Shown: positions 1-64,000 of the stretch, one piece after another | How positions within the stretch are numbered: the stretch's first letter is position 1 | How the letters are laid out: each line of letters opens with the position of its first letter | NCBI RefSeq assembly: GCF_038025025.1 | Contig: NW_027117344.1 | Coordinates: forward strand, 1,736,001-1,800,000 | Reading direction: 5' to 3' | From: Phyllosticta citribraziliensis | Lineage: Eukaryota | Length of the DNA: 64,000 bases | Position numbers and translations under genes: made by a program | The notes under the pieces: model-generated | Told to the model about the DNA's origin: nothing | The model's input: the letters and a program-made list of their open reading frames with translations, nothing else | The model's database searches: none

Positions 1-663
1 ATCTAAGGAGCAGGTCAATATTCCACCAGCCCGCATGCGATTCCAATCCACCCCGTATATTTTGCTCCTGTGTGCCTCGATGGTCCGCAAGGGGTATACA
101 CCTTTGCGTTCGTCCCAAATGCAGAGAAACTTGTCGTGGGCGGAGGCAAGAATGTGCGAGTCCTGCCGATTCCATTTGACTTGGGCGGCCCCACCATCCC
201 ACTGCGCGTAGGAAAAGACTGGTCTATCTGAGGCCCGTAGATCCCACTTGTGCACGAACGTATCCACAGCGCAGGTTGCCAAAATGTCGGGATGGTGTGC
301 GGAGAGATTGATGTCCGTAATGGCCCTGGAGTGCGCGTGGAGGGTGAGCGGAGGCTGCGTCGCATGATTGAGGTCCCAAATCAAAGCCTTTTGGTTTGAA
401 GTGCTCGCGACCAAGCCGTCCCTGCAAGCAAAGGGTGACCACTGGACGTCGGCGACCTCCCACAGCGTACGGTGGGCCAAATGTCGCGGCGGAGAATATG
501 GATTGTCCAAGTCGATGATGTGCAATCCTTCTCGAGAAGCCAGGACAACGTCGCGACTGCTGGGCGACATGGAGGCCGAGCCCACGGGCTCATCGACGCG
601 GATGGAGGCATCGCGGCCAAACGTGGGGCTGTCGAATGGAGAGCTGTCCCCGTGGGACGGCAT
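1..663 (-). CDS. MTC5: WD40-repeat SEA/GATOR2 complex subunit Mtc5/Sea3 (WDR59), 5' part; runs off the window edge
   Basis: Hand translation from ATG 663: MPSHGDSSPFDSPTFGRDASIRVDEPVGSASMSPSSRDVVLASREGLHIIDLDNPYSPPRHLAHRTLWEVADVQWSP...TSNQKALIWDL...LHAHSRAITDINFSAHHPDILATCAVD...QVKWNRQDSHILASAHD. Frame stays open to base 1 and is absent from the ORF track. Confidence 0.9.
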   Translation of the reverse strand, partial: MPSHGDSSPFDSPTFGRDASIRVDEPVGSASMSPSSRDVVLASREGLHIIDLDNPYSPPRHLAHRTLWEVADVQWSPFACRDGLVASTSNQKALIWDLNHATQPPLTLHAHSRAITDINLSAHHPDILATCAVDTFVHKWDLRASDRPVFSYAQWDGGAAQVKWNRQDSHILASAHDKFLCIWDERKGVYPLRTIEAHRSKIYGVDWNRMRAGGILTCSLD

Positions 664-1044
664 CGTTGGATGCGCGGGGAGCTACCCCTCGTGCGCTGCT
701 CATTGATGCGCGAGAAAGGTCATCAGGACGGCGGTGGGTCGGGCGCGGGATCGAAGTTTTCGAGAGAGTTGAGGGAATGGCAGCGGGAAGCTTGAGGCGG
801 GAGAGGTGCCCGGGCAGGTGGGAGGCCGGTGGGTGACGCAGAAGCCGCGGCGTGTGCCGCTTGGCCGATGACGAGCAAACATACATTCGTGCCCCACGAT
901 ACCGTCCCTCTTCAACACCACGCTTCCGCTTCGCACCGGCAAACCCACCTTTCTCCTTGCGCGAATCGGCCCATCAGTCGTGCGCAATACTCTCACGCCT
1001 CTCGACAAAGACCCCCGACAACCCCACCGCCTCTGACGTTCACC

Positions 1045-1773
1045 ATGGCGCTCCCCAAGCGTATTGTGAAGGAGACGGAGCGTCTGATGGCAGAACCGTG
1101 AGTCTCGCCTCCTACCAAGCTCTTGCTTCTTTCGGCGTCACTGTGTTTCTTTCGGCTGACTTGTGGCTTTTCAGGGTTCCCGGCATCAGCGCTGTTCCCC
1201 ACGAAGACAACCTGAGATATTTCGACGTGACGGTCCATGGACCCTCGCAGTCCCCTTACGAAGGTCTGTCCTACGGCCCTGCCGACAATAGACACCGCTG
1301 CGTCACTTGATTCATCTCCACCGTTTTGGAGCCGAGTTACGACCTCTGCCGACATTGTGGCGTTGCAGAGGATAGGACAATCAGAGCTGACTTGTGTGCT
1401 GCTGCCTAGGTGGTGTTTTCAAACTCGAGCTCTTCCTTCCCGACGACTACCCCATGACTCCGCCCAAGGTCCGCTTCCTGACCAAAATCTACCACCCGAA
1501 CATTGACAAGCTTGGTCGTATTTGCCTGGACGTCCTGAAGAGTAAGAAGACACCATACCGCAAGTTCTGCCGCGCGCTTCCTAACCAGTAACAGGCAACT
1601 GGTCCCCCGCTCTCCAGATCCGCACCATCCTTCTCTCTATCCAAGCGCTCCTCGGCGCCCCGAACCCGGACGACCCCCTTGCAAATGATGTCGCTCAGCG
1701 TTGGAAGGAGGACCAGAATGCCGCCATTGCGACGGCACGTGAATGGACGCAGACTTATGCGAAACCCCAATGA
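1045..1773 (+). CDS. UBC13: Ubiquitin-conjugating enzyme E2 Ubc13; exons 1045-1097, 1175-1263, 1410-1541, 1595-1773
   Basis: Spliced product [34 protein letters not shown]...[56 protein letters not shown]. Catalytic HPN...C motif; three GT-AG introns with branch sites. Divergent from MTC5. Confidence 0.97.
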
Positions 1774-2687
1774 TTGAACGGAATACAGCCTAGCGACTGC
1801 GTCGTGGATGGGCAAGAACATCGACTGGATATGCAAGCAGTTTAGGAGGATTCTGACGCGCAGTCGAGCCGGTCGCCGTACGGATTGACGGAGAGCGTTG
1901 AGGCGAAACATGGTATAGATGCATCTTTGTTGGTAGGGCCACAAGGGCGTTTGTGGATTTCGCTGCTTGGAACCTCACATTCAGTTCTTTACCCGGTTGC
2001 GAGTCACTTTTGCACATTTATCTGCTAGACGGACCAGTTGAAAGCTGTCGGAGGTCTTTCCACTACAGTCTTGACAGAAACTTACTTCGCAATTTCAGAG
2101 CTGGACAAGTTTTTTTGAGCCAGTCTTGATCCTTTGACCTGTCCTTTTCAAGTAAAACGCACAACCACCTCTTGTTAACACGACCTCCATCATGGGTTCC
2201 AGCACAATTCGGGCTGTTAACTTGTTGATCCAGGATTGCGTATTCATGGCTCTCACGGCTGTCTTCGGCAACAAAGTGGCTTACGAGTTTGAAGCTTTGT
2301 ACAGGGAGGTCCAAGGCTGGATTGCAAAAGTCGTGGCGCACATAGTAATGATAGTAGGGGCAAGCCAGGGAGTATTCATACGCTTTGACAGACAAATTTT
2401 AGGGAACATTCGAGCCCCAATTGCAAAACCTCAGGATTGTTTGTGCCGCGACTTTTGCTACCAAAGTTTCGATCCCCAGGGCGACTATGTCGTATATGCT
2501 TAGAGGTGAGCTGAGGTGACTACCAAGCAGGATCTACGACTCTGGTCCAAAGTAAACAAAGTAAACAAGCACTGCTCAGACTTGGTAGCGAGCGTGCCTG
2601 CCTGCCCTGTTGACAAATATTCCTGCGCTCAACACGTTTACTCTGCAACTTCCGCCACTTCCACCAACCACGATTCTACCACGTGAG

Positions 2688-4026
2688 ATGCTGGAAACGA
2701 AGCCAGCAGGCCAAAAGTCGCTCCCGCCGGCTGAGCGCCCACAGCGACCTTGCAGCACTTTTGGATCTTCACGCGACGAGATGCACCAAGACGATGCCGA
2801 AGATACTCCCACAGAGGCAGACTCGGAGAGCGAGGACAGCGAGGACAGCGATCACCCGGACAGGCGCAACAGCAGTGAAATTCTGAGCTCATTCGCCAAG
2901 TGGAAGAAATCGCTCAAGAGACGTGCTGCGAACAAGCTCAGTCACGATGATACAGCCGATGGGGAGCTAGCAGAGCTTAATGCAGCGAATTTGGCAGAAT
3001 TGGCGGGAGCTTTGGACGTTGGCAGCGATACCGATGAGGGCAAGAATGAGGGTTCAGAGGCGACATGGAGTCTTGACGAAAATAGACGCCCCATTGCCCG
3101 GCTCACCAAGGTTGGAAAATCTTCGCTTTCTGGATCGAGAGATCGTTTCGAAGCACAAGTTGACCTTTACAGGGCTACGTACGATCCAACGTGTCCGACT
3201 CCGACCATGGCTCTAGGGAGGAGTCTGGCAATGGATCGACAGACGATGGAGATCTTAGTGGCTTCTCAGCTTCGAACGCTTTCCGTGGACTTCAGGACTC
3301 TAAGCCCCCAGATTGCAAGCCGTCAGAGTATGGTTGGACAACCAAGATGGAGTCCTCTCTGGAACCGTTCCCACCTTTTGACTTTGAGTACATTCCTCAA
3401 GGCCATGGTGCCGATGTGGTTGTCTCCGAACACAGCGATGGAACTCGAAGCGAAGGTGGACCCTTGAGAACGGCATCATTTGGCCTCAGCGTTCAGCAGA
3501 GACACCTCAAGCGCGCTGGATTCACCCCGATCCCATACGATGTTGCCATGTCTCGCGCAGCCGAGCTGGCTTTGATTGACAATCCAGACTTGCCTCCCGA
3601 CGAGAGCAAGCACCCGCTCTTCAAGAGGCAGACACTTGAGATTCCCCCGCGAGTTCGGCCTTTCCAGGACACAGCGGCGTGGTCACGCGCTCCAAAGGCC
3701 TATCGCGTGTTGGAGCTTGAAAACAGTGATCTCAAGGACTGTTGTCTGAATGCTTCAACTTGCAATGACTGCAACTACAAGGTCTGCAGAGCCTGCGGCA
3801 GTACATGCGCCCCTAACCCGTGCTGGTGCGTGGTCACGAATTGCTGCAACTGTCCGGTCATTGGTGGGAACGTTTGTCGCTACCACGTCGACAAGTGGGA
3901 GGCAAAGGGAAGACCTGGTCAGTCGCCCTTGTTTTGCAAGCTTTTTGTAACGAGCTAACATCCGTGGCAGCTTCTTTCCACGGCCATCCCATTAGTGAAG
4001 AATCTTACGAGCGCCGCTCAGGTTGA
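2688..4026 (+). CDS. Hypothetical protein with acidic low-complexity N-terminus and Cys-rich C-terminus; exons ~2688-3110, 3173-3917, 3971-4026
   Basis: Introns 3111-3172 (GTTGGA...GTTGAC...TTTACAG) and 3918-3970 (GTCAGT...GCTAAC...GGCAG) join the ORFs 2610-3467, 3191-3958 and 3820-4026 in frame. Start codon uncertain. Confidence 0.65.
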
Positions 4027-4457
4027 AATGGGCGCATATGGCCAGAACGCACCAACGGAATCATCGGCAAAGGCGTAAGAGTGGTTGGATATGGCTCAGG
4101 GCATTCGAAGGCTGGAAAGAATCAAAGTCTTGGTTGTGCTGGAACGACTGCCCGGAGGATGCTTTGTGGTCAGTCTGGCTCTAAATTGAGCAGCGAGAAC
4201 TGGAATTCAGAGAATTGAAATGAACAATCCATTATGGAGTGATGAATTGATGGTGGAAGTGAGGTCACTGATCGCCTTGTCGTCTGTCGAGGCGACCCCC
4301 AGACGCCAAGCCACCGTGCCGGGTCTTCGGCCAATCAGCGGCCGGACCGATTCCCTCCGCGCACAACACCCAAATTTACTATCGACAACCTCACCGTCGA
4401 CCAACTAACGACAGACAGCGACTCTTTGGGTACCGCATCGCCAACAACTCCCTCAAA

Positions 4458-5013
4458 ATGCGGACCTACGACGACACCTTCAGCGGTCAGAAGATCTACC
4501 CTGGCAAGGTGCGTAACCGCCTCCCGACCGGCGTTCGCCACGCTTCACGACTCTCCTGCGCGCCAACGCCGACGACGGTGCTTGCGGCATACAACTGGGC
4601 CCATGGCTGACTTTTCTGGGTGATTGCAGGGCAAGCTCTACGTCCGTGGTGACAGCAAGATCTTCCGCTTCCAGAACGGCAAGTCGGAGAGCCTGTTCCT
4701 CCAGCGCAAGAACCCCCGCCGCATTGCCTGGACCGTCCTCTACAGGAGACAGCACAAGAAGGGTATCTCTGAGGTTAGTCGAATCCGGAACCCAAACGCG
4801 AGCGAGCACGGCAGTTTTTGAAGACACAAATCGATGGGATGCGGTCGCGAAATGAGCGGGATGGGCCATGGGTCGCCCCGCTGCAGCAGTAATTCGACAG
4901 GGCTAATACGTCTCGCCGCATACAGGAGGTCGCCAAGAAGCGCACCCGCCGCACCGTCAAGAACCAGCGCGCCATCGTCGGTGCCTCGCTCGATGTGATC
5001 AAGGAGCGCCGCA

Positions 5014-5045
<32 letters not shown>

Positions 5046-5213
5046 CAGCAGGCCATCAAGGACGCCAAGGACAAGAAGACCGCCAGCGAGAGCCAGAAGA
5101 AGGCTGAGAAGGCCAAGTCCGCCGCCAGCTCCGCCCGCGGCCAGGCCCAGCGCATCCAGAGCAAGCAGGGTGCCAAGGGCGCTGCCCCCAAGGTCCAGGC
5201 CAAGACCCGCTAA
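4458..5213 (+). CDS. RPL24: 60S ribosomal protein L24 (eL24); exons 4458-4508, 4630-4773, 4926-5213
   Basis: [94 protein letters not shown]; strong codon bias; canonical introns. Confidence 0.98.
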
Positions 5214-5682
5214 GAAGGCTGTTGTTGGCCGGTGACGAGGGATTGGTGCTCGGTGTTGCTTTTCTGAAGGTTGCCTCCAAAAGACTCTACCACGGACGGA
5301 ATGGGACGATTTTGAGGTTTTGAGCTTCGGACTGGCTGGGGTTTTCAGTGCCGGAATTGTGACATAGGGTCAGGCATTTTCACGGCAAACAATAAAGTTC
5401 ACGTCCTCACGCCCGCCCGTTCACTGAGCTGTCTGCGCGGCCTCAAAAATCCGGCAGCTTCTCGTCTGGTGATAGGCAGTCCCCCAGATTAAAAGAATAC
5501 CCAAGGATTTCAACACTTCAACCACAATCTCTCATGCGTCTGGACCTTGTGAGAAATGGGAATGTACAGGATTGGGCATTATTCACTCGGCCTTCTTACG
5601 CCACTAATTACTGACTTCCAATATCGGCCTTTGAAACAGCGCGTCAACTCATAACCGTTCCGCCTACTTCGTCGCCATTGTC

Positions 5683-6249
5683 TTAATAAGTCAGAGTCTT
5701 TCCTGGGTTCCCGCAGGTATAGCTGTATGATTGGAACCCCAAGGAACAAGGTTGGCATTCATGCCAAGGCGCGGATGATTTAGTATTTTTTGAGCAAATC
5801 TCTTCTTCGGTGGTGTCGACTGATTGAGCATTTTGCGAGCAGTTCTCGTCAGTGTAAACTGAGACTACAGGTTGGCGAAAGTCAGTAAGTCATTCTTCTT
5901 GGCGGCTTCTCCCGCGCGTTTCGTACATGACTTTCTCGAGTGTAGTGCGTATCTCCTTTGGAATGATAGCTTGCGGGTTCAACATACAGCTGCACTGATC
6001 CTTATCTCTCTGGAACTGCGTGTATACGCTGTACACGGTTTTTTCGAATTGGTAGCATTCCGAGTCTTTGGTATTCGCCTGGATGAGACCCTGCTCTGAT
6101 AACTGCGGCGCACAATTTGTGTTGCAGTAGCCGTAGAGCTGCGCCAGAACGCCGGCTCGAGCCGGTTGACAAAAGCTTCCGAGGAGGACGAGGAGGCCAA
6201 CAAAGACGAGCAAGCCCGGCGAGGCATTCGATTGTGAGCTCCGCATCAT
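5683..6249 (-). CDS. Small secreted cysteine-rich protein (~147 aa); exons 6249-5988, 5864-5683
   Basis: Signal-peptide-like GLLVFVGLLVLLGSFCQPARA. Intron 5987-5865 (GTATGT...ACTGAC...CTGTAG) extends the frame to ...QCSFSVYTDENCSQNAQSVDTTEEEICSKNTKSSAPWHECQPCSLGFQSYSYTCGNPGKTLTY*. Confidence 0.8.
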
Positions 6250-9200
6250 CGCTGCTCCTGGTTGTGTTGGTGGTCAAGTTGCGATGTGGCGAGAGGCAAG
6301 AGGTAAGCAACAAGATAAGGAAAGAAGGTTATTCTCAAGCCAAATATATATCATGGCATGGCAGAAATCAACCGGATGCTTAACGTTGCAGCAAAGGGGT
6401 GGCAGAGCAAGCTCATCCCATGGACGGCAAGGATTCGAACACGAAGCCAGACGCGATTTTGCAGGATTTTTTTTGCCCCGTCCTGTCTTTCCTTTTTTTC
6501 CTTTTGCTTCTCCTGCTCATTTTCTTTGTGGTGGAAACGACCTGCTTGAAGAGGCCGGATCGTGGCGCATCCCTCGTCGCGTCGTTCAGCTGAACACAGG
6601 CCCTTTCAGTCAGGAAAGACACGGAGAGCGTTGTCCTAGCCAAGCATCGCGGGCCGCGTGGGCTAGGTGCTCTTCCGCCGGCTCCTTCGCTCGTCCATCA
6701 GCCTAATAAGGCTAACTGTCTTGTTTCTCGGTGGCTGCTGATCGCACCGGACGGGGCTTGGCGCGGGACGTTTCGATGCTCGTGTATTGATTTTTTGACT
6801 TTTCAGTGGGAGAGATAATTTTGGGACGGGTGCGGGCGGATTTCCCGTGTGGGATGATTGCGTGCGGTTCCTGTTGATCAACAACGACGTCAACAATCCT
6901 CCCTGTCACCACGCGCTAAATTATCTTTGATACTACACCTAGGGAGACTCACGGTTACATTGATGTCGCCTCCATCATCTTGAGATAAGATGCCGTTGGC
7001 AATGCTCCGCGCTGCTCCGGATCAGATGCACGTAGGAGAGACCGTCACGCCGTTCCGCTTCCCCGGATGATGAAGGATGCATGGCACCTGTCTCAGTCGT
7101 CCTGAAGTCATCACTCAGTCTTCTGAGATGGTCATTGCTAGCGTCGCAAAAAACACTGTCCCGGCAAATCTTTCAGCAGCGCACTGTCTCAGCTGCCTTT
7201 CGAAGATATTCTCTGCCTTCTGGGACAGGCACGATTGCACAGAGGGGAGTGTTTGTTGAGCTGGACCAGAAAGATTCGACGCATGAATCGCGTGCGACGG
7301 TAGCGTTGCATCTTGCATGTCGTAGGGGCGTAATTCCTGTCAGGTATCAGTCAAAAAGCGCCTGACAAAGCCTTGCTGTTTGGTGCATCAGAGGCGACGG
7401 CGTGAGCAAAAGAGAAAAGTCTCACCAAACTCAAAAGCGTCCTTCCCGCAGATCACAGAGAGCCCCTTGACTGAGCCCTATGTCGCTCTGAGACCATGTT
7501 TCGGAGACCCTACCGCAACAGGCACGTCCATCGTCCGCTCGCCATCGTCTGGAATGCTGCCTAGCTGCCTGCTTGATCGTTGTGTGTTTTGCACCTGTTT
7601 GCGCAGCGCTTGTGGGCGTTGGTACCACGCACGTAGCCCTTCGGTTCATCCTTCTGGACGGGTACTTCGTGTCTCTACAGTCTTACAGGCAGAAGACGAG
7701 TCCGTGAGTGGCAGTGTTTGGTTCGGAAGTCAACCAAAATTCGAAATCGGATTGGGGTCTCGTCTGGTTTGGTACCGGTGCGACAGTGAGAGGAGGCAAC
7801 CGCTCAGCCGTTGTGTAGCATCCAGGATTGTCGTTTCTCCAACGTCCTTTTGTATTACCCAACTGGCTCTAGGCCGCAGCTGAGGATCATTCTCAATGCT
7901 CCCAGTGTGCAAAAGCTTTGGCACCTGTGGGTTGTGTCGAGCTTGCCCTTCATTATGAGGGACTGGCAACACCCTCTCAGCTGGTTGGTTTCGTTTGTGC
8001 AATGGCCACGCGGGCTTGCACCAGAACGTTTCCTTCTTGTGAAATGGAAATTCGTGCGAACTCATCGTATGTCTGAAGCCATGTTGTTAGCATCCGCGCT
8101 ATTTCAAACCTGCTTGCATCTGGATGGGGTTCACAGATGGACCTGGGATCTTTCGATTCGGGCTTCTGAACATACGAACATCAGATGTGAGCATTGTCAG
8201 ACCAGACTTCTTTTTCTTCATGTCCCTGAGCGTCGAGATTGATCGTCACGTCAGTGGTGGGCAGAAACAAAAGATAGAAGTTGTATTTTGCGGTTCGAAA
8301 AGTCTTCGAGATAATCCGTGAGACGAAAGCCTTAATTTGACTGCCGGCTGTTTAAAATATCCAATTGTGTAGACTTATCTTTGAGCATATTAACAATGAC
8401 AAGCTCATCGGACTCGGAAAGTGAAACCCCCCCTTATCCTCAACTCAGGACACGCTCGGGATGCATACACATACTGATTATTATTTTCTTATGCTACAGA
8501 GCTGTTGTTGCGTTTGGCCAGCTTCAGAATGCCTAAAGAACCCCTTAATTGCAAGAAGTGAGGCAATCAAGCTGTCATGGTGAATCTTAGTCCAATTTCT
8601 TTCTACGGAAGGTAAAGATCCACGACTCAGAGGCCTTTCCCGGTCCATCCATTTGTCCCGACATACACGCGACAGCGCCAACTCAGGTCTGAAGCAGCAG
8701 AATAGATAGCATGTAACGCAGCTGGGAGAACAATCGCGATGGACTCCCTCTGTGTTGCCCCTGGGTATTCTAGCACTGCTTGTACATGTGGTCGAATTAC
8801 TTCGCCAAAATCCGCGTCATACGTGAATACCGCAGACATCCGTTGCAAGGACTTCAATAGCTTGACCTGTCTTCCCATTCCCATCACGCGCCCTGTGCCG
8901 CTCTTCTGCAGCACACCCATCAGGATATACCGGCATCACAGTACGGACAGACGGACAAGCGAGCTAGGCAATCCTTCCTCGTCCCCCATTCACACATCCA
9001 CTGCTCACTCCCGGCCTCTCTCGCAAGCTTCGCCCACAGCGGCGCATTGGTCGTTCCGTCTGTCACCTCGCGGCACCACAGCACCTCTGCGTGCCTTACT
9101 CGCTGCACGCCCGTCAGCGCCACCGCAGCCGTCGCCGTTGCCGTTGGGACTGCCCAGCCCCCTTCAAGCCCCGTCAAGCACCCCCTTCCAAGCCCCAGCC

Positions 9201-9941
9201 AGCGGGAACGCGGCGGTGGCCATCATCTCGTATCGGCCGGCGCCAAAGACGGCAGACAAGCACATGGACAAGCAAGCAAGCATGTAAGCTAGCTGGCAAG
9301 TGTGACCAGACAGACAGACATAACGCGGTGGTGGTGGCGTGTGTGAGCGGCAGAAGCCGCGGAAAGATCCTCTCCTCTCCCGTTCGCCATGATGACCCCT
9401 TTCTGCATAGCGGCGTTGTCGGTTGGTTCTGGGCCAGTTTTTGCCTTAGGCTCAGACTTTCATGCTGCTTGAGATGCTCGCTAATTGGCTTGCATGCATG
9501 CTGTGAGGGAAATAGGAGCGTTTACTGCGGCAAAGTGATTGTATTACATCTCTCCCGTGGTGTCATGGCTCGATGGCGCCGATGTCTTTATACTCTGTGT
9601 AATAGAGAGATAGAGACAGAGTTTGCAGAGTGGACAAAGAGGGAAAATTTCAAGTCAATGCAGATGCAGATGCAGAGCCAGACTCAGGCTTACGCGGCAT
9701 GGGATAGACAGGCGGGTTGATGGAAGCGTGATTGCGAGGAGGACATGCAAGTTGTTGTGTCACTGACTGCCGGGAGTGATATGGTAGAGCGCGGGTGAAG
9801 ATGTCGAGAGCACCCCAAAGTCACGATCGCTTGCTGCGGGAAGTGATAATCAGTCTGCTACTCATATGGTTAGTGCAGTGGCGGAAGACGGCTTGACCTG
9901 TTGGCTTACTGGGACAGTGAAGGTGTTGCTTTCTTAGCAAA

Positions 9942-9968
9942 CCCCCCCCCCCCCCCCCCCCCCCCCCC
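9942..9968. repeat. Poly-C/poly-G homopolymer (~27 nt)
   Basis: Uninterrupted C run seen directly. Confidence 0.95.
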
Positions 9969-11636
9969 TCCCCCTTTGGTGTGGGAGAGACAGGGCGCGT
10001 GGAGATCCTCGCTGTCGAATTCTCGTACTTACCAGCCGTTGCGGGGAGTGAGACATGAGAGTGATTGAGGAGAACTCTGCGACCAACTGACAACTCTAGT
10101 ACATGCGCAATTTCGGAGCTGCGGTCGCAAGTCTCTCGCCGGGCCTGTTTCTCCACCAGAGTCAAAGCCGCTGCCGGAATAGAGGTAACTTTGTTGAAGC
10201 CCACGCCCAAGACAGGAGCAATCCCGCGATGCTTGGAGAGCATAATTCCGAGCGATTGGATGTGTCCGCGCCTACAGTGTGGTATTAAGCCACGTGGAGT
10301 CGTATTCGGGTGACGAGCATGATCGAGAGGGTTAGAACGCTGGCTGGCGTCTGCATTGTGCCTTTTGAACAGCAGCACGTATTACCGGAGGTGTCCCTTC
10401 CGTAAAGGTAGTGCACAATGGCGAAAGCAGTCGGTGTTGACATTTACCCGCTGCCTCTCTGCTCCTGCCCTGCTTGCCTGGGGCCGCGCACTCAACCACG
10501 CGGCAAGCAGGGGGCAGAGGCTAGTCAGTCAGCGAGTCGACAAGGCCATCATCTGTCACCGGTCAATTATTAGAGTCAGTCAATCAGACAATCACGTCCG
10601 GGGGCCAGCTCCACCTTCACATACGCCGACAAGGCCCGCAAACAAGCCGTGCGGAGCATGCCATGCAGGGCGGGCTTGTTCGTATGCCCCTGCCCACTGT
10701 CGATGGTCCATTCTGGCACCTGCTGGTCTGGGATAGTTTCGTCAACAAGTTAGGAACCCCAGGCCCGCGCACCTGCGACACAGCGAAGCGTAGAGAAGCG
10801 AGACCGAGAGGGACGACCTGACCACGACCACACCATGGACCTCGGCGGCCCCTGCTTCCCCTTCAGTGCGCTCTGTTCATCCAGGCATGCCATGCCATTC
10901 TGTACCTTGTAGAATGTGAGTGGAGCACCGGTGAAGACATTGAAGTGTGCTTCCGTTGTTTCGAGCAGGGAATAGACGGCCACGAGACAAGAAGCGTTTT
11001 TCCATGTCCTGGCCGCCATGCGACGAGCTTGTCCGCTGACCCCCTGCCCCTGTCTTTCAGAAGCCCCCAGATGGCGGCGGGTAATGCGCCAAGTGCAAAT
11101 CGACGGTGCGGACAGGAGTCACCAGTGGTCGGGGCATGATTTGAAAGGAGCATTGGATTCCATAGAACTGACGGAAAAGGTGGTCCGACGATTCAAAGAC
11201 ATCTCAGGGTCCTCTGGCGTTTTTTGGCCGCTGATGCGCGGTAGGGGTGATATAGTGTTTGGGTTTGGGTTACGGTTTTCTTACTAAGGTAGAGTGGTCT
11301 GTAGAGGAAAGAGAGAGAATTCAAAGACGTGTTTCCAGAGTGGTCAGGTTTGAGAGTTCAAACGTGATGGCGTCTAATGGCGCCTTGCAATTGGCAAAGC
11401 ATCTCGCGTGAGTTTGTCTCCGCGTGGTGTATGCTTGGACAAACCGCATCAATGGAGCCGCGTCCCTGACGATGCGGCATCCTCGCCGCGGCGTGAATCG
11501 CCATAGCTTCAGGTACGATCTTGGGCGCGAGACGGATTACGGCTTGAGCCTCGGCCGAGCTCTTCTCGTAGCGCTTGATTGCACCTGTTCCTACCACCGA
11601 CTGCCAGTGTGACAGCAAGTCTATTGGTAGTTTCTC

Positions 11637-11667
<31 letters not shown>

Positions 11668-14600
11668 TTGGCTCCATCTCAAACCCTCGCGTCAATCTGC
11701 TATCCGACGTGCGACAATCGATGAAGGAAACGCCTTGCTGCCTTGGAATGACGCACTGGACTGTATCTTCGAGGGAACTTCTTCCCGCTATGCGCCTTAG
11801 CCGCAGGCATCCGCCTGGGCGATTGTTCCCGGTGCCCGCCAGGGCGGATGGAAACGCACGCGCACGCGTCAATCGCGGTTGAATGATGGGCTGATGCGAG
11901 TGTTTGCTGCCGAGTCAATTAGGCGAAGGTGGCTGGAGACAAAACGCTTGGTTGGGCCAGGCACACGCGCAAGCCGGTCAGGGAGGTGGCCTGCCTCGTC
12001 GCGATGATGTGAGGTCCTGAGCAGGGGTTTCAGGCCTTCCAGAGGACTTCTCTCCTTCTTCGCGCGGCACGGGACGCGCTTGGGGCGTGCAAGGTGCGGT
12101 TTAGACTCGGCTCGACAACCATCAAGGCAGCATGGCCCAAAGTATGCGAAATACGACGCGTTCTCCCAAGACATACAAGAATACGAGGCGAATGAAAGAG
12201 AATTGGGTCGCTCGCGTGAAGAAATGGGAATGCTTAGCCACTACGTCACGCTTGGTCGATGAGATGGCACCAAGACGCGCCTCAGCAGCATCCACTGACG
12301 GCATCTGACAAGAGTCCCTCAACTCGGCGGAGGAATGTCCCGGCTCTACCCTTGACCCGGCATCAGCGTGGGAAGCCTTCACATCAACGGCCACCAACCT
12401 TGCAATCACCATGGCCCCTCCGACTGCCCGAAATTCAAACGGGGAATGAAATTGAAAAAGCGCGCAGATCACGAGGGAGATGTCCGTCCAGGATGGCTGC
12501 CCTCGGCGTGCAGACTTGGCTGGCGGGTTTTGCCTAGCTTCCCGCGTGGCTGTAGGGGAGCTCCCTTCAACGAGTGATGGACGTCTGGGGAGGGGGCGGC
12601 GGGGTTGAAGGAACAAGCTCGTCCCAGGCGCTTGGGTTGTCAATTTGCGCTGCAAGATCGAGAGAGCGCTTCGACGTCTTGTTGCTGCGCGAAGGTCGAG
12701 GAGTGGTGCTGGGCGACGGCGATCAACCAAGACCTCGCCCGCCTCCAGTGCGGAGATTGGATGGCTCTGGCCAAATTGGCCATGTGGCTCGTGACGGGAA
12801 ATGATGACCTGCCTGGTTTTACCATCCCCTCTCCTCGCGGAACAAAGTACATCCTAATCTTGGCACTCGGCAATGACGATGTGCTCCGTGGGGGAGCCGT
12901 GGTTGCGTTTGCGGACATTGAACTTGGTTGCGGCCAAATATCACGGAGATTTTGCCAATTCAGAAGCGACAGCTGTCATCCTGAATGCAGCAACATGAAG
13001 GGCATGCATATCGAGCCGTCGACACACATGTCAAGCCGCAATCCCTGCAGGAGGCAAGCCTCAGCAAGATCCTTGAGAGGCGGGATATCAACCACTGCAG
13101 CGGGCCAGCTCTGAACGCAGAAGCTACGCAGAAGCTGTTGGTGGTGAGCGTGACGAAACATCGGTGGTTGATAGTCAAGATCCCATCGGAAAGTCTTGAG
13201 TGCTTGTGGAAATTCACGCACACCTCGTGCCTCCTTTTGAGAGGATGAAGAGCCGTCACCACGAGGCCACCTCTTTGTTCGGGAGACTTAGTGAACTTTG
13301 TCGTCTTCCCGTGTTGCAATGAGAGATCAAATCCCCAAGCCTCTCTGCGACAATCTGCGCGCAGGAGAAGAGAGGACAAGGCAGAATGATGCACAAGGAA
13401 AGTAGCCCAAGTACCTGTTGCCAGCATATGTAGATCACCACAGTAGAAGACCGACCTTGCCAGGCGGGATCGGTTCGAATGGCCCGAGTATCACTGTTTT
13501 GCTGTAACGCATGATCGAACCGAAACATGTTCTCAACCTGATGGCAGGAGTGACCATGATGGCTCTGATTGACGATGAGATAGAGTTTCGGATGATGGAC
13601 AGATCAGGGCGGCTTCCCTCATGCGTGGTGTGCCTATATCGGAAGGTGTTGAGTAATTTCTGGAGCGTAAAGCATGCCGAGTGGACCGGCCGACAAAAGA
13701 TCAGTCGTCCGGTCAGGCAAGGGCATCGGTTCAAAGCCCCTTTCGGCAAAGACCATTATGACGTCTCGTACAGGCCCATCACCGCGCTATCGTTTGTGCG
13801 GTGGGGTGAAGGACGAGGGGCATCAGAAAAAACCTCAGAGGGGACGCTGCAGCGGCATGCGGCACAGGATGAGCATGATTTGCCGCGCGCGCTGGCCTTC
13901 TCTTCGCTTTGCTCTGACTGTTGGGGGAGCTATGCGTTCTCGGACCCGGGAGAATCGCCGGAAAATCACGCCGATGGATGGGGCGCTCCGCGACGCAAAT
14001 CCTCATCTTTTGTGGTCCCCGGCGCCGGCGTCCCGGTTGACAGCATGAGGTTACTGAGAACGATGGCCAATCTTCGCTTCCTCGAACATGACAGCAGAAA
14101 ATTGTTCATGGGGCAGGGGGATGGCCGCGAGGGAGTGTCATTGGGATGCCACTGACATGTTGGATGCTGCATACGATAATAGGCCGAATACGTTGTCGAA
14201 AGGGCAGGTGGTTGACAACTCAGAGGCCGGGTGCACAAGGGTTGCGGCTGAAAAAACACGCCGTTGGAGCATGGACTGCGCTTAGCATTAGCAAAACGGG
14301 ATAGGCTGAGGGGTGAGACGTTCACCGCATGTCTTGCTTCAGAGGCCCTTTGAGAGGGCAGATTCGCGAGCTGAGCACTTGCTGACTCGAGCCATCCGAG
14401 GACAGACTGGGGGCCAGCCGGTTGTCAAATCGAAGATCGCCTCTGGCATTCAAGGGTCATCCACCACGTGCCATCTCTGTGCACTGAGCGCACGGCACAT
14501 TGCGTAGCGACACGAAAGACGGTGAAGAGACGGCTCGTTCGACAAAGGTGCATCTCGCTCGCTGCACGAGAGGGGCGCATCGCTTGCAGTCGACAAGAGA

Positions 14601-17600
14601 GGATGAAACGCTACAGCCGTAGTGACGGCCTGACTGAAATCCCAGGCGGGCTTGCCGCGTGGAGGGGGGGTAAACATGGACGGGAGATGGTCATAATAGG
14701 GATGACATTATGTAGCGATGTTCGATGATCGATGGGACCGAGTCGCCTCTGGGCGCTCGCTGCGCCTGTCGCGGTCGACATTCCAGATGGGTGTTGATGG
14801 ACACCGAGGAGGGATAAAGCCAGCAGGAAGGCTGTCCAAAAGGGGGGCCGCTCGAGTCCACCTGGTGCATGGATCATGGCGTTTTGTTGCTTGTACTCGT
14901 TGTAGGGGTATTGCACAGCACATACCTATCGTTAGACGCATGCATGGGCTGTCATCGGATGCAGTTGCAGCACAGCCCGGTTTCATGGGCCGAGGCTCGT
15001 CAGTCGCGAGTAGTAAGGTGTGAGAGCAATCGGTCGTGGTTCTCGGGGAAGCATACCAACTCTCCTAGTGGACATACTGGGAGCGTTCCCAAGTCTCCAT
15101 GATCAACAGCACCAGGCTCTATTCGGAGATGACGACTCATTCTTTGTTGTGTCTGGTGCAGATCATTACGCAAGGTGTTGCAGGCGGCTGGGGATTTTCC
15201 GGAGGTGCAACTTCAGCCCTGGCGACGTCGCTTTTCAGGCGAGGGAGCGGCCCGATAGCATGAGCCAGGAAATCTGAGCGTGGCCCTCCCAACAGTCTGC
15301 ACGACCTCCGGAGAGACGACTTCGTCGTCAACCTGCTTGGCCCGGGTGCAGACCTCTGTACATCAACGGACGTGGTTCAAACGAACGGGGTATGAGGAAA
15401 CCAGCAGTGTCTTTGCTGCCGCGGGCTGCCAACTGCCAGCGCTGAACATGAGAAGAAGTACAGCGCTTGTTGCTTTCATTTGCTCGGCTCGCCTTGCGGA
15501 CACACGCCCGGGAGGGCAAGGGGATTTTTCTGAGTGAGCCAATGAGATGCAGGACGTGCTCAGGGGGGAGAAAATCATGAGCAAGATGAGGTATGATCTC
15601 AGCGAGGGATTCGCGCAACCCCAGGACACGCAGTGCGTCGCTAGATGGGAATGGTGTAGCCTCCGTCATTGAAATGATGCGAGGTCGGGCACAGGTCGTT
15701 CGGAAAGCAAGACGACTGGTCGTTTGGATGTGATCGGTTTTTCCCACTGCCTTGCAGCGTTAACACGCGGCGGGCATGCCCAACACGTCGCTGTCGACTC
15801 CACATCGCGTCGGGAGAAGATCGACTGCGGCTGCCCTCGGATACTACCGTGCCACAGTCGTAGTAAAATTCAACGTCAAGTGATCTGACACGGGCACGCA
15901 GGGCGACACTGGGCCGAATCAGGAGGAGCGCCAGCCATTTGGGGAAAATGCCCAAATTGGGGGACGACCTGTGTTTGAAGAACGACGGGCTCTTGATCAA
16001 GCCCTTGCGACTGGCACTCAGAGACGACACAAGACGATGGCAGGCCTTCTCTTCCCATGGTGTCAGGGATGTCCGCTGTGCCGCTCGAGGCCGCGTCTGG
16101 CGGGCTGACGAAAGGATCTACGACAGCCGCGACCTGGCAAATTTGCGAGCGCGCGGCTCATTGGCTTGAAAAGGAAGAAACCCCATGTGCGGATTACAGC
16201 AGGTCGTCTTGGCTGCCCAGCGTTCAGGATACAGTTATCCGATAATCAACCCATTTTCGACCACCCATGTTAAGCGACTGGTTCGAAACAGCACTCTAGC
16301 TCTGGGCAGACGGCTGCAGGGTGAGGACTGGTCGGTAGAGTAGCACACGCATGATGGCACATGGGTAACTCGGCTTGGATCTAGGGGTAATCGTCGAGGG
16401 TTCGGTCCACCAAGGGTGATCCATTGGGCCATGCGCATGCCGGCATTGTGCGGCAAGCACTGAGCGTTCAGAAGCTTCAACGACGAGGAGATGTGAGCTG
16501 GTCTTGGCTCATATTTCGATGTACGCGATTGCCGCCAGTCGAGCAAGCAAACTGGGACATGATCGCTTTCGAACAAGTGGTCCGGTCGACGATGAAACAA
16601 AAATCCTAAAACCGCGGGAGGAAATGAAACCACCAAGCAAACGACGGCGAATCCACGTTGCGAAGGGTCTTTTTGGGGGCGTCGCTAGTCGGCAGCTCGC
16701 CAGAGGGTCTCGTTCACCGCTTCTGCTCCAGCGGGACACCACAGAAGGCGCAGCATGGTCACGGGAGACACGATCTGACAGGTTGCTCGTGGACAAAGGA
16801 GCTGGTCGCTGGCGTACATGGCACCGACTCAGTTAGGGCCGACTGCAGAGTGAAATGTGTCAATATCACGGCCGTGAGAAGACAGGCCTAGTCCTAGACG
16901 AATCTCCCAGGTTTTGTGCGCGACCATCCCGTGTTGTGCAGATCAGCCGACAAAGTGCCCCTGATCCCGAGCCGTTGCTTCGGGGGTGCGAGCGGGACAC
17001 GGGACAAGGCATCCTGTGCACCACACTGCAGTGTTTCGCTGAGCGAAGCTCCAAGATCAGAGCTAGCGACCGCTGCTTCCCGCGGACGGCAGCCATCTTG
17101 ATGAAGCGTCATCTCAGCTGCACATGGCATGTCGAGCCCTGCCGTGTCGGCACGGCGAAGAAGAAGTGGATGGCGAAGGCCTGACCCTTTTTCCCACGCC
17201 TTGCGAGCGCCAAGAAAGCGAGTGACAGCGAGCGGCATGGGCCCTGGAGGGCGATTCCTTGACGGCGATCGGCCACGCCGACCATGGAACCCTCTTCAGA
17301 GCAACAGGCGAAGCTTTCGAAGGTAGAGCAGAGCTTGAGCAAACGAGCAGATTGACGGAGAAGTGCAGAGCGCAATGGATCGAGCCGCGGAGGGAGCCGA
17401 TGCAGAGACGAGAAGCGTCGCTGCGACAAACCTAAGGCTGTAGGGGCGGGCAGGTGCTCGGCGCAAAGGCGGCCGGTGGATAGGAGAGGGTCGTCAGGTC
17501 GTCACTACTCAGCAGGCGACGGCTTGGCTCAGAGACATCTGACGAGTCGAGGGACAAATGAGAGATGATGCAGAGGCCGGGAGGCCTGATCGGAGACGTT

Positions 17601-18613
17601 GGATGGGCGGAGGGTGAGCAGCGGGCGGCTTGGTCGTGGACAGGCGCAGGCGGGCAAGGGCCAGAGAAAGAGAGAGAAGTGATGGTGATGAGATGCGACC
17701 GAGGATGGGTGGATGGGTGGATGGATGGATGGATGCAGACACAGCAGAGGGGTGGGGGTGAGGGTCAGAGTCAGAGTCAGGGAAGGGTGCACCAAAGTTT
17801 CTCGAAGGCTTCGCCAAGTCTTCGCTGGAGCTTCGACGGATCTGTCGATCGTCGCGCTCAACGACTGCGGTGGACATGGCCGGCACGCATCAAAAACAAG
17901 CTGCCAATTTCCATTCCCGACCGACTGGCTCGCAGTGCATGTACGGTAGGGTAGGCTGGGTTGCGTTGGCTGGCTGCACGACGACATCCCGGCTCCATGT
18001 GCCGCTCGCGCCCGCCACGCCGGACGTGCGACTGTCAGACGGAGGGAGCTGAGAGGGATGGTCGAGGTCGAGAGCTGGTGCTGGTGCTGGTGCTGTAGGG
18101 ACGATGGAACTGGTGGTCCCCAGCCAGTCCCTTGCATCACCGACCCGAGTTCAGTTGCAAGTCATTCCTCTCCAGCTGACGAAGAATTTACCCGCCAGGC
18201 CAGTCGAAGCGATCTGCAGTGCGTCAAGGGCCGGTCCTGGGACTGCACGCCTCACTCCCCGAACGGTTCGATAGCCGGCGCAATATAGATGGGCGCCCAG
18301 GGTCGGCCGTCGACGTCCATGTGGATCCCCGCCTGGCCTGCTCGAGTCGCAATCTGCATTGCCGTTGGGTTGTGAAGACGACTCCAGATAATAACGGCCC
18401 GCCTCGTCAACGGTGGATCCCACCACGCTCCCTTGTCCTCAGACCCACCCCACCCTGTCGCCAACGTCCCAAGCTACTTGAATGCCCGCCCTGGCCCAAG
18501 CCCATGCCCCAAGCCGCTCAGCCAGCCCTCTCTCTCTTCATAAACCTCGATTCCTTCTCCCCCCCCCCCCCCCCCCTCCAGATCTCTCGTTCCCCATCGC
18601 CCGCTGTTGAGCG

Positions 18614-19919
18614 ATGCAATTGTCGACCATGGTCCACACCACAGGGAGGGACAGCCGTCTCGACGCCCAAGACTTTTACCAGAGGCAGCAACCCCAACAT
18701 CATTCCTACTACCGCCAGGACGACTACGTCCATCAGGTCTATCCCCCGCAGCACCATCACCACTTCAAGCATCAAGTCTACCCGGGCGCGCCTCAGTCGC
18801 CTCCCTCTCCCCCCGTTGAGGAGCCCGCAAACAAGCCCTCTTTGCCCTCGATATCGAGCCTGCTGGGTATCGCCGACGGCGACCAGCATTCGACCCAAGA
18901 TTCTGGTGAGTGGTCAATGCCGCCATGTCGCCATCTGGTCGCCACTCCACCACACCGCATAAAACTAACATGCTCTCCTAGGTGCTCCCTCGCAACAAGC
19001 TTCCCCGAGCCAGCAGCAGTCGCAGCAGTCGCAGCAGCCTCAACAGCCGCAGCCGCAGCACCAGCAGCACCAGCAGCCTCCACCGCAGCAGCAGCACCAG
19101 CACCACCACCAACCTGTGCAGCAGCCTCAACAGCCGCCGCCGCAACACCTTCTACACCAGGCCCAGCGGCCGCCTCAACCTGAGACTCGCCCCGACCAGG
19201 CTCAGCCAGCGTACGGCCCTACGATCGTGAGCCACCCCAGAATGACTTTGCCGCCAACGCCTCCCATGCGGCCGGACTCCGTCATTGACGGGAACCAGTC
19301 TCCTTCGACGTCCTCGCAATCCTCTATCCCTCAGCAGACCCCATACTACTTGGGTCAGTCGATCAACAACATGGAGCCGCACCAGCAGCGCCAGCCGATT
19401 CCCACGACGGCCAGCATGGCTCAGCACCGTTCGTCGCTTCCTCCTCAGCACCCCGCCTCTCCCTACGCCACGTCTCCCTACGCCACCTCGCCTTACGCAT
19501 CATCTCCCGGCGCAGCTCCGGTAGGCTCCTTTGCATACCCTCCGGAGCAGGCCATGTACGCTTCTCCCGCAGTCTATGGTCAACGACCTTTGCCCTCCAA
19601 CTTTCCTCCTCCGCCTGTGCCTGTTTCGGTGCCAGTCTCGACGCCTGGCAACCCGAACCCGTGGCAGCATCACCACTACATTGGCGCATCTAGCACGGCG
19701 GCCTTTCCGCAGCCCCAGGACCGCTACATTTGCCAGACTTGCAACAAGGCCTTTTCCCGGCCGAGCAGTCTTCGCATCCACAGCCACAGCCACACTGGCG
19801 AGAAGCCCTTCAAGTGCCCCCACCCCAACTGCGGCAAGGCCTTTAGCGTGCGCAGCAATATGAAGCGCCACGAGCGTGGCTGCCACGCTACCGCTAGTCC
19901 GTCCACCCACGGCTCATGA
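18614..19919 (+). CDS. mtfA: C2H2 zinc-finger transcription factor, MtfA family; exons 18614 (or 18629)-18905, 18982-19919
   Basis: MtfA-type motifs SPPVEE...SLPSISSLL, LPPTPPMRP, PWQHHHY, and fingers DRYICQTCNKAFSRPSSLRIHSHSHTGEKPFKCPHPNCGKAFSVRSNMKRHERGCH. Intron 18906-18981 (GTGAGT...ACTAAC...CTAG) joins the frames. Q/P-rich middle. Confidence 0.88.
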
Positions 19920-22900
19920 TGAACGACCATGGCTCGACGCGTCTGGAAGAGGCTTTGCCACGTATGCGCCTTGACATGAAAGGCAATTGTGCAAAATGCA
20001 ACATGCTCACGGTGGGCAAGATTTGAGCTCGGCTCCAAGATGGCTGCGCCTCAAACTTGGTGACGTGGGCATCCATGTCAAGGTCGCTCGGTGCGAGATC
20101 GGCACAACGGGCGGCAGGAAACCACCCAAAAAAAACAAAAAAAAAAAACAACCAAAACCAACAGGCTATCAGCGCAAGCTGAAGCCGAACTGGGCTCGAC
20201 GGGGTGGCGAGACGCCCCATTCGCCCAGAATGTAACGGCCGCTCGACTGATCATTCTTCATCTCCGTTCTATACCACTTGCATTTGGCAAACTGGCGTTT
20301 CAATCGTTTTTTCTGACATGGCGTTCCAGCAGAAGTCTACTTGGTCACTTGTTATTCAGCTGTATTTGCTCTACCTATTGCATGGGGGGTGGCGTCTGGC
20401 GAGGAGAGGGAGGGGAAGGATGTGCGCTCGCTTTTTTGTTTCTTGTCGACAAACATTTGGGGACGAGACGAGACCCGGAAAAGGGACAATGTCACCAAGC
20501 CGAGAAAGGGAATCCGGTCGGGGAAAGAGTGGAAAATCAAGGAGTAGGGTGGGTTTTGAACAGGATGGCCACGGTTGATCAGCATGGCAAGCTTGTTGTA
20601 GTATAGGTCGACGACCACGTTGGTAGCTGGTCGAATCAATGACAACAGATCAACTGTCACGGGCGGCGAAGATGCAAGCAGAGCGTTGAAAGGCGGCCGT
20701 GGAAGCGAAGGCCCTCGTTGATGGAGAAAAGGTCAGGGTGGGAGAGGCCTCACCGCCCCGTGGAGAGGGGCAAAGGCATGACGAATGATTTGCGCGCGAT
20801 CACCGGCGCCTGCAGGTGCATTGAGCATTGAGCATTACCCTCCCCACTCTGCCTCAACAAGCTATGTACGGTACCGGATGCAGGGCAGGCCAGACATCGG
20901 GAGGGCGCCGAGAGACCCGACTTGGCAGGAACCTGAAGCTAAAGCTGAAGCTGAAGCTGAACCTAAATGAGCGAATGATGGGCTTTGCGATGTGCCAGTG
21001 CATCAGTCGAAGTCGAGCGTGTAGAGTGGAGAGTAGAGTTTGGGAGCAGCGACAGCAAATCAGAAAAAAATCTTGCACACGATCGACGAGAGGCGGCTTC
21101 GGGAACGACTCGGCTGACGGGAGCACTACCTTGCCCCCCTCACCCCCGGCCCCTGGTGACGTCGCATCGTGAACACCTCCCATGACCCTTGACCAGCAAC
21201 CGAAGCGGTGAAGCCGAAAGAAGACGAGTCGCGCCGGTCAACCAATGCCCTTGTCGCCATTCAATCCCACCTCCGCTCTCCACCACGACGACTCCATCGT
21301 GACCCCTCTGCTGCTCCTCTTCTCCAGCTGAACTGCACATCCCCCTCTCCTGCGCCGCCGACTGTCGCAAGTGCTGCTCGCCAGCCCAGCCGGTACCCTA
21401 CCGGTCGCGCAGATTGACACTCAACCTTCGTCCACTCGTCCAGAGTGACCAACTTTTCTTCGTTGTCCTCGAACTAATTTGGTCGCATCGCCGGCCGGCC
21501 GGCCAGCCAGCCGCACCCGCCAAAAAAGCAATCATCAGAATTATCAAATCGCGTGTGTACTGTCCTCGCCGTACTGATCGACCGGGCAAGCCCTCAGTGA
21601 CAGTCACATCAGGACCCATCATCTCCGTAGGTCACATCACTTTGTTGCCCACGGCTCCATCAGCGGGCACCTCAACTCTGTCAGGTACGTGGCTCCGCTC
21701 GATTGATTGTCGCCGTCGCATCGTCCGCTCTCTTTCTCTCTCTGCTGCAGCTCAGCCAGTCCGCCAACGGCTTCCTTCCTGTTTCTCCTTCCTTTTTGTC
21801 AATCCCATGTCTCTCCTCCCTTTCTCTCTCTCCCCCTCTACATTTTTGTTTTTGCCGGACCTGATCAGACGAAGCTGCATGTGCGTGCAGGTCGTTGGTG
21901 TTTTGTACTACGACACCACGCTTCCTTCGTTCCTGCCAGGCAAGCAAAAGCAAGCCTACTCCGGACGCCACCGCCGCGTGGAGGAGAGGAGAAACGCCCA
22001 TGCCGGCGCATCATCCGAGCGCACGAAAATCTTGACGCAAGGCTTCCGGCCATCGGCGCCGGCAGAACCGCCCGTTTGGCGCCGCTTGGTCGCTGTCTTT
22101 GAGATTGATTGAGTTTCGAAACAGATGGGGAAAATGCATGACGACGACGATATCACCATTCTTGCAATGCTTGGCCGATTGAGGAACTTACTGATTACCG
22201 GCGCTGAGCAGTAGTGCAAACAACAAAAACTTGAAGTGGTACTACTCCAGCGTGAACGTACCACAAGCACACTCCTGCCTTAGCGAGCGGAAGCCATTCA
22301 CGAAGCCGCGTCTATGTACGGGAGGAACACGCGCGGTCCCTCGCGCTGTTTCACGCCATCCACGCCATCTGCGGAGGCTAGAACACTGGCCGCCTGTCTG
22401 TTTGTTCATCCGCATGTTCATCTCCCGCCGCCGTCGCCGCCGTCGCCTCGTCGGCTAACTAGATGAGCGACTAACCACAGAGGGCAAGTGAGGGATGCGC
22501 TGACAAGCTGGGTGGACCATGTCAAGAGACATGTCAAGAACGACGTCAAATGGTCTACCGCGCGCCAGGGAGAAAGAAGTCTGCATTTCGCTGTCACGAT
22601 TTCTTTTCCCTTCTTTCGATGTCTCCAGCAATTGATTTCTTCCTCCTTCAGTCTGGTCTTGCACATGGTCCAGATCATTTTCTTCCCTGTTCGGTCGAAA
22701 ACTGGGCACTTCAGCCTCCCCTCACTTCCCATCTACTTGTTGGAGCTACGGGTTCCCATCCATGTAGACGCGCGCTTTGCAGGCACAACGTCCGTGCGTG
22801 CAGCGATCCACCTACCGGCCGGGTGGCGCGCGGGCTCACTCAATCAGGACGAAGATGCAGCTAAGCTTACGGCCAAGTCCAATGGGTCATGGGGAGTCGC

Positions 22901-23199
22901 CTCGCGGAGCCTGTCTGTCCCAACGTTTGGCTCATACACACACTGATCCGCAGCGCTGAATTAAGCGAAAGAGGGCGAGCCAGGAAAGTCGAGGCAGTGT
23001 AAACCGGAACTTGGAGGTCTCTCGTCGCACAGTACAAGCGAGACGTGGACGTCGCACGTCGCCTGCTGGGCTGCTAACCGCATAAGCCTCTTCCTCCTTC
23101 TCCAGCAAAAGAACATTGAGTGTGACGATGCCGATTGGTTTGAGACGAGGGCGATGTGTGTGCAACAAGAAGAAGACAGGCCCGGACAGACTGCGCGAG

Positions 23200-25000
23200 T
23201 TGAGCTGAGATGAGATGGAATGAGATTGCTCGGGTACAAGCATACATGCATATACACACACACACCACTCACTCATACATGATACATCCAGGCATCACAT
23301 CACATCGTCATCGTCGTCATCATCATCATCATCATCAAACCGTATCTTACATGGTGCATACATACAGGGTACTAGCCAGCAGCGTCGCTTGCTTCCAGTT
23401 ACGCTACTTGCCTACCCCATATCTCCCACACTCCCCCTTCCGTGTCTGCGCCCCGGGGGTTGGCAAGAGAGTGAGCCTCCCCGGTACTTATTTGACCAAC
23501 CAACAACATGCATGTGCCCACACACACTTGTAGTTACGCACTGTAGTCTCCGCGTGAGAGCGCGCAGCTACCCGCCTCCAGCCAGCCAGCCAGCCAGCCA
23601 GCCATCCAGCCATCCAGGCCGCCATCCAACCACGCACCCCTTACCGCAGAGAAAAGGCAAAAGGGCGCCCATGGCTGCAATGCGCGCGCGCCTTCGCGTG
23701 TACATGCGTCCGACACATGTACGCATGCACGCATACTTACATACTCAGCATGGAGCGGATGTACGTCGCGGCAGTATGTAGCAGCAGCGGACACATCAGG
23801 CGGAGGATGGATGGACGCACGCCGTTGTCTGCATCAAACGCCTATATATGACGTGTGTACCCGTCCCGTCTGTCCTGCCTCGTCTCGTCTCGTCTCGTCG
23901 CTGTGCATCAGATGCTGGCTGGTTGGTTGGTTGCTCGGTTAGATGCACGCAGCCAGCACAGCCAGCCCTAGCCCGGCCCAGCCCGCTGGCTAGGTAGGCG
24001 CCGCCTCTCTCTCTCTCTCTCTCTCTCTTTCTTCCAGCTGCTGCCGCTTATGTTCGTGTGGGACTCATGATCTGAGGCGCCCCCCGTTTTGCTTGCTTGT
24101 TCTCAGACCGTTGGGTGCGTGTGGTCTGAGCGGTGAGATGGCGTCATGGCAATTTTGGGAGCAATGAATGGATGATGGAAGGATGGATGGATGGATCGGG
24201 AAGCAAGAGGAGAAGAGGTGGGAGAACAAGGAAGAGCTGGAGACGGGGGCCTGGGAGAGGGAAAATAGGAACAAGTCAAGAGCTACAACATTCCCACCAC
24301 CTCCCCTTCCTCCTATCCACCACTAACCAGGAACCTGGCTCTGATTTGTCTCGAAACCAACCAGGCCGCGATCCCCAGAACTACACAAACCACACCACCA
24401 TCACCCCCCACAACCGCCCCAGTCCACCATCCTACACGGCACTTACTTCCTACAAGCAGATACAAGCACAAGCAAGCAAGCAAGCTGGCACGCATCATCA
24501 TCACCATCATCATCAGCTTGCGCCGTACATTATTATTATTATTATTATTTTTTCAGCTCGGCTCGGCTCAGCACAACCATCCATGCACATACATACATTG
24601 CCCACATACCTAGCCTACACACCCACACACTTCCCTCCCTCCCTAACTACTCGGTCGTTGAAACTCACATGAGCAGGCGAGGACGTGACATGCCTGCCAC
24701 CAACTCCTGCCTACTCTACTCCTAGTCTCCCACCCATGGATCCAGCCGTCGCACACACAGAATCCCTTACACCGTACCGTGCCATGGTACTGTGTCACTT
24801 ACCCGCCACGCACCCACGCACCCACGCACGCATGCATGCATGCACGCATCAAACGAGGCGGCGGCGGCGGCGGCAGACCCACCTACCCACCCACGCACCC
24901 ATTTACCATGTGCGCAGGCAGCAACTAAGCGACCGACGGACGGACGGACGGACTGACTGATTGACTGACTGGCTGGCTGGCTGGCTGCAGGCACGCACGC
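23200..25000. repeat. Dense microsatellite field: (CA)n, (CAT/CGT)n, (CCAG/CCAT)n, (CGTCT)n, (CT)n, (ATT)n, (GCG)n and compound GACG/GACT/GGCT tetramers
   Basis: Many short tandem repeats seen directly, e.g. ~23303-23335, ~23578-23615, ~24005-24027, ~24530-24548, ~24931-24987. Boundaries approximate. Confidence 0.85.
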
Positions 25001-25434
25001 ATGTGAGTGATTAGGCACTGGGACGGGCATGCTGGGTCCTTGCTTTCTTGCTGTCTGCTGTCGCTGTTGCTGTGGCTATTGCTCGATTACGTCGGGATGG
25101 GTTGGTGGAAAGGCGGGCAACGTCCGGAAGGTAGGTGGTGGAGGGTCTGGGAGGGAGGATGAAGTCTGGAACGGCACAGCGGTATTGAAGGGGCCGTGGA
25201 GAGAGAATGAAACAAGAAACATCCGGAGGGAAGCCATCACACCTTGTGAGAACAGTCAAATGGCACATCTGATGGAGGCGCGGCCGAGCGTAGTTCCACC
25301 TGAGAAACAAACAAAATCCAGGTGCGTCAGGGAGTCGAGAACACAATTGATCCATCACCAAAGTCTGGAAAGGGAACAATCGCAATGCATGGAACAAAAG
25401 ACATGCTCGTGATATTGACTCAAAATGCATCTTC

Positions 25435-27382
25435 TTACTCGTCATCGCCTTCGTCATCACCCAGTCCCTCACGCTCCTCAAACTTCATGAACCCATCTCT
25501 TTCAGCATCCGCGTCATCTCCCAGAATCTTCTCCCAGACAGTCCTCACACGCTCCACGGAGCCATCGTCAGATTTCAAGTCCACCGCGCCAGTCTGCGGG
25601 AAAGCCAGGACATTTGCGTATTCAGTTGCCGCGATGTCGACGTTCGCTCCACCCAAAAGAGGATTGGATTGACCACGCTGTTCAAACTTCATTGTCCAGA
25701 GGCACGACGGCATTGGGTCTTCCCCAGAGGTGCGGAGGAGTGTTTGTACGGCGGCGTCGAGGAGCTGAGAGCCGAGGGGACCGGAGGCGGAAGTAAAGCT
25801 ATGGAGAACGGCTAACAGTACGCGTCAGTTGACCTGTCATTGCAAAGAGGAAATGTCAAGTATGAGAATGGGGTTGCCAATATCAGGTTGTCAGAGATTT
25901 TCTCTTCAAGGTTGTTGCAGACAATGTAGATAAGTATTCGTAGGGTGTTCATCATGTTGGCTGGAGGGTTTGTGCGTTGTCTCGACGAAGAAGAAAGGAG
26001 GACTTACTTTGACCAACTGGACACTCGCCAGTGTCACTCGAGTGAACGAGGACATATACTGGCGAGTGCTCAGACTTGCCCTCCACCACCAGACTGCCAG
26101 ACGGGAAAAACACTACAGCGCCTGCAGGTGCTGGTGCTCCCTCTGCTAGGGCTGGGAAGAGCGACTGCAAGCTCGAAGAGACGACCGAAATGCTGCGAGA
26201 GCAAGACGCATCGCTCGCGACCTGCTTGACCTCGCAAGGCAAGTCTTCCTTGGATCCTACAACCCATGTCGAGGTGACTTCCTCGCCATCCTTCAGGCGT
26301 GCCGAAAGTCTCGGGTTCTGCGAGTCTTGGGTGCTGGGATCTTCAGAGGACTCGACCTTTGCGGTGTCGAGAGAGGTAATGCCTTGTCCCAGGACATATA
26401 TACCTCCTCCAACTGCTTGTGCGCGGCATGCAACTTGCGAAATTTCTGCCAGGCCGCCCCACTTCGGAACAACACAGGCAAATCCCGGGCCGAAGAAGCC
26501 GATCGACCGCAGATGATGCGCTATCCTTGGCACTGCGAGCTCGGTCGTGATAATTTGGGGTTTGTCGAGCGAAAGCGTCAAGGCCAGCAACGGCGCGTGT
26601 AGATTCTGCGGTACTTTGAAGTGCTCGGCCAAAAGCTCAGAGAAGCATCTCGGCTTGAAGGTCTCCCAAACTTCACTGTTTTCGTAGTCCGCGACGAAGC
26701 GGAGAAACTTCATCAGAGTCCTTTTCGCCTTCATGTCGATGCTCTCGTCCGCAAAGATGTCTTCGCGGCCATTGGGCACTTTCTTGAGTTGACCAACAGG
26801 CTTTGACCCCTCGGTTTCCTCGTTTGACTGAGTTTCCGCGTTGGAGGACACCCACCAGCTCCCTACAGCCAGAAACTCCAACTGCTTGTAGACCTTGGAC
26901 GAAACCAGGATTGGGAGTATTGCCGAACGAGTGTAGATGAGCTGCGGGGCGAGTGGAAGACTGTAGGCCCGGGAGAATCCGAGCTTCGGCTGGTCGCCAG
27001 CATCCGAGAGTTGTGGATGGACTATGGTCGCATCGTGAAATTCTGAGGAATTTGCCTTGTCTACGAGCGCGTTAGTGTTGGGCAATCAGACAAGCAGGCA
27101 GGGCGAGAAGCTCGTGCCTTGATTCAACTGCAGCACCCAGGACTCGGCTTCTTGTAGGCTGAAAGCCGCCGAAGGTCCGCCATAGTATTCATTCTTGTCG
27201 ACGTGTAGCACTTTCTTGTCGGAACGGGATAGAGCTCTTCAAGTACAGCTGCGTCAGTCAGAATTTGCGTGACCAGCGGGAGGAGCGACGGCGCAGGTGG
27301 ACGCTTACAGAGCCAGAAGGGACTGCTCGATGCCGGTGCCGGCAATTAGGACGTCCCACTTGGTTTCGCTGAGACTTTCCAT
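25435..27382 (-). CDS. MRS6: Rab geranylgeranyltransferase component A (Rab escort protein, GDI/REP family), multi-exon
   Basis: MESLSETKWDVLIAGTGIEQSLLAL / ALSRSDKKVLHVDKNEYYGG...SRAYSLPLAPQLIY...LEFLAVGSWW...KVPNGREDIF...PKWGGLAEISQVACRAQAVGGGIYVLG...HSSDTGECP; acidic C-terminus. Confidence 0.9.
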
Positions 27383-27928
27383 TCTGTGTCGGCTGTTGAT
27401 AGGGTTTGAGGCGGAAGGGGACGAAAGACAGGTCTCAACGAAGGCAGAGGAATGACTGAGGTGGTGGACGCGGCGCGCGACGGGCGCCAAGCAAGGAGCT
27501 CAGCTTAGTAAGCGAGTGACGTTCCCGCGAGCTAAAAAAGCGACGGGCCGCAACGGTTTCTTCCCTTCTTCTCCAACCGCGCTTTTCGTTCGTAGCGCCC
27601 TCTCCATGGGCTCTACGACACCTTTGACGACATCTTCAGTGATGTCCTCTCCGCGCGGGAGAGTTAAGAATTGTCCTGTATCTGCTGCTCTGGATTTCAC
27701 CTGAAAGAAGCGGTTCGTTTGTGACGCGACATGCCTACACAGGCGCTGCTGGCCTTTGTTCCCCGGCTCCAAGGCTCCCTGAGACCACACGTTGCCCGCA
27801 CCACATACTGCTTGTTTCACTCGAACGTGGTCATGTTGCAAATCTCCAAGCGATCCATTGTCGCTACGTACGCGTGTACATCGTTACTGTCTATAGACGG
27901 TTTCACTAAGTTCATGATCATCCTCCGC

Positions 27929-28694
27929 TTACAACTTGGCAAGGACGGCGTCGGCACCCGAGACCTATCGTCAATCAGTTTCCAGTACTCTCGAGTATTC
28001 GTTTCTTGACTCACCGTGACCTGGCCAGGGTTGGACTCGTTCTCAAAGTACGAGACGGTGCCATCCTTCTCGACGACCATGGCCCAGCGGCCGTTGCGGT
28101 CGCCCATGCCAGCTTGGTAGCCGTAGTTCTTGGAGAAGAAGGTCTTGGTGTCGGAGAGGAAGTACTGCCCGTTGTCAGTGACGTTATTCCAAAAGAGTCG
28201 GGGCTAACGTACAATGGGCTTGCCCGCGGCCTTGTTGACCTTGCCCCACGCGTTCATAACCCAGGCGTCGTTGGAAGCAATGACGACAACAAGGTCGACA
28301 CCCTTGCCCTTGAGCTGGTCCAGCTTCTCAATGTAAGGAGGAAGGTGGTAGGCCTGGCAGCCAGGAGTGAAGGCACCTGGAGTCGTTCGAATCAGCTCCG
28401 TTCAAGGCTCGTGACGGCTCGAGAGTGAGCATACCGGGAACCGAGACAATGACGACCTTCTTGCCAGCGAATTCCTTGTCGGCGTCGAACTCGGCGGGCC
28501 TGCCGCAGACGGTAGGGTCGTCCTCGGTGATGGGGGCGTGCCTGTACGCCAATGTCAGTCAATGGCGGCATAGGAAGCTCAACCACAGACAAATCGGAGC
28601 TGGGTCGAGCAAGAGGAAGCTTTGGGAGGTGGATGGGAGCTTACTCAAACTTGACGCCGCTAGGGAACTTGTCGCCAGCCTTGATGGGAGCCAT
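27929..28694 (-). CDS. Prx5-type peroxiredoxin (Ahp1/Pmp20/Asp f3 family) with C-terminal PTS1 (AKL), multi-exon
   Basis: MAPIKAGDKFPSGVKF...PTVCGRP...GKKVVIVSVPGAFTPGCQAYHLPPYI...NDAWVMNAWGK...GDRNGRWAMVVEKDGTVSY...VSGADAVLAKL*. Peroxidatic PxxFTPxC motif; last intron 28014-27965. Confidence 0.95.
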
Positions 28695-30191
28695 TGTGAT
28701 GGTTGGGGAGGTGTGAGGTGGGAAATGAGGTTGGATTGAGTGGTGATGGATATCAGGAGAGAAGAAGAATGTAGAAGTAGTGAGGCGGTTGGCAGAGATG
28801 GAGAGTTTTTAGCACCGTGATCAAGGAGGGGCAGCTCGAGGCCGGCTGGATTCCAAATCACCGCAATTGGGCTGCCCCGCGAATGACGTTCACGAGTAGT
28901 GCCCGAGGTCGCTGCGTGCGTGGCCTCTTCCGCTGGTTCGCTTTCGGCTCTGTCCAAGCCCTGGGTGTCCATTGTCTACAAGCCGCGAGAGCCGCTTTGT
29001 TGGGCATTGAAGCTCGAGAAGCTTTGATTCCCCAGCGAATCTGCACGGAGGAGTGCATTTCGTTCGTCGAATGTTCCACTGCTGCTGGAGATGCAGCTGT
29101 CACCACTGCGGGGCCTCGCATGACCTCATCCGACCTCCCCTCTCCGACCCACCTGGACTGCCCTCATCCGCCTACATCGCAACGAACAATAGCCATCACC
29201 CTACATCCAAACAACCATCTGCGCAACTCAATCTACCCAGCCGACCGCAACATCCAATATCGACAGACGTACGACTGTGGCCCTCACCCGACTTCCATCG
29301 GCCCATTTCGAACCGTGGCATCGAGGTCCGCCGTTACTGAATCAACTGACTTTTAAACTCTGAATCGACAACAATTTTTCAAAAATGACAGAAAGAAGTC
29401 GTCCACATGTCACTCACAGGGTCCAACAGCTGCATCCGCGAGGCTCCGGGCCTCTCCGTTTGCTTACTTCGGACTGACCCCAAATCTTTGTAGGTTCTTG
29501 GCTCACAGGCCCCCGCAAAGGGGGTTGGAAGATACTGAACTCAGAGAGCATTTGTTCTCTCCTGTAGATGAGGCTAGGAGCGGTCACCTCCTACCACAGC
29601 CACACCTATGGAGCAGCTGTTTACCACTATGGTGGCGCTTTAGGCGCAGTCGTCTGCTACTACAGTTATGCCTAACAACTGCCATTCACGACCACAGATA
29701 GGCCCAGGGGGTATCATTGCTCTCGACACCCACTGTGCTCCTATAATCCTCCAGGGGAGCGGAGGATGATCGGATTTACCAACCACCAATCTACGCTTGG
29801 CTTACTTTTTAAAGCCGCCTACTACTCATAGAGGGCTTGGCAAGTCAATGGGCGAATCATGGCTTTTTCCTCGATATCATACGGACATTGTAGTTACCGA
29901 AAGCTTACACTCGAAGGTTCATTCCGCCTTGATTCTGTTCGAACATGTCCCGTTAGTTTCACACTCGATATGTCTTGGTTCCCGTCATGTCTCGTACTGG
30001 TCGTACCCTATTGCTGCAATACGATGTAGGTGCACGGGGGCTGGGTCTCGGAAAACAAACGATAGGACCCACTTTTTGAATATTGCGGCTCTGGGCATTT
30101 GTTCTCCTTGAAGTCAGCCTTGGACCAAATCTTTCCATGGTTTAATACCATCGTTGAGCCTGTCGCTGCGCAATAGTGGCCTTGGCGGGCC

Positions 30192-31214
30192 ATGTCTCCT
30201 TTTGCGTTTCGCGCGAAGCCTACGTTTTTTGCTCTGATACTTTCATGCTTAACCTTTTTCTTTCTGCTTGCACCTTTTGGCAGTGCAGTCGTCGATCCCG
30301 AATATGGTCAATTGGAAGAGATAGCGACAACCTCTCGTTTCGCCATAGCGACGTTTCTCAGCGGTAACCCAGACGAAGATCAAGACGACCCGGAGAACTC
30401 GAACTTCTACTACGCAGCAACGCGGGTCTTGACGTACCAGTTGCTCCATGCAGATTCTACTCGGATCCGCAATCCTCTCATCGACTTTCTGGTTCTCACG
30501 ACCAAAGAGGTTCCCGAGTCTCAGCGTGCCCGCTTGGAGGCAGATGGCGCCACAGTTGTTCCCGTCGATGACATTCCGCTTTCCTGGTGGATCAAGACCG
30601 GCGTGACGCGCTGGCGCGACCAATTCACAAAGCTGCGTCTACTTGAGATGACGCAGTATGCTCGCGTCTGCTTCCTCGACGCCGACACGCTCCTGACAGG
30701 ACCCCTGGATACCGTCTTCCACGAGCCAGGCGTCTTCAATGCCTCGACCACCAACTTCAACCTCACCGCAGCCCTCAAGTCTGACGAGGCGCCTCCGCCT
30801 GCGTCCTACGTCTTTGCTGCGCGCTCGGACAATGACTTTGTCGGGCAGCGCCAACATCCCGTCCCGCCACCCTCCACAGACACCTTCTCCGCCGGCTTCT
30901 GGGTCGCAGCGCCATCTGGGCCGCTCTTCGAGCTTCTGTTGTCCGTCATGCAGCATTACCATCGCTTCGACCCGCACACCATGGAACAGAGCCTACTCAA
31001 CTACGTGTTCCGCCGCGATGGCGCCATGCCCTGGACCGAGCTGGACTGGCGTTGGAGCGCGACGTGGCCGAGTGAGGCCGATTTGGCGGCGGGAGTAAAG
31101 AGCCTGCATGAGAAGCTGGGCATGAAAGGACCGCCAGAGATCTTGAGAGCGCTGTGGTTCAAGGCCAGGTCAGAGATGCATGAATTCTATAAGGAGCGGG
31201 GGTTGGAGAAATAA
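30192..31214 (+). CDS. Glycosyltransferase family 8 protein with N-terminal signal/anchor
   Basis: Single 340-aa ORF: RVLTYQLLH, FTKLRLLEMTQYARVCFLDADTLL (DxD motif), FSAGFWVAAP, MEQSLLNYVF, LHEK. Confidence 0.88.
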   Translation: MSPFAFRAKPTFFALILSCLTFFFLLAPFGSAVVDPEYGQLEEIATTSRFAIATFLSGNPDEDQDDPENSNFYYAATRVLTYQLLHADSTRIRNPLIDFLVLTTKEVPESQRARLEADGATVVPVDDIPLSWWIKTGVTRWRDQFTKLRLLEMTQYARVCFLDADTLLTGPLDTVFHEPGVFNASTTNFNLTAALKSDEAPPPASYVFAARSDNDFVGQRQHPVPPPSTDTFSAGFWVAAPSGPLFELLLSVMQHYHRFDPHTMEQSLLNYVFRRDGAMPWTELDWRWSATWPSEADLAAGVKSLHEKLGMKGPPEILRALWFKARSEMHEFYKERGLEK

Positions 31215-31775
31215 GCAGCCAGTGATCGGCTGCTGTAATGGACTTTATGACCGTACATTCCGTTTATTCTTTGAACATACAGGCTGTACAGAAATTTGCT
31301 CCAGAGATAGCTGCTCGCAGAACAAGTGTATTAGACGTTCCCAGTGAAACAAGTGAATGCACATCCGTCACGATAGACAAAACAAAACAGACCAATGCCA
31401 GTCAGCCCCCATCAAGACCACAATCCAAGAGAGAAGCAATGTGGGGCAAACGACCAAAAAGTCCAGGCCCCTCGTTCCCCACAGTCGGCCTGACCGACGC
31501 GCGCACAAGCGAACCACAGCGTTCGTTCACGGCATTACATCACAAGGCAGTAACACGCAGCTTCCAAAAGCGATCTGGCGCCGGCTGACTACCTACATGT
31601 AGCCTGTGCACTGAACAGTCATCTTTGCATCTCCCACGGCCGTCATCTCGACTGTCATATCAAACACCAACAAAGCGTCCATTGCCACAACCCTTTGCGT
31701 CCATCTGCTTGGCCTCGCCATTTCTCGATGCGTTGGCAAGAGTCCCTTGTATTGTTCGCACTGTTGGTCGTCACC

Positions 31776-32391
31776 ATGTCGCTGGCTCCGCCGTTCACGC
31801 AGGAGACGGCACAGGCCAAGGTCAAGAAGGCGCAGGACCTGTGGAATACGCGGTACGGCGATACTGTTTCCTACGTTTCATTGCCTGACAACTCCAATGT
31901 CTCTTTATTCTTGCCTTCCATTTCTCGTCCCTCCGCCGCCATGCAAACAACGACACATCGACATCCCTGCCTGATCCCACTGTGTCCATTGACTCCATCT
32001 CACACATCCCAGCGACCCCTCAGCTGTCGTGCAAGCCTACACGCCCGATTCCGTCTGGCGCAACCGGTCGTCCTTTGTGCGCGGCCACGACGCCATCCAC
32101 GCCTTCTTATCTGCAAAGTGGGCTCGCGAGCACAACTACCGCCTGCGCAAGGAGCTCTTCGCCTTCACCGGAAACAAGATTGCCGTGCAGTTCTGGTACG
32201 AGTATCAGGACAAGGACGACGGGATGAAGTGGAAGCGGTGCTACGGGCTGGAGGATTGGACGTTCGCGGCGGACGGGCGCATGGAAAAGCGCCAGATGAG
32301 TGGGAATGATGTCGAGATTGCGGAGGGCGAGAGGTGGTTCAAGGAGGGCGTTGACGTTAATAGTGTTAGCATTGGCGAGGAGCATTGGTGA
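31776..32391 (+). CDS. DUF1348 (NTF2/SnoaL-like) family protein; exons 31776-31852, 32013-32391
   Basis: [44 protein letters not shown]...KWAREHNYRLRKELFAFTGNKIAVQFWYEY...WKRCYGLEDWTF...RQMSGND. Confidence 0.9.
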
Positions 32392-32550
32392 GGATGGACG
32401 TTGTTCCAAATGCGCAAATCGCTCGCATTCATTTGCTGCGTAGAATTAGGTTGTAGATGTAGTGACTCCGTAACGCCGTACATCCGTGCAAGGGGGTATC
32501 TTGGTGACCGCTCATAAACTGTCCGGCCCAACTGAACAGAGGCTGCCTGG

Positions 32551-33124
32551 CTACGCCGCTGGGGGTGTATCGTGGATGACGACAATCATGAAACGGGTGT
32601 CTGTGATCACAGTGTCTCGTCAGCCACCCATGCTCCTCCGGCTCCAAATGCTTTTGGGCCAGGTGTCCCCATCAATTAGGGTGACCTACCAGGCACAATA
32701 ACCAGCTCGTTCTTGCGCGTCCGTAACCGCAACAGCTTGACCTCGTCCTCCTCCTCTAGCTCGCGCACCAGTGTCCCGGCCGACAGAATGAATCCGTAAA
32801 CCATCCGGGCCACGTCCTCAGCGCTCTTGATTCCGCTTTCTTTGCGCCCTCCGCTGGTGTTGGCAATGCCTCCTCCTACGGGCGTGTTTTCTGTGGTTGA
32901 AGGCGGAAGCGTTGCGTTAGGATTGGCAGCCGCATTCGAGGATGCGAAGCCAGAAGTGTGTACAATTGCGCCAGTCTCACGCTCGAGGACAAGGGTCGAT
33001 TGCACGCCGGGTTTCTGGCTCAGCCGCGTGAGGAGGGACAGCGTCTCGGAGGGCTGGTGTTTGGAGCTTGGTTAGCTTTGAATATGATGACAATCGAGGT
33101 CATACTTGCCACTATTTGGGTCAT
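32551..33124 (-). CDS. Dynein light chain, roadblock/LC7 type; exons 33124-33110, 33053-32690, 32600-32551
   Basis: PSETLSLLTRLSQKPGVQSTLVLERETGAIV...DEVKLLRLRTRKNELVIVPDTRFMIVVIHDTPPAA*, matching the roadblock LRLRT+KxE pattern. First intron appears to be GC-AG. Confidence 0.85.
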
Positions 33125-33464
33125 TGCGGGATTTGGATTCACAAATCAGACGCGGGTCCGAAAGAAGGGAATGAAGCTTGACAATTTGTTTGTTGATTAA
33201 GTAGAGCTTCAAGCTCTGGAAGTACAACAGAAGGCGGTGAGCCGCGGTCGCGGACGCCATTCCTAATCGGGCCGTAGGGCTGAAGCGCGGGACAAAAAGT
33301 CCAGCAGTACGCGCGCGCCGAGCCTCGACAACGTCCTCCGCCAGGCACTTAAGGTGCAGATGTTGATCGGTCTCGCGCAGAATTGAGGCCTCTGATGCTG
33401 CCGGAGCAAACAAACGCTTACCGAATCAGACGAAGGAAGAGGCTTCTCGACAGCGGCTGAAAAC

Positions 33465-34749
33465 ATGGGTTCCAGCTCCAAGAAAAAGAAGGAAAAGCAA
33501 AAGGACTTTCAGAAGCCAAAGCTGAAGGTCGGCAAGGCGAAGCCGAAGGCTGATAACTTTACCGATACAAGCTTCAAGGCCAAATGTAAGTCATTCTCTC
33601 TTCTGCTGCCCGAAAAACCTTCAAACAGGCGTTCCAGCGCTTCTCCAAAAAGTCGCTTCATGGACGGGTGTGGAATTGGGATGACCCTGGAGACCATCCA
33701 ATTCCGGAGAAGTGACGAAGCGAAGATCACTCAAGTTCTTCTGGGAAGATGGTGGTTAGAGACTTCCGTGAAGCCTTTACTGATTTCGGACAGCAATCGT
33801 CGTAAAAAGCCAGTCGATCCACACGACTCCGCAAGGCGTTGTAGCAGAGTGCGCTCATTATCTGGGCCTGTTGTCGCACAAGACAGACACCCAAAGGCGC
33901 GAGGCTCTGGCCTATCTGACCGGCGCCATAAACACCGCTCGCGCTCAAAATGTACCCCTCCCGCAACCAGTTTCAGTAATCATCCCAAAGGCTGGGACGC
34001 TCATCTACGACAACGCCAAATCTGTGCGAGAACAGCTGCTCAAGCTGCTCCAAGTTCTCCCTCCAAACGATGTCAAGCCGTATGTTGAGGACCTTGTTCT
34101 CCGCACGCGCGCGGGCATGACGTCTCTATCCATGGACATTCGTCTTTCCAGCCTGGACGTCCTCGACTGGCTGCTCAAAAGCCACCCGGAAGACACCGTG
34201 TCTTGTGCTGGCGGTTGGGTCCATACTCTCAAATGTTTCAACTCGACTCTTGGCTTCAGAGAGCCCGTCTCTTCGTCTGCGCCGCAAAAGTGGTCAACTG
34301 CAGCCAGCACCGTCGGCGCCTCGCACTCGGATTCTGAAAAACTCAAAAAGCTGCGTGCCCATCAGCTCACTTCCCTAGCAACCTTCTTGAGGACTGGTAT
34401 TGTCGAGGACCCTGAAGAGAAGGAGCGCGCCAAGGAAGAGGCAGACCGGCTCAGACGACAGTGCTTCCCACTTCACCAAGCGTACCATCACATGCACACG
34501 CCCCAAAATGCTTTCGACCACCTCAATCTTTTTGGTGCGCCGCCGGATGAGGACAATCGCATGTATACGGATCGCCATGGCCGGCAGCGCGCCTTTGCCA
34601 AGCTGGCACGGCCGGCCCTTGAGAATGGGCTCAAGTCTGCGAAAAAGGAAGGGGGCATGGTAGGAAGGGCTGCTGCAGAAGTTGAGAAGGTCGTGCAGGA
34701 GGGCATGCACGACTTTGACGACGACGACGTCTCCGACTACGGCTTCTGA
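33465..34749 (+). CDS. IPI1: Pre-rRNA processing protein Ipi1 (Rix1 complex); one intron ~33586-33793
   Basis: MGSSSKKKKEKQKDFQKPKLKVGKAKPKADNFTDTSFKAK...RREALAYL...VREQLLKLL...RAGMTSLSMDIRLSSLDVLDWLL...AGGWVHTLKCF. Confidence 0.92.
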
Positions 34750-36055
34750 TGACACGCGGGATTCACAAAGGAGAAAAGGCTTCAAACGCTGCCGCGTCCG
34801 AACGAAGTCAGCACTTGCAAATTTGATCTGTCATCACAGCAGCAATTTCCATGATCAACTTTCAAACAGTGATTTCTCGGTTCAAGACCCTTCAATCGTT
34901 CGTTCAACAGGCCGACCTTGACTCTTCGCTTCGATCTTACAACTTCCAGCCAACCAACCGAGTCGTCTTCTTTACTACCATCCAACGCCCCGGCATCCCA
35001 AAAAAGCGGCAAAATGTCGGCCTTGTCAAGCCCCTGAAAAATCTGTTCACTCTTGCCTGGAACGCGTCTCCACTCTCCACCAACAGCGTCGGACAAACGC
35101 AAAGCCCAAAACGCACAGGACGACAGATGTTCTCCCCAATCGCTTCGCGACCCGCACTGTCTTTCCTACGACCAATCCACCCATCAAATGGTGGAGCAGT
35201 CGGTTGGCAGAGAGACAAAAGAGCCAAAAAAGGTAATCCTAACTGGATAGCTGACCTACTGGAGGTCAGTCACCGCTCTCGACGTCAACCAGATTCGAAC
35301 TGGCGCTCCCGAAGGAAATAGATTTCTAGTCTATCGCGATAACCACTCCGCCATGACGCCTAGTGTTGGTGTTTTGTTGCCAGAAGACCGTGATGACATT
35401 ACAGCAGCACGAGGAGACAGTCAGGGGACCTGGAGAAGCCAGGGGGCGTTTTGATCCTGCTGCTCCTCTACCGACAGCAATACGCACGCATGGTATGGTT
35501 TTGGCTTAGAAGAGTTCAGTTCTTGCATTTCTTCCGCCGTACGAAATTTCCTCTGTCGTCGTGGGCGAAGTGTACGAAACTCTGCTCTGTTGGCCTTCAC
35601 GGACGCGCTTTCGGTCCCTCATCGGACAAGCAAAGGGTTGGTAAATGACAGCTCAAGCTGGTACGACAATAGGAAGGAAGCCATGTGGCTATAGATGGTG
35701 AGCGGGGAGGCGGTGCCTTCTGGCATTGCTGTTTGCCAACAGAACCCGAACACTTTACACATGCAGCACCCACGACCAACAAAGCAAGCATTGCATATTC
35801 CGATGAGCAAAGTCTATCCAAGAGTTGTGACGAGGTGAGTTTCCTATATTCCTCGTCTAAATGTCTGTGCTTTTGGTCTTGCTCTTGTCTTCATGCATGT
35901 TTGACGCGGTCGCGACATTCTTTCCTCTCCAACTTCCCCATACACTAGTCGCTTCACTTGAAAGTCCCACGCATAGCCAGACGTCTTGTTCGACAAAAAG
36001 AAGAGCCCTTTGTCGCAATGTGTTGGGTTAAAGGAGTAAAAAAGCAAAAAGAAAC

Positions 36056-36129
36056 CGCCCAACGCGAGACTCGAACTCGCAACCCTCAGATTAAAAGTCT
36101 GATGCGCTAACCGATTGCGCCAGCCGGGC
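36056..36129 (-). tRNA. tRNA-Lys (anticodon TTT), intronless
   Basis: Reverse complement GCCCGGCTGGCGCAATCGGTTAGCGCATCAGACTTTTAATCTGAGGGTTGCGAGTTCGAGTCTCGCGTTGGGCG folds as a cloverleaf: anticodon stem TCAGA/TCTGA, loop CTTTTAA, GTTCGA T-loop. Followed by oligo-T runs (Pol III terminator). Confidence 0.97.
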
Positions 36130-38846
36130 TAGCTTAGGGAATAGTAGTCGCCAATTGCCATTATGGATTGCACCTTGGATCTTTCTCCGTCCGTCAGCAG
36201 CTCAGGGTCGCCCCCACAATCTGTTTGAAATAACCAGAAGCTGACTGAGCCTTCGAAGCATCCCGTCAGCTCTTCTCAGCCAACTCGAGGATGCGCGTTG
36301 CCGCAAACCTACCGCCCCAAACACCATCATCAAAAACGCCAGCCAATCACGAAGCGCTCGGACTGCACCTCAGAAGCTGCAGCGAGCGGACGACGTGTCC
36401 AATCGCAATCAGGCAAATACGCAGGCAAATACGACGCCCGGGGCAGATAAGATCGCAGGGGTGGTGGTGAGCAGCCTTGCGCAGGCGGAAATTGCGGCGA
36501 CGGGAGAGCAACGGCCGGGCGAGGCGGCCTCTTGTTATCCCACCTCCTTGTCTCTGCCGCTAGGCCCAAAAAGGGAAACGTCGAGATGGATGGTTGACGA
36601 TGTGCTGTGAGCGCGTGCTCCAATTGGCGGCGCGCATGCGAAAAGAAATGCTGGAGGGGAGTGTTGGGAGAGCGCTGGGTTAGGGATTTCTGCAAGCGTT
36701 TGATTGCATGTTGCCTTTTTTGGGTCGACGCAACTGACTGGCTGACTACTGACTGGTCGTGGGATCTCAAATCAGCGTGGGGTCAGCGTGAGCATGGAGC
36801 GTTGGTGGGCGGTTGGACGAGAAGCGCTGTGACAGCTGCGGCGGCGGCGGCGGGAGGACGCGGAGCGCCCGCCGTGGCCGCGCTGGCGGAGAAGGGCTAT
36901 CTGCCTTGCTACACACTGTGTTGTCCCTGTGCTGAAGGTGCCTGACAGTGAGCAATACCTGGGCCAGCTCGGCAGGGGTCGATGGGATGGATGGTCCAGG
37001 GGTGCCTGACACGCGTGCGCGCGCGCTCCCGCGCCTCGTACCTGACGGCGACGAATCTGGGGTTTGCGATCGACGGGGCCCGGTTCTAGTGTCTCGGGGC
37101 ATGGGCCTCCGGGCTGGGATGCTGCACGAGGACACTGTCAGGCCGTTGTGTAAATTGCTGACTTCAAGGCCACTGGCTGGTCAGGTTCGAGCTGAACGAG
37201 TAGCAGAGCTTGGACATGTGTGTGCTTGAGTTTGTTACAGCTCCTGGAAGCTGCAAGGAAAAAAAAAAAGCGTCGCAATCGTTGGACGGAATTGTTGACC
37301 TGTTTGGTGGCATCGCCGTTATTTTCCACGCTCGCGCTTAATGCGTCTGCTCGTGCTGCGCGTTCGTTGATAATCTGACGAATAGGAGCAAGTTTCAAAA
37401 TCTGCGAGATGGCGTCGTCAGTGCAGTACGGTGGCGGCGGGAACCTGAAGCAAACACTGACCATCGACGGGGTCAGACGATCTTCGAGATGCGATATTGA
37501 TACACTGAGCACTGACGGCGGAACAGCCCTACGACCAGAATTTTGTGAGCCTCATGACGAAGGCATCTCGTCGCTGTTGAGCCAAGGTCGATGAGTAACT
37601 CAAGAAAGCTGGACGGGCTTCTTATCTCAGCCCTTTAACTTCCAATCCCCTGGATAGTCAATATAGCCTAATTTGACATGGCCGCGTGTGAGTCAGTCAG
37701 TCAGCTTCTCAAGCCTTTAACGCAACCGTTGGACCGGTTGGTAAATGGGAAAACGTTGTCCGTTGAATGCTTGGGTCTGAGTCGGCATTTGCTTGGGAGT
37801 TGCTTTTGCTCTGCGCTCAAAATGCGCAAGTCTAGAGAAGAAGAGACGTCGTCCAAGACTTGATTGAGATCGCGACCAAAGAGGTTGAAATCTCGTTTCG
37901 CTTTCTGAAGCATTGGGCTTGAAGTTTCGTCAATTGGCCAATGAGAAGGGAGTATTCGGTGGCGACTGGATGATTTACAGGAGGGTCCCTCGCGCCCGCC
38001 GCGACATCTGGTGCGACTTGTAGGCTTGTATCATGTATGCTTAATCGATTCTCGGGAGGATTCTGGCCGTGGGCCGGCCTGGCCAAGGTGAATTCAACAC
38101 CCGCTGCACTGCGCAGTACAAAAGATCTCTCGAAGAATCGAAGAACGCAGTTTGGACCGTTGACATCACCGTTCAAACAGCCATCGCTGTCGTTACAAGG
38201 AGGTTTTCAGAAGTCTGTACAATGCAAAGTGAGATGATGCCAGCGAGACTCAAAAACAAGTGATTTGCAAAACAGCGAGGGTATTCAACTAGTCTACAAA
38301 TATGCTAAACAGAGGAAAGGCTTGCAAGTGGTATTGAGCTCATTGCCACAAAATAATCATGACACGGACAGCAAGAGTTGTCTTGCTCCGGGTCGACGGG
38401 CGCCGGCTGACGCAGTAAGCCTCCGCAATGGCTCCGGCAGTCATCTCGAATTACGGATGCATGATATTATGTAGAGAGACTATGCCTTAATGCGTTGCTC
38501 GACGACAGCCGGTGTCTCGAGCCGCTTCCACCTCCAACTTTGGTGATCGAGGTGCCGTTGCGGCATTCTCCACTGGCGGGATGCTCCGCAAATTCGTATC
38601 TTCGTCCATCTTCCAACTCAACGGACTAACAGGTTGATGATGCAGCGTCGCTGAGCGCTCGAGGAGCAAGGCCGTCGTTTCGGAGGATTTTGAGAAGCAA
38701 CAACACAATAGCCTTGCTTCACGGTGGAAATGCTGTCGATGTGGCTCTACGATCTAGGTATTAAGCCGCAAGCGCCTGTAAGGTAGTCGAGCCTGAGACC
38801 GAGCGTGGCCGCATCAGTCGCGAACTGATGAGCGATTTCCGTAAAT

Positions 38847-39850
38847 TTACTCGATCTCCAACAACTCTTTCAGGCGATGTATTTCGACGTGGTCCCTTCA
38901 CTTGGTTAGCAGAAACCATAGACGGCCCGCAGTGCTCAAAGCATACCGGAAGTGTTTCATGCGATTACACCAGATCACCTCCTCGTTTTCGAAGAGAAAT
39001 TCTCCGCCAATCTGGAGCCAGTGACCGCTTTTCATGGCCGCCTTGACGCCTTGTTTTGACACCTGCTCGTTGGCCTGGACCATTTGACCGTAAATCCACT
39101 TTGGAATTGAAATGTCTTTCATGTAGTCTGGTCGCTTGTTTCCAAAGTCCATAGTCCAGGACATGCCAAGCGCGTGGTACAGCGCTCGTGTGGGGTCGGC
39201 ATATATGGGAAAAGGACAACCAGTGTACTCTTTGTACGGGGTAATCATATTCGTACCTCCACAGCCGATGACGGTGATTGATGTCGGAATCGGCATAGTG
39301 AAGTATGACTGTGGAGTAATGGTTTTGGTCAAGGCTTTCAAATAGGCTTGACATGCCTTGTCAGAGTTAGAAGATGCATGAATGGAGTCAGAGAGGGCCA
39401 ACCCACACCGCAGTAGAAATGTCGTACGAATATAATCAATTGTCTTTCACCTATTGCTGTAGGTCCACTCCAAAGGCTTCCAAATGATCTGGGCTTGTTG
39501 TCTTTGTCGTATACGGGAATCTGGCTAACGGTTTCGAGAAAGCTCCGGCCAGGACAGTCAACGGACACGTTTACGTCTTCGCGAAATTTGTTGAAGTAGT
39601 CGTCATAGTCAAACTCTTGCGTGTTCTCCTCAAACCGGACGTGATTGTGACCATTACACTCATTCGATCGACAACTCGGATGGCTAGTTGGCGCGGTACT
39701 GTGGGTGTCGTTCGAGTCCCGTCCTGAACTTGAAGGAGGTTCGAGCAAATCCGAGCTGTCGTCAGAGAGTGGCATCACATGGCGGTAGCGATGGTGGAAG
39801 AATTCCATGTCGGATGAAGACGATGAGGACCACCGCGACACGGGTGTCAT
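38847..39850 (-). CDS. AhpC/TSA-like thioredoxin-fold protein (PRXL2/AAED1-like); exons 39850-39407, 39356-38947, 38895-38847
   Basis: Spliced: LIIFVRHFYCGACQAY (CxxC)...ITVIGCG...PFPIYADPTRALYHALGM...QIGGEFLF...WCNRMKHFRDHVEI. Start codon uncertain. Confidence 0.85.
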
Positions 39851-42398
39851 CGCGGACCGCCCGATGGAGGTTTGATGGATGGGCGAAGGGTGCTTTGAGA
39901 GGGCGCCGCAGCGGTTGCGGCTATGGAATATGATAAGACTTGGGGATATTATCCGTCAAGAGTCATCCTGGTAAGCGCAAGAGGGGATAGATGAGGGGAA
40001 CGTGCACATGGGAGAGCGAGGAGCGGTTGGACAAGGCGGCGGGTGGAATTTGCCCAGAATTGAATGATCCCAGCAGCCTAGGACACAGATCCCAGCAACC
40101 AGGGCGTTTCTTGCTCGGGAATGTCATAAGCAATACACGGCAGCAGACCTGAGAGAGGGCTGGCCGGGAGGCGCGGCGGCGGCGCTGCCGTCGTCGTGGC
40201 CGTGTCACCGCAAAAAGTCGTCTTCTGCAGCTCGCCACGCAACATCGGGCCCTCCGACATGGCGCGTTTTCTACATGCGGCTGAGGGGCCAGTCAGATTG
40301 AGCGCCGGACTTCCAGTCTCAGAAAGGTTGCACTGTAATCGGAAGGCAAGCAAGGGCACACAGAGTTGGCCCTGACCAAGCCCGCGGCTCTCGGTGTTCG
40401 CGGTCTGGAGGAGAGGGTTGCTCTGTTTCAACGACCGCTCGGCAGGGTGATTGTCGCAGAGCAGCCACAAGGACGAGCCTTAGCATCGGACAGTCTCTAG
40501 GATGGTCCCGGGGCGAGTAGAGTTGCTGCGCCTGGCGTGCAGCAGGGCCGTCAATGACAGCCGGCGGAGCACTGTGGCACCCCGCATGGAGAGGAGAGCA
40601 AAGGCCGGCGACACACACGAGAGCGCAGGGACGTTGCATCGGTCGATGGACGGTGGATGGCACATGAGGTTGTGGTGCGGGACAAGGAGCAGCCGGCAGA
40701 TCCGCCCACGTCCCGCTGGGTCCCCGTCCCCGTCCCCGCCGTCGAAATGTGTCCGAACTTACGTCATGCCCATCCATCCCATCGCGACCCCCGATCCCAA
40801 TCGCGCTTCACTTCATTCGTCCCTTAACCTTTGACTTTGTGCCTCCGCAATCTGATCCGTTCTCGCGGTCCCTCGTCCAGATTGCCAACCCTGCCCAGCT
40901 CAGGTACCGTTTTGTCGACGACGCCAGCGGCAGTCGCCCGCAGCCGCCGTCAATACCAACGAGGCTGCAGACACGACATGCAGTCGCCGCCATTAGTAGA
41001 GCTGCCCACAGTGGTCGAAATCCAATCATCGTCGTCACAGCGCTTCGGCTGCCCCGCTGATTACTTTCCATTGCAGTTCCAATGTCCAAGCAACAACAGC
41101 CGACGAAAAATACCCTGCCGTTGTCATGACAAAAATCGGGAGCCAAAACCTGGATGGCCGTCGTATAGCCGGAAATGCTACTGGTCTCTGTAGTTCCCGG
41201 ACTCAACACCTGAGCCGCTTCGGATTCTCACTGCCACATCTCTCCTCTCCAAGGCCAAGCACAGGAAGCCTCCCTTTTCGCAACACAGGCAGTGTACCGA
41301 GCTTCGTGTTTCCAAACAACCTAGCAAAAGTCAACGGATAGATATCCAGCGGCTGATCCCACGCCCATGACCCTGCCGGCCTCCAACACTCCTCAGTCCG
41401 CCCTGCCCCCAAGGCTCCGATCGAGCATGAGTGGAATTCCACACGGTTTGCTGGGTTGTGGATCACCACGGCAAATTGGAGACTGCGCTGCTGCGCAATT
41501 TTCTCTCCAAAAGCTGTTCAAACACAGCAACCGAGAGCGTCGCGCGACTCGCAGTCAAGCCATTCAATTGCAACCATGGACAAAAACGTCATTTTACGAT
41601 CTTGCTGCCAACCTATGATCCTCTTGGAATACGGGAGGACATGCAAGATAGACGTTACGTCCAGCCGTGAGTGGATTACGCCTCCTTGCCAGGATCTAGC
41701 CGTTGGTATCCGCGTCCGCGAGTTCCTCTTGTCCAGACTATCCCTGCTGCGAACATCTCAAAAATGGAAGACGCGAGCGAGCGCGAGACTCACAGGTTGC
41801 AGTGTGGCTTGTGGCAGACCATTTCGTTTGGCCTTGCTTTTGCGCCTGGAGGACCGACGCATTGACTCTTAGCTGGTCAACACCTCGACGCTCAAGATGC
41901 TTGCAAAGCCAGCGCTGACCAAACACGGCCTTTGAGTTTGCACAGCACTCAAGTTACGCAAAGGCCGGGTGAGTATCTCAGTGTCCATGCCAGTTATTTT
42001 CGTTTTTTAAATCCGTCATTCCCGGGCGGAACCAGTCCAGCCGCCTCAGGCATAAGAGGTGTTGTACATTTCAGAGTTTCGGAGCATGTCCCCAACAGAA
42101 TTCGGTTAGTCTCCCCCTTCGAACGCGTCAGTCCATCATCCGAACTTGAACAGGCCAGTTTGCGATGGGTCAATCGAGCACACCCTACATGCTGACTCCA
42201 TGGCGTAGCAATTATCCGATGGAACAGTCTGGAGATCAGCGACTACAGTGCACCCACATCCTCGACTCTCATGAACGACACGGTTGCGCGGTTGTGATAC
42301 GTTCATTTTCTCAACCATTCCAGTCTATTTGTTTCTATTTTCCCGGTCTACCTGGACGTCAGACCCGCGATCCAAACCAGGCACAACACATCGCACAC

Positions 42399-45062
42399 CT
42401 ACGCCACAAGTTTCGTGCCATTTTCCTTTGTGGCGAAATCAAAGAGACCTTGCAAAAGACTCTGTTCGCCGTCTGCAAGCGGCCATCGGACAAAAACTCC
42501 CGGCTTACCCCACGGAGCATCCAACACAACCGCTTTCCCTGGCTTGTAGAGAGCACCTGTCCAAAGGTGCTTGAATCTGACGCCGCTGTCAACCTGAGCG
42601 CCTACGCTGTTGAGCTCGACCTCTGGCAACTGGACGGACAGCTTTTGATCTGTCACGTTGTAGACGGGTGCAATCAACAGCGCCTCGCCAAACCAGAACA
42701 CCTCATCCACAACAGCCGAAGCGACTGTGCCGTTGTTGCTGTAAACCACTGGATGTCTCTGCAGCGGCCATCCCTTCTCCTGATACTCTTCCATCAGAGC
42801 CTTGCGGTAGTCCTTCAGGCTGCGGAACAGGCGCGAGTTGTACGCATGATACGCTAATGTTGTCGAGTTGGTGTAGGTCTGCGCGTTGACTGATGGAATG
42901 TTGCCCTCGTGGGTACGGAACGCCGCACCACTAAAGGCACCGAGCTCACCCCAGCGTCCAAGAAGCGCCGCCGTCCGCGTGATGTTGTACACCGGCGACA
43001 AGGTGTTGGTGTATCCGCCAACGTCACTGTGCGAGTGGCCCCAGCCGCTGAAGCCTACGTGAAGAGTCGCGCTGACCGACGACCTCATTCCATCTTCGCG
43101 CGTTGCGTCGATATTTTGATCTCCAACCCAAAACAAGTTGGTGTAGGGAGCGCTCCAAGTGGATGCGCTCCTGTGGAATCCAACGGTATCGTTCGCCCGA
43201 CCGACCTCTTCGGTGGCCTCTCGCAAAAGGCGAGCCCACTCTCCTGGATACGCATTGTGGAAGACACGGGGATCCACGTTGCCAGAGGAGATGGACACGG
43301 AGTCGTCGACAGCCAAGTACTCGCCAAAATCTTGCATGGCACCCGAAATGGGCACGCTGTAGTACTGTTCCTTGAACAAGTCCTTGAACCACTGGACAGT
43401 GGTCTCGTTTGAAATATCCAAAAGACCGGCATCGATGCCCGGACCGCTGGTTACTGTCCATGGAGTGTCGTCGCCGGTCGTCGCATTGAGGACAAAACGC
43501 CCCCCAGCCTTGGCCTCATCGTAGAAGGATCTTGTGTACCCGGTGCTCTTGCTGCTGACATTTGCCAGGAAAGTGTTGACGTAGCTCATGGTCCGGACTC
43601 CGTACGTGTCCCAGAGATGCGGCACCCAGTCACTCCACGTAGGATACAGTTCTTGATCGGCTTCCCAGTTCCACCAGAGCCTGCTCAGAGAAATGTTGAA
43701 GGCCCCCGATTGGAGGCGGGTTCCAGACCAGTCCTGTAGCCAGACAGCAACGAGCGGCAGGCTCGCATTCTTGGCCGCCTTCACGATACCTTCGACCTTC
43801 TCTTGCCCGCCTTGGATACCCAGGATCGCGCCGTCGTGTACCCAGTCTGGCAGACGGGGCTGGCGTCCGGTAATGCTGGTGAGAGCTCCCACAGCCTCAA
43901 GCAGCGGGTTACCCTTCTCAACCTTGCCAACGAAGCCTTCGACCGTCGGACCTTCGTACACAACCTCAATCGTTGCTCCAGCGGTCGCCGAAAGGTCGCC
44001 GTCCTGGTTCTCCCCAGCCACCGCGGCGGCGGCCGTGTCTTTCAGCGTCCTCGCCGGCTTCTGGCTCGCCAAATCCACAACCGCGAACGCACTGCCGCTC
44101 AGCACCCACAGGCGTCCGAGGCTGCTAACCCACGTGCCGACTGCCGTGTAGGCCGTCAGCGCGGAGCCTCCTGCAAAAGTGCCCGCGACGGAGGGGTTGC
44201 CATTCAAATAGTTGGAAACGAGGTCAGTACCGCGTCCGACGCCGCCTTCACGGCTCCAGACCGGAATGAGGCGCCCACGCAGATTTCCGAGCGATGGCTG
44301 CGCACCGAGACCGTAGAAAGCTTCATCCGAGGGGGATGCGAGGGCGATGTGAGTGTTGACGTTGAGCGGCTGGTCTGTGGAGTTTGAAGAGGCGGAAATA
44401 GAAGCATTGAAAGCAACAACGCCCGAGGGCGAGGAATCCGAGGGCGCCAGAGACAGCGTCCAGACGTAGGACTGGCAGTGGGCTGCCGTGTCCTCAAAAT
44501 GGCCGGAAAGGCTGATCTGGTTCGATGCGGCCTGGGTGGTGCTGGTCAAGACGGGCGAGGTGCAGGGAGCCGAGAGCAGAGTTGCGTCGATTTCAAAGTT
44601 TCCAGACGAGTCGGTGATGTTGGCTTGGCCGGTAGACACGGTGATGAAGGGGCGGTCCGACGGTGCTGCGAGGCAATTGTCAGCCAGCTGTCATTGACAT
44701 GCCAAATATTGCAGCCTTCTCAGAAGAAGCAGAGAGCAACAACGCCAAAACACTCCACCTGTACCGGTGCAATATTACTCACTTTTCCACACCTCGGCTC
44801 CGCCGCTCGTGAGCACCTCGAAGGACGGCGCGCTCTTGTTGACGCTCACACGAAAGTCGCCCAAGCTGTAGTCCTGAACAGTGCCGGTCGAATTGGTGGT
44901 GGCATTGGTCGAAGTCAAGGCCGCCGCCGCCGAGCGCACCCATGACTGCGCGGCCGCTGCCAGCACAGCTTGATACGGTAGCACCATGGCTATCCCCAAG
45001 GCAGCAAAAAAACGAAGCCAAAAAGGAACGACAGTAGTAGTGGTGGGCGACGCGACACGCAT
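42399..45062 (-). CDS. Secreted glycoside hydrolase family 31, YihQ/sulfoquinovosidase-like; exons 45062-44783, 44665-42399
   Basis: Motifs SREGGVGRG, LGIQGG, VWLQDWSG, SRLWWNW, MQDFGEYL (nucleophile Asp), WVGDQN (acid/base Asp), HSDVGGYT, FRTHEGN. Hydrophobic N-terminus and many NxS/T sites. Intron 44782-44666 (GTGAGT...GCTGAC...GCAG). Confidence 0.9.
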
Positions 45063-45677
45063 GCACAGCCAGGCCAAAAAAATTGACTCAGCAGCAGGGA
45101 AACAAGGTGCGGCTCAAACAAAGAGTCCTTTTCCAGAAAAGAGCCGCATCGATCGAGTTAATATGTACCTGGACCAATGTATGTCGTTTTCTTTTCCCCG
45201 CCGGCCGGCGGCGCCTCGCCTCGGTAATAATCTACAGAAAAGTAGGCATCTATCCGTACGAGGTGACGACTGACGAGCGACAAGCCCCAAGCGACCGACC
45301 GACCGACCGCTCTCTTCATTCCGGGCCTTCATTGCGTGCTTCGCTCCGACGACCAACGAAGCACGCCATACGTACATGCATGGTACCTACTTATCCATTA
45401 CTCGGCAGCGCCCGCGGGCCCGCAGCAGATGATTAACTAGGTACCGCTACTCTACTCCTGCAGTCGAACATACCGCGGGAACACTCAATTAATTCGGTCA
45501 AGGCAGCCTCGCTCGCTCGCTTTCATGTCCCCCCGCCCGCAGTTAGTTAACAAACAGACTAACCCCAGGACTACGCCGAATGGGCCCGGGAAACCATCAT
45601 CCGTCGCAGGCGAGTAGTAGTGGGTGGTGGTACCAAACGAGTTGCCTATCTCGTCGTATGGCCCGGCCCGATGACGA

Positions 45678-45687
45678 ATGACGTCAT
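45678..45687. promoter_or_regulatory. Palindrome ATGACGTCAT, candidate bZIP site (CYS-3/MetR consensus ATGRYRYCAT; also CRE/ATF-like)
   Basis: Perfect 10-bp palindrome ~615 bp upstream of the GH31 ATG; related ATGGCGCC at 45831-45838. Confidence 0.4.
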
Positions 45688-46721
45688 TGTTGCTGCTCTT
45701 GACGACTTCCTTGCCTGGTTGATCTCCACCGTCTGTCTGTCGTGATTCGATGAGGCTTCTGGTGTGCTACTGTGTTTTGCCAGATTACATTACCTTGGCA
45801 TCCCAAGTTGGTCAGCGCCACCATTGACTGATGGCGCCCACGTTAGAGGGTGACACGGGATGCTGGCATTGGATGAGAGGAGGTGAGATGAGATGGATTG
45901 CTGTTGCTGCGAGTCAGAGCGGCGGGGTGCTTTTCTTGTTGTGGGGGCCGTTGGTGTCGCCCTCTTTATAGGCGTGAGGATGAAGGAACGGAACGAAATT
46001 CAACTTTGATGCATTCGTCCAGAGAGAGAAAGAGGGAATGCGTACGGACGACTCCATTATTCCTTCTACTAGAGCAATATTCAAGCTCATCCAGAGACGG
46101 GGCACTCAATCTCTCATCCTCTGCACAAGACAGACAACAACCAGCAAAATCGTGAGATCGGCGGTGGCAGCAGCAGCAACAGCTGCGTGAACCACGAACA
46201 CAAAATTCAAAAGCGTTGAATTTCAAACGTGCAACACACAAAAGCAACCATATGTCCGCTGCTTCATCCATCTAGGTACATGAGTTTGGCAACAATCTTT
46301 CAATCTATGAATCAATCTATCGGTCCCATGCACACACGCATCATGAAGAATGACGACCAGCCAAACCAGTTATACCCAAAAGAGAAAAAAGCCAGGAAAG
46401 AAAGAAAGAAAGAGAGAGTCGTCCGAGGTCTACTACTGCTACTACCCCCACCACCCTACATGATTGCAGACAAAACAACGTGAATGCTCCCCCGCCCGCC
46501 CGTACATCCATCCATCTAATGTCTAGCGCCGGCGAAGGAGAGCAAGGTCTAATTAGCGGGAAAGGAAAGAATGGAAAGGTAAGGAAATGGACGTGACACT
46601 ATGTATAGAAACCGCGCGTGAAAAAAGAAGAAACCAACAAAGTACTTTTCGTCATGCCAACCAACATGTCCCATCTATACTTCAACCAAGCAAGACGCGG
46701 ACGACGACGATGGCAAGGTGC

Positions 46722-49700
46722 TTAAGCATCGTCGTCACTGTCGGGCGGGTGCGGGGTGCCCTTGGGGCTGTTGAGCCACTCGATATGGCGCAGCCTGCGG
46801 CGGACCTCGCGCTCCTTCTGCTGGGCACGGGTGAGCTTCTTCTTCTTCTTGGCCTTGAACTTGAGCTCGCCGCCGGCGTTCTCAGCCTCCGAGTTGACGG
46901 CGGATGCGGCGGCGCTGCTCGCGGCGGTGCTGGCTGCCGCGCTGGCGGCCGCACTGCCCTCGGGCGTGCCCTCGAAGCGCGACGCGTCGACGGCGTTGTT
47001 GAGCTTGGACACGACGCGTCCGTCGGCGACGTGCCACTGCTCGGGGCACAGCGCGCCAACGAACTCTTCGTTGTGAGAAATCATGACGACACCACCCTTG
47101 AAGTCGCGGATGGCAGCTGCGAGACCGCCCATCGAGTCGCGGTCCAAGAAGTTAGTCGGCTCGTCGAGGACGAGAATGTGCGGGTTGTTCCACATCTGAG
47201 AAAACGTCAGTCGGATCATCATGGCATTCACATGGGTTGAATAAACTTACCGCGCCAGCGATAACGACCTTGACCTTCTGACCTCCAGAAAGACCGCCGA
47301 TCTCATTGTGGTTCGCAATCTCGGGGTCAAGACCAAGATCATCAAAGTGCTGGGAAATGACCTTGGGCTCGAGCTGTCTGTAACCAAGACCCTCACGCGA
47401 GGACTCGTGGTCGTCAAACTCCTGGACCAGCTTTTGGAAACCCAGCTCGAGCAGCGTCTCGCGAGAAATCATCGTGTTGTACTTGGGCAACCAACCGACC
47501 CACTTGACCTCGTACTGGAAACTCTTCTTCCACTTCTGACGACCAATCAGAGCCTCGATATTTCTGGAGCCCTTGCCGTCTCCAATATCGATTGGCTTGG
47601 CCATCTGTGCCTTGTCCTCTTCGGTCATGATGCGAGTCTGCTTCATAAACACTTCGCGGTCGTCACCGTTGGCGTAACGCCACTGCAGATACTGGTTGGG
47701 TGTCTTCTCCATGTGCATCTCGACGTGCTCCAGGGCGTGCTGCTTGATGTATCCAATACGCAGGTTGGGGTGCTTCTCGACCCGGCCTTGCTGGGGAATG
47801 ACCTCGCCCGTGAGAATCTTGATGAGCGTGGATTTACCAGCACCGTTGGCGCCAATAATGGCCACACGAGAGGAGAGCGTGAGGGAACAGGTGACATCGT
47901 GAAGAGATGGCTTAGTAGAGCCCGGGTACGTGTAAGTGCAGTTGCTCATGCGGAGAATGGCACGCGTGTTGGACTTGACACCAGTCAAGATACCTGGAGG
48001 CGGGAACTTGAATTGAACCTGCAGGTTGGAAAGCGTGTAGTAGCTCTTGGCCTCGGGCTTCTGCTTGACAAACTCGGCCAAGTTGCCCTTGTAGCAGACG
48101 AGCTTCTTGTTCTCGTAGTGGTAAATGTCGGTACACACTGCGTCCAGGAAACTCGAGTCGTGGGATACGATCAAGCTGGTAATCTCGGTGTGGCTCCTGA
48201 GATACTCCTCGACCCAGGCGATGTTTGCAACGTCCAAGTGGTTAGTCGGTTCGTCAAGCAAGAAGACGTCGGCGCGCATCAACATGGCACGAGCAAGAGC
48301 GAGCTTCATCTTCCAACCACCAGAGAGAGAGCCGACCTTTTCAAATTGGCGACCTTCGGGGCCAGCTGTGAAACCGACTTCCTCGAGAACTTGGGAGATG
48401 CGCTCCCTACTCTCGTCCTGGAATCTGGGGTCGTTGGAAATGTACTCCAGGATGCTCAAGTCGGCATCCTCGCCCTGGTTGTGCTCGACGAAGCAAGTCC
48501 TGACCTCGTCTTGGGGAGGGAAACCTTCAAGCTTGCCTTCGGCGATACTCCTCATCAAGGTGGACTTTCCAGCACCGTTGCGACCACAGAGACCGTAGCG
48601 ATGTCCCTTCAAGAGGCGGAGGTTGGTGTGGGAAAGGAGAAGCATACCACCGTATCCAAGAGAAAATGTGGCGTTGACGATTTCGGTCTCGCCATCATCC
48701 TCCTGGACAGGCTTTCCAAACTTGCGCTCATCTTCCTCGACAAAATGTTGGTGGACGGATTCGGCAATGGGCGAGGCAGCGCCCTCCTTGACGAGCTGCC
48801 GGATGTAGGGCTCAATGTTGCTGACGACGCGCTCAAGCGCACGCTGGTTGACGTCCTCAGCAACAATTGCTGAAACGTAGGCGCGAACAAACTTCCAAGT
48901 ATCGCTGTCCCCGGGGTAGTTGAGAAGACCACCGTTTGCGCCAACCGCCTTGTCCAGAACAGCACCAGCATCCTCAGCCTCGGTGTGTCCGGCAGTTCCA
49001 TTTGCGGTGTTGTCGCTGTCCTCTCCCATTGCGTGACTAATCGTGGCCACGGCACGGGACGCAATTTCACGGACTTCTGGGAGAGAGGCGCGGTTCTTGA
49101 CACCCTCAACACCAGGCTTGAGCTTGGGCAAGAAAGTCCTGGCCTCGACTGGGTCATGGACAAGCTTGGTCAAGTTCTCAACAACAACGCAAGTTTGGCG
49201 CAACACTTCCTGGCTGGTGGTGGGGTTGTTGAGGGCACGCTCCAGTGGAGGAGTAAGGAGCGCAAGCACAGGCGAAGTAACAATAGCGACAAAGGTGGTC
49301 ATGGACAAGGCGTGAATGGCCTTGAACAGATTCTCCGTCGCAGGATTTTCCATGTACTTGAGCAAAAGAGGGATCTTGGGGCCGACGTCGTCGTTCTGGA
49401 GCAGAGTCGTGAGGGAGGCCATGGCCTTGTTGGCTTGTTTCGAAACTTCGGACTTGAGGTCGTGCATGCCCTCCTCCACAATTGGGATGAGACCAGCCAA
49501 CTTTTTGCCCATGGCTTCGCGCAAAATGTCCTTTTCCTTCTCGGCTTCGAGGCTCTCCATTCCCATCTTGGCCTTATCAGCCATCTTGGTCAGCAGCACG
49601 TAGGCGCCGACAGCACCCTGCCACTTTCCAGACCGCTTTGCGAGATAGTTGGAGAGCACTGGGAGTAGGCCGTATACGTAGGTCTCTGCCTTGAGACTGG

Positions 49701-50148
49701 CGAACATGGTGTCCAGGGCGTACTGCGCACCATCCCTGATTGAGGAGTTTTTGTCCGCGAGCGCGTCCAGGCAAAGAGGGATGATGTTTTCCTCCTGCAG
49801 AAGAAGGACGACTTCGTTGATGGGCTCTGAAGGGGGAAGCCTCTCGATTGTGGCGCCGATGGCGAACATGGCACCCTCCCTTCTAGCGACATCCTTCTTG
49901 TTGACAGCCGCCTTCTTGACCTCGTCGAGTATGCCATAACCCTTGAGTCCGCGGAAACCGACCGAGTTCTGCAGGAGGGTGCACAGCGCGTAGGCGGCGT
50001 CGAGCGAGGCCTGCGAGGTCTTGCTGGCGAAGATTGTGTTGAGGATTGCAGAAACTTCATCGGCGGTGGGCGGGACGGCGGAGGACGGGTCGGCGACCTT
50101 GGGGACGATGGTGGCAGAGGCCATGGGAGGAGATTCTTGGTGGGGCAT
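46722..50148 (-). CDS. NEW1: eEF3-family ABCF ATPase New1/Elf1; intron 47250-47196
   Basis: HEAT-like N-terminus, two ABC cassettes (GRNGAGKS/LSGGWKMK/LLDEPTN and GANGAGKS/LSGGQKVK/VLDEPTN), chromodomain insert YEVKW. The tail KKKKKLTRAQQKEREVRRRLRHIEWLNSPKGTP is New1-type rather than YEF3-type. Confidence 0.92.
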
Positions 50149-50966
50149 TCCTGGGTATCAGTCTAAAATTTTGATTTTATTCTTGTAGGGCGAAAAGACG
50201 GGCTTCGGCTCCTGTTGTCGTTCTGCTCGGCAGCAAAGGCTGAAGTCGGGCGCGGGCGCAAAGGCGGACGAGGGGGCGAGTGCGACGAAAAGCACTCGAA
50301 GCGCAGGAGCAGCGCCGAAGCAGAGGAGCAGAGAGGCGGATACAAAGGCCCGCGAGGTGGAGTGGAGAGTTCCCAAACAAAAAAGAAGCGTGAAGAGAAA
50401 GGGTGAAAAGGTGGGCGGGAGGGCGACGGAATTTCTTTAGGCTGCGGCGGCGACCAGGCCCCAAAAAAGCGGACCAAAGCCAAATCGCTCTTCTTGCACG
50501 TGCAGGGATCTGGGCTGAGCCTGGGCTGGCGTCCGGTAGGGCTGAACCGAAGAGCTGAGCTGCCGCCGTCGCTGTCAAGGCCGCGGCCACGCCGACTCAA
50601 CATTTCAACAATACCTTCATAATGCCATCCTCATTGTTGTGGTCTCGGAACTCCTGTCTCGATTACTTCGCCATCCCACTCACCACCACCCATGACTGAT
50701 GCTCCATCATCTGCCCGCCATATGGTCTCGCTACACGCGCAATGTCCACATCACCAATGGTCGTTTTGCATTACTCATGACGATTCTGATCTGCTAACCG
50801 CAACCCCAGCTGCCAAGGCAAAAAACACAAATGACAAACGACAAGCAAGAACCGGAGGCCGTGAGGAGCTGATGTAAAAGGAATCTTGAAAGGGAATCTG
50901 AAGAGTGAGTGGTCCAGCCATTTCTACTTCTGGCTCTTGTGTGGCCAGACGAATTCTGTCGGTGGC

Positions 50967-53056
50967 TTAGAAAATGGTGCCAAAGTCCTCGTTGACAGTC
51001 TGAAGCGTCTCCAACGGCTTCCTCGGACTGGCAGGCTTGCCATTCTCGTCCGTGGGTTTGCGGTGCCTGTTTCAAGTCAGAATAATCCGTCAAGTCATCC
51101 CTCGGACTCGAGACAAACCTGAAGGTGAACCCGACAAACAAGCTCTTCCCCATCTTCTCGTCCCTTTCGGCCAGGCTCTCCAACGCCTGCTGCTTCTCGT
51201 ACACCTCCTTGTATTTGGCCATGTCCGCCTCGCTGCCAAAGTCGTCGAAATACCCTGCATCCGTCTCGCTGTCCAACTCCGGTACAAAGGGTGCCTTTTG
51301 CTCGCGAAGCTTGCTCCAATCCACCTCTGCAAAGTACATGTGGCTGTGAATCTCCGAGATGCCCTTGAACCGCTTCGCCTTGGACGCCACGAGTCGAATG
51401 ATCAGGTCCCAAGTGCGTTTGCTCAAGAAATAGTTCGGATCCTCGTAGACCGGCTTCTTGAGCACTTTGGTCCAGTTTTTGAGATTCTGCCATGTCTCGT
51501 CTACCGTGGCGCCGGCGAAGGGTGGGTATCCAGCCAATGCTTCGAAGAGCATGCATCCGAGCGACCAGTAGTCCACGGTGAAGTCGTATTCCTCGCCCTT
51601 GAGAACTTCGGGGGCCATGTAATCAGGACTGCCGACGATTGACTTGGCGTAATTGACCTCGCGTTCGCGCAGGGAGCGGTATCCGTCGCGACGCTCAGCC
51701 GCCGTGCGCTCTTCCATGGGACGACCAAAGGGCACGGCGACGTTGCCAACAGACTCAAGCTTGACGCGCATGGATTCAATCTTCGCAGGGGCCAGCATGC
51801 CGGCTGCAAGACCAAAGTCTGTCAGCTTGACGTGGCCGGTGCTGTCGATCAAGAAATTCTCTGGCTTCAGGTCGCGATGGATGTAGCCGAGTTGGTGGAG
51901 CGAATCAACGCAGCAAAACATTTCTGCAATGTAAAAGCGTGCGTGTCGGTTGTGAAGGACTCCGGTGTTGTTGAGCAGGGTGCGGAAATCTCCACCGGGT
52001 ACGTATTCCTAAAAGCAATCAACCAACGCCGTCCGAGTCGGGCATGCTACTCACCATGGCTAGATAAATGCTCTTGTCGTCTTGAAAGGCGTAAAGCAAT
52101 CGGACAAGCCACTCGCTCTTAGCATTGGTCAAAATGTCACGCTCGGTCAGCACGTGTCTGACCTCGTCAAGCTTGAACAAGAGCTTCTTGCTCATGACCT
52201 TGAGCGCGCAGACCTCTCGAGTGTCCTTCTTCGTTGCAAGATAGACCTGTCCATAGCCGCCTTGTCCGACCTGCGTGAGAATCTGAAAGTCACCATGGCG
52301 CAGCCTCGTGCGGCGCTTGCGCAGATTGGCGCGCTCCCGGCCGAGGTACACTTGGTAAGCCTTGTCCCATTCCGGATCAGTGACGCCCTGGGGCTTTGGG
52401 TTTTGAGCATGAAATTGTGCCAAGCGATTTTGGCGGTTGTGGACGTAGGAGAGCAGGTCGTAGTAGTAGTCGAGGAAGTCTGGTTTTGTCAGCGTCGAAA
52501 GCATGTGGGACGGTGCAAGCTTACACAGTTGCGTCACGTTGGCCAATCGTCGAACGGCCGGCTTCTGAAGCTTCTCCCTGTCTTCGGGCGAGAGACCCCA
52601 TTGCACATTCTTTCCAATCGAGTCGGCGCGGTTCACTGCGCGGTATGGCTCCTGGCGCGAGGCAGCGGCGTGTGTCAGGTGGCTTTCCTTCTGCTGCAAA
52701 GCGGGACGGGTGGGAGGAGAGTTTTCCTTGTTTCCCTTGCGCGTCGGGCTTCCACTGCCCTCGGAGGCGTGATCTCCATAATTGTGCTTGGTGGGCGAAG
52801 TTGGCGAGCCTTGGACAGGGCGGGCGATCCTGCTAGGAGCGCCCACGGTCGGCTGCAGCCTCAGGGCGCTGTCAAAGACATTTGGTAGGTCTGTTGCTCC
52901 CGGGGGCACATGGTGTTTGCTTGGGCTTCCCTGTGGCGTGAGGCTTGGGGAGCAAAATGGATTGGAAGTCGGAGTCTGCGGACGGTCGTACATGTCGTTT
53001 GCCATGCGATGTTGGAGGGATGAGGGGAGCGGAATGTTGGTAAAGGGTTGGTCCAT
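50967..53056 (-). CDS. DBF2: NDR-family Ser/Thr kinase Dbf2/Sid2; three short introns
   Basis: VRRLANVTQLYFLDYYYDLLSY...YLGRERANLRKRRTRL...FQILTQVGQGGYGQVYLA...HRDLKPENFLID...DFGL...SIVGSPDYMAPE...DAGYFDDF...LFVGFTFRHRK...DFGTIF*. Confidence 0.95.
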
Positions 53057-54411
53057 GGTGGGCAGCAGCTGAGGGGGGTGAATGGGTGTCGAGCGGGGCA
53101 CAGCGACGCGGCGTGGGCGTAGTGGCGAGCGCGTCGCGTCTGGTGATGGTGATGGCGATGGGCAACGACACGACTGCGGCGGACTGAAGGGAGCAGAGAC
53201 AGAGGTTCGGAGGAGAGGAGACAGACGGGGCCAGACGAGGCAAGGCGGTCGCAGCAGGAGCGGGCTGATGTAGAAGTTCGATTGTTTTGAGATCAACACA
53301 CGCCCCAGGCCCTAGCAACGCATCCAGGGCATGGAACTGCATGCAAGCTTGGACCTCCCTGCCAGCACCACCTCAGCCGTCCCTGTTCCTCCACGACACG
53401 TCCAATCATCCATCCGTCTCTGTCTGCGGCTTGTTCGAATTCCAAAGGAGCGTGTTCATGACATGTACCTGCGCTGCGCTGCATAGCAGCAAGCGACGGC
53501 GGGGAAGACGACGCCACCTTATGATCGACCGGCGCGCTCCGAACTCGTCGTGTGGGGAAGTCTGCCCGATTGTTGCGCATATGGCCATTGATAACATCCC
53601 ATGTATGAGCTGACACGAATAGATCCAGCTCTCAACGGGACAGTCTACTTGGGCACTCGAGACCCGTAGGCTGGTGATGCAGAGAGCAGAATGACGCCGC
53701 TACATGTATTCGAGTCTGCCACTTGACTCCAAGCAATTTCCCAATATCATGCAACGTCTCGGACCAGTCCGAGGGAGCATTGAAATACCTCGACATTCCA
53801 CGCCCGTGACATTCTGACTGTCATAGACAGCAACTCATTCCACCCGAAGCCTGTCTCGTACTAGACTGGACCGAGGATGGCACCTTGTCGCGTGGCGACA
53901 GGCGAGACACATGGAAGACCCTGCCGCTGGTGGACCCTGAACAGAGGTGACATTGGCACATAAGCCTCCATCTCATTGCTCAATGCCGAATCCAAACCCA
54001 ACACGCTTGTTGAAATAGATCCATCATGGTGCACATGTCGGAGCTGTCTCGGAGAGCGGTCACAAACGCTCCGCGCGCATCAAATGGGCTCGTTCCAACA
54101 CGGGGCTTTTTAACCCACCGACGCGTTAAGCTTGGCAAGATGCACGGCAATGGGAGATGTAGGTATGATGGAAGCAGACGGCATGGTGAAGCAGGTTCGG
54201 AATACATACATGTAGACATGGCCTGGCGGCGGTTGAGGCACTGGGCCGTTCCGAGAGCCGCGGACTGGCCGCCCTCCGGCTTTTCCCGGCCAAATTTTGG
54301 GGTTGGGGCCTCGCGACCTTGCAGAGCTTCAGAGATATTCTCTTTCCTCATCGTCCAGCTCCTCACCGTGGTCTGAATCCTTGACGAGGTGCCAATTCCA
54401 CTGCGCCCACC

Positions 54412-56126
54412 ATGCTCAAGCTCCGCTCAATCGCGCGCCCCACTGCCGAGGCCGTCGTCCGCCCAGCACATGCCCGCTCGGCCGCCGTCCCCGCCTTCAT
54501 AGCTTCCAGCTCATCCGCCATCTCCCTCTCCGCTGCCCCGCGCTCCCTCCAGACCTCCGCCCTCAGGACTCCCTCCAGATTCTCCAAAGCAAACGCCTTC
54601 CGAACCTTTGCTACCTCTTCCAAGATGGCTGCCAACACCCGCGCCGAGACCGATGCCTTTGGCGAGGTCCAGGTCCCCGCCGACAAGTACTGGGGTGCCC
54701 AAACCCAGCGCTCTTTGGGCAACTTCAACATCAACCAGCCTCAGGACCGCATGCCTCCTCCTATTGTGCGCGCCTTTGGTATTCTCAAGGGTGCTGCAGC
54801 AGAGGTGAACATGCGCTACGGCCTCGGTAAGTTTCGACGTGCTGCTCCACCAACCCTCGGGCTAATATCTGCAAGACCCCAAGGTTGGCAATGCCATCAA
54901 GCAGGCCGCTCAGGAGGTTGCCGACCTCAAGCTCATCGACCACTTCCCTCTTGTCGTTTGGCAGACTGGCTCCGGTACCCAGTCCAACATGAATTCCAAC
55001 GAGGTCATTTCCAACCGCGCCATCGAGATTCTGGGCGGCACCATGGGATCCAAGAAGCCCGTCCACCCCAACGACCACGTCAACATGTCCGCCTCCTCCA
55101 ACGATACCTTCCCCACCGTCATGCACATTGCTGCCGTTCTCGAGCTTGAGGAGCAGCTCATCCCCGCCATCCAGAGCCTGCGCGACGCGATAAACCAGAA
55201 GGCTGAGACCTTCCAGAACTTGATCAAGATTGGCCGCACCCACTTGCAGGATGCTACGCCCCTGACTCTCGGTCAGGAGTTCTCTGGATACGTGACCCAG
55301 CTCGACTATGGCATTGAGCGTGTAAAGTCGGCCCTGCCGCGCCTGCGCATGCTTGCTCAGGGTGGCACTGCCGTTGGCACTGGCATCAACACTTTCAAGG
55401 GCTTCGCCGAGGGTATTGCCGAGGAAGTGTCCAAGGCCACTGGCCACGAGTTCGTGACTGCCCCCAACAAGTTTGAGGCTCTCGCAGCCCACGATGCCAT
55501 CGTCGAGGCTTCGGGACAGCTCAACACTCTGGCCACTTCTCTGTACAAGATTGCCCAGGACATTCGCTTCCTCGGATCTGGTCCTCGCTGCGGTCTCGGT
55601 GAGCTTAAGCTGCCTGAGAACGAGCCTGGCTCATCCATTATGCCCGGAAAGGTCAACCCGACCCAGTGCGAGTCTTTGACCATGATCTGCACGCAAGTCT
55701 TTGGCAACCACTCCACCATTACCTTCGCTGGCTCGCAGGGTAACTTTGAGCTCAACGTGTTCAAGCCTGTCATGATTGCGAACCTTCTCCACAGCACCAG
55801 GCTGCTGTACGACGGCATGAGGAGCTTTGAGAAGAACCTGATCCATGGTCTAGAGGCGGACGAGAAGAGAATCGCCTCCATTATGAAGGAAAGGTTAGTA
55901 TTCAATTGTCCCTATTGTGATTAGTCGCTGACCAAAGATTAGTTTGATGCTAGTTACTTGCCTCAACCCCCTCATTGGCTACGACATGGCCTCCAAGGTT
56001 GCCAAGAACGCCCACAAGAAGGGAATCACCCTGAAGGAATCTGCCCTTGAGCTCCAGGCTCTGAGCGAAGCTGACTTTGACCGAGTCGTCCGTCCAGAGC
56101 TCATGATTGCTCCCAAGGAGATTTAG
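54412..56126 (+). CDS. FUM1: Fumarate hydratase class II with mitochondrial presequence; exons 54412-54826, 54876-55893, 55943-56126
   Basis: [48 protein letters not shown], signature [18 protein letters not shown]-rich N-terminus. Confidence 0.98.
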
Positions 56127-57041
56127 CAAGCAAGAGGCAGGAGATAATGTAAAAAGCATTTCGTGATGCATACGTCTGAGAGAATCTCATCCTGAACATA
56201 GCGGCCTCATATAAGAATTTGCATACAAGATAGTTCCTGGACGGTTTCTTCAGCTTGTTGGGCCAGAGGTGTCAACATCGCGTCTTTTCTTGCACTCAGT
56301 TGCAACCTGAATTTCAGATGACTCACTACACTAGCGTATACAGAGCGATAGGAAGTTACAAGGATCATAGCCACCTTGCTGACGACAATAGGGCATTCTT
56401 TCAACGAGCAAGGAGAGCTCACAGTGGATAGCGGCTAGGATTCCACATGTAACCGCTTAGCCGCTCAGGCAGACCGGATGCGTTCCTGATCAAGGAAAAC
56501 CAACCGGAACACAGTCTCTGTTCAGACGGAAGACGCTAACGCTAACGACCATCCCTTGAGAAAACGATTGATTGGATTGGATTTGCTACGTCTAGTACTT
56601 CTATGCTATCTGACTCTGAAAGCTGACGCGGTATGCTAAGCGGGGTATTGCCAGTTTCGGCCATGCGAAATCGGGGACCAGTCCAGACGCCTCACCGCTT
56701 GCATCGTGGAAGCCTCGACTGCAAAGCCCGCAATCTTTGCACTATCACCGAATCTCAGATACCAATAGATTCATTGTGATCCCTTGCTGACATATCCGCA
56801 GTCGTCTCCGCACCCCGTGGGGCAATTTGCCCCGCGTCGCTCTTGGCGGAAACATTTCTTTGAACTTTTTCGCTGCTTGCAATTGGCGTCAAACCAACCG
56901 CTCTCCTCATTTGGAAGCTGATCCATCGTCCTGGTGATTCCTGTTGCTCTTTTGAATTGATACCTCGTTCCCCATGGGACTCTGGCATCCATTTTCTCAG
57001 TTTCTTCATCAGAGTCATTAGAACGACACGGAGATCCAAAC

Positions 57042-58651
57042 ATGGCGCAGTCATTGGGCCATTTCTTTGAAATTGAGGAAGCCAAACCTCCAAAGACCAT
57101 CGCCGAGCCGGGACGGGCTCGCCGCAAGTCATCCTCCATTCGCTCTCCCACGAACCAGGAGCTCGACTGTCTAGCCTTCGGAGACCGCCTTGATGGACCG
57201 CACTCCACGACGACCCGTAGCGGCTACCAAACGCCTCAAAGCGGGCCATTGGGCTCGCAGTCCTTCACTGGTGTGCAAACTCCCAAGACAAATGACCTCG
57301 AGGCTAGCCACCCACCTACGCCTATCCACAGCAACGCGACGCCCCTGGCTGCAACCTTTTGGAACCCGCCCATGAACAAGTGGCGCGTCCTCTGCGCGTG
57401 TGTCGTCTATTTTGCCAACGGCCTCAACGACTCGGCACCTGGAGCGCTGATCCCCTTTATGGAAGAGTCTTACCATATCTCGTACGCGGTGGTGTCGCTG
57501 ATTTTCATCACCAACGCCGCAGGCTTCATTGCCTGCGCCTTTTTTACCGACGTACTGCTTAGCAAGCTCGGGCGTGCATCGACGCTAGCGCTGGGCGAGG
57601 CCATTATGCTACTCGGCTACATCATTCTGGTCTGTACGCCTCCATGGCCGGCAGTCGTCGCGGCCTTCTTCCCACTAGGATTTGGGTATGCCATTAACTT
57701 GGCGTTGAACAATGTCTTTTGCGCCAACCTTTACGGCTCCACAATCATATTGGGCTTCGCTCATGGCAGTTACGGCATCGGTGGCACTGTGGGTCCGATA
57801 GCTGCCACAGCCATGGCATCTCACGGCATTGTTTGGTCGCGATTCTACTTTCTCCTTCTTGGCACCCGTCTCATCTGCATGCTGTTCAACACGTGGGCTT
57901 TTTGGAACTACGACAAAGAGACCCCATCGCCGCTGCTCGTTGAGCTTGAACGCCTTGGAAATACGCGGGGTGCGGCGTTGGATTCTGAAGAGGTCAAGCA
58001 GCAAAACTCCAAGAGGCGGTTGCTGAAGCAGGCCCTCCGCAACCGCACCACAATCATTGGCGCCTTGTTCATCTTTGCGTATCAGGGGGCTGAAGTCGCT
58101 GTTGCGGGTTGGGTCACTTCCTTTCTGATCAAGTACAGAGGGGGTGAGGCCGGGCAGGTTGGCTACGCCACAGCCGGTTTCTTTGTAAGTGCTTCCTTTC
58201 ACTCTCCATTCCACGCCACGGCTCTAACTCCATGTAGGCCGGGATCACAATCGGCCGTTTTGCCCTCGCGCCCATGGCACATCGCTTCGGCGAGCACCCC
58301 TCGGTCTACGTCTTCATCGTCGGGGGCATAATCCTGCAAATTCTGGTGTGGCAGATCCCCAACCTCGTGTCCAACACGATCTTGGTCGCTTTCCTGGGCC
58401 TTACACTCGGCCCCATCTATCCCTGCGTCCAGACCATTTTCTCGCGCCTACTGCCCCGCAACATCCAAGTCCCTGCCGTTGGCTTCATTGCCTCGGCTGG
58501 TAGCAGTGGTGGCGCCGTCGCGCCTTTTATTACAGGTTTGATTGCGCAGGCGAGGGGTACTTGGGTCTTGCATCCAATCTGTATCAGTCTTTTTGCGAGT
58601 CTGATAGGCTGCTGGTGGGCGTTGCCAGCTGTGAGGAAGAGAACTGATTAG
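57042..58651 (+). CDS. MFS transporter (Bsc6/fucose-permease-like); intron 58185-58237
   Basis: GLNDSAPGALIP, ISYAVVSLIF, HGSYGIGGTVGP, FAYQGAEV, GITIGRF, GPIYP, GSSGGAVAPF; about 12 hydrophobic segments. Confidence 0.9.
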
Positions 58652-58994
58652 TGGGTTCAAGGCAAGTGTGAGAAGCAGCTGACTACAGGCGATCTTGCGA
58701 ATCCGCTGGACCAGAGAGGGGGAAGCTGTGGATCAGTATCTACCACCTAGACTGCTTGCATGTCCGGCTTCAAATTGCCTAGGGTTGAAAAATGTACGGT
58801 ACAAAAGAATGGCATTTGTTTTCATCAAAACAACGCGATAGCCACCACGGCCACACTCACCATGCGTCCGAACAATGCCAACAACAAAGCCATTGTCCTT
58901 TTTGGGCGTTCAGTATTAAAATCTCCATGATCCTCCGTAATGTTCAGAAGATCAAACCAACCAAACAGTCCGGGCAGCATCCACAAGCACAACC

Positions 58995-59471
58995 ATGCCT
59001 CCCCGTACCATCAGGTGGCTTTCCACGCGACAGGAGTTCATCGCCGACGCAGCGCTCGGCAAACTGCGCCCTTGCCCCGGCGAGTGCGGCATCTGTTTCG
59101 ACACGAGCGACGTCCGGCCCCTGTACGACGCGTGCAGGAACGGGCACCCCTTTTGCGCCGGCTGCCTCATTGACTGGGTCAACCAGGTCAGCCCGCAAGG
59201 CGAGTCGATGGACTGCTGCCCGCTGTGCCGGGTCAAGATCTGCCAGGCGCAGCGCATGCCGCCTCCCGTCGAGCAGCCCGTCGACGACCCGGACGACATT
59301 GTGGACCGTGGCTTCCTTGTTGTGGTCGCTGCTGTCGTGCTGCAGATGCTCCGTGAGATCGGGCCCGCTGTCCGGCGCTTCGATGTCCATAACCCCTGGG
59401 ATGTTGCTTTCCTTGCGTTTGTTGTAGGCCCTGTCATCGCTTTGGTTGTTGTGATCAAGTGGTCAAGGTAA
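58995..59471 (+). CDS. Small RING-finger protein with C-terminal hydrophobic segments (putative membrane E3 ligase); 3' structure uncertain
   Basis: CGICFD...CRNGHPFCAGCLIDW...CPLCR (C3HC4 spacing), followed by GFLVVVAAVVL and VAFLAFVVGPVIALVVVI. Confidence 0.7.
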   Translation: MPPRTIRWLSTRQEFIADAALGKLRPCPGECGICFDTSDVRPLYDACRNGHPFCAGCLIDWVNQVSPQGESMDCCPLCRVKICQAQRMPPPVEQPVDDPDDIVDRGFLVVVAAVVLQMLREIGPAVRRFDVHNPWDVAFLAFVVGPVIALVVVIKWSR

Positions 59472-59942
59472 GTCTTCGAGGCCCGACGGTGGTGTTCGTG
59501 GTAAGTCCGGCATTTTCTCCACTGTGTGGTAAGTAGCTCGTGTGGCGAGCGATGGAGAACGTTGTAAGCCCGACCCTCTTTCCCTTCGTAGAAAGTATCG
59601 CATCTGAGGATGTAGCGCCAATAGAGAGTATTGCTGAACTTGAATGTCTTGTGGAGAGTGAATGTGAGTATTGGTCGTCTATTTCTGGGGTGAAGGTGAG
59701 CTTTTCTGGACAATATAGGGCCTGGATGAAAGCGTTGAAATCTTATTCAACCCCCACGGTCGTGTGAGGTGTGCCATGAACTGACCAAGCATCGTTCCTA
59801 TCGCACTTGGTCAATGTGCCTTCCCGTCCCGTCAAAAATGACATCATGCCCAAACACCGTAATTTTCCGCCCGGCCATTCCTGTGCTGCCTCTGGCTCAA
59901 CATCACAACGCCAAACATCCCTCCCACTGACTCTGCAAGTGT

Positions 59943-61691
59943 CTACCTTAGAGACAAGCCCCTTAAGCCGGACTGACCTCGCCTTCTTTGTCCTCTCGAC
60001 TTTACTGGCCAACGCGCAGCTTCCGAAGGCAAACGACGCGGGATAACAATCGTGTCGACCGGAACTTTTGACAACGCCAACCCAGTTCGATAGCCCACCA
60101 ACACAACTTTGACCTTTGTAGAGACATGGTGTGTGCGAAGCGATTCCAAAAGACCGCCGAAGATGTCGGGCCAGGATGGCTGATTGGCTTCGCGGAGGCC
60201 CATGGCCTCAACATCAATAACGAAACAGAAATCCTTCAATCCATTCAAGGCGTGTCCCAGCAGGCTGAGCCACTCGGCCTCTGTGCGTGCGCTGTGAAAC
60301 TTTGATGCGCATATTGCTGCTGACTTTTCATTCAGCAGAGCCTGGTTCTGCGTGAGCACCTGGGAGACGAGCCCTTTCAGCACATCGACAGCCGTGTACT
60401 CTTGCGGCCTTTTGCCATGCTGCTGCAGAGCCCATGCGACGGGGATCGAAGTCTCGCGGACGAGTTCGATCATGTCGACGGTGAAATCCTGCGCAACATG
60501 GCGACTTGAATAAGAGCCCAAGACGAGGACCATGGAAGACTCAGGATTACTTCCCCACGACTTCAGCGTTTTGGAATCTTGGAAGATCGACATGTCTGTC
60601 CCCCTCCGCCGCCGTCTCGGATTTCTAGCCGAAGCGTAGAACAGAAGCGTTTGGTCGGGACTTTGGCATGACGATGAAGCCGTGAACGCCATTATTTGCG
60701 ACAGTTGCATGTCACACACTCTCTGGTTTGTGTCCACTATCCCCGAGTACTGCAACTTGTGGTATCCTACTGATTGTCAGCAGAAATGTAAAACAAAAGA
60801 TAACTCTGCTGACCGTCTAACGCCAGACTCATTGCCTCTGTTATTGTCTTCAACTGGCGCAACTCCAGCCTCGTCTCTCGCAGCTCGACGATGCTCATAG
60901 TAAAGGCAAGTCGATGGATCTTCGCAACCTGGACCGTGATGTCGTCGACCAGATCCTGGAACCGCAAGCTATATGGACGGCCAATAGCTGACAAGGCATG
61001 TTTTAACTTTTTCTGACGATACCAAGAAGCGGCTCGTGTTGCAAATCCAATAATGCGCACGTACAGTGTGGTCGCCAGTTCGACCATAGTGTCCGTTTGG
61101 TATAAGAAAAGGTAGAGCTCGGTTTGTGGCAACGCGTCCGCGATCTCGCACATTGCCTTAGCTAGCTCTTTGATCAAAGTGTCTTGATTCAAGACTCCCT
61201 GTGATCTCTGCATCAGTCTTGAGATCCAAGGGTTGTCGTCGCATGGGAGCCTCCGACAAAAGGAAAGATTTACCATGAAAACGAACTTGAAAGCGCCCCA
61301 CACCAAAGAGACGTACTCTGGATGATGTTGCACCAGCGCATCCAAGACCGCGCCGTACAAATTTATTCGCGAAGACAATTTTGTCAACCATTTGCGCGCC
61401 TTCGACTGAGTCTTCGCGTCGTAAACAAGTTTCGCATTTTCGACAGCCTGCTGGACATGATCGATCGACGCCTTGTCCTCAAGCCAAATGCGCTTGCATT
61501 CGTCATTGGTGAAGTCCGACTTGAAAAGGCTCACAGCCTTATCGAACGCTCTCTTGGCGGCGTCATTGGAACTTCACCATGAGCAAATGTCATGTTGGCG
61601 CAAGAGACTGGAATGCTCACATATTCGACAAGATCCGTTTCAAAAGGGGAGATTTCGAATCGCTTGGCGGACTGAGCACAGAAGAAGACAT
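59943..61691 (-). CDS. NACHT-associated helical-domain protein (HHPEYVSLxWG family, DUF7708-like) with degenerate NTPase-like region; ~4 exons
   Basis: KARKWLTKLSSRINLYGAVLDALVQHHPEYVSLVWGAFKFVFM...LAKAMCEIADALP...LYQTDTM; later WGSNPESSMVLVLGS...IPVAWAL...FCFVID...VKVVLVGY. An upstream exon splices in at GTGAGC (~61620). Start uncertain (61691 or 61751). Confidence 0.75.
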
Positions 61692-61972
61692 GAGAGCCGT
61701 GGCAAGATCAGCAGAAGCGGCGAAACCAGCGGGCGACAAAACGATGCGCATGGAACTTTTACTCTCTGATCAAGGAGTTTGCAGCTGGCTCAATAAAGGC
61801 TCATTTGTATTGCACAGCCACAAAGATGGACAGGGCTATGAATGAAGTCGACGTACGACGACGTGGCTGCCATCCTGCAGGTGTGGGGGCTATCTGCACG
61901 AATGTCAATTCTCGCCCCTTTACCCTCAACCTTCTTCTCTGCATCTTCTTCCCTTCGACTTAAACCACTACC

Positions 61973-64000
61973 ATGAGCGACGGTAGCGACACCGAAACAA
62001 CTGATGGTGGCGACTTTGAGGATCTCGACTCATCGTCCGAGCAAGAAAGCGAGACACAGAGACGTGACCGATGGAAATACCCTCTACAAGCCTTGGTATT
62101 TGCTACCTCTTTTTCATGAAGAATTTTAGAACTGAGCACGTACACTCAGCGAGACCATCCAGATGACGACATCTCCCATTCGAGATCGTCTTCCCGGCAG
62201 AGCGGATCAGAATTTGTCCCATACGAACCCCCGGCTCCTTTCGCATCTCCTTCCACCCCATGGAATGGCTGGGTAGACCCAAAAATTGCGCATTGGGCTG
62301 ATATTCCAGCCCAATCCGCCGTTCTTTCAACGATATCTCAAGACTTGACACAGGGAAAGCAGCACAAGAGAGATCAGGATTTGGGCTCTCTTGCCTCGAA
62401 AATTGGCCGGCTTGCGGTAGGATTGAGCATCTCTTGTCAAAAATTGTGGATCTTACAGTACTACTTTACAGCCAGACACATCAACGAGACGCGTGGAAAT
62501 AACTGCACGACGAAGGGCACAAAACCGGCGTGCCGGAGAGCAGATGCGAGAGCGGCGGACACAACAGGAACATCAAGCGCGACAGGCAGAGCGAGAGCGG
62601 GAACTACAGGAGCGTGTCTCAACGGAACAACTGCCTGTCCCAAAGTCATCGACGTTGCCAGCGACTTACTTTCGTGAGCACCGACTGTCTGGAATGCCAG
62701 AAGCCGTCGATTCCAACCTTCTCATGAGAGAGCAAGCCAAGGCAATGCCCGCATACCCACACATCAACGCTTGGATGACCAAAGATGCCCCTCCAAGGAC
62801 CCTTGATAACGTGAACGAGGAGCCCCTTACTGCCGATGGTTCAACACACGACAAATCTGCCGACAAAATTTGCGAAGGAGATGCCAGAAATATTGACTGG
62901 AGAACCCAAATTTGCTCAACACTAGGAATTGACCAAAGGACTTCGGACGCCGACATCCTGGTTGCTCTCCAACAGGACCGCCAAATGAGGCCAAATCGCT
63001 CACCACTTGGACCTCAATTCAAGATACTCCACGAGGTCAATTGCAAGAACGACAAGAGCCGCTTGGTGTATGAGGACCTGCCTTATGTCGCGAATCCCGA
63101 AAGCCGTAAAAACCACCTACGCGGCCGGAAAATGATGTCCAACTATGACCTCTTCGTCGAGCGTCATCCTGGACTTTCATTCATCGTCTACAGGCAATTC
63201 GATTGCTGCCAGAAAGGCGTCGAAAAAAAGCCATGCAGAGAGGCCGAGCCAATTCAGTCAACGGACTCAATATCCCTGATTTCTAAAACCCTCATTTCGG
63301 TACTCAGAAAAGCAGCGAAAGCATCGAAAAGAGGTGAGCTTTACCCTGAATTCAACCACCGGAAAAGAATAGAAGCACCGTATCTATGGTTCTTTCATGA
63401 TTCCAAACACCTCCTGCAATATTTTATTTCGGACGGAGGTGCCAAGTATCGGTCACACCTTCATTGCTTCTTTCAGGAGTATATTTACAAGCACATGGTC
63501 AAGGAGTATGGTGAGGTTAGTTCCATGCTGTCAAATGGAATGATCTCTGAGAAGTACATATCCTACTTATTTGTGAGTACACTCACGGCCTGCGACCCAT
63601 CGAGGAGCTTCCTTGAAATCAGAATCAGGCATTTGATACTTCGGCTGACAGTGAAAAGACTCCTGGATGTGTAATACTGCAGCACGACGAGAAGAAGACA
63701 AACTTACATGATCGAGCCTTTCTTCAGCAGTTTTGGCCATCAAAATTTGTTGTCTCCAAGCTGGATGGAGACAAAGACAGTAGAGAACAGATGGAGCGAA
63801 TTTCATCAGAATTTACAGGTCTTTTCTGGGAATTTGACGGCAAGTTCCGTTGTTATAAACGTCAAATCACCTTCCAGTACGACATGGTTAAAGGGAGAGA
63901 ATTTAGGATACAAAGCCTGCCAATATTTCCGCTGTGCTTTGCAGACGAGAAAGACCTTCCAAGGTTGGAGGCCAGGGGCCGGAGCCTTTGGGAGTGCCGA
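61973..64000 (+). CDS. Fungal AAA+ ATPase family protein (DUF7025-like N-terminal region), partial; ATPase domain expected beyond the window
   Basis: Acidic start MSDGSDTETT. PQFKILHEVNC...YEDLPY...HLRG...LSFIVYRQFDC...IEAPYLWFFH...EYGEVSSMLSNGMISEKYISYLF; after an intron at ~63573, TPGCVIL...FWEFDGKF...IQSLPIFPLCFA...LEARGRSLWECR. Walker motifs are not visible in the window. Confidence 0.65.

Follow-up and report, generated by a model that had tools for sequence, protein, structure and literature searches.

An intact fungal GH31 gene of the sulfoquinovosidase (YihQ) type, probably encoding a secreted enzyme, in Phyllosticta citribraziliensis

Gene structure and transcription

The likely coding sequence at this locus runs from 44987 to 42399 on the minus strand of the window, i.e. 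the whole 64-kb stretch of P. citribraziliensis DNA that was analysed. It has one intron and an intact frame, and encodes an 823 aa protein. Exon 1 (44783..44987, minus strand) begins with an ATG at 44985-44987 in the context gccATGg, which is the likely start, and encodes MVLPYQAVLAAAAQSWVRS..., a moderately hydrophobic, signal-like N-terminal sequence with three N-X-S/T sequons. The intron (44666..44782, minus strand, 117 nt) is of the GT..AG type (GTGAGT...CTGAC...CAG) and contains two in-frame stops. Exon 2 (42399..44665, minus strand) ends in a TAG stop at 42399-42401; its 754 aa product, referred to here as the exon-2 protein, comprises an N-terminal beta-sandwich, the GH31 (beta/alpha)8 barrel and C-terminal beta domains. 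A public P. citribraziliensis protein (P0326) is 100% identical; it starts at the same ATG, the second in the frame (44987), and its model shows the same exon junction as the predicted intron.

The first in-frame ATG is found at 45060-45062. The 25 codons that it would add (44988..45062, minus strand) are T-rich and very hydrophobic in translation. This segment is probably a 5′ leader, and possibly an alternative start. It is read as a leader because the upstream ATG has a poor context with T at −3, because the similarity of a relative's RNA contig collapses upstream of 45012, where 8 of 24 letters differ, and because the second ATG is the start in all six full-length Phyllosticta models compared. 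The first-pass annotation had placed the gene at 42399..45062. The end of that span coincides with the TAG stop, but its start should probably be moved 75 nt downstream, to 44987, and the 117 nt intron at 44666-44782 had been missed.

Plant-metagenome RNA-seq from one study (runs X5 and X6) yields contigs of a relative with approximately 93% DNA identity. These contigs cover the gene and are spliced exactly at the predicted intron, joining 44665 to 44783; their 5′ ends do not define the transcription start. A close relative transcribes and splices its orthologue, which together with the intact frame indicates that the gene is live. Two other runs (X1 and X2) match the locus with 0 differences and retain the intron; these reads are probably DNA, and so are silent on expression in P. 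citribraziliensis. That no spliced RNA of P. citribraziliensis itself was seen among the runs matching the locus would fit a gene that is decaying or silent and no longer has a function. Such a relic is very improbable given the intact 823-codon frame with its canonical intron, the spliced transcripts of the relative, and the proteins of other Phyllosticta species, which are 92% to 98% identical and keep all key residues.

Family placement and predicted fold

The protein matches the GH31 family PF01055 with an E-value = 4.3e-28. Among sequences of solved structures the six best matches are all sulfoquinovosidases: 6pnr (1.1e-83), 8r56 (2.9e-77), 5aed (2.6e-76), 5aee, 5ohy and 5ohs (7.2e-71). 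The next GH31 sequence follows at an E-value of 9.7e-14, and the close solved relatives consist only of the four characterised sulfoquinovosidases. The AlphaFold2 model (pLDDT 89.2, pTM 0.92) displays the GH31 architecture of a beta-sandwich, a (beta/alpha)8 barrel and C-terminal beta domains. Foldseek ranks Bacillus BmSQase and the E. coli, Eubacterium rectale and Agrobacterium sulfoquinovosidases at the top, with target TM scores of 0.87-0.90 over about 740 aligned columns, and other GH31 enzymes at TM of about 0.65. Both by sequence and by predicted fold, the characterised sulfoquinovosidases lie nearer to the protein than any other GH31 enzyme that has been characterised.

E. coli YihQ (PDB 5AED/5AEE/5OHT), the founding GH31 sulfoquinovosidase, has the same fold (target TM 0.89-0.90) but shares only about 31% identity, and is 678 aa long versus 823 aa for the fungal protein. 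Agrobacterium tumefaciens SmoI (5OHS/7OFX), BmSQase (8R56) and the E. rectale enzyme (6PNR) are the best matches by sequence and fold, and 6pnr and 8r56 carry the motifs GxQGG, WxQDW and KRLxW as does the fungal protein. These three are all bacterial and operon-encoded, unlike the fungal gene. The A. niger alpha-xylosidase 6DRU belongs to the same GH31 family but is distant (TM 0.64-0.67, 15% identity); the AgdA and AgdB alpha-glucosidases and other ordinary fungal GH31 enzymes also belong to this family. Ordinary fungal GH31 enzymes, 6DRU and AgdA/AgdB among them, are known as secreted and glycosylated proteins.

Identity to the characterised enzymes is only about 30%. The NCBIfam equivalog model NF007746 (PRK10426, YihQ), which was built for bacterial genome annotation, gives 459.7 bits, short of the 553 set as its curated cut-off. 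This weakens the designation of the protein as an equivalog of YihQ, not its membership in the wider clade.

Active-site motifs and residues

The seven motifs listed in the first-pass annotation are all present in a single minus-strand frame. In the exon-2 protein they start at positions 282 (GIQGG), 308 (WLQDW), 327 (SRLWW), 443 (MQDFGE), 514 (GDQN), 546 (SDVGGYT) and 583 (RTHEGN). The residue numbers Q353 to H654 used below follow the 823 aa form, and all codons are on the minus strand.

By alignment, Q353 (the Gln of GIQGG, 43812..43814) corresponds to YihQ Q262, and Q379 (the Gln of WLQDW, 43734..43736) to Q288, which participates in sugar-hydroxyl recognition. The R-L-W-W segment R397...W400 (43671..43682) supplies two of the three residues for sulfonate recognition, as counterparts of R301 and W304, and Y620 (the Tyr of SDVGGYT, 43011..43013) the third, as counterpart of Y508. 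D514 (the Asp of MQDFGE, 43329..43331) corresponds to the catalytic nucleophile D405 and D584 (the Asp of GDQN, 43119..43121) to the general acid/base D472. H654 (the His of RTHEGN, 42909..42911) corresponds to H537, a substrate-binding residue. All eight YihQ residues, the seven published as key ones and Q262, have identical counterparts in the fungal protein. Of 122 aligned rows, 115 carry the same residues at all eight positions and the remaining seven show nothing but gaps at them; the positions are also invariant in alignments of 53 and 7 rows.

The fungal protein thus carries the Arg/Trp/Tyr sulfonate-recognition triad (R397, W400, Y620), the hydroxyl-binding Gln/Gln pair (Q379 with Q353) plus H654, and the catalytic Asp pair (D514, D584). 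The available part of a recent preprint (bioRxiv 10.64898/2026.02.11.705467) lists the key residues of YihQ as critical, gives their catalytic roles and states a pairing rule, in which Gln288 goes with Gln262 or a Glu/Lys pair is found instead. The Gln/Gln variant is common to E. coli YihQ and the fungal protein, whereas SmoI has the Lys/Glu pair according to the same preprint text. Many close bacterial representatives have Gln in place of the Arg, reading GKQLWW, so Arg at the R301 position is not a trivial family trait.

Alignment with the YihQ sulfonate pocket had been named beforehand as the check on a YihQ-type reading, and every residue aligns and is identical. Together with nearest solved proteins that are exclusively sulfoquinovosidases, this supports that reading as far as alignment and a predicted model can. 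The locus holds an intact GH31 gene which is of the sulfoquinovosidase (YihQ) type by residues, fold and family.

Predicted secretion

N-terminal hydrophobicity was scored heuristically as the best 9-residue Kyte-Doolittle mean. The fungal protein gives 2.58 when read from 45062 and 1.48 when read from 44987, and E. coli YihQ gives 0.44. The signal-like N-terminus described in the first pass is therefore strong from the upstream ATG but only moderate from the likely start, where the hydrophobic core is moderate and there is no basic n-region. Among 98 full-length homologues the N-terminal value is at least 2.0 in 59 and at least 1.6 in 81; an internal control segment reaches 2.0 in one of the 98. 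Signal-like N-termini are clear in Botryosphaeriaceae, Phytophthora and clade-2 homologues, and two Mucoromycota rows show no hydrophobic N-terminus.

The many N-glycosylation sequons noticed earlier are indeed in excess. There are 14 in the exon-2 protein versus 5.9 ± 2.2 expected from 2000 composition-preserving shuffles, one of which reached 14; with the three of exon 1 the total is 17. Sequon density per 100 aa is 1.75 where homologues begin with a hydrophobic segment, compared with 0.40-0.68 for the two Mucoromycota rows and 0.44 for YihQ. The only cysteines of the exon-2 protein, C103 (44562-44564) and C132 (44475-44477), lie in the N-terminal domain and form a candidate disulfide; the pair spans 44475..44564 on the minus strand. 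This lone pair is kept in 88 of the 98 full-length homologues, but neither the two Mucoromycota rows nor E. coli YihQ has it. YihQ, with its non-hydrophobic N-terminus, 11 cysteines and few sequons, is encoded in the yihO-yihW sulfoglycolysis cluster; the fungal protein differs in its signal-like N-terminus, its 17 sequons, the two cysteines of the exon-2 protein, its extra loops and the absence of linked pathway genes.

From the hydrophobic N-termini of the homologues, the excess of sequons and the conserved lone Cys pair, we infer that the protein is most likely directed into the secretory pathway, is N-glycosylated, and is extracellular or at the cell surface. A sulfoquinovosidase kept in the cell, whether in the ER, Golgi or vacuole, anchored to a membrane by an uncleaved N-terminus, or cytosolic, is unlikely. 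The N-terminus at the annotated start, with its moderate hydrophobicity and lack of a basic residue, would agree with retention, as would the hydrophobic stretch of about 28 residues read from the upstream ATG, which is anchor-like rather than like a cleaved signal, and the Mucoromycota homologues that have no such N-terminus. The sequon excess and the single conserved Cys pair argue for secretion instead, as do the clear signal-like N-termini of the Botryosphaeriaceae, Phytophthora and clade-2 homologues; in addition, the C-terminus of the fungal protein sequence lacks the hydrophobic tail that would point to a GPI anchor.

Distribution and naming of homologues

The family ranges over chytrids, Mucoromycota and two Dikarya clades. 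Phytophthora sequences nest within the ascomycete branch, and by this placement Phytophthora apparently acquired the gene from fungi. A scan with E. coli YihQ first in the query gave Enterobacterales-type sequences, or ones close to them, for the 80 loci kept (72-100% identity), which is too narrow for a broad tree, and bacterial diversity was sampled instead by 50%-identity representatives. In the metagenome scan one of the 80 loci listed is fungal-like (L082, 47% identity, on a 3.6-kb contig) and the rest are bacterial with about 30% identity.

It is tentatively proposed, at slightly less than an even chance, that fungi across the kingdom (two Dikarya clades, Mucoromycota, and chytrids, among them a parasite of algae) make sulfoquinovosidases of the YihQ type, that Phytophthora does so as well through transfer from a Botryosphaeriales-like ascomycete, and that in Dikarya and oomycetes the enzyme is secreted.

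The identical public protein is named "glycosyl hydrolases family 31-domain-containing protein", and among the homologues listed most public names are "alpha-glucosidase". The automatic name "Sulfoquinovosidase" appears for five of the 120 homologues listed and for one member of a Phytophthora ramorum cluster. The earlier expectation of a generic automatic annotation thus applies to the identical protein, which has a GH31-domain name only, but not to some homologues that already bear the specific name. A. niger An07g00350 (agdG), a candidate clade-2 homologue, appears as an alpha-glucosidase in the part seen of one expression table.

Genomic neighborhood

Neighbors in the window, by Pfam scans, are an AhpC/TSA_2 protein, EF3, an AGC kinase, a Lyase_1 enzyme and a distant MFS transporter. 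A tblastn search of the 64-kb window with E. coli YihO, P, R, S, T, U, V and CsqR gave nothing better than an E-value of 0.07. By tblastn and Pfam scans of the neighbors there is no linked transporter or sulfoglycolysis gene in the window, so the absence of flanking sulfoglycolysis genes noted in the first pass extends over its whole length. Linkage to genes of sulfoquinovose import or catabolism is typical in bacteria but is not a defining feature.

Proposed function

The protein is probably a retaining GH31 alpha-glycosidase of the YihQ/SmoI sulfoquinovosidase type which, being probably secreted, would free sulfoquinovose; this is held with moderate confidence from alignment and the predicted fold. 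By homology, D514 would attack C1 of an alpha-sulfoquinovoside and D584 would act as acid/base, with the 6-sulfonate held by R397, W400 and Y620 and the ring hydroxyls bound by Q379 (paired with Q353) and H654. Outside the cell, the substrate could be sulfoquinovosyl glycerol, with glycerol as the second product, or the host plant's thylakoid lipid SQDG itself, with diacylglycerol as the second product. For the fungus, the gain could just as well lie in the lipid or the glycerol.

A YihQ-clade enzyme whose true substrate is not a sulfoquinovoside appears fairly unlikely. Its substrate would be a different alpha-glucoside that is 6-modified or anionic, or plain alpha-glucosides from fungal or plant walls, and the shared residues would reflect common ancestry. 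The identity of only about 30% to assayed enzymes, the NF007746 score under the equivalog cut-off, the lack of linked sulfoquinovose catabolism in the window and the fungus-specific insertions adjoining the pocket (e.g. 5 extra residues between the positions of Q288 and R301) are all consistent with such an enzyme. The prevalence of "alpha-glucosidase" among the names of the homologues listed would be too, but public names are automatic and no assay was seen behind them. The eight positions, moreover, are identical and invariant over chytrids, Mucoromycota, Dikarya and oomycetes, although the Arg varies elsewhere in the family, and ordinary GH31 enzymes are far more distant (E-value of 1e-13, TM 0.65). 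A sulfoquinovosidase is the preferred reading.

Sulfoquinovoside degradation is reportedly described as widespread across the tree of life in the abstract of Speciale 2016. The reviews and papers searched, as far as their text was available, present bacteria as the main agents of sulfoquinovose release and degradation, alongside some algal enzymes and predicted ones of animals, and in them GH31 sulfoquinovosidase activity has so far been assayed only in bacteria. No description of a fungal sulfoquinovosidase was found in the accessible text of the literature searched, including searches for fungi, Aspergillus and Phytophthora.

If the proposal is true, eukaryotic plant-associated microbes, not bacteria alone, would open the sulfoquinovose cycle through extracellular attack on thylakoid sulfolipid. 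They would either supply sulfoquinovose, or the sulfur in it, to a eukaryotic route, or keep the diacylglycerol and pass the sulfo-sugar to bacteria. A conserved, probably secreted enzyme of fungi and oomycetes would bring leaf pathogens, endophytes and litter fungi into the cycle, and plant pathology would gain a new class of enzyme that targets a host lipid.

Other eukaryotic sulfoquinovosidases offer points of comparison. The predicted animal sulfoquinovosidases, as described in the available part of bioRxiv 10.64898/2026.02.11.705467, belong to the YihQ homologues of eukaryotes and retain the key residues, and many have predicted signal peptides. Like the fungal protein they are predicted only, but their origin is animal and not fungal; the main text of that preprint makes no mention of fungi. 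The GH188 NAD+-dependent sulfoquinovosidases (SqgA) have, in the source text available, eukaryotic members in algae and plants and the same proposed physiological reaction. Their fold is unrelated and their mechanism is oxidoreductive, whereas the fungal protein is of the classical two-Asp GH31 hydrolase type. Substrates, inhibitors and activity-based probes for sulfoquinovosidases are reported in the part of the literature seen.

Gene model and splicing

The GH31 gene lies on the minus strand. All of the motifs reported in the first-pass annotation are found in one long frame in the minus-strand translation of 42300–45200, whose only break is a segment containing two in-frame stops. A canonical fungal intron of 117 nt is predicted at 44782–44666 (minus strand), with GTGAGT at 44782, a CTGAC branch-like site and a CAG ending at 44666. 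Exon 2 extends from 44665 to 42399 (minus strand) with a TAG stop at 42399–42401. The exons were handled as two separate proteins, P0001 from exon 2 (754 aa, 42402–44663, minus strand) and P0002 from exon 1, read from the upstream ATG.

RNA-seq contigs on the gene come from two plant-metagenome runs of one study. They differ from exon 2 at about 7.4% of nucleotides (167 of 2262 letters), thus their source is a close relative. In these contigs 44665 is joined directly to 44783, and exactly the predicted 117 nt are skipped. Two other runs carry the locus with 0 differences and with the intron retained; their RNA label is a guess and they were treated as DNA.

The first-pass annotation placed the start at 45062, an in-frame ATG with a T at −3. 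A second in-frame ATG at 44987 has the context gccATGg and is preferred. A public 823 aa P. citribraziliensis protein, to which the exon-2 protein is 100% identical, begins at the second ATG and has the same splice junction as predicted here, and all six full-length Phyllosticta models compared start at the second ATG as well. Alignment to the relative's RNA contig ends upstream of 45012, although a contig end is no proof of a transcription start; the next 24 letters are T-rich and show 8 differences, and the coding parts are 7–10% different. Based on the ATG contexts, the public Phyllosticta models and the loss of alignment upstream of 45012, position 44987 is the likely start codon, with 45062 a possible alternative. 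The segment 44988–45062 (minus strand) forms a T-rich leader, still more T-rich in the relative's transcript. If translated from the ATG at 45062, it would lengthen the protein by 25 residues, with Phe, Leu and Val abundant, and this upstream start may be used in some conditions.

Sulfoquinovosidase signature and fold

A 2026 preprint (bioRxiv 10.64898/2026.02.11.705467) names Q288, R301, W304, Y508, D405, D472 and H537 of YihQ, the E. coli GH31 sulfoquinovosidase, as the critical residues and sets out the Q262/Q288 versus Lys/Glu pairing. The YihQ reference was translated from yihQ in the E. coli K-12 yih region and aligned with the window protein and 120 listed homologues (122 rows). At YihQ positions Q262, Q288, R301, W304, D405, D472, Y508 and H537 the window protein reads QQRWDDYH. 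These residues are Q353, Q379, R397, W400, D514, D584, Y620 and H654 in the 823 aa numbering, with codons checked. The first-pass annotation had named alignment with the YihQ pocket as its own test, and in silico all eight positions are identical. The same reading is found in 115 of the 122 rows; the remaining seven come from incomplete models and show nothing but gaps at one or several of the eight positions. Two further alignments, one eukaryotic with 53 rows and one of 7 rows that includes YihQ, show no variation at these residues, and a hand count on the HMMER alignment to solved structures gives the same correspondences.

A broader alignment of 171 rows comprised YihQ, the window protein, 38 named eukaryotes and 131 of 145 new 50%-identity representatives (those of 600–1200 aa). 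QQRWDDYH is present in 57 rows and QQQWDDYH in 54, a division in which at least three sister-group rows are misaligned at the arginine position and do carry Arg. In many bacterial representatives this position is truly Gln, as local alignments show (GKQLWW, GSQLWW). Gln replaces the sulfonate-binding Arg in P0130, P0135, P0140, P0146, P0186, P0211, P0259, P0261, P0265 and other retrieved representatives, and the tree places some Gln-bearing bacterial relatives as sisters of E. coli YihQ. As judged from these alignments, the signature does not simply follow from belonging to the family, since many bacterial relatives carry Gln at the arginine position.

The window protein shows a GH31 TIM-barrel domain (Pfam, E = 4.3e-28). 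In a search of all solved structures, the top six distinct sequences give E-values of 1.1e-83 to 7.2e-71, and the seventh is an ordinary GH31 enzyme (E = 9.7e-14). By their Foldseek titles the six are sulfoquinovosidases: 6pnr (Eubacterium rectale), 8r56 (BmSQase, Bacillus), 5aed and 5aee (E. coli), and 5ohs and 5ohy (Agrobacterium). An AlphaFold2 model of P0001, from a 53-row alignment selected from the 120 listed homologues, has a mean pLDDT of 89.2 and a pTM of 0.92. Its best Foldseek matches are the same sulfoquinovosidases (target-normalised TM 0.87–0.90), whereas YicI-type and other GH31 enzymes give about 0.65. With the NCBIfam YihQ model the window protein scores 459.7 bits, under the cut-off of 553, which argues against a strict equivalog reading. 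The first-pass finding holds, and the gene product is best placed as a eukaryotic representative of the known YihQ-type sulfoquinovosidases, with a predicted activity.

The identical public protein is named merely as a GH31-domain protein. The automatic name "Sulfoquinovosidase" is carried by five of the 120 listed homologues (Lasiodiplodia, Phytophthora rubi as a UniRef name, Pseudocercospora, Fulvia and Penicillium rolfsii) and by one Phytophthora ramorum cluster member. No description or assay of a fungal or oomycete sulfoquinovosidase was found in the literature searched. The GH31 and GH188 enzymes are portrayed, in the parts of the literature consulted, as bacterial with algal and plant orthologues, and the preprint includes predicted animal sulfoquinovosidases with signal peptides (bioRxiv 10.64898/2026.02.11.705467). 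The activity is foreseen from the published signature, some orthologues are already auto-named, and mechanistically nothing is new. What exceeds routine annotation is, in part, a full pocket conserved kingdom-wide. A spread across the tree of life was reportedly already claimed in the abstract of the founding 2016 sulfoquinovosidase paper.

Genomic surroundings

Pfam scans covered 49 stop-to-stop ORFs picked from those of at least 110 aa in 28.7–64 kb. Downstream are an AhpC/TSA_2 protein (38898–39955, minus strand), an Ipi1 ribosome-biogenesis protein and a DUF1348 protein. Only low-complexity ORFs, none matching a family, occupy the 2.4 kb that separate the AhpC-like gene from the stop codon. 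Upstream lies translation elongation factor 3 (47155–50157, minus strand), a single 1001 aa frame with HEAT repeats, two ABC domains and a chromo-like insert; it is an ordinary fungal housekeeping gene adjoining the GH31 gene. Further upstream are an AGC protein kinase (50797–53311, minus strand), a Lyase_1 enzyme (54385–55921, plus strand), an MFS transporter 12 kb away (56961–58648, plus strand) and a DUF7708-domain ORF (60770–61573, minus strand). No link to the GH31 gene was found for the last two, 12–16 kb upstream. A tblastn search of the window with E. coli YihO, YihP, YihR, YihS, YihT, YihU, YihV and CsqR gave a best E-value of 0.07. The earlier statement that no sulfoglycolysis genes flank the gene is thus upheld for the window by both searches, and what becomes of the sugar that the enzyme would release is a question beyond routine annotation.

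Features of probable secretion

N-terminal hydrophobicity was taken as the top 9-residue Kyte-Doolittle mean in the first 40–45 residues, a crude measure. With the upstream ATG as its start the window protein gives 2.58, and with the likely start 1.48, compared with 0.44 for YihQ. Among 98 full-length homologues of the 120 listed (M start, 730–900 aa), 59 reach at least 2.0 and 81 at least 1.6; an internal control segment (residues 301–340) reaches at least 2.0 in one. Proteins of Botryosphaeriaceae, Phytophthora and clade 2 begin with what, by eye, resembles a normal signal peptide; the weakest N-terminus in the set is that of Phyllosticta.

The many N-glycosylation sequons noted earlier are borne out. 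The exon-2 protein has 14 N-X-S/T sites against 5.9 ± 2.2 expected, a number attained in one of 2000 shuffles, and exon 1 has three more. In the 92 homologues whose N-terminal hydrophobicity is at least 1.4, mean density is 1.75 per 100 aa, versus 0.68 and 0.40 in two Mucoromycota rows without a hydrophobic N-terminus and 0.44 in YihQ. The exon-2 protein has two cysteines only, a pair found in 88 of the 98 homologues (eight lack both, two have one). The pair is missing in these two Mucoromycota rows and in YihQ, which has 11 Cys. Taken together, these indirect features are compatible with a glycosylated, disulfide-bonded secretory protein, and the gene product is probably secreted.

The Mucoromycota homologues P0118, P0119, P0121 and P0122 keep the full QQRWY pocket. 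A hydrophobic N-terminus, the Cys pair and the sequon excess are all absent from P0118 and P0121, which may be cytosolic forms of the same enzyme; the other two give 1.77–1.86 with no obvious signal. Dikarya and oomycete forms are apparently secreted and Mucoromycota forms apparently not.

Family distribution and Phytophthora homologues

Of 8000 candidates scored in a word-indexed search, 280 proteins had E ≤ 1e-10, and 120 of these were listed. Among the matches listed, the closest are Phyllosticta species (88–92%; 98–100% inside the 90% cluster), followed by Botryosphaeriaceae and Saccharata (61–66%), and then by many Phytophthora species (56–61%), a chytrid and Ustilaginomycotina. Another group, at about 36–43% identity, consists of Mycosphaerellales, Eurotiales and Purpureocillium, then Mucoromycota. 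An exhaustive representative search counted 2350 proteins with E ≤ 0.001, of which 530 have E ≤ 1e-30. In a FastTree tree (171 rows, 686 columns) all named fungal sequences form one clade with two Dikarya sub-clades, and Mucoromycota and chytrid sequences lie outside both. Four of ten tree neighbours looked up are Blyttiomyces, Quaeritorhiza, Phlyctochytrium and Chlamydoabsidia.

The chytrid Quaeritorhiza haematococci has two copies, P0023 and P0127. One is deep, beside other early-diverging fungi, and the other falls within Dikarya clade 1, where Ustilaginomycotina and ascomycetes flank it. The copy in clade 1 could represent a second transfer, contamination or a tree artefact.

Six Phytophthora sequences (P0011–P0016) form one clade, sister to Botryosphaeriales within the clade-1 ascomycetes, both in FastTree (support 0.99) and in a quick IQ-TREE search (LG+G4, 34 hand-chosen rows, 814 columns; SH-aLRT 99). 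AU tests reject grouping nine clade-1 ascomycetes without Phytophthora (p = 8.8e-06) and all 25 fungal rows without Phytophthora (p = 3.2e-10), with groups named after the tree was seen and long branches flagged near the root. Contamination is unlikely for the Phytophthora genes, since the copies sit on large Phytophthora contigs (up to 5.5 Mb). The nesting, the AU tests and the contigs together suggest that a putative sulfolipid-cleaving enzyme passed horizontally from a fungus to an oomycete. The proposed transfer and the apparent secreted/non-secreted split also go beyond routine annotation.

P0018, a 1289 aa Phytophthora ramorum homologue, is a public model in which ABC-transporter domains (PF00005, PF01061) are fused with the GH31 enzyme. 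The fusion probably reflects a merged gene model, with a possible transporter neighbour.
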